Source of the DNA: Eledone cirrhosa
Lineage: Eukaryota
Reading direction: 5' to 3'
NCBI GenBank assembly: GCA_964016885.1
Contig: OZ024740.1
Span: 306,156,001 to 306,220,000, forward strand
DNA length: 64,000 nucleotides
Below are positions 1 to 64,000 of the stretch, piece by piece. The notes under the pieces are model-generated. The model searched no databases. It was not told the DNA's origin and saw only the letters and a list, made by a program, of their open reading frames with translations. Numbering within the stretch: the first letter of the stretch is position 1; the number at the start of each line of letters is the position of its first letter. The translations under genes were made by a program, and so were the position numbers.

Positions 1-427
1 CTAGAATTTTCAAATCATTTTGAAAATAATCAAGAATTTGGAGAGATTTTGTATAACTTCATGGAACATTTGGAACATACCTTAAATGTTCTTATATAAA
101 ATTATGATGGAAGATTTTCATGTAAAACATTATAAAAAGTTTCATATTATAGAACCAGAGCTGGTTTCAGGAGGTTTGGCATGAAAAGGGTTAAAGATTG
201 ACATGTCTACTACACTACAAATCACCAGACTTAGCACTACTAAATTTAACCTCATAAGTTCTCCCACATCTTATCCTTTTCAATAGATATCCTCTGATAG
301 CATAACACTTTTTTACTTAAATATTAAACAGTATACACATGCCAGTAATGGGTCTTCTACAATGTCAGTCACTTGAATAGCAAATATATCAGTTAAATCA
401 CCATTACTAAATACTCTGCTATCTTAA

Positions 428-635
428 CCCTTCAGCATTTAAACCAGCTGTATCCAGCCAGAATTCTCTCACCTCTTTTTGTTCAAACCGGCCGTAACTG
501 GCCACTCATACTGATGTTAAGATATTGTTCTCAAAATGAATAATATCAAAATCTCATAGATTCGACAATATGTGAGATAAAGCCTTTATCGTGAAAATAC
601 AATAGTAAATATAGAGTAATGTAAATACTAAAGGG
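428..635. mobile_element. piggyBac-type MITE family C (~210 bp); other copies 9037-9238, 37273-37485, 38219-38531, 40949-41156, 41161-41347
   Basis: TTAA target duplication, TIR cccttt/cagcattta...taaat(g/a)ctaaaggg, same internal sequence in six copies. Confidence 0.85.
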
Positions 636-910
636 TTAAACAAAAAAGGAGATATGTGATTAACTAAGAGAAGTTGGCCTTAGGTAAAACACTGACCAAA
701 TAAAATTTAACTAAAACCAATATTCCACATCTTACAAAACATACCATACATAGTACTGTTTTTGAATAATCTTTAAACCTTTTGATACAAAGTTGCTCTT
801 GGTTTTACAATACAAACTGCTTGTTTTAAAGTGTTTATATTTATAAAAAAAACCTTCCATCATAATTTTATAAGAACCTTTGTAAAGTATGTTCTAAACA
901 CCAGCTTAAT

Positions 911-1084
911 AATTGTTTCTACTTTTGGCACAAGGTCAGCAATTACCCAGTGCATTACTGGTACTTTATTTTATTGACCCCCGTAAGGATGAAAGGCAAA
1001 GTTAACCTCGGTGTGATTTGAACGCAGAACGTAAAGGGCCATAACTATGCTGCAAAGCATGGTGTCTGACGCCCTACTGATACT
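911..1084 (-). mobile_element. tRNA-derived Meta-domain SINE inserted in a MITE
   Basis: B-box GTTCAAATC followed by gcctttcatccttacggggtc(g/a)ataaaataaagtaccag (Meta domain); 11-bp TSD accagcttaat at 900-910 and 1085-1095. Confidence 0.85.
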
Positions 1085-1885
1085 ACCAGCTTAATGAGAG
1101 TTAGTTATTTTCTACTAAACCCCCACCAAATTCTTGATTTTAAAAATGACTTGAAAACCAATGCTTTTCATTAGAAATGTGGTTATGAAAGGGTTTAATA
1201 AGCTCACTAAGGGAAGTGAATAAAAAAAGAAGTGGGATTAACACATCAAGTAAACTGAGTAATTATTCCTTCTAGAAGGAAAAACCATGTGTAGCATATG
1301 TAGGGAGTGGCAGTGATAACATGGATAAAGCTTTCAAAATGTCAGTGTGTATAGAAAGAAACATTTCTAATCTAATGTTCATGGTGCCAAAAATCTAATT
1401 ACAACAAATGCGAAATATAGCTAATTAAAAATAACCTCTGTTGTATTTCAACATTTTCTGAAGCATATATAATAGGGAGGCACATAGGTTGCAACATTAA
1501 ACTAAGACACTACTAACTAAAAGGTATTGAGTTCAACTATTTCTACAGCTAAAGGAAGGCACATTACTTGCCTCAACTTGATTGATGAGAGAATTCAAGG
1601 TTAGTTACAGTAATCTGTACAGCTCTTCCGCTTAACTCAGACAGCATGACAAACAGCAAGTGCCAATCCTACTTCATAGATAAAGGTTAGTGTTAGAGTT
1701 TAAACCTTGCTATAACTAAGCAAACCATGTTACTTGGCTTACCAAATTTAATTAGGTAGAAAATGGCATCATTTTAACTTCAGAATTAAGCTGTTAATGT
1801 CATCTAACTATTAATTTGCAAATATTCAAATTTATAAAAGACACCTTTAATTATAGCAAAATGAAAAATAATGAATGAACCAAAC

Positions 1886-2008
1886 CTGATAAGGAGGGTA
1901 CAGAATGAACTTCTCTTGGTTGGAGGGAAAATTTATTCTGTCCCTGACTAGGTGTACCCAACACATTTGACCTGGGTGGACTATCAATAATGATTTCTCT
2001 TCCGTGAT
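1886..2008 (-). CDS. ex: Expanded/FRMD6-like coding exon 10 (DHGREIIIDSPPRSNVLGTPSQ...); gene probably continues beyond window start
   Basis: ttacag| acceptor, CAG|gtttgg donor; 123 nt, phase 1 to 1; EIIIDSPP resembles the EIMINTPP segment after the Ex degron. Confidence 0.8.
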
Positions 2009-2268
2009 CTGTAACAATGAAACAGAAATTTCACAACAACCAAAATACAAAAGGTTACAGCAATCAAATCTTCTTCAACCCAATCCATAAATAACAATGG
2101 TGCCAAAAGAACTTGAAAAACTCTTGGACAAACATACATAAATCAACCACAGTAATTACAACCTTCACTACAGCAGAAATAACACCAACATGTAAAGTAA
2201 ACACAACAGCTTATACTACACACACACAATAATATGGAGACAAAAGAAAATGTTAAACATGTTCTTAC

Positions 2269-2475
2269 CTTCATTTTCGTCAAAACTTACTGGAACCTTG
2301 TCACTAACAATGCCTGATGTGGTGTTTGAACTAGCATCACTGACAACTGAGCAACGTTGCACAACCCCAGTAGTACCCCTTCCTGTTCCAGATGTTGTAT
2401 TCCATACCAAACCACCGTTAACTACCATATCACGTGCATCACTATAGATATATGATTCACGATATCTTCGTTTAT
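2269..2475 (-). CDS. ex: Expanded/FRMD6-like coding exon 9 (DKRRYRESYIYSD...SSNTTSGIVSDKVPVSFDENE)
   Basis: tttcag| acceptor, G|gtaaga donor; 207 nt, phase 1 to 1; YRESYI is shared with FRMD6 and SNTTSGIVSD with insect Expanded. Confidence 0.95.
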
Positions 2476-2640
2476 CTGAAAGCAAGACAAATGTTTATAG
2501 TGTGTGTGTGCATGTGTATGTATATATAGATAGATAGTCACAGAGATTGATATTTTCATTCTTAAACATCTCTGAACAGCTTTTAAGAACCATTCAATCA
2601 AATTATCTTCTCATTGCCAACAAGACTAGAAATATGAGTG

Positions 2641-4005
2641 TCATCATCATCATCTGCGTTTAACGTCCATTTTCCACGCTAGCATGGGTTAGACGGGAGT
2701 TGTCCCACTTGAGGCAAGGTTGGTCGGGTGACCGTGTCTCGTTCATATAGGACTATCTGGTAGGTTTTATACGGCTGCATGCCTTCCTAACACCAACCAC
2801 ATTTACAGTGTGGAACTGGGAACTTTTTACTGTGTTACCTACATGGCCACATTACAGCGTGGACTGTGTGTGTTTTTTGTCATGACACCTACACGATCTC
2901 GATCTCATTATCTCGTGCTGTTGGTGGGAGTGGGAGTATAGGCTAGAGGTAGTGGATTGGGGTGTATATTTGGTTAAGCGGTGCCTACTGACCGTAGGTT
3001 TTGTTTTGTACATAGACAAGGCGGGTCTTCTGTATTACTGCATAGCGCCAAAGATCTCGGTCCAGAGACATTGTCTTAGAGAGATGTAAGTGTGTAAGGT
3101 CGGAATTTATCAGATCATTCCAGGTTTTTCTGGGTCTACCTACTTCATAACTACCATCAACTTTGATCGCCCTGCACTTTTTTATGCAGCTGTCGTCTTT
3201 CATGCACATCATGTGACCATACCAACGTAGTCTTCTCTCAAGTAAACAGCATCTGATCCCTCTTATTCCTAATTTCTCAGTTCATTTATGCTTTGCCGTT
3301 CACGTATATTACTATTACACATCCAACGGAGCATGCATGCTTCATTCCTTTCCAGTCTACGCAGGTCCTCTGCACGTAATGCCCATGTCTCACTGCCATG
3401 TAGCATTGCTGTTCGTATACAGGCATCATACAATCTGCCTTTCATTTTTAGAGAGAAACCTTTTGTGGCCAATAGTGGTAAGCTCTCTGAACTTTTTCCA
3501 TCCCGTTCTGACTCTGGCTACTGTACTTTCAGAACACCCTCCACCACTGCTGATTTCGTAACCCAGGTAACGGAAAGTGTCTACTATTTCTATAGAACCA
3601 TCTGGGCAATAGAAAGAGCTAGTATCCTTTGGACACTTGCTACTTATTGCACCTGAGCATTGGCCACATATAAAGTCTACGTTCTTAGATAGTTTAACTG
3701 TGATCCCACTACATCTTTTATGTACCCATACTTTGCATTTGGGACATAAGATGGAATTTCTGCCTACTCCTTTCCTACACACTGAGCATGGCCATTTCCC
3801 TGAGAGCACCAACTAGAACTTTAGTCTTAGACAAGTTAACTTTAAGGCCTTTTGATTCTAGGCCATGCTTCCATGTTTCGAATTTCTTCTCTAGTTCAGC
3901 CATTGATTCAGCTATGAGCGTTAGATCATGTGCGTATAGGTGTTCCCATGGGCAGCCGGTCTTGAACTCCTCTGTTATAGCCTGAAGGGCAATAATAAAT
4001 AAGAG
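2641..4005 (-). mobile_element. 5'-truncated, frameshifted RTE-clade LINE (RT C-terminal half, PHD-like finger, 3' UTR ending in (GAT)n)
   Basis: ORF pieces [54 protein letters not shown]; homologous to 50321-52093 and 58456-59830. Confidence 0.95.
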
Positions 4006-4960
4006 GTGGTACAATTAAATACAAGAAAGAGAAAGAGGAGTATGCAGCCTCATCATTGCTGCCAACAAAGTTGGTTTTAGGAGGTGCAGAGCCTAATTAG
4101 GTGTTATATATACATTGAAATATGTTGTGTGTATTTGACAAGTCAAGAGTAGATAACTCTAGCATGGAGCCTACTTAAGCACAGAGTCCAACTGAGAGCA
4201 ATTGATCTAATTGGCTGACGTCTAGCCCTGGCTGCCATTATTGTCTTTTGAATATGCTCTTAGAAGACAAACTCTTTTTCTGTGTTTTCTAAGAGGTTAT
4301 TGAGCAATTTAAGATCCTTCTAACTCAGTTTTGTTTTAATTTCATTTTGAAACATTTCTGCCATAAATCCATGAGGGTCCTGTGTGTTTGTTGAAAGATA
4401 TAGTGTGTTGGTTTATTTTAAGCAACATGTTTATTTAAATTGTGTTTTGAAGTCAATGCAGTTGTGCATTGTACAAAGCAATGTTAGAAAATATCTAAAT
4501 GGGTTTGTTAATTCAAATGTTAGTATCTTACCTATTGTAATATTAGTGTAAGTACTTTAATTTTTAATGATACAGACATAGTTGTGTTTTATACTTTTTC
4601 AAGAATGTCTTTGTTAATGCAGTTTGATGTGGTACAGGACGTTAAGAGTTAATAAACAATTTTACCTAACTGCAATTGGTAGGTATTTCACAACTGATGG
4701 TAATAGGAAAACTGAATAAATATTCCCTAGCTTGCAGTGCTGAGCTAGGGAATATTTATTCAGTGTGTGTAAAACCTGCACCAGACTGACATACTATCAC
4801 CAGAGAATAGAGATTTTCTACCAGATAGCTATTTAAAAACTGCTAGAAATTATTAAGACCTTTCTATAAAGACAATTGATGTAGAGAAAACATTTTTTTA
4901 TTTATTTAATCCCGAAGAGCAGAACTAATTCAATCAATGTCTGATTGAATAGATACTTAC

Positions 4961-5132
4961 CTTCTGCTTGCAAGTGTCGTATTTCCATCAATTTTGGCTC
5001 GAGTTCCAAATGGAACATATGAGTATTACGACATATGGACAGAATATATTTAGATTTGGCATCACTGTCAGTATAGTAAGTGAACTTGCGTCCTTCTGGT
5101 TTACCAACTGAACGAATTTCAAACTTCTTTTT
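4961..5132 (-). CDS. ex: Expanded/FRMD6-like coding exon 8 (KKKFEIRSVGKPEGRKFTYYTDS...PKLMEIRHLQAE)
   Basis: tatag| acceptor, G|gtaagt donor; 172 nt, phase 0 to 1; KKFEI...RK..YYT as in the FRMD6/Ex F3 lobe. Confidence 0.96.
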
Positions 5133-5360
5133 CTATAAAAATCAACAAAAAATTAGAAAAATTACGTCAAAATTTAGACAATGTAGAGAATGAACAATGT
5201 TTGTTTCATTGTTGAATAAACTAAATAACAAAAACTGATACATTAAACTGCTGGTCAGTCTATGTTTTATAACATGTTACTGGTGTTGTAATGCCCCTAA
5301 CAAAACACTTTGGATGACTACTGTGTTGTAAATAACTACTATGGAGAGGTAGAGTATAAT

Positions 5361-5362
<2 letters not shown>

Positions 5363-5437
<75 letters not shown>
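5363..5437. repeat. (TA)n microsatellite
   Basis: pure TA tract. Confidence 0.99.
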
Positions 5438-5439
<2 letters not shown>

Positions 5440-5702
5440 CAGAAAAAGATGGATAATGTTTAGACATTTGCAGTCTTTCCTTCCGCAACGGATTAGATTG
5501 ATGTGGTTGATATCTAGTTTGAACATCTGTAGGTTGATGTCTGCAGGAAAAATGTGGATGGCAAGGAAGTATTTGGAAAAATCATTTAGTATGAGAAGTG
5601 AGACAGCATAAAGTGGTTGGAAAAACGATGGGTGCACCTGGGTGGAAAGGGTTTACAGTTAGCTAGTTCAGAGGAGCAAATAATTGATTAGCACTTTTTT
5701 AA

Positions 5703-5930
5703 CCCTTTCATGACTGCATTTCTAATGAAATACACTCTATTTTAATTAATTAATGAAGAATTTTGAAGAATTTACTAAAATTAATCATTTCATTACTAAG
5801 ATAGTAACTTAATGTAATTTCCAATATAAAATTATGTTAACAGTTTTTAATTTAAATTGAAAACCTTTAAAATGGGTGGGGTTTTTTCATAGAATCAGAG
5901 CTGGTTTGGGCCAGATTGGTAACTAAAGGG
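5703..5930. mobile_element. piggyBac-type MITE family E (~230 bp); other copies 1-190, 777-1193, 14529-14706, 15294-15526, 34145-34366, 36258-36660, 38178-38704, partial at 40195 and 52815
   Basis: TTAA-CCCTTT...AAAGGG-TTAA ends; shared agaaccagagctggtt...ttggtaac interior. Confidence 0.8.
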
Positions 5931-6133
5931 TTAAAATCTTCCCATGGTGTACTGAAGAGGAAATGAGACATTACTACCACTACCATTGTTGTTGAGGATG
6001 GTGAAGCAGTAGAAATAGTGAAGTATTAGACTCTCAGAATAATGGGTGAGTGATCTTACAGCTACATGAAAGAATGTCAATATTAGAATATTTGAAGTAC
6101 TGGAAAGTTACCAAGGACAGATATATCACATGA

Positions 6134-6553
6134 TCTTCATCGCCCACATATTCCTTAGAGGGCTGTGGGGGCAGAGTCCTCAAACACTCCTTCCAATGGA
6201 TACTGTCAGAAGCAACCGTCTCTGACTGATCTGGCTGAGCTCATGGATGTTTTCCAACCATCCTGCTCGGGATCTACCCCTGGGTCTCCTGCCAATTGGT
6301 TTTGCTCGTAAAATCTACCCAGTGATTCTTTCCTGGGACATTCTAACCATATGTCCATAGTCTTGGAGGTGTGATCTCTCAATTCAAAGAAGTAGCAGCT
6401 CTACCTGAACTCCAAGCTACGCACTATTGAGTAACGTTACTCCAAGGACCCTTTGGAGGAACCCATTTCGGCAGCTTGTATTCGCAATCGTATTCTTTCA
6501 GTCATTACTCAAAATTCATGATCATAGGTAAGGGTTGGCATGACTACCGACCC
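6134..6553 (-). mobile_element. 3' fragment of a second RTE family (Expander/Rex3-like); shorter copies 25575-25770 (-) and 42030-42225 (+)
   Basis: minus-strand translation gives PTLTYDHE..VMTERIRLRIQAAEM...YGHMVRM...GRRPRGR..W. Confidence 0.8.
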
Positions 6554-6710
6554 GTAGGGAGCAAACCTTTAACATAATTCAGTGGCAAAATTTGTAACAA
6601 TAAGAACAATATAATCAAGAAGATTAAAGAATTATTAAATTGATGCTATACATTTTCAGTTGTAACAGTAAATAGTTACAGTACATTGAAGTGATAAATA
6701 ATATACTTAC

Positions 6711-6782
6711 ATCGAAATATAACTTTTCTATGTCTGGCCACAGAAATGTTGAGAGAAGACTTTTGAAGTCTTCAGTCATTTC
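6711..6782 (-). CDS. ex: Expanded/FRMD6-like coding exon 7 (EMTEDFKSLLSTFLWPDIEKLYFD)
   Basis: tttcag| acceptor, GAT|gtaagt donor; 72 nt; F3 FxWxxIxKL motif. Confidence 0.95.
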
Positions 6783-7152
6783 CTGAAATACAAAATAGAA
6801 AAATGAAACAACAGTTCACAACAGTCATTCAGTATTATCTCTGTTATAATAACCATTATACACAGATTGATACATGTGCATACAAACAAACACATCATCA
6901 TTGTTGTTTTAACATCTGCTTTCAGTGCTAGCAAGAGCTGGACGGGTCTACATAGACCGAGTCACCGATCTCCCAGGCAGGCAGGCCAGGGATCAGTGTC
7001 TCGCTTTATGTACGGTCGATGCTCCACTGAGTGGACAGGAGAGGTTGTCATGTCTCTGACACAACTGAGGGTCTTCCAACCCTTTTGTTTGGCAAGATTT
7101 CTATGGCTGGATGCCCTTCCTATCACCAACCACCTATGACAAACAACACACA

Positions 7153-7400
7153 CATCATCATCATCATCGTTTAACGTCCGTGTTCCACGCTTGCATGGGT
7201 TTGGACGGGAGTTTTCCCACTTGAGGCAAGAGTGATTGTCTTGTTCGCATAGGACTGTCTGGCGGGTTTTCTACAGCTGGATGCCCTTCCTAACACCAAC
7301 CACATTTACAGTGTGGGCTGGGAGGTTTTTACCGTGTTGCCTACACGGCCACATTACAGCGTGGACTGTGTGTTTTTTTGTCGTGACACCTACACGATCA
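7153..7400 (-). mobile_element. Isolated RTE 3'-UTR/SINE tail copy; similar pieces at 6894-7140, 14853-14990, 41840-42025 (+), 44100-44295, 56654-56717, 58128-58180
   Basis: near-identical to the 3' UTR of the RTE at 58456-58720, with ggatgcccttcctaacaccaacc and a (CAT)n end on the + strand. Confidence 0.85.
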
Positions 7401-7575
7401 CATATACACATTAAAAACATAGGAAGGTCTATGATATATCTCTCCTCTCATCCCATCATTTGATTAGAAGAAATATTTAACCTAACATATCCTCTGCAGT
7501 CACAGCCCAAGTTTCACTACCATGACACTAAAAAAAAAAATGTACAGACACAAAATGTTAAAAAAAGGAACTTAC

Positions 7576-7800
7576 CTCATAAATCTCTACCCCCTTTGGA
7601 CATATACCCAGCCATGCATTCCAAATTTTGTCTGTTTTCTTCTTCTTTAAACGATAGAAATGTAAATTATGAGCAGCAGGATATTTTATAGACTCTCGGA
7701 TAAATTTCAGTTCTGCTTCATTCCTTGTGACATCATGTTGTTCTTTATGCATCTTGGGAGCATTTTCAATTAGATATTCTCTACCATGTTCCCCAACCAT
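7576..7800 (-). CDS. ex: Expanded/FRMD6-like coding exon 6 (MVGEHGREYLIENAPKMHKEQ...WLGICPKGVEIYE)
   Basis: gtag| acceptor, GAG|gtaagt donor; 225 nt, phase 0 to 0; F2/F3 junction. Confidence 0.97.
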
Positions 7801-8319
7801 CTACAACACAATACACAATAATAAGAAGAGGTGCATGATAGTCAATGTAATAGTCAGAAACAAAATAAGTTTTATAGTGTTTATCAATCATAATTAATGT
7901 GCTATGATTTATTATATTTCCTACATTAACACTCCTGGGAGTGAGATATAGCTTCCTATATTCCTAACACATCACACAAAAATGAGGTTTGGTTTACAAT
8001 ATTCCTAACACATCACCAGCAATATACTAGAGCCGACTCAATTGACTATATTATCATTGTCAAGGGATCAGCAGGCACTGTCTCAAAGAGGAATCTTTCT
8101 CTCTAGCTATTTTTATACTAGATAAAAGAGAGGATTGACCTCTTCAAGATCATATATTTTTACCTTTTTCAGATTTTTCTTAAACTCTTTCTCTTAGCTT
8201 GTGTTTCATAAAAATGGGTCTGACTTTTCTTTTTTTTTTTTTTTTTAAATAATCATAGAAAGGCTTCATTTTAGAAGGGTTAAAAAAGATCCAGAAGACA
8301 ATAAAAGATAAAAACCTAC

Positions 8320-8509
8320 CCAGGCAGGGAAATATTTTCGGGGATCAAAATAGTCTCCAGATTTGTGCTTTTCTGGATAGTAGTTACCAAAATCAGCCTG
8401 CAGAGCAAAAGCTGCCAACTGGAAACAACGTTCCTTACTGCAGAGGTGCCGATATTTCAAAACATTCTCTTTCAATTGTAGGTAGTACAAATGTCTAGTT
8501 ACTTTTTCC
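8320..8509 (-). CDS. ex: Expanded/FRMD6-like coding exon 5 (EKVTRHLYYLQLKENVL...LAAFALQADFGNY...YFPAW)
   Basis: ttcag| acceptor, TGG|gtaggt donor; 190 nt, phase 2 to 0; FERM F2 lobe LAAFALQADxG motif. Confidence 0.97.
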
Positions 8510-8539
8510 CTGAAGAAAAATAAAATAAACATCAGAATA

Positions 8540-8725
8540 TAGTAGCATGTGTAACATAGAATGTAATGTGACATTGACTGTAGCAAGAGGTGACATGGAA
8601 TGTAACAAGACATGTATGTAACATGGAATATAGTAAGGCATGTGACATACAATATAAGACGTATGTAAGATGGAATGTAACAAGGCATGTGATATGGGAT
8701 ATAATAGAATATGTAGCATGGAATT
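8540..8725. repeat. Degenerate ~24-28 bp minisatellite (catgtgacatggaatgtaacaagg-like)
   Basis: about 7 diverged units visible just outside exon 5. Confidence 0.7.
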
Positions 8726-9521
8726 AATACACTAATATGATATAATTTAGAGAGCTTTGTTTATACAAAAAGAGTTAGAAACATGACTGTATTATAGATG
8801 GACATAATTGTTTCTACTTTAGGCACAAGGCCAGCAATTACCCAGTGCATTACTGGTATGGACATAATGTATGGTAGTTAAAAGATAAGGTTTGACTAGA
8901 TACTTTAACAAGCCACTTGTCTCATTGCTGAAAGTAGCCAGATTTCACCACAATTTTTTGGCAGACAAATCTTCTCGCATCTTTTACCAGAAAAAAATCT
9001 CCATATTTTAAACCATATACTAGGTCACAATATTAACCCTTTAGCATTTACATTACTCTATATTTACTATTGCATTTTCACGGTAAAGGCTTTATCTCAC
9101 ATAATATTGAATCTATGAGATTTTGATATTTATTTTAAGAACAATACCATATCAGTATAAGTGGCTGGTTACGGCCGGTTTGAAGAGAAAGAGGTGAGAG
9201 AATTCTTGCTGCATACGGCCAGTTTAAATGATAAAGGGCTAAAGACCCCCAATCTCTGTCCACAATATTAGCAAACTGTGATGGGTAAAAATTACATAAC
9301 CTTTCCTTCAGTTTCACTATACTAGCATAGTCTCTACAATACAACTAGTAGATAGCATAAGTAGAGAGTACAGGAGATTTATTCTATTCCAAATTATTAA
9401 TATCATTAGCCAGACAAAAAGGACATATTCATCATCACCACCACCATCATCATCATTTAACATGTTTTCTTTTAGCATAAACATAATCATTTAGTAATGT
9501 TTAATATCCAATGTATCTTAC

Positions 9522-9601
9522 CTTAATAAGCAAACTTCATCAACATAAAATTGTACACGAAAATAGACAATTAACAGAGGCTTGCCTTTGCTATCAAAAC
9601 C
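9522..9601 (-). CDS. ex: Expanded/FRMD6-like coding exon 4 (GFDSKGKPLLIVYFRVQFYVDEVCLLR)
   Basis: tttcag| acceptor, AG|gtaaga donor; 80 nt, phase 0 to 2; FERM FRVQFY motif. Confidence 0.95.
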
Positions 9602-10634
9602 CTGAAATTAAAATAAAAAGCAACTGATTTAAGAACAAATAAACACAAAAAGACCAACAAAAATTAGTCCGTCAAATCTCAGCCCAGCATAAACAAATGA
9701 TAAGTTTACTTTCCTACAACCAGTCATATACAACTGCCTTAGTTTCTCACAATGAGTTTGGAAAATCAAAGAAAATCATTAATACAGAGTATATCAAAAA
9801 GAATCATCTGATTTTATTTACAATTTTTACAAATGCTCAATATGTAAATAACTTTATATAAATTAAAAAAGTTATAAAAAAAAGAATGTTCAGACATGAA
9901 TTGTACAAGTTACCGCATGTTTATATGGTCATTTGCTTTTAAAATATGAGCTTTTGGATACACTATGTACATAATGAGATCTGATGGTACTGTCTCTTCA
10001 CTTTCATCACTTCAGATGAAAGTGAAAAGACAAAGATATAAGTTTTGTACTAATCTTTTTATCCAAATCTACCACCAAAACATCTCAATTAACCATATCA
10101 ATCTGGGGAGGTTACTGCCCCTTTTTTTATTTTACTCAACCATAAACACATACACATAAATTTATTCATTCTAGCCATCCCAATTCCACCTACCAACAGA
10201 CCAATTACACTACTTTCAAACCACTGCAGCACTGGCTTTCATGGAGATTGAACCAACAACAGACATGTTTTAATTCTAGCTGATGAGATCAAGAGATTTC
10301 CAGCTACATTTAATGATTTCTTGGGATCACATATATACTGAGTTAAAGTTTCCCCCAATATGCCTGATCAGCATTTAAAAATTGATTCTTTTTCTTATAC
10401 ATTTTTTTTTTTACTCTCAATAACACTTTTCGTATACATTTGTTTTCTTTGCCGTTCTCAAAAGACACTTTGTATACATATACATACGTTTCCAGGCAGA
10501 AGTGAGGAGCCCTTTATGTACTAAGAAGAATTGATGGTACCTGTTAAGAAGGCAGTGGTATTTGTAGTTTCTTAACAGGTACCATAAAAGTAACAGCGAC
10601 TTAGATATAATCTAAAAAGTCAATCATTGCTTAC

Positions 10635-10714
10635 CTCCCCTTGTCCAGACTTCCATCCTTTAGTAGCTTGCTTGTGGATTTTTTCATCCAAGTTAACAAA
10701 GTGATGTTCGCCGT
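10635..10714 (-). CDS. ex: Expanded/FRMD6-like coding exon 3 (DGEHHFVNLDEKIHKQATKGWKSGQGE)
   Basis: ttttag| acceptor, GAG|gtaagc donor; 80 nt, phase 1 to 0; matches the FRMD6-type EHxY..L..K...K.WK segment. Confidence 0.92.
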
Positions 10715-11009
10715 CTAAAAAGGCAAAAGAAATACCGTGAAATTATAAACCTATATACAATATATTTAAAACATATGTACGCAAGCGTATACATAGCATT
10801 AAACAAACAAACATATACGCACACACTTCTAGATAATTCCAGTGTGATATAAGGTTTTGTTCTACTGTGTGTACTTTATTCTTCAAAGATTAATTCTTGA
10901 CCAAAATCTCACCTGTATATATATGAGTGATCATCATTGTTTTAATGTCACCTCATCTCATGCTGTCATATATTATTAGGTGGTTTTGTTGTTCAGCAAT
11001 AAATTATAT

Positions 11010-11383
11010 ATAATAATAATTGTTTCTACTTTTGGCACAAGGCCAGCAATTACCCAGTACATTACTGGTACTTTATTTTATCGACCCCGTAAGGATGAAA
11101 GGCAAAGTTGACCTCGGCGGGATTTGAACTAGGAATGGAAAGGACCGTAACTCTATGCGTCAAAGCATGGCGTCCGACCCTCTACCGATAATAATAATAA
11201 TTGTTTCTATTTTAGGCACAAGGCCAGCAAATACCCAGTACATTACTAGTACTTTATTTTATCGACCCCGTAAGGATGAAAGGCAAAGTTAACCTCGGCG
11301 GGATTTGAACTCATATCATAAAGGGACGTAACTCTATGTTTCAAAGCATGGTGTCCGACTCTCTACCGATACTGCCAATCCAC
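11010..11383 (-). mobile_element. Two tandem Meta-domain SINEs; further copies 11888-12097, 14038-14348, 26935-27050, 38248-38362 (+), 39484-39608 (+, 15-bp TSD attatcactaaattg), 40447-40627, 47103-47283 (+), 47510-47670, 52514-52640, 54189-54405
   Basis: A-box TGGCAGTATCGGTAGAG, B-box GTTCAAATCCC, Meta domain, (ATT)n tail. Confidence 0.9.
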
Positions 11384-11746
11384 ATAATAACAAAACATAC
11401 ACACACGCAAGAGAAAACTCATAGCTAAATGCTGTCAAAGATATCGATGGGTAAAAATACCTCAGAGACCAACAATCAGTGGTCAACAGAGAGACAATCC
11501 ACAAGGTGGCTGACAGGCAAGTGAAATATAGAAAAGATTGAAAGGGGAGGAGGACAAGAAGAAGTGTGTTGGCACATAGAAATGACTGGAAGAAGGATAT
11601 AAAGAAAGGCGATGTACAAGACAAGTTTAAACACACACATCTTCACCCTCATCAGTTCTCAAACCAGCAAAATGGTTTCGCACAATATATATAGTATTAA
11701 TTAGATCGGGGGCCATATGCGATTGTATTTAGGTTTATTATAATCT

Positions 11747-11826
11747 CCATGATACATATTTCGCTGAGGTCTACGGCTAGATAGTTCTCTTCCTACCCAT
11801 TCTGATAGCCTGCGCTCGTCAGATGG
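11747..11826 (-). ncRNA. Type I hammerhead ribozyme motif, intact core, sense to the ex pre-mRNA
   Basis: CCAU-CUGACGA-GC...(long stem II)...GC-GAAA-UAUGUA-UC-AUGG; stem I CCAU/AUGG, stem III AUA/UAU, AUC cleavage triplet. Confidence 0.75.
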
Positions 11827-12698
11827 TTTAAAAAGAACCTTTAAAACAATTTCACACAACTTAAAATTCTTTTTAAAAATTCTAAAAAATAATTGTTTCT
11901 ACTTTTGACACAAAGCCAGCAAATACCCAGTGTATTACTGGTACTTTATTTTATCGACCCCGTAAGGATGAAAGGCAAAGTTAACCCCGGCGGGATTTGA
12001 ACAAAAATAATTGTTTCTATTTTAGACACAAGGCCAACAAGTACTCAGTACATTACTGGTACTTTATTTTATCGACCCCGTAAGGATGAAAGGCAAAAAT
12101 AATGAAAACAAATAAGACAAAGTCTAGTAGTTAATTAATCCATTGTTTTGCAATTGTTTAAAAGGTAAAATAAATATAAAGCTTTATAGGTATACTGATT
12201 AATCAACAGCAGTTATACAACTCCATAAATTCTAACAGGGTTATCGCCCTATCTTAAGTAAGAGAGAGAGACGGGGGTGCACGCCCGCACATAATGGTTC
12301 CTTGCAGGCGACAGTGCCCTTTTTTTCGTCTCCACAGATATTTTACCCAATTTTCTTAACTATTATTGATTGATAGTCATCTGCGTTAGGATGACTACAT
12401 TTCAAATTTTCTCAATGTTTCTTAAGTGAAGTGGGTGTTTACACTTCTAGCTCCAGGCTTAACATTTTTCAAAATACAACTACTAGTAGCCAGAAACTCC
12501 CCAGCATAATGATTTCATGCTCTCAACCAGCATCCAAGAGATGCAAGGTTTCATTTCTTGCATCTACTTCTATCTAGTTTTTTCCCCTTCCACAGAGGTA
12601 TTTTACCTGATGTTTCTTTTTTCAACTATAATTATTATAGTCATCTACATTGGGATGACTACATTTCAAATTTTCCCAATGCTTCTTAATTCAACTGG

Positions 12699-12735
<37 letters not shown>

Positions 12736-13219
12736 TACATATACACATATATACGTATACACATCTAAGTGCGTGTGTGTGTGTAGAAGTGGTTATACAA
12801 CAGTTAGTTCACCATACCGAGAACAATTGTAACCACTTCTACCTAATTCGTCCCATGGGCTGAGTGCTCTACCACTACGGATATTACCTTCCAGTGTTCT
12901 ACCAGTGCTCTCACACACACATGAGAAAGAGAGAGACCCCACACTAACAAACTGCTATTAAACTATGTATTATTGTTTTTACATCGTCCAATTTCCAACT
13001 CAACTTTGATAGCCTTTTTGTTTAATAATACTTCTGTTCTACATATTAGAAATTGCTTCCAGTAAGAACTGGCAGTTCACTTGTATACTATGAATCAGAA
13101 ATCATCATATACAAAACTGCTTTGTATAACCTGTAAAGTTACTTTTTTTTTTTTTTTTTTTTTTTTTCTTCTTAAATACATGTAAACTACATGCCTGCTT
13201 GATATTTTATCAGTACTTA

Positions 13220-13569
13220 CTCTTGGGTCTCGAATACCCCCCCCCCCTCATTAAATTTTGCTAATCTCCAGCAAAATTTTATTTTAACTGGTAGCATTCC
13301 TACGACAATCAATTTTCTTTATACATTTAAAAAAACATTGTACATGACATAAAAATAACATTACAAGAAATCCCATATGTTATAAAATAAATAGGATGGG
13401 TTGGGGGTCTCAATATGTAAACTAAACGTCTAATTCTGGGTTTTTTTTAAATCTACAGACAACCTAGAAAAAATGACCGATTTTCCAAACCCCACCACCT
13501 ATTCCAACTCCTCCGCTTATTTCCCCCTCCCTCACTTATTCCAACCTCCTATTATTTGAGACGTGAGAG
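13220..13569. mobile_element. TA-flanked MITE family F (Tc1/mariner-type, ~350 bp); copies 35890-36129, 39148-39463, 42565-42909, partial 18440-18569 and 53435-53672
   Basis: TA TSD, TIR ctcttgggtctcgaata..., shared interior. Confidence 0.8.
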
Positions 13570-16216
13570 TACGAAAAAATACTAACCAAAGTAGAACTCT
13601 TATCTATTCAACAACGTAGTTAGTATGTTCTTTCTAACATTTTATCCTGAATTGATCTTAAGATTTTTCTGGGGGGTTTTTTGTTATTTTTTTTCATTGA
13701 AATAATGTTTATAGAAACCTTAAGATCTAATCTTATTTGATATTCCTCTTTTTTTTAAAATATATATAATTGTTTTTATAAATATTCTTAGTATATGAAT
13801 TTATTGTAAAATAATTGTTTATGAGATACAAAATAAAAATGTTCCATTCCTCTAGCTAGTTAAATAGACCAATCTAACCATATTCTCTCTTCATTTTTAA
13901 TTGCTGCTTAGTGTACAAATAAAGATAGAAAAAAATTGTCTTTTCAATATACTTATCCTTAACCTAATTATTTCAGTTCCCACCTCCTTTAACTAGAGAT
14001 TCATTGAATCATATAAAGTAGAATTGGTCTTTACTTTTAATGGTTTCTAATTTAGGCACAAGGTCAGTAATTATTGGGTGAGGGTAAAGTTGATTAAATC
14101 GATTCCAGTGCATTACTGGTGCATTATTTTATCGACCCCGTAAGGCTGAAAGGCAAAGTTAACTTCGGTGGGATTTGAACTCAGAAAGCAAAGGGACATA
14201 ACTATATGCCACAAAGCATGTCTGACGCCTTATCGATATTGCTAATCCATGGCTCTTTTAATAATGGTTTCTGATTTAGGCACATGGTCAGCAATTTTGG
14301 GGTAGAGGAAAGTAAAACTGACTCCAGTGTGTTACTGGTACTTTATTTTAACATGGCCCTTTTAACAATGATATGAATTTCTATATTTGTACACTCCAGT
14401 GATTGCTTAATCAAGTAGACTGCTGGTGTAAGAAACAGACTGAGGAGTTCAAGGAAAATATGACAATTTACTGTCAACAAGAGACTTAGATGAGTTCTCA
14501 ATGCCAAGTGTGAGCCCATAAATATTAACCCTTTTGTGACTAAATTCCTAATGAAAGACACTATTTTGATTATTAAGTTGGTATTTTTAACAAATAGTTC
14601 TTATATGAAATATTGGAAGGTTTTAATTTAAATAGGAACCCTTTGTAACAGGTTGTTTTATTTTGTAGAACCAGAGATGGTTTTGGATGGGTTGGTGTGA
14701 AATGGGTTAAGGCAATCCATATATTGAAGTTGGTGAATTTGAGCATCAGAAATAAAATTACTGGTTATTTTTCATAAAAACCATGTGTGATGCCACTCAA
14801 GGAACATGAAAAGACTACAATTATAAATAAAACAAACTATATATATATATATTATTATCATCATCATTTAACGTCCATTTTCCATGCTAGTATGGGTAGG
14901 ATGGGCTGTCTCTTTGAGAGAGATCAGGTCGGAGGACCGTGTTTCACTAACACAGAACTGATTTTTGGGTTGGTTTCAACTCCAACTCACACATACACAC
15001 ATGTATAAATATGAATATGTCAGTATATTTACAATAAAGACAGAATTGCTACTGCTATATCACTGACCAAACACTCTAAATCAAATTGACCCAACAAATA
15101 GCTAAAATATTCAAGGAGCCTAACCATTATATTCTTGATGTTAATCCTTTACATCATCTAATTCATCTTTGGAAAAACCTGAAAATAGATTCTATAATGA
15201 TGCAACTCATATTCTTAATCTACTTCCACAAAAAGAAATATAGATGGTGAATAATTGAAATCTAACTATGAAATATTATTGACATAATTGTAACACTTTT
15301 GATACACAACCACTGGAAATTGCACTGGTTCTATAATTCTAAGCTGTTTATTTCAGTGTTTTTATTTATCTGAAAACCTTCCATCATAATTCTATATAAG
15401 AAACTGTGTTAAGCTAGGCTCTAAATTCCAGATAAATAATGAAATATTTTGAAATTCTTCATTATTTTCAAAATTATTTTAAAAACATAAGCAGTGTCTT
15501 TATTTAAAAAATTGGTAATGAAAAGGTTAATATCATAAACACATGCTTTCTCTACATTCCTTTTTTTATATTAGTATGAATGAGAAAGCATTATACATAG
15601 AATCTAGACGGATATAACATCAGACATGACCAAGTGTGATGTTTATATGATGTGGTGTAGTAATTTAAATACACAATGGTCTTCATTCTTAAATGTGCTG
15701 CACACACATCATTCTGTACATATCAGATGTGTTTTAATAAAAGATAGTTTCTAGACAGAAATTCTCAGCCACCACAAATTATTTATTTCATGTGGTGGTG
15801 GTGGTTCTACAATGCTCCTCAATAATGTGAAGCATCAATAAAATCTTGCATTTATATTGTTTATAGGTGTTTAAGTTTAAATTTCAGTTGAAAGACTTAA
15901 GAAATAGATGAGATTGCATAGATACACACATCACTGACTTCATACACTTTCATCAAGCTTCCTCTAAAGCAGGCATGAGCTGCATAGGATGTGGTTCATC
16001 ATAAGGTGGACTTCACTACTACTAAAAGGTCCATGGCAAGTTTGAAATCAGATATGCCATTCAAAAAGCCAAACAGGCTGCAGTTTCCCCATGACTGTTC
16101 AAAAGTGTTATCTTTTGTCATATATATTTCTATATATCCATATCATCATCACTGTTTAACATCTATTTTCTGAGAGAGAAAGAAATAGAAAGAGGGAGAG
16201 AAAGAGCACATATGTG

Positions 16217-16675
16217 TGAGGGCTGTTACAAAAGTATCTAAGTTGGTGTCAGTTGCTGTCAGGTAGTGTATGATGTGCTTATTCGTCACATTTTCATTTC
16301 ACTTGATACCAAGTTCCAGAATACTGCAATAACTGGAAACAAGACATGGATGTACAGGTACAATCTTGAAACAAAACATCCAACGTCACCAAGGCCCTAA
16401 AAAGTATGTCAGGTGCAGAGCAAAATCAAGGTGAAACAAACTGTTTTGATGCACAAGAAAGACAAACAGTTACAAAGGAATACTAAAAGGAAGTCCTCTG
16501 ATATCTGTGAGGCAATTGGGTGCAAGAGACTAGATCGGTGGGCCTCACAAAACTGACAGCTGCATCATGACAATGCCCTGGCTCATTCGTCATAGTTAAT
16601 ACAAAGTTTCTTGACAAAAAATAGCATCTCATTAATTCATTAAGCTCCTTATTCTCCATACATGGCTCCTTCTGG
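16217..16675 (+). mobile_element. Decayed mariner transposase remnant
   Basis: broken frames read ITG..TWMYRYNLETK, QLHHDNALAHSS and APYSPYMAPS (mariner HHDNA and YSPDLAPSD motifs). Confidence 0.85.
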
Positions 16676-17170
16676 TGTTATACCATAAGACTGGCATAGC
16701 AGTATAATCATTAACTGCTACAAAGGAAAAGGTGATGTAACTACAGTGGCATAAAACCAATGAATCATGTTATGGTAGTGGTAGAAAGAGTATTGGCACA
16801 ACTAGAGAAAATGTTAAATTAGATGAAATACAGTTTGGCTGCATGTCAGGAAGGGGAACCAGAAATAATTTCTTTTTGGTGAGAGTAATTCCTAACTAAG
16901 TGTAAGCCACTATATCTAGCTGTTTTTAGAACTGGAAAAGGCCTTTCAAAGAGTACCATGATCTGTGATCCTCAAGGAAGCTGGGAGTAGATAAGTGGCT
17001 TGTCAGAGCAGTGCAAGCTATGTACAGAGGTACTGTCAGTAAAGTGAAGGCAAATGATGAGTTTAGTGAGGAATTCAACATGTAGGTGGGTGTTTGTGAT
17101 GGCTCAGTCATCAACACTCACCAGGCCATAACAGGAGTTTAAGACTGGCTTTCCATGGGAACTTCTATAT
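16676..17170 (+). mobile_element. Decayed RTE RT fragment; other decayed RTE pieces at 20235-20530 (-), 31960-33075 (-), 45710-45945 (-), 47800-48850 (-)
   Basis: DW.SSIIINCYKGKGD...LRKLGVDKWLVRAVQAMYRG...KTGFPWELLY in broken frames. Confidence 0.85.
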
Positions 17171-17647
17171 TCTGTATTTTCCCCATGAGTGTTTTAATGA
17201 TAGGGCTCATAGTCCTATCACGAAAACATGTGAAATGAAGTATCTTGTTCAAGAACACAACACACTGCCTAACCCAGGAATTGAACTCATGCCTTTATGA
17301 GTCCAATACCTCAACTACTAGGCCATATGCCTTCGCCTACCTGAAAGGTCAGCAGCCCTGTTTCAGAAGACCTAGCAGGGAAAGCGAACGTTAAATGATC
17401 ATAATATATAAAGAATTTCACCTCACAACCACATGGTTTTGTGTTACTCCCACTGTGTGAGACCTTGAGCAAGTAACTGCTACAATAGCTTTGGGTTAGC
17501 CAATGCCTTATGAGTGAAATTTGGTAAATGGAAACTGCAGAAACCACAGTTATATATGTGTGCATGTCTAAGTTTATGTCCCGTAACTTAGTGGTTCTAC
17601 AAATAAGGTGGTTCTCCAATCTAACTACATTCTAATGACTGAAACCA

Positions 17648-17695
<48 letters not shown>

Positions 17696-19129
17696 CATAC
17701 ATAGTGACAGAATATGCATACACACATACAATGGATTTCCTTAAAGTTTCCGTCTACCAAATTCTCTCAAGGCATATGTCAGATGAGGGCTATAATAAAA
17801 GACACTTGTATAAGGTTCCAAGCAATGCGACGCAACCTGAAACCAACAATCATATACAACAATGCATAAGTCACACACACAAAAGACTAAAATGCTAAAA
17901 ATTATAAAATTATATACATAACCTCTTCAACTTTTACAGCACATATAGAAAATATATTTAAAAAAATATATACTATACACAAACACTCAAAAAGTACTCA
18001 AAAGGCAACACATTTTTGCCTTTTGTAGTCTTTAAAACTGTGTTGAGGTTTACAGATACAAATGTAAAATAGTGCATCCATTGCATTTGCAGTGGCCATC
18101 ACCAGAACTTATATGCCTGTTAGAAATAGCAGTTAAATCTCCCTCTAATCCCACCCTATTGTTTTGGGAAAGGAATGGCCAATATAGTCCTACATACTTC
18201 TGAAAAGACAGATGGGCATGTCTGATATTCAATTAGGGTTAAACAACAACAAGTAAACATAGACTAGACAATGGAAACAATACATGAACATATTGCCACA
18301 CTGTAACTATATATACCATTGTGTGCCAATGTGGGCCTCAATTAGAAGTGTCATTAGAAGCAACCAGAAGGAGCATCAGGACAAGTATCCATTACCTAGA
18401 AGAGCACTAACGTAGAAGATGATAGTATATCTGGAATAAAGGGAGCAGCTAATTGTTGAACTAACTACCCTCAGATTTTTTTCCAACCCCAATCCCACTT
18501 TTATTCCTGGGGAGACAACCTAGAAAAATTATTGATTTTCCAATCCCTTTATCATTTGGAACCCAAGAGTTCTTAAATTCCATGTTTTCTGGATATTAGC
18601 TACACAACATCACAATCACTACTACAATCACCACCACCATTATTTACAGGTGGCGTGAAACAAGATTTCAGAGAAATCCAGGTGAAAGTAGTTATTAACT
18701 TGGCCTCCACTGCTGAACTTTGCACAGAAAACAGGTCAGGTCCTACATCACGTATCAGACTGTGAAGTTGATACTAATTGCACCAGACAGAGCAGGATAA
18801 CCTGTATCTTGGTGGAAATATATACCACATCTATTTGAGATAGCCAGTGATATAAGCAGGATAACTATTTGACTAGTGAAGTCATCATGTCTGGGAATGT
18901 AAGTAGTTCTGTGACTAGTGGCTGCTACTGACAGTTTTCAGTTTCTACTCCATTGCCTACTGGCAATAAACAGGGCAGCTGCAGCCCTGTTTATTAAATA
19001 CATCACTATGGCTACTGAATTGGCATAACAATATGCTGGTTGACTGGTTCATCTTCAGTATATGGCATTGTATTGGAGATATATAGTGCAGCTTTGGTTA
19101 TACAACCACTGTACAAGAAACTCACAATG

Positions 19130-19400
19130 ACAGACAATGTACAGATATACTCCAGACAACAACAACAGACAATGTACAGGAAAATCCCAATAACAGACAC
19201 TGTACAGATATACTCCAGACAACAGACACTGTACAGATATACTCCAGCCAACAACAGACAATGTACAGGAAAATCCCAATAACAGACACTGTACAGATAT
19301 ACTCCAGACAACAGAGTGTATAGATATACTCCAAACAACAGACAACGTATAGCTATACTCCAGGCAACAATAGCCAATGTACAGGCATACTCCCATTAAC
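19130..19400. repeat. ~28-32 bp minisatellite (acagacactgtacagatatactccagaca), about 9 units
   Basis: directly visible tandem units with two alternating variants. Confidence 0.9.
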
Positions 19401-19621
19401 AGCTCCCCTGTACACCAAAAATTATATACATTCATTGCACTAGAGTTATATCAGTGGGTGTCAATATTGCACACAAACATATTACACCCAAACTCCATAC
19501 ATTAAAAAATACAGAACAATATAGAACAATGCATGTATGTTACTGCTATACAGACAAGTATGACTACAGAAAGAAAATAACTTAAATAAAAATACACACC
19601 CTAAGCATTGTGTTAGCAACC

Positions 19622-20075
19622 GATGTGTATGATAAAGTTCTAATTGTATATATACTGAGTGTGTAACTGAGACTGCACCAACTTATATAAATATATCTAA
19701 TATGTAGGTATGTAAACACGCCAGAAAATACGAATTTCCCTGAAAATTAAAAAAAATTATAAACATCTTTACTCAGTTTTCGGATTTTATTGGACCCTCA
19801 TCAAAAGATGTGTTTATCATCCAAACAACCACAAAGAAACATGTATTTGATAAGTATATATCCATTCGCTCTAAGTATTATTCTGAAATGGACATACTAA
19901 TTTGTATATAATAAACACTTGTGTTGGTAATTAGTTAAGATATATATTAAGAAGTGCTCAGGCAGTTGATGTGTATGATAAAGCTATATCTGTATAAATA
20001 CAGTGTATAACTGGGACTGCACCAACATATATAAATATATATATATATAATATGTACGCATGTAAACATACATGG
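19622..20075 (-). mobile_element. Hammerhead-bearing non-coding element, ~1.3 tandem units of 346 nt (Penelope pLTR/retrozyme-like); homologous copy 33290-33540
   Basis: direct repeat 19622/19968; degenerate hammerhead UUGAUGA-GGGUC..AAUCC-GAAA at 19764-19810; clear similarity to 33290-33540. Confidence 0.7.
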
Positions 20076-21724
20076 AAAAATTGTATGGAAAACAGACATT
20101 GAATGAGGATAAAGATGATGGTATGTATGTGTGTATGGATGCAAATATATACACACACATGCACACATACATATCATCATTATTCAACGTCTGTTTTCTT
20201 CTTCTCTGCCATGAAGTTCAGCTTCCTATAGCTAGTCATCACTGCTTCCTCCTCTGTCTTTTTAGGTCTACCTCTTCTGAGTCCAATTCAACTGAGATTT
20301 TCCTGCACTTCTTTATACAGCTGTCATATTGCATATATATTATATGTCCATACCAACAAAGTCTTCTCTCTTGCACACTCCATCCAATTCCTCTTATACC
20401 AAGTTTTTCTCTTATGCTGCAATGTTTATTATACATCCATTGGATCAAACTCACTTTATTCCTTTTAATCTTCCCAGGGCTTCTGCAGTCAAGGCCCATG
20501 TCTCACTGCCATATAGCATAGCAGTTTACATGCCATCTACGCTACACCGAAAGACATGGTGCTAGACAACAACAACTACTATAATAATCAGTGTAGCTAG
20601 GAACTATGTAATAAAATAACATTAAGTCCTCTATCTAGCTAAAAATAACTCCAGCTCCCTTCTCCAACTGGAAATGTAATACTATTCTCACTGATGAGCA
20701 ATGAAAAGGGGACAGAAAATGTACCAGGTTTCTATATAAAGAATGTCCCCTACCCTACTCCTTCATTCCCTTCTAGGCAGAAAAATGCCATTTTAACTCC
20801 TCCCCTTACACAATATGAAAATTATATCAGAAATCAATGAAAGAATTATTTTCTCAAGTAGGCAATGTTTTTTGCATTACTTCTAAAAAATATAATGGTA
20901 AAAATTAAATTTTGGAAAAAGAAAATTTCCTTGTTGCAGCTGTTAATAATACGATAGGTGAAGTTAGCATTATTTTTTTTTCCCTTTTTAATGTTAACCA
21001 AAAGAGGAGGAACAGCATCCATGATTATTGGAGGCCTTCCCATATTGATGAGATATAGACATTCTGTTTTTGTTTTGTTTTTCTGTAGGGAGGATGTTCT
21101 GGAAGGTGGCTTACAGTATGAGTGGTGGGAAGAAAAACAAAGGCCTGGTTGATGCGAGTATAAAGAGAAGCCACCAAACTGGCGCTAAATTTTCTATATA
21201 ACCATTCTCTATAGCCATATCAGTGATAAAATTACATGTTCTAAGTTTCTAAGATCTAGAAACCTAACAGGAGGCTTCTGTAAGACAAATGTAGCAGACA
21301 AAATTAACTATGTAACAGCTTCTATGTAATTATCTCGTATATCAGCCAAAATTACCTCAACAAACTTTCTACCACTGTTTCATAAATGACCAGCTCAGAG
21401 TCTTAATTACAATCAGCTTCAACTATTGGATCAATCTGCTCATCAGATGCTGTGATAAAAAATAACTAAATATAGCATCTTATTCTTGGCTAGGAACTTC
21501 TCTTTTAGTTGCCTCACTAAAAAGAAGGCATCTGTAGTACTTTTCCCAGGTATGAAACCAAATTGCATCTAGTCAAAGTGGACTCTTTACCTAATTAGCT
21601 ATGCTATAATGCTTTCCATCACTTTCATAACTTGGTCCATTAGTTTTATTCCTCTATACACACATGTATATACATACATATACACAAAAATACATACATA
21701 CATATACACAAAAATACATATATA

Positions 21725-22155
21725 CATCATCATCATCATTTTACGTCCACTTTTCCCTGCTTGCAAGGGTGGGACGGGAACTGATACTGGCTTGATTTCT
21801 ACAGCTGGATGCCCTTCCTAACACCAACCTCATTTACAGTGAGTGCTGGGTGCTTTTTTGCCGTGGCACCTCCACGACCACTTTGCAGTGGAATGATAGG
21901 GACCTCAGTCCCTATCATCTCATTTCTACAGCTGAGTAAACTGGAGCAATGTGAAATAAAGTGTCTTGCTCAAGGAAACAACACATCACTCAGTCTGAGA
22001 ACTGAACTCACAACCTTTCGATTGTAAGGCCAATGCTCTAACCACTAAGCCATGTGCTTCCATATGCTCTAGCCACTAAGCCATGTGCCTCCATATGCTC
22101 TAACCACTAAGCCAAGTGCCTCCATATGCTCTAACCACTAAGCCATGTGCCTCCA
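21725..22155 (-). mobile_element. Full-length tRNA + CORE-like SINE with RTE-derived 3' tail; second copy 39848-40184
   Basis: A-box TGGCTTAGTGG, B-box GAGTTCA, tgtttccttgagcaagacacttt core; tail matches the RTE 3' UTR at 51825-52093. Confidence 0.85.
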
Positions 22156-24043
22156 CACACAAACATATATATATATATATATATAAATAGATTGATAGAA
22201 CACCAGCTTCAGGAATTTTAGTCAATTATATTGATCCTGATATATATTTTATCAATCTCTGTTTATAAAATAGCTAAATCCTCCTTCAGTTTAAAGGAAT
22301 GTAACTCACTCAAAATACATAGTGTGAAGCACTTATGTGTTTGATGCACCAATGTATCTGCAATCAATTGTTCTAATTTCTAGGATATACACACGCACAT
22401 ACACATGGTGGGCTGTCACACAGTTTCTGTCTACCAAACTTCACTCACAACCTCAGAAAGACTATAGTAAAGAAGCTTGCTCAGGGTGCTGTTCAGTGGG
22501 ATCAAACATGAAACTTCATGGTAACAAAGCAAACTTTTAGCCATACAGCCATATCTGTGCCCATTATATATGTCATGGGTTGTATCCTTGATATAAACGA
22601 TAGCAAGGATACAACCAGAAAGTGACAAACAACAGAACATGGGAGATATCTTCCACACAACATATAGCAATGTGTGAAAATTATATTTGACACAAATTAA
22701 AACGAAAATTTGAAAAGCTTCTCATACCAAAACCGATTAGTACAAAAACAAATTAGATAATCATGACTATTTCTGAAAACCCACCTATATTAAAAAATAT
22801 ATATATGTAATTTATTTTATATGAGCTAATTTCTTTTTGTAAATTTGTATGTATATAAATAATATTAGGTGCATCTTCAAATCTTTCACTTGCTTAAATG
22901 ATTGTTTGAACAACTGGAAACATGAGTTTTTTCTGTTTCTATAACGGTCTTCATTGCAAACAGAAATTGATAGGATTATTTTTCACCCCAAACCAAATCA
23001 ATATAGAACACCTTGCTATGTTGGGCATCCTGAAGGGTACATTTCCCAACACCAAACACACCGAATATGTTTATCTTTACATCAACATTAGGGTGTTAAG
23101 TTTGACTTGGATCTCTCTCTAAGATGATTAACTTATTGGTGTGTTAATGGCTGTAACACAACCTTTCTCCCATACAGGGTTTCTATTATAAAGTTAGTCA
23201 GAAGAGTAGAGGAAGTATTTATGACCTTTACAGGTCTTATCAAACTACTGAGATGGACATGCAAATGATTAGGTTGAGCATTGGTCACATCTATGCCTGT
23301 AGAAGAAAGAAAAAACATGTACAAAATGCTTGCACCATTTTCCACTAAGGGCATCTGGTGCTGGTGTTAAACTGTGTAAGGTCACTAACCTCCATAATTA
23401 CCAAAATAATCACACCCCTCCCATGCTTTAAAATGCTACACACATACAAAAATAATGAATATAGTAGAAAAAGTCTTTGAGTGAGGTGAAAAATTAAGCA
23501 GAGGTCATGAAATGGACAGAATGTCTTGGAATCTGAAATGTTAGTTATTTCTTCAAGATAGATGCAGTTGCCATATAAAAGATAACAGCTTGTATTAAAT
23601 ATTTGTAGTAAAGGGTAAAAGTAATCTAAGACAGAAGGTTATGTGGTCATATCTCAAAGACCTGAAGCAAATAAACATCAATGCTTGCTGCAAAGAGGAT
23701 TAAATGATAATGATGGTGCCAGGCATTAAGTGGTCTTCTCCTCCAAATTATCTGAACTCATTCATCATAATATTATCAACCACCAATAGTTTCATGTGTA
23801 TGTGTGTGTTGTGGGAGGGGTGTGTCGTGTATTAGAGAGAGAAAGAGAAATCAAGTTATACAGCTAAATCCAGACAAATTTAATAGCTAAAATACCATTC
23901 CAAAAACATTTAGACTGATTCCAAGCTGATGAAGTATTTTTACATGTGTCTGATGTATTCTATGTTAGGAGGTATCAATGAGTCCTTGCCAGCTAATGAC
24001 TCGAAACAATTGTAACTTGTACATTGTTGACACAATGGAAATC

Positions 24044-24625
24044 ATTATCATCACCGTTTAATGTCCAATTTTACATGCTAGCAAGGGTTAAATAAGCGGT
24101 CCTGTTGTGAGACAAGCGAGCTCAGATGCCCTTCTTAACACCAACCACATTTACATTGTGGGCTGGGTGCTTTTTGTTGTGACACCTACACAACCTATTT
24201 GCAGTGTATGCTGGGTACTTTTTGCCGTGACACCTACACAACCACTTTACAGTGAGGGCTGGATGCTTTTTGTCATGACACCTACACAAGCAGTTTACAG
24301 TGTGGGCTGGGCACTTTTTGTCATGACGCCTACATGACCACTTTACAGTGTGTGCTGGGTGCTTTTTGTCATGACACCTACATAACCACTTTACAGTGTG
24401 TGCTGGGTGCTTTTTGTCATGACGCCTACATGACCACTTTACAGTGTGTGCTGGGTGCTTTTTGTCATGACACCTACATAACCACTTTACAGTGTGTGCT
24501 GGGTGCTTTTTGTCATGACACCTACATGACCACTTTACAGTGTGTGCTGGGTGCTTTTTGTCAGGACACCTACATGACCACTTTACAGTGTGGACTGGGT
24601 GTTTTTTGTAGTGACACCTACACAA
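24044..24625 (-). repeat. RTE 3'-UTR derivative with ~10 tandem copies of a 48-bp unit
   Basis: unit gacacctacatgaccactttacagtgtgtgctgggtgctttttgtcat; 16-aa periodicity in the ORF track. Confidence 0.92.
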
Positions 24626-27600
24626 AAATCTTTAATGAAATTGAAGAGGCAGTGATGATTTTGGATGATGGTGATTATGATGCCAAAGTATATCATTATC
24701 GTTGTATTAATTTTCTTTAATAAATATGGTCTGTACTTATTGTTCCCTTTTATTTATCTCCCTCCAAAACACAGACACCACTTACACTATGTCAAAAACC
24801 ATCTAACATTGCTCATCACTATGAAACAAAACAAGCATCCATGTGATTGTTTAATCTGCTAGAATTAGAAAATAGTAGTCTGTATACTGAAAAATTAACA
24901 CTCTACCATCTTAAAAAAGTAAGGACATATTAAAAAATGTAGTCTTAGATACACTATCAGAATAAAAGATTATAAGCTTACTTAAATAGGGTTGATCTGA
25001 GGCTAAGCAACAACAGCAGCCACCAAGACAAATAGCCATTTTTTAAATATGAAAAGTGTTCAAGAATCAGTATGATTAAATGCATTATATCACTGGTACA
25101 CACTTTACAGTTTCCCGAGGTAATATCAACCTTAAAAGGCTTTGAAATGAGAATGGCAAAGTACTGAAGTTAAAATACAGACTCCTTACATTGGCACAAG
25201 ACCTTACATTTTAGGGAAAGGCTGTAGTAAATTATATTGACCCCAGTACATGATTGTATTGATGTTTTTGGGGGTTTTTTATGCTGGAAGGATGAAAGGC
25301 AAAGATAACCTGGGTAGGATTTGAACTAAGAATGTTCAAATCTGTAACTAAATACTGCAAGGAATTTTATTGGATGTGCTAGAACTTCTAATAACAGCAG
25401 CAACAATAAGGATCATTTCTTTTATTGGTCAAAAGAGCTGACACTTAGAGACACTACAGAGGTGAAATACATAGGAAAACCACAAACAAAACACAGTATA
25501 AGGTTTACATTGAGTAAAGGGGTGCAGTAAAAATAAAAATACCCCCAGTCTCTCTTTCTTACATTAATAAGTTTTTTCTTTGTCCACTTATTCCTGAGAG
25601 GGTCATGGGCACAGACTCCTCAAACACCTGGACACCCAAGCAAGACCAGCTGAGCTCATGGATGTTATCCAACCATCTTGCTCAGGGTCTACCCCTGGGC
25701 CTCCTGCCAGTTGGTTTTGCATGTAAAATCTGTCCAGTAATTCTTTCCTGAGACATTATAACCACATAACCATAAATAAGTAATAATATTAAATAGGTCA
25801 AATACTACAGACAAGTAGGATACAGGAAAGGAATCTCCCAAAATGGGAGGAAGCCATATTGGATGACTCATGGCATCTTGAATACAACCCTCAATTACAC
25901 TGATGCACCAAAAGCAATAACTTCTCCCAGTTCTTCTCACTGGTCTACAATCACTCAGTTAATGTGGACTATTTTGGCAGTGCTATTTACACTACTCTCA
26001 CCCACATTTCACAAAATCTACCGGAATGTAGCTTCTTCTCTACCCTTATCGTTCTCTTTAAGTAGTATTTAAAGAAGTTGATAAGAAGGGCTTGTCCAGA
26101 GAGGAAAAGCTGTCTTGAAACCTTTTAGCTGCAACTACCATACCACCTCTTTTGACATGAGAGAGAGAAAGACAACCCACTCTTCCTTACCAAGGAAATT
26201 GGTGCCAAATAATAACACCAACAATATAATAAATATAAATAATTTTCACATAAATAAGAAACAAATGTTTAGAGGTGAATAAGTATGAAAATATGATTTT
26301 GCCTTTGTCAAGAGTATTAATCCCTAAGGAGAGAACAAAATATCTGTAACAGTAGGATACAAACTCAAACCCTGAACTAACTAAGATTTTGCCTGTGTGC
26401 CTCACAAATATTTAAAATATGTTTTTTAGAAAATATGATGAATGTTACAATAACAACTGACTTTTTGTTAATGTTTTCAATCATGGACCACCTGATGTGA
26501 GAAGTTTTCTCTTACTGTTGAAACTGTTTGTTTAACCTCCCTTCCCTGATTATTTCCTTTTGCAAAATCTTCTGTAACATCAGTTTAATGATAGTGAATG
26601 AAATGCACTGGAGTTTACCTCAGTTCTCATGGTGTTAACTAGTTGAGACACATGGCTACTTCATAACAGCTTATCATTCTCCAAGCTATAGTACTTGTAG
26701 CCTTTATGTATAGCTAATCAGGCTGTATCATAGGGTTAAGAGACTTGGCCAAACTGATACATATCAGATCCTTTTGTCATTAGATAACCATCTCAATGAC
26801 TTGATGACCAGCAGCAGCAGCAGCTAATTTTGAAAACTGTCTCAATCATCACTCCTGCCACATACACATTGTGTTGTGCTGCTCAGGACTCTGGAAAACA
26901 TTACTTGCACAAACCTTACAAGTCTGAGCTCACTCATAATGGTTTCTGATTTAGGTCAAGGCCAGCAATATGAAGAGGAGAGGAAAGTCGATTAAATCGA
27001 CCCCAGTGCTTTATTTTATTGACCCTGTAAGATTGAAAAGCAAAGCTAATCTCACTATAATTACCAGATTTCTGTAGTCTGAGCAAAGACCTGGAAGCCA
27101 TTACATAATCTGTCAAACTGCTAAAAACAGCAGTCAAATGTCTGCTCTAACATTTTCTAAAAAGAAAGATACATTAAACTATGTAGTGCTCTATACTATG
27201 CCTGTAAAAAGGATGGGATAGTAAAAGCTGGAACACCTTTGATTGTAGGTCAGCTTAGGCAAGGCTGATGTGAGGCAAAACAACAACAAATCACATTTTT
27301 ATTTTCTAGCTAAACATTTAATTTAGATTGTTCACAGCTGTTACAATTCTCTGCCAGTGTGAATCTAGCTCAGCACAAGACCATTCACAAAAATAATCCC
27401 CCTAACAATAGAGCACATACTATGGACACTGGCTGGCATTGATAGTGAATTTTTTTGTCCAACACTACAATGACAAACAAATAAAGAACAGCTGAAATTC
27501 TATGGAAAATAAAAACATAGAAAACGATTTAGAGACAAATATCTGCAGAGACATGTTGCTTAAAAGGCAGGCTCTATTTAAATATTAAACTTGCTGTGGA

Positions 27601-27691
27601 CATGTTTGTTTTGAAAACAGTTGAAATAAAAGTGTTCTTTTTATATCTATGTATATTCTAGTGCAATTTCAACAATATTCTTTGTAGTTAC

Positions 27692-27782
27692 CTTTTAAAA
27701 GAGATAATCCAAAGTACTCAGTCTCTCTTAATCCAAGCTGAATGACAACTGCATTGAAAACCTCATGGAATTTAGATTTGAC
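27692..27782 (-). CDS. ex: Expanded/FRMD6-like coding exon 2 (VKSKFHEVFNAVVIQLGLRETEYFGLSLLK)
   Basis: tttacag| acceptor, G|gtaac donor; 91 nt, phase 0 to 1; classic FERM LxExxYFGL motif. Confidence 0.93.
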
Positions 27783-28532
27783 CTGTAAATAACAAAATAA
27801 TAGTTTCAGCTGTTGGTAAACCAGTTTTTTAAAAAAGGCAACCTTTTTAAATTAAATAAAACTATTAATGATACTTCACAAATCACACACGCACGCACAA
27901 AAGGTGAATAGAGTTAAGCTGATGTAATTAGGCATAATATTAAATTCAATAGCTGTGTTATGAGTTGAAACCTTACTATAGTTATTGTGTTACCCTGGAT
28001 AGAGTGTACAACTTAGCATATCAGTCTACATCAGTGATTCTCAAACAAAAGGCTTGCATGGGTTGGATGTGTCCTCAGCACAGTATCTCTCCACTCGCTG
28101 CGTTTCTTCTTCTCCTTTGTGAGTTTCAGCGATGTGGGGTCAGCTCTCATCACCTATACCAACATATCCAACTATAAAGGCAATCCCAAATACATAGTTC
28201 ACAAAAAATACTGCTTCAGGCTTAATACTGTTTGGGACTTTACAATTATTGATATTTGAAAAACTTGCTCATGTTAATATGTACTTCAATGAAAGTTTTC
28301 TAGATGACTGCAAAATTGTTTTTGATCTAGATGACTATCCAATTTTCCATCTCCAAGGATTTATTTACCAGACATTCAACTATTTTATAGTTAACCTGTG
28401 TTGTGGGCAGCTTTATAAAAAGCTAACATACTTTCGAATTTGCCTGATGCTTCATAAATGATTGTTTACATTCCTGGCTGAAAGATAAACCTTCTAAAAA
28501 AGATGGATGGAGTGGCCTGAGGTACTTTAGTG

Positions 28533-28841
28533 CAGTGATTCTCAACGTGGTCCAGGTGGACCACCGGTGGTCCACATAGCATTTCTAGTGGTCCACAGAG
28601 AATTCGTAGCCATAAAAAAATTGTAGCCATTTCACAAAAATGTAACTAATATAATATTTTGTTTAATTACACACATGTCCATTATATTTGAAAATTTCGA
28701 GTTCACAGCTCTGATACTATGGGCATGTGGTTAGAATGTCTCAAGCAGTTCTATTACAAAAGATTTAAAAGTTTAGGTGGTCCACAGGAAAAAATTACTT
28801 ATTTTGGTGGTCCACAGCGAAAAAAAGGTTGAGAACCCCTG
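28533..28841. mobile_element. hAT (Charlie-like) MITE
   Basis: 8-bp TSD ctttagtg (28525-28532 and 28842-28849); TIR cagtgattctcaac / gttgagaacccctg; subterminal gtggtccac repeats. Confidence 0.92.
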
Positions 28842-30049
28842 CTTTAGTGTAATGGACATGCAACTGTCTGACATATGGTAGATGCAGTATCCTGTTCCTG
28901 CAGGCAACTGTCCACTTTTTTTTCTAATCCAGGGGTTATTTATGTAACTTATTCAACTATTTTATAGCTAACCTGCATTGTGGCAGCTTTACAATAAGTT
29001 AACATACTTTTAAATTTATACACACACAAACACACTGATAATTACATACATAGAGCTATATATATATACACACACACACACATTATTAAGGGACTCCCAG
29101 GAGAGCTGGACAGTAGAAGCCCCTCCTCATGCAAATGCTTTGGCCCTTAACTTTTTACACTCTAAGGGAACCAAGCCACATCCAGGTCATGACTCCTGAG
29201 TGCCATTCTGTTGACACCTTTTAGCCACTTGGGTATAGGAGGCTTATGAAATTTAAGCCATATGGGGATTCTGTTCCTCCTCAACAAGATTTAGCTGGAA
29301 CTCCTCTCCATTACCTCCACTTTCAAACTTACATTTAAATGCTTTCTTGAGTTGTGTTAAAAAAACCTTGGAAGTCATGGTAGCAGTGAAACGACAGTGA
29401 TGCCACCACCAACACCATTACTATGACTCACTAGAGTTACTTCCCTTAACGTAGGTTCAAATTCTTAAATGCCAAGGCAACCATCTGTTTCTTGAGATCT
29501 TTTTTCTGAATGTTATCCCTCTCTCGCCAATGTCACGATTTCTGAGGAGGTGTTTTCAATGTCTTGCTCTATAGGTGTCCCTACATATTGTATGAACAAT
29601 GTCTCCAAAAGTAGCTAACTTGTGTTCCAGAGTGTTCTTCCTTATGGGTTAAGCTTGCAACATCTGCTATCAAGAGTTTGTACAAATTCCATATCTGAAT
29701 CAACAGCATGTATGTCATTGGCTGTGGTTTAACTCCTAGCCTTGATTTTCAAATGTCTTATATGCTGGAACAATGTGCTGCTGTTCATTCAATGAAGTCT
29801 TCATACGGCCTTTTTTCACTGTAGATTTCATGCCTTGTAGTGGAGAGTATCTCTTTAGACACATGGGAATTCCATTTGTCCTTTACTTATAGGCCATTGT
29901 AGATTCCTCATCATAATCCTTATGTTGGTATCAATGGATTCATCACTCTCTCCCCTTTTCTGTGAATCTTGGGAGCATCTTTCATTACTGAAACATAGCA
30001 TATATACATACCCCCCCCCCACACACACACACATTTGAAGTTTGTTGTA

Positions 30050-30220
30050 TTAAAACAATTTTATGATACAAGAACAGACAGATTTTCCATTAACAGGAAA
30101 TTATAAGCTGCATTTTAAAATATTGGGAAGAAAGCTGGTTTCATGAAAGCCGTAAATATAAGAAGCAGCCTAGGATGAAATAACGTAAAAGTGCATGAAC
30201 AACGTTTGGAAGAAGCTACA
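30050..30220 (+). mobile_element. Possible pogo/Tigger transposase remnant
   Basis: broken frame EAA*DEIT*KCMNNVWKKL resembles the Tigger AWxEVxxxCMNGVWKKL segment. Confidence 0.45.
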
Positions 30221-31079
30221 GCTAGAGCTGGATTTAATGGGGGGGAAAAGATGGCAAATCTGCCCAACACATGCCAGTGTGGAAAGCCAACTCTACTCCG
30301 ATAGCAGTGATGTGATCGGGGGCCAAGAGCACTGGAAGTCTCCACTGCTACAGGCTCAAATTATAACTTACTCAACAACTAGGCTACTGACTTCCCCAAT
30401 CATCCTGTCTCTTCTATCATTACTATTCACTGTTGCCAAAAACTAACTGATGCAGCCCCCTCTTGTATCATCACCAAAGCCATATACTAAAAAACCTTTA
30501 TCCAATCCTTTCTCCCAAGGTCTGCAGCCTTCTGAAAACTCCCTATCAGCCCACATTTACCCTGAAAGTATCAATTAGAATAACCTAAACGGTCTGGTAA
30601 AGCTTACAAAGGCTATGGGCACTGCACCTCTTCCTCAAACTATGTAATAAAATACACCTACAAAAGATGAGCAGTCTCCTTCAGACAGATGAACACACAT
30701 ATGCGCACACACATACATATAGACACACACACATGCAACAGTTTTGTATGAGAAGCAAAGGCAGTAACTATTGCCTATGTAGCTTCCCCAATGCACTCAC
30801 TCTAACAACACAGATAAACACACACACACACACACACTGTATCTCCAGCTGTAGTTGTGGAATAGTGTTAGTGATAAAGCTGAATATGTAACATAAAAAA
30901 GTGATTCTTTGTAGTATATAGTACTATTGGGAAATAAAACAAAGGTGAAAGTAATGGCATATACAGGTGTCTTTAAAATGGCTAAACTGACTCTTCAGCA
31001 ATGTAATTGCTTTAGTTTCTACACATGGTCCCAGATCAAGTCACTTGCTAAGCAGATACAACTCTAATAAATGAATATA

Positions 31080-31371
31080 CAGTGGGGCCTTGGTTAACAA
31101 ACTTAATTCGGTTGTTCGTAATCTAAAATGTTCGTAAACCAAAACTTTTTTTTTTCCCATATGAAATAGAGAGTGATAGAGAGAATGTGTGAATGACAGA
31201 TAAATATCACTGTAGTAATTAATTACACAGCAAGTGACACTCCAAGCTTGTTGCCAATCATTGTTAATGGCTTGCTTGTTCGTTACTCGAGACACTGTTC
31301 GTGAACTGAGACATTTTATGTTTAGAAAAATTGTTCAAGAACCGATTTATTCGTGGACCGAGGTTCGACAG
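31080..31371. mobile_element. pogo/Tigger-like MITE
   Basis: TA flanks; imperfect TIR cagtggggccttggttaacaaa / ttcgtggaccgaggttcgacag. Confidence 0.7.
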
Positions 31372-33432
31372 TATATATATTTGAATAATAATAGTCAACT
31401 ACAATAAATAACAGCTGAGAAAACAGGTAAAGTATCTCTGGAGACAAAAAAAAGTGGTCAGAGGCACGTTTGTCTAATTATTTCCATCTCCAGGGTTACT
31501 TTACATGATTTTCTCAGCTGTTATTTATAAGTCACTGACTATTATTATGGTCATTTGCGTTGGGATGGCTACATTTCCAATTTTCTCAATGCCAACCAGT
31601 TCTACACACGGTTTATTTAAACTGAATTCTTTTTCTTGTGGGTTTCATGCCACTGTTCATAGTAGTATGAAACTCAAGCAGCCAGAAAATAAACAATGTA
31701 CTCTATCATCTAGTACTCTCGTCTGTTTCCATTGATAAACTGTAATATTTGAGTATGTGTATATCTGCGTATATGTGTGTATACATGCATGTCTATATAA
31801 ACTACCAATTATCTAGTCAAGACCAAACCAGGTACAATTGGCCCAATTTGCTACTGTGTAAAACAACAAGCATTTTAAAGCTGTCTTTCCTGCAGGCTGT
31901 ATGATCAGCTTCTCTGCATCCTTCTTCTCCAATACCCTGGCTTCCATTTTTTCTTTCATTATTTTTAGTTATGTTGTTCTTGGTCTTCCCCTTCCATTAC
32001 TTCCTTCCATGTTCCCTTCACTCCTCTCACTCAGTCACTTTCATCCTTATTCCATTTCCCTTCACAACATTCACCACAGGTTTTATTCTTGTCATCCTCT
32101 GCAATTTATTGTTTGTCTTCCCCCCTCTCTCTCTCTATGATACTTCACTAATCCACCAGGCCATTCTCATTTCCATTCTTTCCAGCCTTCTCTCACCATG
32201 TCTTGCTCCTATAAATCATCACATTTCTCATACATGCAACATATACCTTTCCCTTCAGTTTCAGTGACAGTCCCCTCAGTAACACACCACTCAGTTACCG
32301 GAACTTCTACATATAGTTGCAAGAGCCTGTCACACCTTTATTCAACATGTCCCTAAAGTAACAAAACATTTTCACACCTTCCATCTTCACTATTCCTAAG
32401 ATCCAGCTCAAATTTTCTCCATACTCACTTTACATTTAAATGTAGCTGCTGTATTATTTAATAATTCCTTCACATCACTACACTGTCAATCTACCTATCC
32501 AGTGTTAACTTATACATTTAATGGAGTTCACTTTAACACCCTTTCTGCACACTACACATGGTTATCTTCCTCTTTCCAATATTCACCTCCATACTTTTTG
32601 CATCCATATATTCCTTTAATATTTCATCATCTTCAATCCTTCCATACTCATCTGTGTATGGCAACTCCCATGGTAAGCCCTCCTTTACACTTCAGGCCAG
32701 TACCTCTATCATAACTACTAATAGCCTTTACTTCAAACTCAGCACTGTTCTTGTCCTTCATCCTTATGACTGTAAGTGCATTCACATACATTCTTATCAC
32801 TACACTAACCAACCATTTCTCTACTCCCAACTCTTTCAATGCCCATCTTCAAGTACAACCCAATTGAAAACTTTATCCAGATCAACAAACCTGAAAAACA
32901 AATTCTTCCTCTTGTCCATATATTTCTGTAATTACATCAGTAATTCCTTTTCTCAACATAAATCCCAAACTGCATTTTATCAATATAAATGTTTTCCCTT
33001 ATCCTCTCCTCTAACACTCTTTCTATATGAGCCACTGTCTAAAGGATCACTCTTTTCCTTGTGTACAGAGATGAGAGAACTCAACACCCAATCTACTGAA
33101 ATATGATTTTCATATATACATATATATCTATATATAGTATGTATGTATATGTGTACGCATGTGTGTGTATAAATATGACCACCACCTCTGGCTTTATTGC
33201 TTGTGGTATGATGGCTAAGTAGTGATCCCTTCTGCCCAATGCCAGCCAAAGTCCCCCTGGAAAAAAAATATAGACAATAATCTTGTGTGTGTGTGTATAA
33301 AGTTATACCTGTATAGAGTGTGTAACCAAGTCTGCACCAACATGTATGGATATATACACATATCTAATATGTAGGCATGTAAACATGCTGGAAAATATGA
33401 ATTTCGCTGTAAATTAAAAAAAAATCATAAAT

Positions 33433-33477
33433 ATCTTAAATTGATTTTCGGATCTAATTGGACCCTCATCAGAAGAT
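33433..33477 (-). ncRNA. Minimal type I hammerhead ribozyme motif, intact core, sense to the ex pre-mRNA
   Basis: AUCUU-CUGAUGA-GGGUC(CAAUUA)GAUCC-GAAA-AUCAAU-UU-AAGAU; all three stems pair. Confidence 0.75.
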
Positions 33478-34459
33478 GAGTATATAATCCTATCAACCAC
33501 AAGAAAACGTGTATTTGATGGATGTTTATATCCATTGGATGTACTATGAGTGTGTATGTTTATTTACACACCATCACCACTGGATCTGGTTGTTATTGCT
33601 CATCAATTATTATTTCTTTTGATTTCTATTAATTCTTTTTAACCAACTTCTTTGGTTAACTATTTTATGGGTTTTTTTTAAATATTTGTTTCTTTCTCTA
33701 AGGCTTAAGATATTTTCTTTAAAAGCAATTTTTTTTTCCTGGACTCCAATTTCCTTTTCTTTTTTGTGACCCCTGCCCATAAAAAAATTCTTATATGGAC
33801 CCCGGTTGAGAATCGCTGCTTTACACGGTTTACTTGATTCCCCATATCACACTACCACTTTAAAAAAGGGAAAGGGAGAACACATTGGATAATATTGTTT
33901 TAGATATATTATGGCTTAAAAAAAAAAAAACAAATGTGTTGGACATAGCTGGAAAGCCTTTGATCATAAGAGTGTTCAATCAGAGCTGACCTGAGGTTAA
34001 AATACATCGATTACTGTCTGCTCTACTGCCATGTAAATGGTGCTGGAGTAGTTCAATGGTTTAGCCAGCACAGGTATTACTAGACAAATATTCAACTATG
34101 AATCCTACATTATACACACATATACATTCAATTCAGATATTTAAACCTTTCATTAACATAATTTTAAAAAAAATTAAAATATTGCGTTTGAATTAAATAA
34201 AGAATTTGTTGGGTATTTACTAAAATGATGATTTCATTATTTAGATGGCTTTTGTAAACATAAAAGGTTCTTATATAAAAATTATGTTGGAAGATTTTAA
34301 TTTAAATAGGAAGCCTTTAAAATGGGTATTTTATTTCTATAGAACCAGCAGGTAGTATCAAAATGGTTAAGTATGCACACAAACTATCAGTTACAATCTT
34401 TCAACATCTGCAATAAGTGCACAGGCTTGAAAAAGCAAAAACACAGTAAGAATACTTAC

Positions 34460-34552
34460 ATCTACATATGTCTCGAATTCAGCCCCACTTAAGAGTATCA
34501 CCTGGACAACCTTCCTCTTCTTAGGGGACCCACTGCCATTTAGTAAAGACAT
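34460..34552 (-). CDS. ex: Expanded/FRMD6-like FERM protein, coding exon 1 (MSLLNGSGSPKKRKVVQVILLSGAEFETYVD)
   Basis: ATG at 34552 preceded by an in-frame TAA; the exon starts at acceptor ttacag|34614 and ends GAT|gtaagt; phase 0; resembles the start of the FERM F1 lobe. Confidence 0.85.
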
Positions 34553-37500
34553 CCTGCAGCAGCCTGTCAGCTGATCTCCAAGTGGTAAACATTACATTGG
34601 TCTATGTGATACACCTGTAAAAGATGGACACAAAAATAGTAGTAGCACACAGAAATATTTTTTGTACATATGTATGTATGTGTTTTTTCTTAGCATTTCC
34701 TGCATGCTTTGTCAATCTTGTTCTAGCTTTGACCTCTCTAGCACCTGGATTCTGTCTATCTTTCTATCCTTTGGACAAAAACTTCTTTCTTTTTTTTTTC
34801 AACATTACTTCTATGAACAACATTTCCTGTACTTATTGTATACTGTTCCAATTCCAAGACTGTTTTTGTAAATTCACTCATAATTCTATTTTATACTCTT
34901 ATTTGTTCAGGTCATAAGATCTTCCTCTATATATGTACGTGTTTTCTTCTAGTAAGACTGTTTTGTATATTCACTCAGAAATGGGTTGTCTGCTGAGTTA
35001 TGTTCAGATTGTAAGACCTTTCTCTATATATTTTCCATCTGCTTGTAGTAATGTTGTTGTTCTTGTATTTTCCTCTATGCATCTTTCCCGTGTATTCACA
35101 AATATTGACAAACTAGAAATAAAGTAATAATTTTGTGGTAGAAATTGCAATGATCCATTCCCAGAATTCTGGCATTAGAATATAATCACAAAAATACTCA
35201 TAACTTTGTGAGACCTAGAGAGCCAAACTTTGGTGATAATGTAGAGTTTATATCCAGTACACTCTACAAAATGGCTGGTATAAAAGGTATCTGGCGAAAG
35301 AAACCATGCCAGAATATAGAATGTATGAGCAAGATGTGCTTTCCCAATGTGTTTAGTCATAAGCCATGAAAACCAGTCTAGCCTATGTCAGCATAGACAG
35401 GAAACATAAAATGATATATTATTCCTATCAGTAATGATATAACTGAATATGAACAGACAGTGTTTTTGTTTTTATTAATGAATCCATGAAGAACAGCTAC
35501 AATACAAAGCCCTTAAATGAGTCCCCTAAACATAAATCAAACATAACTAGAGATAAAACAAAATGTCAAGACAAAAATAAATTAGAATTGCTCAAATTGA
35601 AATTGCTGAGCTGTGATAATTTGTTTATACATTAATTTGAGCCATAAATTACATTCAAATTTTGAAAGAAATGTTACAACTACATGTCTGTATGTTTGTG
35701 ACCTGTGAACAGTGACTGCATTAAAATTTCCTTCAAACCATTCCAAGGGACAATTTGACAGAAAAATCAATGATTTTAATAATGCATTTAAAAAAAATCT
35801 GTATATTCACTCACACACAAAAAAAAAACTATGACTCAGAACCGTGAGTTAGTGAGATAAACCACTAGTTCCTGTTGAACCTAATTGTTCTTGGGTCCCA
35901 AATAATAGGGGTGTGTGGAATAAGTGGGGAGGGTTTGAAAAAAAACAGAATTAGTCGTTTAGTTTACATGTTGAGACTGCCAACCCATCCTATTTATTTT
36001 ATGACGTATGGTATTTCTAGTAATGTTCTGTTTAGCAGGAATGCTACAACTTAAAATAAAATTTCACCAGAGATAGATTAGCAAAATATAATAAGCAGGC
36101 GGAAGGGGGGATCATTCGCGACCCAGGAGTGCAACTATGTGGAGACTGTGATGTAAGAAATTAAATGTCTTGGCTAAAGACCATGATATTGGTGACAGAA
36201 TACAGATGTATGTCTTATTGACAGATGGAAATGAGCTATGTAAATTAAGTAAATTAACCCTTTTGGTATCAACCCACACAAAACCATCCCAATTCTATGA
36301 AGACAGCCTTCTTGTGTTAAAGTATTCTTATTTAAATAAAAAAAATATTATAGAATAATCATCATCATCGTTTTTACATTGTATGGGTTGCACAGCATTT
36401 CTCCACTCATCGTATTTCGTCATCTCCACAGCGAGTCCCAGCAATTTGAGGTCACACGATTGTCCTACCCATGCTGGCGTGGAAAATGGACATTAAATAA
36501 TGATGATGATGATGATAATTACTAACTTTCTCCTTTTTTAAGCTCATGTTTGGAACCTAGGTTCTTACATAAAATTATAATGGAATTTTTTAGATAAATA
36601 TAAAAGCTTCAAACATAATAGTTTTGTTTGTATTGTAGAACTGGATTGGTATGGAAAGGATTAATCTGATGACTACAAAAGAAGGAATGGCTATAAAACC
36701 CAAAATCAACATAGACAAGGTAGTTTCTTTTACTCAATGTTTAGAAGCAACAACAAAGCCACTCCTGAAAATATCTGAAATTCTCTGACAATTACCAAAA
36801 CAACAACACTATCATTACCACAAACAACAAACAATACTAGCAGTGTTGCTATTTCCAAGTGGTACCAGATAAATTGACCTTCTACCAATAGAAACATTCT
36901 AATAGCTAACATTAAAAAAAAATAAAAGATGTATTGAAATAAATGATAACCTTAAGCCAACGTTTTCACTTGTGCCATAAACATGTTGAAATCAAAATAG
37001 TACATACATTAGGCATGACCATTATCATCATCTCATTCTAAAGTGAGGAGATTGAGGCACAAAAAAAAAAAAATACAACTTAGATGCAAGCATGGTTTTG
37101 TGTTCCATCCCTGTGTATAGCACCTTAGGCAAGTATCTCTTACTGTAGCCTCAGGTCAACCAGTGCCTCATTGGTGAATAAAGTAGACAGAAACTGTGGG
37201 GAAGCCTGTTTGTGTGTGTGTGTGTGTGTGTGTACATACACACACACACACACATATATACACATCATTTAACTTTTTAGTATTTACATTATATATACTA
37301 TTGTATTTTCGCATTAAAGGCTTTATCTCACATAGTATCTCACGTAATATTGAATCTATGAGATTTTGATATTTATTTTGAGAACAATACCTTAACATCA
37401 GTACGAGTGGGCCAGTTACGGCCGGCTTGAACAGAAAGAGGTGAGAGAATTCTGGGTGGATACGACCAATTTAAATGCTAAAGGGTTAATGTGCATTTTC

Positions 37501-40500
37501 ACTGCTAGAAAGGGTTAGACAAGTTGACAAAGTCCTAGTGGGAACCCAACTGGAGTTGACCTCTCAGATGAGCCAGGGTATGCGTCTGGTTCACACTTCC
37601 ACACCTTACAGACTGTACTGAGAGCGTTTTATCATAGCACCAACACTAGGGAGGTTGTCATGCCCTTGAAACAACTTAACTGTCCTCTCTCCCTCCCTCT
37701 CTCCCACTCTCCTCCTCCCTCTATTACACACTCACATCATATATACTCCTCTGTAAATCACACCTTATACATGAAATTATGATGCAAAAAAAAAAAATAA
37801 TAATAAAACGAAAAAAAAACAACAAAAAAACAAGCATGTGACTTCTCTACTGAACCTACAAATCAAATGGAAAATAGAAGTGCAATTTATATGTGTGTAT
37901 GTATGATGTATGTGTATATATATCATTTTTCAAAGTTTTTGTATGTGTTCACCCCCATCCTCACCAGCTTTCTTTTCTCTGCAGCTATCACCTGCTCTCA
38001 ACTACTACCAAAATGCTGAATATCTCTTACTGCCACTCTCCCATGCTATTATTACCACCTCTTACCTCTAATCACCTGTCTATGATATACATCTACCTCC
38101 ACATACATACTACACACACACACGCACACACACACACACACACATTCTTTCTCTCTTTCACTGGTTTTAGTCATTAACTCTTTCATGATCATATTTCAAA
38201 TGAAATACACTATTTTAACCCTTTAGCATTTACATTATAATTACTATTGAGTTCAAATCCCGCCGAGGTTAACTTTGCCTTTCATCCTTACGGGGTCGAT
38301 AAAATAAAGTACCAGTAATGTACTGGGTAATTGCTGGCCTTGTGCCTAAAGTAGAAACAATTATATTTACTATTGTGTTTTCGCATAATTATCTCACATA
38401 ATATCGAATCTATGAGATTTTGATATTATTTATTTTGAGAACAATACCTTAACATCAGTATGAGCAGCTGGTTTGAACAGAAAGAAGTGAGAGAATTCTG
38501 ACCAGACACGGCCAGTTTAAATGCTAAAGGGTTAATTAATTAATGAAGAATTTTGAGGGATTTACTAAAATTATCAATTATTTCATTACTAAGATATATA
38601 TAAAATTATGTTGAAAGATTTTAATCTGAAATAAAACCACCTATTTTAAAGGTTTCCAATTTATAGCACCAGAGCCAGTTCTGGCTAGGTTGGTAACTAA
38701 AGGGATAAACTGCAACCATGCTGCGGATCCACCTTCAATGGATTTAGTTGATAACAGCCCTAGTATTTATTTTTTCAAGTCTGGTACTTATTTTATTGTT
38801 CTCTTTTTGTTGAACAACACTATGTTATGGGACATAAAAACACACACACACACACACACACATGCAAATTATATCATCACCATCATATATTTATATATAT
38901 GGTGAGCATAAAGTCTTTCCACACTGAGCGTTTTGTTTCTTAGATGCCATTTTGTAACTGAAAATTACTACTTCCTCTAACAGAGAATATGTAAAACATG
39001 TTCAGAAATAACTTTAAACTTGAAATTTATAAATTAAAGCAATTAAGCAAATAGTATTTGAGATATGGTATTTTATAATCAGAGAAAGACTTTATGCTCA
39101 CCCTGTATATGTATAAATAAATATATACACACACACACACACACACACTTGCGGGTTCTAAATAATAGGGTGGGTTGGAATAAGTGGCGGGGAGGGGGGA
39201 GGGGGGTCGGTAATTTTTCTAGGTTGTCTCCATTGATTTATAAAAAAAAAAAAACAGAAATTAGTCGATTAGTTTACATATCGAGACCCCCAACCACTCC
39301 TATTTTATAACGTATGGGATTTCTTGCAATGTTCTTTTTTTGTCATGTATAATGTTTTTAATATCTAAAGAAAATTATCACAGGAATGCTACCACTTAAA
39401 ATAAAATTTTGGCCGAGATAGATTAGCATGGGTGGGGGGGTATGAATATTTGAGACTCGTGAGTAATCATTATCACTAAATTGTCCCTTTACGATCTGAG
39501 TTCAAATCCCGCCGAGGTTGACTTTGCCTTTCATCCTTACGGGGTCGATAAAATAAAGTACCAGTAATGCACTGGGTAATTGCTGGCCTTGTGCCTAAAG
39601 TAGAAACAATTATCACTAAATTGACATAAATATGAGCCATTAGTAAAATCATTGTTTTCATATGAGTATAGATGACAGTGTTACTTAGTTATTAAAGCAG
39701 TTATATATATTTAAATCAATTCATTTTCTTTACAATTTCTAAGAACATGAGTGTCAGTAGCCTATTGTAAGGTTCCAAGGAATTGTTAATATAGTTTTAA
39801 ATGTTCACCACTGTTACTACAGTAGGGGAAGCTAAGTAACACTGTGTCATCATCATCATCATTTTACGTCCGCTTTTCCCTGCTTGCAAGGGTGGGACGG
39901 GAACTGATTCTGGCTTGATTTCTACAGCTGGATGCCCTTCCTAACACCAATCTCATATACAGTGAGTGCTGGGTGCTTTTTTGCCGTGGCACCTACACGA
40001 CCACTTTGCAGTGGAATGATAGGGGCCCCAGTCCCTATCATCTCATTTCTACAGCTGAGTAAACTGGAGCAATGTGAAATAAAGTGTCTTGCTCAAGGAA
40101 ACAACACATCACCAGGTCTGAGAATTGAACTCACAACCTATCGATTGCAAGGCCAATGCTCTAACCACTAAGCCAAGTGCCTCCATTGTGTATTAATCCA
40201 TTTGATATCAACCTATTCAAAACCACCCATTTTGAAATGTTTTTCTTTAAATACAAACCTTCCAACATAATTTTACTTTTGTTAAATTACTGTCCACATG
40301 GGTCCCCATTTGCTCATAATAGTGAGAGATGGAGAAAGCAGGAGAGACAGAGGCAGTAACAGTGGGAGTTTAGTTCCTTTGTGTTCAGACCTGGTGTATA
40401 TGTTTCACAGACACACACACACACACTGTTAAATACCATCTTAAAATAATAATTGTTTATACTTTTTAGCAATTACTCAGTGCATTACTGGTACTTTATT

Positions 40501-42850
40501 TTATCGACCCCGTAAGGATGAAAGGCCAAGTTAACCTCAGCGGGATTTGAACTCAGAATGGCAAGGGCCGTAACTCAATGTGTCAAAGCATGGCGTCCGA
40601 CCTTCTACCAATACTGCCAATCCACCATAATAATATTATTAAATCCCTTCAAATTCACCAATATCTATTTCAAACACTGTATTTCCTTAGAAAGGTTTAA
40701 CACACCCACTCAACCATGGCAAAATGAAAGGATTTAAAATAACAGACTGTCAAATTCAAGGATGGAAAACTACTGAAACTGTCTGTAATACTCATGATAT
40801 CATGAACAATATATTCTAAATATCAACCACTTACTAATCAGAATTGATATTGAGGTCAATACCTTAGTAGTGACTACAAGTTTCAATAATAATCTCACGC
40901 AACAAGGCAAAAGATATTGTAAAAATAAATCTCAACATATTGCTTTAATCCTTTAGCATTTACATTACTTTATATATACTATTGTATTTTCATGGTAAAG
41001 GCTTTATCTCACATAATATTGAATCTACGAGTTTTTGATATTATATATTTTGAGAACAATACCGTAACATCACTATGAGTGGCCAGTTACAGATGGTTTG
41101 AACAGAAATAGGCGAGAACATTCTGGCCGGATATGTCCAGTTTGAATGCTAAAGGGTTAACATTTAAACCCACCATATATGGCCAAAATTCTCTCACCTC
41201 TTTTTGTTCAAACCAGCCATTACTGGTCACTCATACTGATGTTAAGGTATTGTTCTCAAAATAAACAATGCCATTAAAATCTCGGTAGACTCAAGATAAA
41301 GCCTTCACCATGAAAATACAATATAGAGTAATTTAAATGTTAATGGGTTAAAATGATGAAAGACAAAATTGATCCCATCAGAATTTAAACTGATAACACT
41401 GCTCTCATTATTTAAATGTTTCTTATATTGGTATAGAAAGTTACAGACATACATAAACAGACACTTCTATGGTACAAGAATGGATAAGATATGAATGTTC
41501 TGGGGTCATCAGGTGTCAAAATCGTTTCTTTTTAAACTTTGCTATTAGGTTGCAAAAGGAGCTGCACACCAGACATTTACAAGAGAAATTAGCTGATATC
41601 AATTCCTCAACCTTTAGTGGTCAATAAGTGAGCCATGAAGGGTCAGGTCAATAGGATACAAGGCAGTGTGTCCATAGTTCCTCTTTAACATTTTCCACCA
41701 ATACTGCCAACATCACCACCTCTACCATTCTAGATTGAACTTCAAAGTGTAGAATATATTTTACAGCCATGAAAGATTCAAATATATTTTAACATAACTG
41801 AGTTTGCTCTTTTGATATTCACAAATAAGAGTCACAACAAAAAGCACCAAGCACACACTGTAAATGTGGTTGGCATTAGGAAGGGCATCCGGTCATACAA
41901 ACCAAGCCAGAAACAGTTCTGTATGAGCAAAACATGATCACCGGACTCAACTTACCTCAAATGGGACAACCAGTCTAACCCATGCTGGCATGGAAAATGG
42001 ATGTTAAATTGTGATGATGATGACAATATTACAGACATGTGGCTAGAATGCCTCAGGAAAGAATTGCTGGACAGATTTTATGGGTAAAACTAACTGGCAG
42101 GAGATCCAGGTGCAGACCCCGAACAAGATGGTTGGATAACATCCATGAGCTCAGCTGGTCTTGCAGTTGGAAACAGTTACTTCTGACAAGACCCTCCCAG
42201 GAATAAATAGGCGAATAAGAAGAAGGAACACTATTAACTAGCCTATATTGTTTCCTTTAGGATGATACTATATCACTTTTAGGAAATTAATGACTAGCCC
42301 CTCATTTTTACCATCATTTCAAAACCTTAAATTTCATGTCTACGTGAAAAAAAAACAAAAAAAACTATCATTATCACAGCTGTTGGCTTCTTAGTTTGTA
42401 AACCGGTTTCTATTTTCTATTGAAAATACTTCACTTATGTTGAGAAAGACAATCATTAGAAAATGCATTCCCCTTCCCTCCTATGATAGATACATGATGC
42501 CATAGAATGGCAGTAATTTTTCAAGAAGTGTGATTGCCAAATGGATAAGATACTAGAACACCTACTCTAGGGCCCGAAATAATAGAGGTGGGACGGAATA
42601 AGCAGAAGGTTGGAAAACCGGTAATTTTTCTAGGTTGTCTCTGTTGAACTTTTTAAAAACCAGAATTAGTCACTTAGTTTACATATTGAGATTCCAACCC
42701 AACCTATTTATTTTATAACGTATGGCACTTCATTTGTTATGTATAAAGAAAATTAATTGTCGCAGGAATGTTACTACTTGATATACAATTTCACCGGAGA
42801 CAGATTAGTAAAATTTAATAAGGGTTGGAAAAAATCTGAAAAATTAAGCG

Positions 42851-42883
<33 letters not shown>

Positions 42884-44467
42884 GGGGGCAATTATTCGAG
42901 ACCCAAGAGTACTTAAAGATTCTAGGATGAAATCCTGAAATCCACTGTTCATGTTTTGTTGCTTTTCTGGGTAAAATCCTTTATTCTAAGCAACCTTAGT
43001 TCATTTAGCAACCAATAGGTAATAGGTACCAGGTTGTCTGGGAAAGTTAGCTGTAAGAGACTAGAGTCCTATCCTAGGGAAGGTATATTTCATCTGCTTT
43101 CCACCATTTGACTGTTAGTTCAGAGGTGAGTGATAAAGAAGACAAAGTTAGAGAAAAAAATGACAATCCTGAGAGAGAGAGAGCGAGAGATACAAAGAGA
43201 GAAAGAGGAGGAGGAGGAGAGAGTGAGATAGAAATAAAGACAACCATAATCATGGGTTCAAAACAGGATGTTTTTCAGCTTTGACTGAAAAACAATTTGG
43301 AGAATGAGTAATAATAAATAAACAAACAGACAAAAAGAAAAAAGCAAAAGAGAATTTATAGCATTAGTGAGAAGAGCATACCAGAGAATGGCATACCAAA
43401 GTGGCATCCTGTGCTGATTTAGTTTCACATCTTCCTCTAGAATATCTGCAGTTTGCTATCAATGAAGTTAATGAGGTCCTGTTACTGCTTTTTCCTATGA
43501 ACTGGGCTTTTGAGCAGACATTCAAGTAAATATGTGTGACTGAAATTTCAATAGTCAGTCAGTCTGCCAGTCATGAAAGACATACTAGCAGCTTGTGAGG
43601 CTTCCCATAGCCTAATATATGCAGTATGGCCTAATGGCTAAGGAGTTAGTTTGCTTCACAATCACTAAGTCCTGGGATCAAACCTACTGTGTAGCATTTA
43701 CTAGGTTGACCAATGCCTTGTGAATGAAATTGGAAAACCTGTAGGATTGTTTGTACCTGTAATTCACACACTGTGTCTTGTTGAATCTCCTTAAGAATTA
43801 CATTAAGGGTACTTGTGTCTGTGGAATGCTCAGCCACTTACACAATTTCATGAGCCAGCTGTTCCATTGATCAGACAACTGGAACAAGTTGTCAAAACCA
43901 ACAGGAGCCCATCCTAGTCTAATATAAGGCAGTGATATATCTATTGTAATGATCCAAGAGTTATCAATTAAAATTCCACCTGAGAGGAGGAGAATAAATT
44001 GTTATAATTCTGTTCAAGAAAGGTAGGGGATTAAAATTCATTAAAAATGAAATGTGAGCAATATAGTACAGAGTATAGTTTAGTGATATATATATATATT
44101 CATCATCATTACCAACACCATCTTACATTTATTTTTCACGCTGACTGGCATGAGTTAGACATGTCATGTTCTGAGATATTTCAGATGACCACATCTGCTC
44201 ATTTTGTTATGGGTTCTACAACCAGATGCCCTTCCTAATGCCAACCACTTTACAGAACGTACTGGGTACATTTTAACATGGCACTAGCACTGCCACTTTA
44301 CAACACTAGAGTGATCATTGTTTCGTCTGCCAAAATATAACTGACAGTGGATTTTGTAAGACATTTCAAACTTTTTTCCAACAAGCAGGATATTGACAGT
44401 TGGTCGGTTAAGATATATTCAGGACAAGGAAAAGTATCTCTCTCATATATATATATATTATAGTGTG

Positions 44468-44527
<60 letters not shown>

Positions 44528-47500
44528 TGGCAATGGTTTCCTCTCTCAACAGCACCTTACCACTACCAACGTTAACTGATCACAAATATCAATAAAGGGG
44601 CAATGTAAAATGAAATACTTGGGTCAAGACTCAAGTATTTGAATTATTATTTTTGTACTATAGATCTATACAATCAAAATTGGTTGAAAACTATCTCCCC
44701 TCACCTCCACACTACACATACACAATTCTAAAATAAATAAATGCAGTTAACAAATGGTCTGAACCAAATGTAACCTTTATTTACCAGATATTAAAGAAAA
44801 CACTATAACAGAGTGTGGTGACCCTGACATATCATTGTCATTTGAGAAGAGTTGTTACATAAAATATAGGCTAACAGCAGGGAGAACTTGTGTAGACAGG
44901 CATCACTTTACACACAATAAAAACAGTAAATTCATTCACAACAAACTGGCAGTCAATAAATAAACAAATACATGCTAATTTGGGAGATTATATATTCTTT
45001 ACAGTGATTCAGGCATCTAGGACAATGTTCCTTATTCATTTGTTTTGATTTGAACACTGATAAAATAGGGGTAGGCTGTAATGGAAAAGATTTTAGGGGA
45101 ATCTGAGAACAAGATCCTGTCACTGAATCCAGTCTGTGTTAAACAAACAAGTCTTGCCTTCAAAATTTTGTGGACCACCATTCATGCCTTTGGGGACTAT
45201 TTTAGAAGAATTTACTTTAGTTTGGGTTTTGGTAGTTAAACAACAACATACCCCAATGAATTGATACACTCAGAATTTGAGAAAAAAAAAAAAAAGCATC
45301 TTTCCCCACCACATCCATATATACATTCAATTCATTTCACAGCTCAGTCTGTCAATGCCATTTGCCCTGGATTTCATTATTGAGAAATGTTAACTTGTGG
45401 ATAAGGTTGTGAAGAGATCTGAGAATTTCGAAGATTTCCAATGGATCAAAACTGAGTGGATTTAGAACATGCATTGTTACCTTCACCTATATACACAACA
45501 CTGAAATGGTAGTGAGAGAACATATTTTCAGTTAGAGACGTGTGTGTGGTCATATCATGTGTATACATGCATGCATGTACTATTGTGTATGCATGCATTT
45601 GTGTCTGATCTGGTCTCTTCGAATCCAATGATGGTTGGGTACTAAGGACAATTGCACCAATGTTCTCTACTGACCCCTATTCCTTGCCATGACTATGTAC
45701 TGACCCTACATTCTCCCAGTCCAATTTTTGATGTTATCAGTCCAGTGTCACATTTGTTTTTCTATTGGCCTTTTGACATTGATGCATCCCTCCAGGATGT
45801 GGGTGCACAGGTTCTGGGTCTTGATGACATGACCAAAATATTGCAGCTTTTGCTTCCTTATGGTCGTAGCCAACTGCCTCTCTGTTCCCATCTTCTCCAT
45901 AACCATCTCATGAGCTTTATGGACTGTCCAGCTGATGAGCAGTGCCTGCCTGTACATGTACTTTATTATAATACTATGTGTATATGTGTGTGAGTGTGCA
46001 TGCAAATACATACACATTTGAATGAATGTGTGTACTCTTGTGTTTTTATGCATGTGAACAAAACCTTTTCAGTACTTACAGATAGATTATGAACATTTAA
46101 AAAAAAAAGTCAAATAAAATAAAATAAATATGCAAACATTGCAGAGAAGAACTGTAGGGGAAGGAGTAAAATAACTTCTAAGAAAAAAAATCATAAAAAA
46201 AAGATACCAACAATGATAATATCAACAACAATAACCCAGTTTCATTTAATGTTTGAGTGAAAAGGAAGTTGGCAAAGAGATGAAAAGGTTAACATCTGAC
46301 ACAGATAGGATATGAGAAGGAATCGGTCAACTTGAGGAAACAGAGATTAAATGTCATATAATACTGTTTTTGATTTTTTTTTGTTTTGTTTCATTAAAAA
46401 AAAAAAGATTCCCTCACTTTCATCAATTTATTCATTGCTATGTGAGATAATTCAGACAGTGTTCTGTTAAACCACTGAACCTCACATTAAATCTGCTAGT
46501 TTAGAAAAATTCACTATCCAAGATGTCCCATAGTTTTATTTATCTTTTTTTTTTTCGTTCTACTGCTCCCAAATAAGTAGAATAAGAGATGTTCAGCAGA
46601 TATTGCAATGTCTATGGGGTCCCACTCCATTACCATGTGTTCTGAATTTAAAAAATGCAAGAGCAAGTTCAGTGTCCCAAAGAACAATTCTTGACTTAAA
46701 GCAAACACTTCTCCCTTCTCTTTTCTTTCATTAAATATGAAAGGATAAGGTTTTTAAAAATAGAAAGCTGTGTAGCAGTGACTTTGATGTCTTCCCAATG
46801 CTATTTGTGACATCACAAGGGAAATGGTTACAACCCAATCTACAAAATAAGCCACAGTAGGGGTCTATATCTAATTTACACTAATTCCCAACAATAGTAG
46901 CAATTTTTAACTTATGTCATGGCTCCAAATTTCAAAAGAGTGTTTGACTGGTGTTTATTTTACTGACCCTAGAAGAAAGGTAAAACTGACCCACATCTCA
47001 AAAGGGTTTGAACTTGGACTGGAAAGGGACTAATTACTGTTAGGTATTTTTCCTAGCCTACTACTGATTCTACCACCCATTGCCTTCTTAATAATCATTA
47101 TTTTGGCAGTATCGGTAGAGGGTCGGACGCCATGCTTTCCAGCATAGTTACATCCCTTTACGATCTGAGTTCAAATCCCGCTGAGGTTGACTTTGCCTTT
47201 CATCCTTCCGGGGTCGATAAAATAAAGTACCAGTAATGCACTGGGTAATTGCTGGCCTTGTACCTAACGTAGAAACAATTATTTCTAACAGCCAGAAATT
47301 TTGAGACAGAGGAAACAGTTGATTAAATCAATCTTGCTGACTGACTGGTATTTGTTCTATCTATTCCTGAATGATAAAAGGCAAAGTTGATTTTCACATG
47401 ATTTGATCAGAGTAATATGAAAAGGCATAAATATGACAATGTTTTTTTTTTATGGTGTTTTTTGCCTATTTACCAATTCTGCCGAATACAGTGTTATTAA

Positions 47501-49570
47501 TAATATCAAATAATGGTTTCTGATTTAGGCACAAGGCCAACAATTTTTTTTTGGGGGGGGGGGGTCAATTAAATAGACCCCTGTAAGGATGAAAGGCAAA
47601 GCTAAGGGCTGTAACTCTGCCACAAAGCCTGTTGTCCAACACTCTACCAATATCGCCAATCCATCACCCAAATAATAATAATAATTTCTAAATTTGGCAA
47701 AGATCACATTTGATGTTAAGGTGGCAATTATATCAAACTCAATACTTAATTAGTTTATGATTTATTTTCACTAAGGTTCGTACAGATTACATTGCGTATG
47801 TCTTCGTTAGGTCTTCTCTTCCATAGCTCCCTTCCTCTTGAATCTCTTAATTGTATTCACTCTTCTGTAGCTACCTTCTGAATCTCTTGACTGCCTTTCT
47901 TTTGCACACTACATCTGATTCCTCTCAGACACATTTATTTTCTCATATTATTAGTGCTTTGTCATTCTGGCAAAGCACACTCATTTCATTTCTTTCTGGA
48001 TTTAAGGCCTATGTTTTGCTGCCATGCAGCATTTCATTTCATTTACAAGCACCATACAAGCTACCCTTCACACAAAGAGAGAATCCTTTTGCTGCCAGCT
48101 AAGGTACTGAACAATATCCACTGTTCTGAAAATGGGAACACAACTAATTTACTAATTAGGTCATCTAGATAATAAAAGATATCAACTACTTCTATGGAGC
48201 CTTCCAAGCTTTTTAAAAATTATTTCACATATGCTATTACTGCTAGCAATGCCTGTATCTGCCACATACAAAGATTTCCTTCACAGACAGCCTATCTGTG
48301 ATTTCACTACCCATCTTGTGCACCAATAGTTTATATTAGGTACATTATATGGAAAGCCTACCTACTACTATTTCTGCAAAACAAGCATGGTCACTAGTTA
48401 GATGGCAGTTGATTCCTGTCTTTTTTCCAGCTTAAAACGTTTGTCTTCGCTAGATTTACTTTGTAGTCTCTTGATTTTAGACATGCCATTCACAAGTGGA
48501 ATTTTTTCCCTAAGTCTTTGACAAATTCAGCTATAAAAACTGTTGTCATTAGTATACAGGACTTACCATGGAGAGCTAATAATGAAATTGTATGGTATGG
48601 AGAACTATAATTATCAAGAAGGGATAAAAACCAAACCCTGCTGGACACATACTGCGAGCTAAATTCCCTAATGAACTCATTACCAACTCTCACCTTGCAG
48701 GCAGCACCTCTGTACATGGTTGTACAGCTCTCACAAGACCTTCACCTAGTTTTCTTAGTGACCAACAGAAAACAGAACAGGGAATCCCATCAAAAGCTGT
48801 CTGTAGATGGACAAATGTTAGGTACAGTGGCTTATTCTTAGCTGCAGTTACCTCACTAGAAAGGGAGCAGCAATTATACTCTGTCCTGGCACAAAACTGA
48901 AACTATCATAAATATCTAGAAATATATGGCTAAAGTACGAAAAGGTGAATCTTAGACACACAAAAAATAAATTGATTATGTGATGAAAGAAGTTTAAGAC
49001 CTTCATGTAAATTGTTATCTCATATGCAGTCCCAATTCCCCTCATCTTTTTACACAACACTACACTCTTTAATTCAAATTATTTACCCAAGAAATCTCAA
49101 CAGCTGTAACCATTTTTCAAACCAAACAGCTGTCCCAGAGTTTGAACATTAGCAATATCAGATTTGACTGTTATCTATGGAGTTGTACCACTTGGATTCC
49201 AATGAGAGAGGTTAGGCTAAGTAGAGAGTATAAAAGAAAAGAGGTGGGGATTTCCACAGATCAGCAGAAGGGGAGACCTGAGGTCACCTTAGCAGGAATC
49301 TAAAGAATGTTTTCAGTTGTTTTCTTCATACTTAAAGCTACTGTTGTATTCCTATCTTCTCTTATCTCACTCATACAACATATTGACCTGTTAACTATCA
49401 TTCCACACTGACAATGAACAAACATACATTACACACACTCACACACACAAATACAGGCATGCATACATAGGCACACTTCTATAGTTCCAAATACAAATAT
49501 TCATAAACTATAAACAGTTTTATATATATGTTTGTTTACGTAATTATATATATATATATATATATATATA

Positions 49571-50283
49571 ACTGAACAAAAAGGAAAAACGAACACAGAC
49601 ATATATATATGTGTTCAAATCGTAATGCACCAAAATGGCTAAGGTGAAAAAAAAAAAAATACTAACTACAGACAATAGGGTTTGCTAGACTCAATTTAAG
49701 AATAAATTAAGAAAAATAAATACAAACCAGTATTGTGGTAACTACCATCACCCAGGCGGTCTTTGATAGAACCGTTTCGCAATATTATTTGTGAAGAGAT
49801 ATACCAAATTCCAGGCTCATCAGTGGGTGATGAAAATGTGTGTATATATATAATGCACATGGTTCCCAAACTTAGCGTGTCGCGCATATTTACGCCACTA
49901 AAAATAGCAGCCGGGTCTACACGACATTTGAAATAGCTCTACGAATTAACAGAGCCGAATATATCAAAAGCATGTATTGAGTTAGAAACTCAAAATAGTC
50001 TCATTACAGTAAATTAGCTCTAGGAAAAAGATTTTTCCGAGCCGTATATAACTGTATTTATTTTTCTTAATTTATTCTTAAATTGAGTCTAGCAAACCCT
50101 ATTGTCTGTAGTTAGTATTTTTTTCACCTTAGCGATTTTGGCCCATTACGTTTTGAACACATATATATATATATATGTCTGTGTTCGTTTTTCCTTTTTG
50201 TTCAGTTATATACGGCTCGGAAAAATCTTTTTCCTAGAGTTAATTTACTGTAATGAGACTATTTCTAACTCAATACATGCTTT

Positions 50284-50290
<7 letters not shown>
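49571..50290 (-). mobile_element. Fold-back hammerhead element (480-nt unit plus inverted partial copy) within (TA)n
   Basis: 49571-49724 inverted at 50053-50206; 49962-50054 inverted at 50203-50290; hammerhead at 49746-49832. Confidence 0.85.
49746..49832 (-). ncRNA. Type I hammerhead motif with U16.1>C change (probably inactive)
   Basis: 9-bp stem I CAUCACCCA/UGGGUGAUG, CUGAUGA-GC...GC-GAAA, stem III CGGU/ACCG, triplet GCC instead of GUC. Confidence 0.8.
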
Positions 50291-50320
<30 letters not shown>

Positions 50321-50327
<7 letters not shown>

Positions 50328-52093
50328 GTAAAGGCGATGCACTAGATAGAGGAAACTATAGAGGTATAAAGTTGATGGACCAGGTCATGAAAGTAACAGA
50401 AAGAGTTATAGCACAGCTGATTAGGGACCGGGTGAAAATAGACGAGATGCAATTTGGGTTTGTACCAGGGAAAGGCACCACTGATGCCCTCTTCCTTGTG
50501 AGGCAATTACAGAAAAAGTACCTAGCTAAAAGTAAGCCACTCTACTTGGCATTTGTCGACCTTGAGAAAGCCTTTGACAGAGTTCCACGCGCTGTAATCT
50601 GGTGGGCTCTTAGAAAACTAGGAGTAGATGAATGGCTTGTGAAAGCGGTACAAGCCATGTATAGGGGAGCAGTCAGCAAAGTTAGGATTAGCAATGAGTA
50701 TAGCGAGGAATTTAGCGTACAGGTTGGGGTCCACCAGGGCTCTGTTCTTAGCCCTCTCCTGTTCATCATAGTCCTGCAGGCAATAACGGAGGAGTTTAAG
50801 ACCGGATGCCCATGGGAACTCCTGTATGCTGATGACCTCGCACTCATAGCTGAATCTATGGTAGAACTAGAGAATAAATTCCAAACCTGGAAGCAGGGAC
50901 TAGAAAGAAAGGGTCTCAAAGTCAACATGACAAAGACTAAGGTCCTTGTAAGTAGACGAGAAAACAGAACCCAGATCCCCTCAGGGAAATGGCCTTGCTC
51001 AGTATGTAGGAAAGGTGTAGGTAGGAACTCCATTCTCTGCCCCAAATGCAAACAATGGGTACACAAGAGATGTAGCGGGATCTCAGGAAGCTTAATTAAG
51101 AATGTAGGATTCACATGCAGCAGCTGTGCTGAGACAGCAAACAGCAAACAGCCACAGGAAACAAGTACCACCAATCTCTGGGAGGGCCCTGTAGAAACAG
51201 TTGACAGCTTCTGCTACCTAGGTGACTGAATTAGCAATGGAGGTGGGTGTTCAGAAAGTGCAATAACTAGGGTAAGAACGGGATGGAAGAAGTTTAGGGA
51301 ACTACTACCACTGCTAGCTGCAAAAGGCTTCTCCCTCAGAATGAAAGGCAGACTGTATGATGCGTGTATCCGAACAGCGATGTTGCATGGTAGCGAGACC
51401 TGGGCGCTGAAGGTGGAAGACTTACGTAGATTAGAGAGAAACGAAGCCTGCATGCTCCGATGGATGTGTAACAATAATATATGTGAACGACAAAGCATAA
51501 ATGAATTGAGAGAGAGACTGAGCATAAGAGGAATCAAATGCTGTGTGCAGGAGAGGCGATTGCGCTGGTATGGACATGTGATGCGTATGAAGGATGATAG
51601 CTGCATAAAAAGGTGCAGAGCACTAGAAGTTGATGGAAACCGCAGAGTGGGGAGACCCAAGATGACCTGGGATGAGGTGATAAAAGCCGACCTTATCCAA
51701 TTACACCTCTCAAAGACAATGACACACGACCGTGACTTCTGGCGTCACGCAGTAATACAGAGTACCCGACCTCCCATGGGTACAAGCTGAAGCATATAGA
51801 CAATATGCCCCCACGCCCCCCACCGCAAGGTGGTCGTGGAGGTGCCACGGCAAAAAAGCACCCAGCCCACACTGTAAAGTGGACGTGTAGGCGCCACGAA
51901 AAAGCACCCAGCACTCACTGTAAATGAGGTTGGTGTTAGGAAGGGCATCCAGCTGTAGAAACCAAGCCAAATCAGTTCCTGTATGAGCAAGGCATGGTCA
52001 GCCGACCAGACACTGCCCACAACAGGACAACCCGTCTAACCCATGCTAGCGTGGAAGAACGGACGTAAAACGGTGATGATGATGATGATGATG
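50321..52093 (+). mobile_element. 5'-truncated RTE-clade LINE, young copy: RT domain, internal PHD-type finger, one in-frame TGA, 3' UTR with (GAT)n tail
   Basis: KGKGDALDRGNYRGIKL, FVDLEKAFD, GVHQGSVLSPLLF, LLYADD; ORFs 50102-51229 and 51341-51790 share a frame, split only by TGA at 51227-51229. Confidence 0.97.
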
Positions 52094-52225
52094 ATATATA
52101 TGCAAAAGTTTTATTTAAAATTGTTGGGTTACAACAAGTAAATATTTTATACAGACAGCTTCCTAATTTAATGGTCGCTTATAATATGGTACGTCAAAAT
52201 TATTTATAAAACTGTTTATATATTG

Positions 52226-52291
52226 TATTTTATCTGACGAAGGCATGCCATATTTTTAATATGGTATCCCTGAAATATGTATAATGAAATA
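52226..52291 (+). ncRNA. Type I hammerhead ribozyme motif, intact core
   Basis: UAUUUUAU-CUGACGA-AGG.AUGCCAUAUU(UUU)AAUAUGGUAU.CCU-GAAA-UAUGUA-UA-AUGAAAUA; stem I extends to about 52202/52308. Confidence 0.85.
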
Positions 52292-52331
52292 AATATGGTT
52301 TTATAAATATAGTTTCCATTTGTTTAATATC

Positions 52332-52378
<47 letters not shown>

Positions 52379-52465
52379 CGTAAACAAACACACACCCATA
52401 TTTAGATATATACACACACATATATATATATATATTATCAAATGATTCTATGGACATAATTTATA

Positions 52466-52504
<39 letters not shown>

Positions 52505-54957
52505 CATACACACGACCCTGTAAGGATGAAAGGCAAAGTTAACCTCGGCGGGATTTGAACTCAGACCATAAAGGGCCGTAACTCTTTGCTGCAAAGCATG
52601 GCGTCCGACTCTCTACCAATACTGCCAATCCACCGCCCTTATTTGGGATCAGATTAATGGCTGCATGAAAGGTGTCTAAAGTACATCATAATGTTATTTT
52701 ACCTGTGTATACAACTGGAAAACTTACTAAACCTCATAACATGATCAACCACTTCCACCCTTCTAAAATCTACAATTTCTCTCACCTACCCAGAAAATAC
52801 ACAGTTACCCATTAACCCTTTAGTTACCAACTCAGCCAAAACCACCTCTGATTCTATGAAATAAAACCACCCATTTTAAAGGTTTCAAATTTAAATTAAA
52901 ATCTTTCAACATAATCTCTCTCTATATAAAATTCTTTGTCTCTGTCTGTCTGTCTGTCTCTTCCTTATGCATTCCCAAATGCACACACACACACGTGAGT
53001 GGGAGGAATAATACTGAAATGATGTGACACACTGTTGAAATATACTATAAATATGGTTTCCCTTCTAGGCAAACAATACCCCATCCTCCCCTATACACAC
53101 TGATATTTAAAATGTTTTAGTCATTTAGTGTATAGTTTTTGTTTCACAACTCTATTACATAATGATATTTTTTACCATTTCATCCATTTTATAAAGTTTC
53201 AACAAGTTTCTCGATTTTGTTTTTCACCTCTGGCTACTGAGGGGGTGGGGGTTTGAAACTGTGTAAGGGGACATAATGAATAGGGAATAGTTGGTAGAAT
53301 CAGGGTAGAAGGGGGAGGAGAGACAGCAAGTGAGAGAAGAGGGAGAGCAAGAACAATAAAATACAAGAAATAAGATTGAAAGAAAAAGTATAATTAAGTC
53401 AGAGAAAAACAGTCGATGCAGATGTACATGCATGTGGTAGCATTCTTGTGACAGTTTTCTTTAGACATTAAAAAACATTATACATGACAAAAAAAGTACA
53501 TTACTAGAAATCCCACATGTTATAAAATAAATAGGATGGGTTGGTGTCTCAAGTAAACTAAACGACTAATTCTTGTTTTTAAAAAACCCAACAGAGACAA
53601 CATAGAAAAATTATCGAATTTCCAACGCACAAACCCCCCACTCGCTTACTCCACCTATTTGGGACCCAAGAGTAAATGGAGAAAAACATATTTTAGTATC
53701 TTATTTACACAGAATTTGAAGTTGGTGAAAATCATCAAAATGTTGACTTCAAATATAAGTACACCCCATTTTACCATCAATTTGTTTCTGTCATATATTT
53801 CTTGCCTTATATACGAGTATATATGGTATCTTAAGGGTACATGTATCCTTGGACTACTAAATTATTTTGCATGCTGATTCAATGGGTAGCACAGCCAGAT
53901 GATTCAACAATTGGCACCCATCCTTTATTCTCAATAAGATAGCTCCATCCATCATATAATAAATACTTAGTTTTACTCTCAAAATAAAAATAAAAACCAC
54001 AGTTCAATGGAAGACTCAATATATACAGTGTACATCCTTTTATTTAAGAAGTATGACCTTACAGCAAACAAACTTCTTTCAATTCATATTGTATCTCATC
54101 TTAGGAATGAGAAACAATATATATTGAAACTGTTTGTTAGCTGTAGGTCATATTTGGCCATCAACTCTCCTGCCTGGATAGAACAGAAATAATTGTTTCT
54201 ACTTTTGGCACAAAGCCAGCAATTTTGAAGGTGAGGGAAAAATCGATTAAATTGACCCCAACGCATTACTGGTGCTTTATTTTATCAATGCTTGTAAGGA
54301 TGAAAGGCAAAGCTAACGTTGGCGAGATTTGAACTTAGATCATAAAGGGGCGTAACCATGCTGCAAAGTATGGTGTCCAATGCTCTACAGATACTGCCAA
54401 TCCACAACAGGAATGAGAATAACCAGGACCCTTTTGCTATGCTGTGTGGCCAGAAAACAGCTCTAGTATTGGCATATGATAAAATACATTCAGTACTGTA
54501 AATTGGTTAAATGGAGACAATATATGGTAGAGAGGGATGCTTTATCTTGTGGTAGACATAACAGCCTCTCTAGTACAGAAACTACAATAAATTTCACCCA
54601 CTACACAATTAGGTGGTAGATATAAGAAAGGACATCTGGCCACAGAAATCATGCAAATATTTGAATGTATGGTCCTTCCACTCATTCAAGAGGGCAGTAG
54701 CTCTGAAGAAGAATATGCTGGGACTAGATCAACATGTCAAATACATACCTGTAAGAAAAGCAGACGCAAAATGATGATCATATATAATTATCGTTTAACA
54801 TCCACTTTCCCTGCTAGAAAGGGTTGGACGGATCTTTATAGACCAAGTCTGTACTGAAGAAGGGCTACTGACCTCCAAACAAAGCAGGGCTCTGCATCTT
54901 ACATATGGTCTCACGTTTTATATATATATATATATATATGTATGTATATATATATTC

Positions 54958-55030
54958 ATTTATATTAAGGCTATATTGTTACTCTGGAGTTTCACCTGTT
55001 TATCACAAGGTCATCAGCCTTAATATAAAT
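54958..55030 (-). ncRNA. Hammerhead-like motif (imperfect stems) closed by a 15-bp inverted repeat
   Basis: CUGAUGA-CCU...AGGU-GAAA-CUCCAGAG-UA; stem I junction is mispaired. Confidence 0.5.
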
Positions 55031-55090
55031 ATATATTAAAACTCTACTTCAGTATTGAGTACTACTTTCTCTCAGCCATCAATCACATAT

Positions 55091-55122
<32 letters not shown>

Positions 55123-55130
<8 letters not shown>

Positions 55131-55858
55131 ATGCTTTGGGAGCGTCATGTTGCCAATAAGAAACACATACACCAGCTACTTTCACTCCAATTTATTATAA
55201 ATTAAATTTATAAATTTCCGGTTGGTTGGTTGGTTCCATAACCGGACGGTTGTTCATATATTATCAAAGTTCTTTTGTCACACATTCTGTGACCTCTTCA
55301 GTGACTGGGGATTCTTTTCTTTGTTTTGTGCCTCTCCTTTGTTCTGTCCTACTCCATCTTGTTTTTGTGTGTGTTGTGTGCTTAGTTTGCGCATGTGTTA
55401 CATCCGGGTGTCTGTGTGTGTTTTTATTTGTCTATTTACATGCCACTGGTTGGCTGCCTGCTCCACGTGTGTGTGTGCCTTCACTTAGTCCCCAACTGCA
55501 CGCTGTGATGTTGCTATTCCACCCATGTTTTCTATTTAACTCCGGCTGGAGTTCATCTATGTTATACAAATAAAACACACACAGACACCCGGATGTAACA
55601 CATGCGCAAACTAAGCACACAACACACACAAAAACAAGATGGCGTAGGACAGAACAAAGGAGAGGCACAAAACAAAGAAAAGATTCCCCAGTCACTGAAG
55701 AGGTCACAGAATGTGTGACGAAAGAACTTTGACAATATATGAACAACCGTCCGGTTATGGAACCAACCAACCAACCGGAAATTTATAATAAATTGGAGTG
55801 AAAGCAACTGGTGCGTGTTTCTTATTGGCAACATGACCCTCCCAAAGCATAACAATAT
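55123..55858. mobile_element. Fold-back element with ~300-bp inverted arms, each carrying a hammerhead
   Basis: 55123-55431 is the reverse complement of 55566-55858 (few mismatches); (TA)n on the left and after 55915. Confidence 0.92.
55691..55733 (+). ncRNA. Minimal type I hammerhead motif (intact core, extra G after A9); inverted twin 55263-55305 has GAAA>AAAA
   Basis: GUCA-CUGAAGA-G-GUCACA(GAAUG)UGUGAC-GAAA-GAAC-UU-UGAC. Confidence 0.75.
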
Positions 55859-55929
55859 CGGTTTCAACACACGTTTTCAGATAAAGAATCTTGCTAAACA
55901 AATTCGGAAACAAAATATATATATATATT

Positions 55930-56640
55930 TAATAAAGTATGAATACCTACGCGTAAAAAATACATATAGGGAAACAAGTATTATCCAACCGTATGCCAAT
56001 GTGGTTCTATGGCGGGTTAATAAATTAACAGGCCAGAACATATAAAATCGAGGTCTGGAGCATGAAACCGTGGAAAAGGCACATATAGTAAGTACAGCGA
56101 ATTTTTAAAAATTTATTTTAAAACTTTTTCTCTATTTGCTAGACTTCGATTTTATATGTTCTGGCTTGTTCATTTATTAACCCGCCATAGAACCACATTG
56201 GCATACGGTTGGATAATACTTGTTTCCCTATATGTATTTTTTACACGTAGGAATTCATACTTTATTATTATTGATCTACCCCTAAGGTAGAGATACAATT
56301 TTGGCTGTTTGGACTGCTGCTATTTCTAGTGGTAGGACATTGACTTGTCCACCCTGCCTTTTGTCTTTGCACATGGCACCAGACAGAATTATTTCTTTCA
56401 TTATCTGCTCTCATGTGGGAATGGTTTTGTATGGCATCAGTTTGTGATTTGAACTTGGGAATTTTATATTCTCCGAAGGAGAAGAGCCTTCTGAAGATTG
56501 CTCCATTCTCAATGAAATCTGCTTGGATTTTCCATTTATTCTGGAGCATGAAACCGCGGTAAAGACAAATATAGTAAGTACAGCGAATTTTTTTAAATGT
56601 ATTTTAAAACTTTTTCTCTATTTGCTAGACCTTAATTTTA
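55930..56640 (+). mobile_element. Hammerhead element: ~1.2 tandem units of 486 nt preceded by an inverted 127-bp segment
   Basis: direct repeat 56055-56144 / 56541-56630; inverted repeat 55930-56056 / 56141-56267. Confidence 0.88.
56486..56566 (+). ncRNA. Type I hammerhead motif with palindromic stem III
   Basis: GCCUU-CUGAAGA-U-UGCUCCA...UGGAGCA-U-GAAA-CCGCGG-UA-AAGAC; GUA triplet. Confidence 0.78.
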
Positions 56641-56716
56641 TAAATATATATCATTTCATCATCATCATCATCATTTCATTTTACGTCCACTTTTCCCTGC
56701 TTGCAAGGGTGGGACG

Positions 56717-56775
56717 TATATATATACATACATATATACATACATATATACATATAGATACATACATATATATAT

Positions 56776-56814
<39 letters not shown>

Positions 56815-57292
56815 TACATACATATATATATATACATATATACATACATATATACATACATATATATATATACATACATATATATATATACATACATATA
56901 TACATACATATATATATACATACATATATACATACATATATACATACATATATATATACATACATATATATATACATACATATATACATACATACATACA
57001 TATATACATACATACATACATATATACATACATACATACATATATACATACATACATATATACATATATATATACATACATATATATATATATACATACA
57101 TATATATATACATACATATATATATACAGACATACATATATATACAGACATACATATATATATACATACATATATATATACATACATATATACATACATA
57201 TATATATACATACATATATACATACATATATACATACATATATATATACATATATACATACATATATATATATACATACATATATATATATA

Positions 57293-57342
<50 letters not shown>

Positions 57343-57510
57343 CACATATATATATATACACATATATATATATACATACATATATATATATACATATATA
57401 TATACATATATATATATATACATACATATATATATATACATACATATATATATATACATACATATATATATATACATACATATATATATATATACACATA
57501 TATATATATA
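56717..57510. repeat. Compound (TA)n/(TACA)n microsatellite, ~800 bp
   Basis: directly visible. Confidence 0.99.
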
Positions 57511-58063
57511 TGGTGGCTGCCAACTCGTTTTCGAGTACGGCCACTACTTTATATCCATGTAGGAGAACTCCTACCGATGCGCTGAACGAGTGTGACTTTT
57601 TAGTCCAGACAGCAACTTGAAAACTCTGGTACAAACACTACACTTGTGACAAATATTGACACATAGTGCTGGGCCCATGGTACCATGTGATGACAAGTGC
57701 AGAGAGATCTCCATATATAAAAAAATGCCTGTGCCGTGAAGCTTTTATAGTGAGCAAAGGCACTGCACAAAGCCAGTCCCACTCTCTTAACCAAGATGAT
57801 ATTTACCAAAAAGAAGAACAAGTCAACATCATTGGATACCATCAGAGTTGCAGGTGTTATATCAGAGTTTTCCTTCTCCTAGAATTCTGCCTTGACAAAG
57901 GCTAAGGGGTCATCTCTCCCGGTGATTTTGGATGGCCATTGACTCTTAAGAGCTCCTTTGCCCTTTGACAGGTTTTGTTTTTAGTCCTGCAGGATGTCCA
58001 AAGTCACCCTCCTCACCAAGAAACCTTGGTGGGGTTGCCAGTTTAGTCGCCAACGAACCGACC
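57510..58063 (-). mobile_element. Internally deleted (5' UTR + 3' end) RTE/BovB-like non-autonomous element with (TA)n tail
   Basis: RTE 5'-UTR motif GGAGAAGGAAAACTCTG at 57863-57879; terminal C2H2 finger [22 protein letters not shown] followed by a stop at 57571; short 3' UTR running into (TA)n. Confidence 0.75.
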
Positions 58064-58394
58064 ATACATATATATACATATATATATATATATATACATA
58101 CATATATATATACATACATATATATATACATCATCATCATACGTCCGCTTTTCCCTGCTTGCAAGGGTGGGACGGGTCTTATTCATACATATACATATAC
58201 ATACATATATATATACATATATATATATACATACATACATACATATATATATATACATACATACATACATATATATACATATACACATATATATATATAT
58301 ACACATATATATACATATATACATATATATATATATATACATACATACATACATATATATACATATACACATATATATATATATACACATATAT

Positions 58395-58427
<33 letters not shown>

Positions 58428-58455
58428 TACATACATACATATATATACATATACA

Positions 58456-59830
58456 CATCATCATCATCATCATCATCAACGTTTAACGTCCGTGTTCCAC
58501 GCTTGCATGGGTTTGGACGGGGGTAGTCCCACTTGAGGCAAGAGTGATTGTCTTGCTCGCATAGGACTGTCTGGCAGGTTTTCTACAGTTGGATGCCCTT
58601 CCTAACACCAACCACATTTACAGTGTGGGTCTGGGAGGTTTTTACCGTGTTGCCTACACGGCCACATTACAGCGTGGACTGTGTGTTTTTTTGTCGTGAC
58701 ACCTACACGATCTCATTTGTTTTGGCCTCGATGGCGCGGCACCAACATAACTTTACATAGAACGGGGTGGTGTGGATCGGGTGGGGGTGGGGGTGGTGGG
58801 ACGGGGTGTATTTTGTTAGAGATGCCTACTGGCTGGAGTAGGTTTTACTATATATTTAGGTAAGGCGGGTCTTCTCTGTTACTGAGTACCGCCAAAGGTC
58901 TCGGTCCAGTGACATTGTCTTGGAGAGGTGTAAGTGTGTGATGTCGGAGTTTATCAGCTCGTCCCAGGTTTTTCTAGGTCTGCCTATTCCGTGACTACCG
59001 TCTATCTTTATTGCCCTGCACTTTGTTATACAGCTATCGACTTTCATGCGCATCACGTGTCCATACCAACGTAGCCTTCTCTCGAGTAAACAACATCTGA
59101 TCCCTCTTATCTCTAATTTATTCCTTAGTTCGTTTATGCTTTGCCGTTCACGTATATTACTGTTACACATCCAGCGGAGCATGCAAGCTTCGTTCCTCTC
59201 TAGTCTGCGTATATCCTCTGCACACAATGCCCAGGTCTCACTGCCATGCAGCATTGCTGTTCGTATGCAGGCATCGTACAACCTGCCTTTCATTTTTAGT
59301 GAGAACCCTTTAGCAGCTAATAGTGGTATAAGCTCTCTGAACTTTTTCCAACCAGTTCTGACTCTAGCTACAGTACTTTCAGAGCACCCTCCCCCACTGC
59401 TGATTTTATCGCCCAGGTAACGGAAGCTGTCCACTATTTCTATAGAACCCTCTGCGCAATTGAAAGAGCTAGTAGTTTGTGGGCACTTGCTGCTACTTAT
59501 TGCACCAGAGCACCGGCCACATGTAAAATCTATGTTCTTAGTTAGCTTACCTGTGATCCCACTACATCTTTTATGCACCCATACTTTGCATTTAGGACAT
59601 AAAATGGAGTTTCTACCTACGCCTTTCCTACACACCGAGCACGACCATTTCCCCGAAGGGACCGCCGCCTTGTTTTCTTTCCTACAAACTAGTACTTTGG
59701 TCTTAGCCAGGTTAATTTTAAGTCCTTTTGACTCTAGGCCGTGCTTCCATGTTTGGAATTTCTTCTCTAGCTCGGCCATTGATTCCGCTATGAGTGTCAG
59801 GTCGTCTGCGTATAGGAGTTCCCATGGGCA
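58456..59830 (-). mobile_element. 5'-truncated RTE LINE with open frame from [10 protein letters not shown] to the natural stop, plus 3' UTR
   Basis: the C-terminal ~325 aa of ORF 58856-61378 are RT/PHD/thumb; the 3' UTR ends in (GAT)n at 58456. Confidence 0.96.
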
Positions 59831-61409
<1,579 letters not shown>

Positions 61410-61416
<7 letters not shown>

Positions 61417-61507
61417 ACTAGAAATTGATTAACATATAAATATACATGAATAATCTCCTGTGATTATTCATGTATATTTATATGTTAATCAATTTCTAGT
61501 TATTATA
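61410..61507. repeat. Perfect 46-bp inverted repeat with 6-nt loop
   Basis: 61410-61455 is the exact reverse complement of 61462-61507. Confidence 0.97.
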
Positions 61508-61616
61508 AAATGCTCGGATATATCTTTGAGCTTATTTCCAGGCGATATGGCGCATGCCGTTATCGCATGACACCCACAATTTCGATTAAATTCATTTAAT
61601 TTATCTTAATTTTGGA

Positions 61617-64000
<2,384 letters not shown>

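Follow-up and report, generated by a model that had tools for sequence, protein, structure and literature searches.

We identified, in a 64,000-nt stretch of the Eledone cirrhosa genome (contig OZ024740.1, positions 306,156,001 to 306,220,000; the window), an insert that is a copy of a non-coding hammerhead repeat (unit ~517 nt), with two arms that start at two fixed sites of the unit within (TA)n; it is likely a non-autonomous element copied in trans by the reverse transcriptase (RT) and endonuclease of a Hydra-clade Penelope-like element (PLE). The insert (49565-50291, Table 1) consisted of two head-to-head arms within (TA)n in the order A-B-C-A'-C' (primes mark inverted copies), as claimed in an earlier note on this DNA. 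The forward arm was one 480-nt unit, after which its first 10 nt were repeated (50045-50054). The inverted arm matched the doubled unit in a single unbroken alignment, C and then A (E 1e-98, 90% including gaps), which confirms the C-A junction described in the earlier note, at 50200-50220, and the tg microhomology it reported corresponds to a 2-nt overlap of the arms. Its 480-nt unit holds for this copy, which lacks 42 nt of B, but not for the family, whose unit is ~517 nt. The outer ends merged into (TA)n as it had described, but they fell at two fixed positions and not at arbitrary internal TATA stretches. These positions, S1 (unit position 1) and S2 (unit position 432), are spaced by 86 nt, the Penelope "tail". 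The two arms were asymmetric and differed by 5 substitutions and 3 indels. No RT + GIY-YIG ORF was found in the window copy: tblastn of five PLE proteins from the same genome against the window matched nothing, and the longest stop-free frames of the forward arm had only 80 and 64 aa.

Table 1. Features of the two-armed insert (window positions; strand "." where none applies)
Feature	Position	Strand	Details
Left (TA)n target microsatellite	49545..49570	.	sequence
Arm 1, cDNA direction +: S1 start, whole A-B-C unit + 10 nt	49565..50054	+	
Segment A, also present in the inverted arm	49565..49724	+	
Type I hammerhead motif	49746..49832	-	CUGAUGA 49823-49817, GAAAC 49778-49774, 9-bp stem I
Site of the 42-nt deletion private to the window copy (517 -> 480 nt)	49829..49840	+	14-copy alignment
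Hairpin after S2, RNA sense (GGCUC...UAGAGCU)	49935..49956	-	z -2.2
Segment C, the 86-nt tail, S2 (49959) to S1 (50045)	49959..50044	+	
Bulged hairpin after S1, RNA sense (GGCUC-stem-loop-UA-GAGCU)	50016..50043	-	z -3.5
Junction of the arms, 2-nt microhomology tg	50053..50054	.	
Arm 2, cDNA direction -: S2 start (50291), tail C, C-A junction, A	50053..50291	-	
Right (TA)n target microsatellite	50286..50324	.	sequence

Several other features were seen around the insert. Identical inverted ends of another repeat (49529-49570 and 52349-52390) bracketed an entire 2.8-kb cluster, which suggests nested insertions into one (TA)n. A 5'-truncated LINE reverse-transcriptase fragment with one stop (50325-51790, + strand), presumably RTE-like, abutted the right (TA)n, and an inverted fragment 71-73% similar to it was present at 48658-48843. 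Directly before S1 in the RNA sense (49571-49590, - strand), a pyrimidine tract and CAG resembled a splice acceptor, pointing to a possible intron in A.

The hammerhead that the earlier note had placed in B was found as a type I motif on the minus strand, with a cut predicted from sequence between 49755 and 49754. Its fold had a z-score of -2.65, with 4 of 200 shuffles as good; Rfam gave no match to it at the gathering score and only microsatellite noise at E<=5. The core was intact in 62 of the 80 motifs parsed in the family, 51 of which had GUC at the cut site and 7 of which, including the window copy, had GCC. In one subfamily, stems I and III carried compensatory changes. Hammerheads with GCC at this site cut poorly. 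This triplet was seen in 9 of 106 reads of the cut site, compared with a median A-to-G rate of 0.7%, and occurred in both arms of locus L014. Another hammerhead-like core, whose stem I had 9 bp, adjoined (TA)n elsewhere in the window (54966-55030, - strand).

Searches of the 3.0-Gb genome showed that the window copy belongs to a dispersed non-coding repeat family (GC 35%; unit length from a 14-copy alignment). A first look gave 3075 candidates with the unit, 1031 with the hammerhead part, 1221 with the middle and 1337 with the tail, the best 40 of each being scored; these candidate counts are not copy numbers. The 150 fetched loci, which were top-scoring matches and not a random sample, represented 80 distinct insertions. 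Divergence was 4.3% between arms of one locus and 7.7% between loci (65-locus set). The longest arm had 913 nt, and three of the 80 loci (L068, L074 and L078, the window copy not being among them) carried two tandem hammerheads, which, judged from their sequences, could permit release of a monomer. One fetched locus contained a nested copy of a sister family, which was 66% identical over C and A and had a 547-nt unit, an 82-nt tail and a hammerhead with other stems; at one locus of this family, L185, a single arm comprised 4.0 units. Two fetched loci (L129:4900-5450 and L093:1-400) yielded additional diverged mini families that had hammerhead-like cores and the bulged hairpin discussed below. 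The same hairpin (61512-61532) was present in a small inverted-repeat element within a TA-rich array of the window (61430-61640).

Mapping the ends of the copies on the unit, as the earlier note had proposed, revealed a non-random pattern. In all 80 distinct insertions, at least one outer end was no more than 6 nt away from S1 or S2. Both ends were resolved in 38 insertions, and every one of these paired S1 with S2 (S1+S1 or S2+S2 in none), which would have a chance of 0.5^38 if each end were chosen independently. The remaining 42 included 23 with one end elsewhere and 19 with no second arm detected. Three loci (L053, L058 and L084) combined S1 with internal TA ends; together with L060 and sister locus L187, they could be eroded same-site pairs. 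In the sister family (44 distinct insertions from 63 loci), S1+S2 was found in 27/27 resolved pairs of ends, or 26/26 after one duplicate was removed. The autonomous Hydra-type element described below gave 8 of 8 resolvable two-armed insertions, with one end fixed by the query (30 loci, 12 of them re-fetched longer, both ends being required inside the fetched DNA). The longest internal TA run, (TA)6, was rarely an end (6/130 ends), and the sister family had only ~3 nt of TA homology at its start sites, so the sites are not selected by microhomology alone. Most ends were flanked by (TA)n, within which a target-site duplication is not resolvable, and inner ends were variable, with overlaps mostly of 0-4 nt or short inserts. 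An adjacent inverted truncated copy and a one-sided tail, both hallmarks of Penelope-type insertion, were present. The earlier note was right in suggesting a Penelope-type target-primed insertion.

In the RNA sense, S1 and S2 each lie a few bases before a hairpin of the form GCUC-stem-loop-2-nt bulge-GAGC. Both sites had this hairpin in the window and sister families and in two autonomous Hydra families, with inner stems that differed by site and by family; one of five folded hairpins was weak (z -0.7). As a pattern alone the motif was barely above chance (3 matches in 64 kb, 4/100 shuffles). Scanning 40 GIY-YIG loci with it gave four matches: three lay in mini-type repeats, and the fourth adjoined another hammerhead. 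The fourth led to the first autonomous family, in which a second hairpin was then found where predicted. A pattern scan of the ends of five non-Hydra PLE families did not detect the hairpin. Among the consensus sequences of Craig et al. 2021 (PMC8557442), it was recognized by eye near the ends of Hydra-2_Amil, Hydra-1_Ajap (twice) and Hydra-2_Ajap, a variant was seen in Hydra-1_Crog, and Hydra-1_Amil and Hydra-1_Obim showed none, so that 3 of 6 carry it.

The first autonomous element had a 5215-nt tandem unit composed of a hammerhead, the S1 hairpin, a 92-nt tail, the S2 hairpin and an ORF of 829 aa that was intact in L288; dozens of stop-free copies were found. By eye, the ORF contained RWR, GLYRDD, CxCx5C, CxxC and CxH motifs, and DKA in L288 or DKT in L286. 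These fit the Hydra clade as outlined in PMC8557442 (RWK, DKT, a CxCx5C linker, CxxC and CxH flanking E and N, lack of CCHH, a hammerhead and (TA)n). A predicted model of the protein (pLDDT 83.6) had telomerase RT as its best fold match; Pfam gave no significant match, and a PDB sequence search did not recognize the protein. A second Hydra-type family (737 aa) had the same two hairpins, the first with A-U replacing G-C, and its copies ended at two clusters just before them. An end of this second family with a hammerhead motif was also observed in the window (52200-52340, + strand), halting at the first start site into (TA)n. Searches for a direct parent of the mini unit found no extended DNA match in 40 of the 150 listed GIY-YIG loci or in 40 Hydra-type loci, the only matches being nested insertions and one of 24 nt. 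The partner is therefore assigned by common layout and hairpin only, and on this basis the Hydra-type protein is the likely mobilizer of the mini element. Other Penelope-like families with (TA)n ends had open RT + GIY-YIG frames of 938 and 1096 aa (L111:3809-6622 and L113:1775-5062, respectively). At one further site (L118:3200-7660), a non-Hydra Penelope-like copy was head to head with a Hydra-type end; this may be a chimeric insertion to which two different RNAs contributed.

The earlier note had also claimed a template that closes on itself. In agreement with this, 38 of 144 arms were longer than one unit, and 96 passes crossed the ribozyme cut site. Mismatches at diagnostic sites amounted to 39/484 across arms and 8/175 between repeats, compared with 35% between loci (65-locus set). 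Rare alleles were shared at 28/246 across arms, 8/121 between repeats of one arm and 152/67,816 between loci in the window family; the corresponding values in the sister family were 20/258, 34/211 and 58/27,004. Gene conversion may contribute to this sharing. Since arms share rare variants and exceed one unit, they were likely copied from a single RNA, either tandem or circular. Arm ends did not pile up at the cut site (2 against 2.5 expected, and 1 against 1.4 expected), as they should if the templates were cleaved linear monomers. A single linear master dimer predicts fixed differences between first and second passes; none appeared at the 247 and 303 sites compared (lowest P 0.11 and 0.23), a comparison of low power. 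In sister locus L185, three variants absent from all other sampled loci occurred in all four passes, and two variants alternated with a two-unit period. This pattern fits copying twice round a dimeric circle, and is also expected from an early DNA duplication. The circular fold of one natural unit had a z-score of about -6.9 (30 shuffles), although fold stability says nothing about circles.

Two forms of this RNA were considered. Slightly more probably, it would have been an uncut tandem transcript, which is favored by the GCC excess at the cut site and by the finding that ribozyme cutting is dispensable for a Poseidon element in vitro (PMC11167929). A circle made by the ribozyme, at close to but below an even chance, is favored by L185 and by the argument that arrays need regeneration because linear copying can only shorten them. 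Circles have been proposed as templates in PMC4209133.

The proposed insertion involves a Hydra-type protein, probably a dimer, that would bind one mini RNA at its two bulged hairpins, 86 nt apart, and cut both strands of the (TA)n target. From one target end, a first cDNA would be primed at S1, and from the opposite end a second would be primed at S2, on an RNA template that is longer than a unit and unbroken at the ribozyme cut site. Each cDNA would halt at a variable point, and the two would then be joined by 0-4 nt of microhomology. The pairing of S1 with S2 is what was seen in the genome; the dimer, the RNA binding and the identity of the partner are inferred. More tentatively, and with somewhat less than even confidence, Hydra PLEs as distant as those of corals, sea cucumbers and this genome might use a conserved hairpin pair to seat two RTs on one RNA, so that each cut strand is primed at its own site; ribozyme circles might have hijacked this cassette and left a rolling-circle record (the 4-unit arm, private variants in each pass and the two-unit periodicity).

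The earlier note had read the inversion as a strand inversion with a strand switch. In such a route, one priming would be followed by fold-back or strand switch, with the second arm copied from the first cDNA. The related idea of self-priming, with the tail on one of the inverted repeats, appears in Arkhipova 2013 (PMC3846280). Variants common to both arms, short microhomology at arm junctions and the containment of one arm within the other in 26/38 loci of the window family and 20/24 of the sister family all agree with fold-back, but neither arm contained the other in 12/38 (including the window copy) and 4/24 loci, respectively, and near-symmetric junctions were seen in only 2/38 and 0/24. 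With such non-nested arms and 2/62 near-symmetric junctions, fold-back is disfavored as a general route; it also leaves the ending of the second arm at the other fixed site unexplained. We consider it quite improbable, and two separate primings fit better. Arm lengths were negatively correlated, in matches that had been selected by length. The fixed sites could also have been set at the DNA level, if an endonuclease recognized the sequence that forms the hairpin, either in cDNA or in donor DNA, and resolved a longer intermediate there. The hairpin is self-complementary on either strand, genomic ends do not distinguish initiation from cleavage, and endonuclease-mediated resolution was proposed for the tail by Craig et al. 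2021 (PMC8557442); however, Poseidon tail ends coincide with in vitro reverse-transcription starts (PMC11167929), and sister-family ends with ~3 nt of TA homology are consistent with protein-positioned priming, which makes resolution at the DNA level unlikely.

Two other explanations concern the copies themselves. They have the same layout as the ends of autonomous Penelope-like elements and might be no more than pseudo-LTRs, the truncated ends of such an element, the more so as the parent searches scored the best 40 candidates each. However, the unit joins back to its own start with a period of 517 nt, its tail leads into B and the next hammerhead whereas that of autonomous elements leads into the ORF, and the tandem hammerheads of three loci and the 4.0 units in one sister arm also speak against this very improbable origin. 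Inverted repeats between (TA)n flanks are difficult to assemble, and the earlier note had raised misassembly as fatal to its reading. An assembly artefact, or a DNA-level rearrangement at microsatellites, is nevertheless hardly credible, given that the arms are asymmetric and diverged and that identical fixed ends with variable junctions recur at dozens of loci across many chromosomes. Paired priming at S1 and S2 thus remains the preferred explanation.

The origin of tandem and inverted PLE insertions and of the one-sided tail is a stated open question in PMC8557442 and PMC11167929. The enzyme that moves animal retrozymes has so far been inferred only from co-occurrence and terminal similarity. 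An RNA of ~517 nt with two defined hairpins, together with intact candidate enzymes in one genome, represents a minimal system. It predicts sharply that each target end has one start and that the starts depend on the hairpins. If a short RNA signal could be transferred to direct insertion into microsatellites, it would be useful in practice as well.

In LINE-1 twin priming, each target strand supplies a primer, and the 5' part becomes inverted and is joined through microhomology; the first priming site is the poly(A) end and the second is variable. In contrast, both sites are fixed and internal in the window family. Literature searches, mostly without subscription journals, found nothing on the window family, on strict S1+S2 pairing or on the hairpin. 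Earlier publications already describe inverted copies, tails and a pair of start sites, and note the one-sided tail descriptively; the pairing count and the hairpin are added here.

Like the animal non-LTR retrozymes, as described in PMC7229834 and bioRxiv 10.64898/2026.07.22.740005, the family is non-coding and of low GC (below 45-50%), with an intact-core type I hammerhead; its units can run head to tail, with two hammerheads in a row in 3 of 80 loci. Mobilization of those retrozymes by Penelope-like elements through circles was proposed in the same two sources. Their units measure 150-450 bp (Cervera and de la Pena 2020, PMC7229834) or 51-972 (Li et al., bioRxiv 10.64898/2026.07.22.740005), compared with ~517 nt here. 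They form arrays, whereas the present family occurs mostly as dispersed two-armed insertions of less than 2 units, and fixed paired ends and a common hairpin tie it to one PLE clade.

With Hydra-clade PLEs (Craig et al. 2021, PMC8557442), the family shares the (TA)n target, a hammerhead located upstream of the 3' end, copies in both tandem and inverted arrangement and a tail that is often at one end only; non-autonomous Chlamys elements are also reported there. The differences are the lack of an ORF and a tail of 86 nt versus 30-40, and there is no extended sequence identity to the two Hydra-type families in the same genome. Green anole Poseidon (Frangieh et al. 2024, PMC11167929) likewise has two internal starts bounding a tail downstream of the hammerhead, and extends both strands of an AT-rich target in vitro. 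Its start lies in an AC-rich stem-loop rather than a GCUC/GAGC hairpin, and that study found no strand difference in start-site use and did not address pairing within single insertions. These comparisons support placing the window family as a variant of animal retrozymes or of non-autonomous PLEs, whose insertion record favors paired priming at hairpin-marked sites.

Follow-up and report, generated by a model that had tools for sequence, protein, structure and literature searches.

Metazoan non-LTR retrozymes are tandem repeats of type I hammerhead ribozymes that are expressed as circular RNAs (Cervera and de la Pena 2020, PMC7229834), and their mobilization from the retrozyme circle by Penelope-like elements (PLEs) was proposed in 2020 (PMC7229834; also PMC5680766 on retrozymes). 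Li, Clavereau and Pollet (2026, 10.64898/2026.07.22.740005) backed a PLE origin in vertebrates with co-occurrence and pLTR likeness; among their Xenopus dimers, 1/9 was cleaved and 8/9 were not. Reverse transcription of animal retrozyme circles by PLE enzymes is thereby proposed and supported, and the step itself is not shown in the parts of the cited papers considered here, to which all our comparisons refer. PLEs insert as tandem-plus-inverted copies with a tail of 30-40 bp at one end (Craig et al. 2021, PMC8557442). In vitro, Poseidon of Anolis extends both strands from two internal start sites that define the tail; it needs no ribozyme, and uncut RNA is its main substrate (Frangieh et al. 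2024, PMC11167929). Palindromic hammerhead helices III have been explained by cleavage as dimers, and PLE motifs are of low activity (PMC4209133).

Here we describe a hammerhead-bearing insertion in a 64,000-nt stretch of Eledone cirrhosa DNA (the window, G000:C1:306156001-306220000 of the 3.0-Gb assembly that we searched) and the 487-nt family to which it belongs. Judged by its sequence, the family is a non-autonomous hammerhead retrozyme with a sharp Penelope footprint. Our preferred reading, to which we assign a probability of about 0.6, is that the window copy is a hammerhead repeat inserted by a Neptune- or Nematis-type Penelope-like enzyme that worked from both sides of a break and off a circular monomer.

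As in metazoan non-LTR retrozymes, each repeat is non-coding, carries a single type I hammerhead and is low in GC (38%, below 45-50%); copies range from monomers to long head-to-tail arrays, the circle is predicted to be highly self-paired, and autonomous PLEs co-occur. Axolotl HHR_Amex2 likewise combines a 2-bp helix III with a U.U at the foot of helix II. The unit is longer than the 170-400 nt of PMC7229834 and falls within the 51-972 bp of 10.64898/2026.07.22.740005. It departs from these retrozymes in its helix II, to which an internal loop and a distal helix are added, and in its copies, which are mostly 5'-truncated, permuted and back-to-back, and lie in (TA)n with two fixed ends; the main text of PMC7229834 does not contain the word 'inverted'. 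No pLTR homology between the family and the local PLEs sampled was found. With endonuclease-bearing (EN+) PLEs, and with Neptune/Nematis-type pLTRs, it shares a partial tandem joined to an inverted, 5'-truncated copy, a tail at one end, microsatellite targets and a type I hammerhead with a palindromic helix III and a short helix I. It differs from them in lacking an ORF and the G10.1-C11.1 pair, and its tail measures 111 nt, as against the 30-40 bp of PMC8557442 and approximately 45-67 nt in the local autonomous elements.

In the literature covered, which lay mostly outside subscription journals and Repbase, we found no cephalopod retrozyme and no retrozyme with a rule of one site per end; the 487-nt family may already be listed in Repbase or in the supplements of the 2026 preprint. 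The end rule is its main value, and the lone, decayed window copy is of little interest. The insertions record the footprint of an enzyme at base resolution: where it inserts, the two sites at which it starts, its nearly strict use of one site per end and its clean passage across the cut site. The family thus offers a defined RNA, start sites, a target and, in the genome that carries it, candidate intact proteins with which rolling-circle target-primed reverse transcription can be tested, and it bears on the origin of PLE tails and inversions.

The window copy and its family

The original prediction had divided the locus into segments in the order D, E, D', F, E with D inverted, and this order is exact (Table 1; the second E is called E'). 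E and E' are 103 nt each, 90% alike and spaced by 486 nt, and D and D' are one segment of the unit on opposite arms. In unit coordinates, in which u1 is the first base after the predicted cut, the A arm starts at u466, passes twice across the cut site and stops at the fixed End A (u81-82). As had been claimed, the first E holds only the 3' half of the ribozyme core, cut inside stem II at the inversion: it begins within the helix II 3' strand, at the TCT microhomology with the inverted arm, and its cut triplet has changed from GUA to GAA and is lost.

Table 1. Layout of the insertion in the window
Feature	Position	Strand or basis
(AT)7 target and left flank; also TA flank of the neighbouring Penelope-like remnant	55915..55928	sequence
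B arm (D, inverted): 127 nt, u66-u192, stops at fixed End B	55930..56056	-
Head-to-head junction of the arms, 3-nt microhomology TCT	56054..56056	
A arm (E, D', F, E'): 590 nt, 1.2 units	56054..56642	+
Hammerhead 3' half, truncated in helix II, mutated cut triplet	56054..56080	+
Segments of the A arm	E 56054-56156; D' up to 56268; then F; E' 56540-56642	+
111-nt 'tail' from End A to End B, opening with hairpin 56158-56193	56157..56268	+
One full unit, cut site to cut site, 486 nt in this copy	56076..56561	+
Type I hammerhead, whole	56486..56566	+
Palindromic helix III ACCGCGGU, predicted cut after 56561	56553..56560	+
Short (TA)n flank at End A	56643..56651	

In helix I of the whole ribozyme, a private G>A change (AAGAC in the window, AAGGC in the family) introduces one mismatch, and the constrained fold of this ribozyme is predicted at -9.9 kcal/mol, compared with -22.7 for the family majority. 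Because just one whole ribozyme is present, and that one is mismatched in helix I, the window copy is a decayed insertion that is unable to release a monomer. The suggestion of a non-coding unit of approximately 486 nt that replicates as a monomer is supported, with limits. The unit has no ORF, and a circular or multimeric template fits; the length is right for the window copy, whereas the family unit is 487 nt, and this copy cannot itself give a monomer. 'Replicating' here means retrotransposition, and the evidence nowhere shows RNA-to-RNA replication. With a B arm of 127 nt and an A arm of 590 nt, the window copy is typical of its family.

A 26-mer over the 3' half of the ribozyme had 138 exact matches in the assembly, compared with 0 for its reversed control, and a 29-mer over the End A junction had 139 (control, 0); a 201-nt query returned 1,644 candidates, 40 of which were scored. 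Copies diverge by 3.3% from the majority sequence, and at this divergence the exact-match counts lead to an estimate of approximately 300-400 copies. The longest ATG frame is 78 aa, even on a doubled unit. The circular monomer, folded from the majority sequence, has a predicted MFE of -131 compared with -102 +/- 5 for 40 shuffles (z -5.5), and the tail by itself folds no better than its shuffles (z -1.0 and -1.6). There was no A>G bias in the family that would mark RNA editing (6.2 versus 6.3 per kb). Six of 183 family segments, from five loci (L015, L031, L032, L035 and L037), start exactly at u287, where transcription might begin or where the reverse transcriptase might stop on reaching the foot of a hairpin.

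Fixed ends and the one-site-per-end rule

To describe the ends we use a map of 112 insertions, from which 14 listed loci (duplicates and three array loci) and insertions at locus edges were dropped, and in which the segmental duplicate L093 is counted twice. End A (class u76-86) and End B (class u184-202) lie 111 nt apart, and both are UA-rich patches that resemble the (TA)n target. (TA)n flanks were found on the left of 96/112 insertions and on the right of 98/112. Back-to-back insertions make up 57 of the 112: 41 are A+B, there is one each of A+A and B+B, and in 14 an end lies at another position. Among the 43 in which both ends could be assigned, the two arms use different sites in 41 (P = 2e-10 if each arm chose its site freely). 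A further 54 run in a single direction, with 46 stopping at End A, 5 at End B and 3 at other positions, and 1 is complex. Since a sole surviving arm is nearly always the A arm, A is likely to be the first priming event. The 5' ends are scattered along the whole unit, the copies being 5'-truncated; short arms are under-represented in this map because ribozyme queries chose the sample. Where the arms meet, 27/34 two-segment A+B insertions have an overlap of 1-9 nt, and the arms overlap in unit coordinates in 31/34 simple A+B insertions.

The pattern recalls two known reactions. In L1 twin priming, an inverted segment is made by priming from both DNA ends, and the family is alike in this respect; its arms, in contrast, both begin at fixed internal sites. 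Twin priming of the L1 type was rejected as the source of the inversions, as just 2/34 simple A+B insertions stop at the B site and the arms overlap in the 31 mentioned above. The second is that of the Anolis Poseidon enzyme (PAc), with two internal starts that define a tail, cutting and extension of both strands, an AT-rich target and a predicted dimer (PMC11167929). The start site of PAc, as described there, shows no strand difference and no homology to the target, whereas the 487-nt family uses different, UA-rich sites on its two arms.

The same ends recur in related families. Over its full length, family B (457-467 nt) aligns with the 487-nt unit at a score of 166, where the best of 200 shuffles reached 50.5; its two ends, at u87 and u192, are the same, and it obeys the A+B rule. 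Older families of 489 nt and 519 nt (L323, L337 and their neighbours), whose hammerheads also have a long helix II, have End A and the adjoining hairpin in common with the 487-nt unit (539 matches), and close to them are further hammerheads of this kind with other palindromes. We infer that the tail hairpin is a candidate recognition site for the reverse transcriptase. Another tandem family is represented by six short hammerheads approximately 470-510 nt apart at L123:4068-6496, and was seen once more in L125.

The hammerhead and its template

The original prediction had placed a full ribozyme across the F-E junction (56486-56566), and a type I hammerhead lies exactly there, with a 5-bp helix I (GCCUU/AAGAC), the core CUGAAGA...GAAA and a helix II that pairs 56499-56505 with 56542-56548. 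The general features of the type are present: a CUGANGA core, GAAA, UH, three helices and an open helix I. A U.U lies at the foot of helix II, which goes on beyond an internal loop as a distal helix. Stem III had been called perfectly palindromic, and it is so over 8 nt; helix III has 2 bp and a CGCG loop, and its predicted self-duplex amounts to -16.1 kcal/mol. Among 91 insertions with the whole motif, the core is intact in 82, and core plus helix I in 55. In a set of 10 related sequences, chosen for diversity from the 487-nt family and family B, 8/19 hammerhead pairs are altered on both sides across subfamilies (among them 5/6 pairs in helix II and 2/5 in helix I), and 97% of the cells of this alignment are paired, compared with 24-52% in slid controls; owing to the relatedness of the sequences, counts against shuffles do not amount to a probability here. 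A pattern search for the architecture with a long helix II gave 961 matches. Helix III is palindromic in six different sequences (that of the 487-nt family and five in related motifs) and perfectly so in 26/38 related motifs, and family B has an odd-length near-palindrome. Retention of the palindrome across families fits selection for dimer cleavage, and, because the helices covary and the palindrome is kept, cleavage itself appears to be under selection. It may be weak: where helix II starts, the 487-nt family and family B both have U.U instead of the conserved G10.1-C11.1 pair (PMC4209133); in several older relatives this position is occupied by G-C or G.U. The Rfam hammerhead models gave no match in 55600-56660 at E<=10, and at E<=1 over the whole window no hammerhead was among the matches listed, which were mostly microsatellite miRNA. 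The long helix II is probably the cause of this miss.

We asked what RNA the insertions were copied from by following arms across the cut site. In a sample of End A loci unselected for the ribozyme (30 returned, one duplicate dropped, 29 used), 26/29 arms run past the cut site and 0/29 start within 5 nt of it, and 172/176 junctions cross the site without an indel. This rules out a cut linear monomer as the usual template, because cDNA primed at A on such a monomer would end within 82 nt. As the cDNAs pass through the ribozyme cut site, the template is likely to be a circle or an uncut multimer, and the permutation of the genomic copies, which the original prediction had named as a check, agrees with such a template of approximately 487 nt. 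Few 5' ends lie at the cut site (8/183 within u485-u8, approximately 4 expected; a u2-u78 piece is found in L222), and a small fraction of cut template is possible. Rare alleles were compared in 98 insertions in which every segment is at least 92% like the majority. Both arms had 37/257 of them in common (4.6 expected) and successive passes had 24/193 (2.9 expected), which shows that arms and passes have a common donor and does not distinguish a circle from a multimer.

Two long arrays bear on that distinction. The family B array L201/L202 (G000:C1:156425779-156438442) is a 12.7-kb inverted array of 457-nt units in one (TA)n insertion, with 19 units running to End A and 9 to End B. Its units are 99.8% alike and 17/26 whole units are identical; two private alleles occur on both arms, including the end units, and one of these has 28 matches genome-wide, which are all 28 ribozymes of this array. 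The array favours rolling-circle copying and is the best candidate for a one-step rolling-circle insertion that we found in the assembly. Two adjacent units share two changes and five units share one, so some later turnover has taken place, and growth after insertion could have occurred. Such growth is seen in L091/L092 (G000:C1:176443890-176453340), a 19-unit head-to-tail array of the 487-nt family between TA tracts, in which pairwise identity is approximately 89% and internal units are homogenized in blocks. Because its block-wise alleles are absent from the end units, its sequence indicates that this 19-mer grew at least partly after insertion. It was set aside as proof of rolling-circle copying, and it was also rejected as the donor of the dispersed copies, since its alleles occur in 1-2 of 73-108 others.

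It is plausible, though in our judgement less likely, that the same element and enzyme used an uncut linear dimer or multimer, with arrays lengthening later by unequal crossover and the ribozyme being weak or acting elsewhere. Such a template predicts read-through of the cut site equally well. Dimer donors exist, as two whole ribozymes are held by 15/183 family segments, and also by the 19-unit array (the window copy has one); turnover after insertion is evident in that array, and Poseidon mainly uses uncut RNA in vitro (PMC11167929). Linear copying with 5' truncation, however, would be expected only to shorten the family. The private alleles of L201/L202 are on both arms up to the end units and have no donor elsewhere in the assembly, and the covarying helices and kept palindrome suggest that cleavage is selected. 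Weighing these points, we put a circle over an uncut multimer at about 2 to 1.

Under the preferred reading of a circular template, a tandem copy would be transcribed, two hammerheads paired through the palindromic helix III would release a monomer, and a host ligase would close the circle. The GIY-YIG endonuclease would cleave both strands within (TA)n. One nicked end would then prime at site A, which is UA-rich; the other would use B, located 111 nt downstream, as expected of a dimeric enzyme that holds two sites. Each cDNA would cross the sealed cut site and end at a variable point, and the 5' ends of the two arms would join head to head, mostly through microhomology of 1-9 nt. A more specific version, which we hold tentatively and at somewhat less than even odds, is that a dimeric Penelope-type reverse transcriptase grips the ribozyme-made circle at A and B, one for each DNA end (A, then B), and circles from both sides of the break. 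The tail hairpin would be recognized, not pLTR homology, and the whole clan (457-519 nt) would ride one enzyme.

Autonomous Penelope-like elements and the remaining alternatives

Elements with a reverse transcriptase and a GIY-YIG domain are numerous in the genome (150 of 10,597 candidates were scored). In L102, L103 and L105 the domain order with a C-terminal GIY-YIG was seen together with the linker; RVT_1 scores below the Pfam cut-off in two of three long autonomous ORFs. The autonomous elements carry a CX4CxxC linker that is common to the Neptune and Nematis clades (PMC8557442), and we therefore assign them provisionally, from sequence, to one of these two types. One of these autonomous elements stops in (TA)n at either of two sites that are separated by 67 nt. 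Its B end was found at 30/30 loci, a count favoured by the query, and an opposed arm at 14/30; all 14 opposed arms stop at its A site and B+B was not seen. The non-coding units and the autonomous element thus share their target and end rule. The layout had been described as a signature of Penelope-type insertions, and this holds: both have targets in (TA)n, a pair of fixed 3' ends and opposed arms that are truncated independently of each other. The autonomous Neptune-type element (L111:2590-2645, L281-L310) carries a hammerhead-like motif in which U and A take the place of the C3-G8 pair and helix III is a palindromic ACCGGU. Many short copies begin approximately 30 nt past a TATA-like box, as if from a pLTR promoter.

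The units could instead be ordinary pseudo-LTR remnants of an unsampled or extinct autonomous PLE, an explanation that we regard as improbable. Their ends, tail, inversions and targets match PLE insertions (PMC8557442), opposed hammerhead pairs 100-700 bp apart occur in PLE pieces of Schistosoma (PMC4209133), and the GIY-YIG candidates were scored for the subset given above. Against this, the upstream side of the ribozyme returns to the tail of the unit and not to the end of an ORF, as seen in arms of up to 1,195 nt and in arrays of 19 units. The original prediction had stated that attachment of all other copies to full PLE ORFs would speak against it, which is not what we found. The flanks were unique at 30/30 family loci, and tblastn with three local Neptune-type PLE proteins, over 1.5-3 kb around the copies sampled, matched 2/219 family loci (overlapping loci included), in both cases at PLE sequence at least 0.8 kb away across a microsatellite. 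No examined copy carries or adjoins a reverse transcriptase and GIY-YIG ORF.

A search for a parent, which sampled the PLE families partially, found none by blastn and nhmmer against 59 PLE loci. Local alignment to the 3' ends of seven autonomous elements gave no score above shuffles (best, 15 of 200). One element has in common with the unit a stretch of 11 nt that runs from the core into helix II, together with a 15-nt sequence resembling End B, not above shuffles, and the 3' end of a second Neptune-type family, used as a DNA query, returned no candidates. A ribozyme pair downstream of an ORF at L104/L111 was considered as a parent pLTR and rejected, as it is a sister non-coding unit nested in the TA flank of the element there.

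Finally, a DNA-level satellite, fold-back element or assembly artefact with a chance ribozyme-like motif, to which the location of copies in long tracts of TA (in which inversions arise through assembly and DNA repair) and the lack of an Rfam hammerhead match might point, is highly improbable and largely refuted by the A+B rule and the covariation: the arms are not mirror images, having different fixed ends and independent truncation, the hammerhead alignment is almost fully paired, and contigs of three public runs of one sample, possibly the source of the assembly and uninformative on RNA, contain the family at depth.

Several other features were observed in the window. The 487-nt element is inserted in the (TA)n flank of a separate Penelope-like remnant (55123-55913) that is inverted and 5'-truncated, with one arm approximately 50 nt longer than the other. 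The end of its ORF on the minus arm reads IDELQPELNRKHGW, it has a short hammerhead motif of its own near 55692-55735, and other genomic copies are 80-93% identical to it. A further type I hammerhead-like motif lies on the minus strand at 33430-33480. A short repeat led by (CAT)n is dispersed at 21725, 39847, 52033, 54771, 56663 and 58129, and one copy adjoins End A of the element. LINE-like reverse-transcriptase fragments, which we take to be RTE-like, are found at 50300-51790, 58856-59700 and 3217-3812, some of them broken by long TA/TACA tracts.
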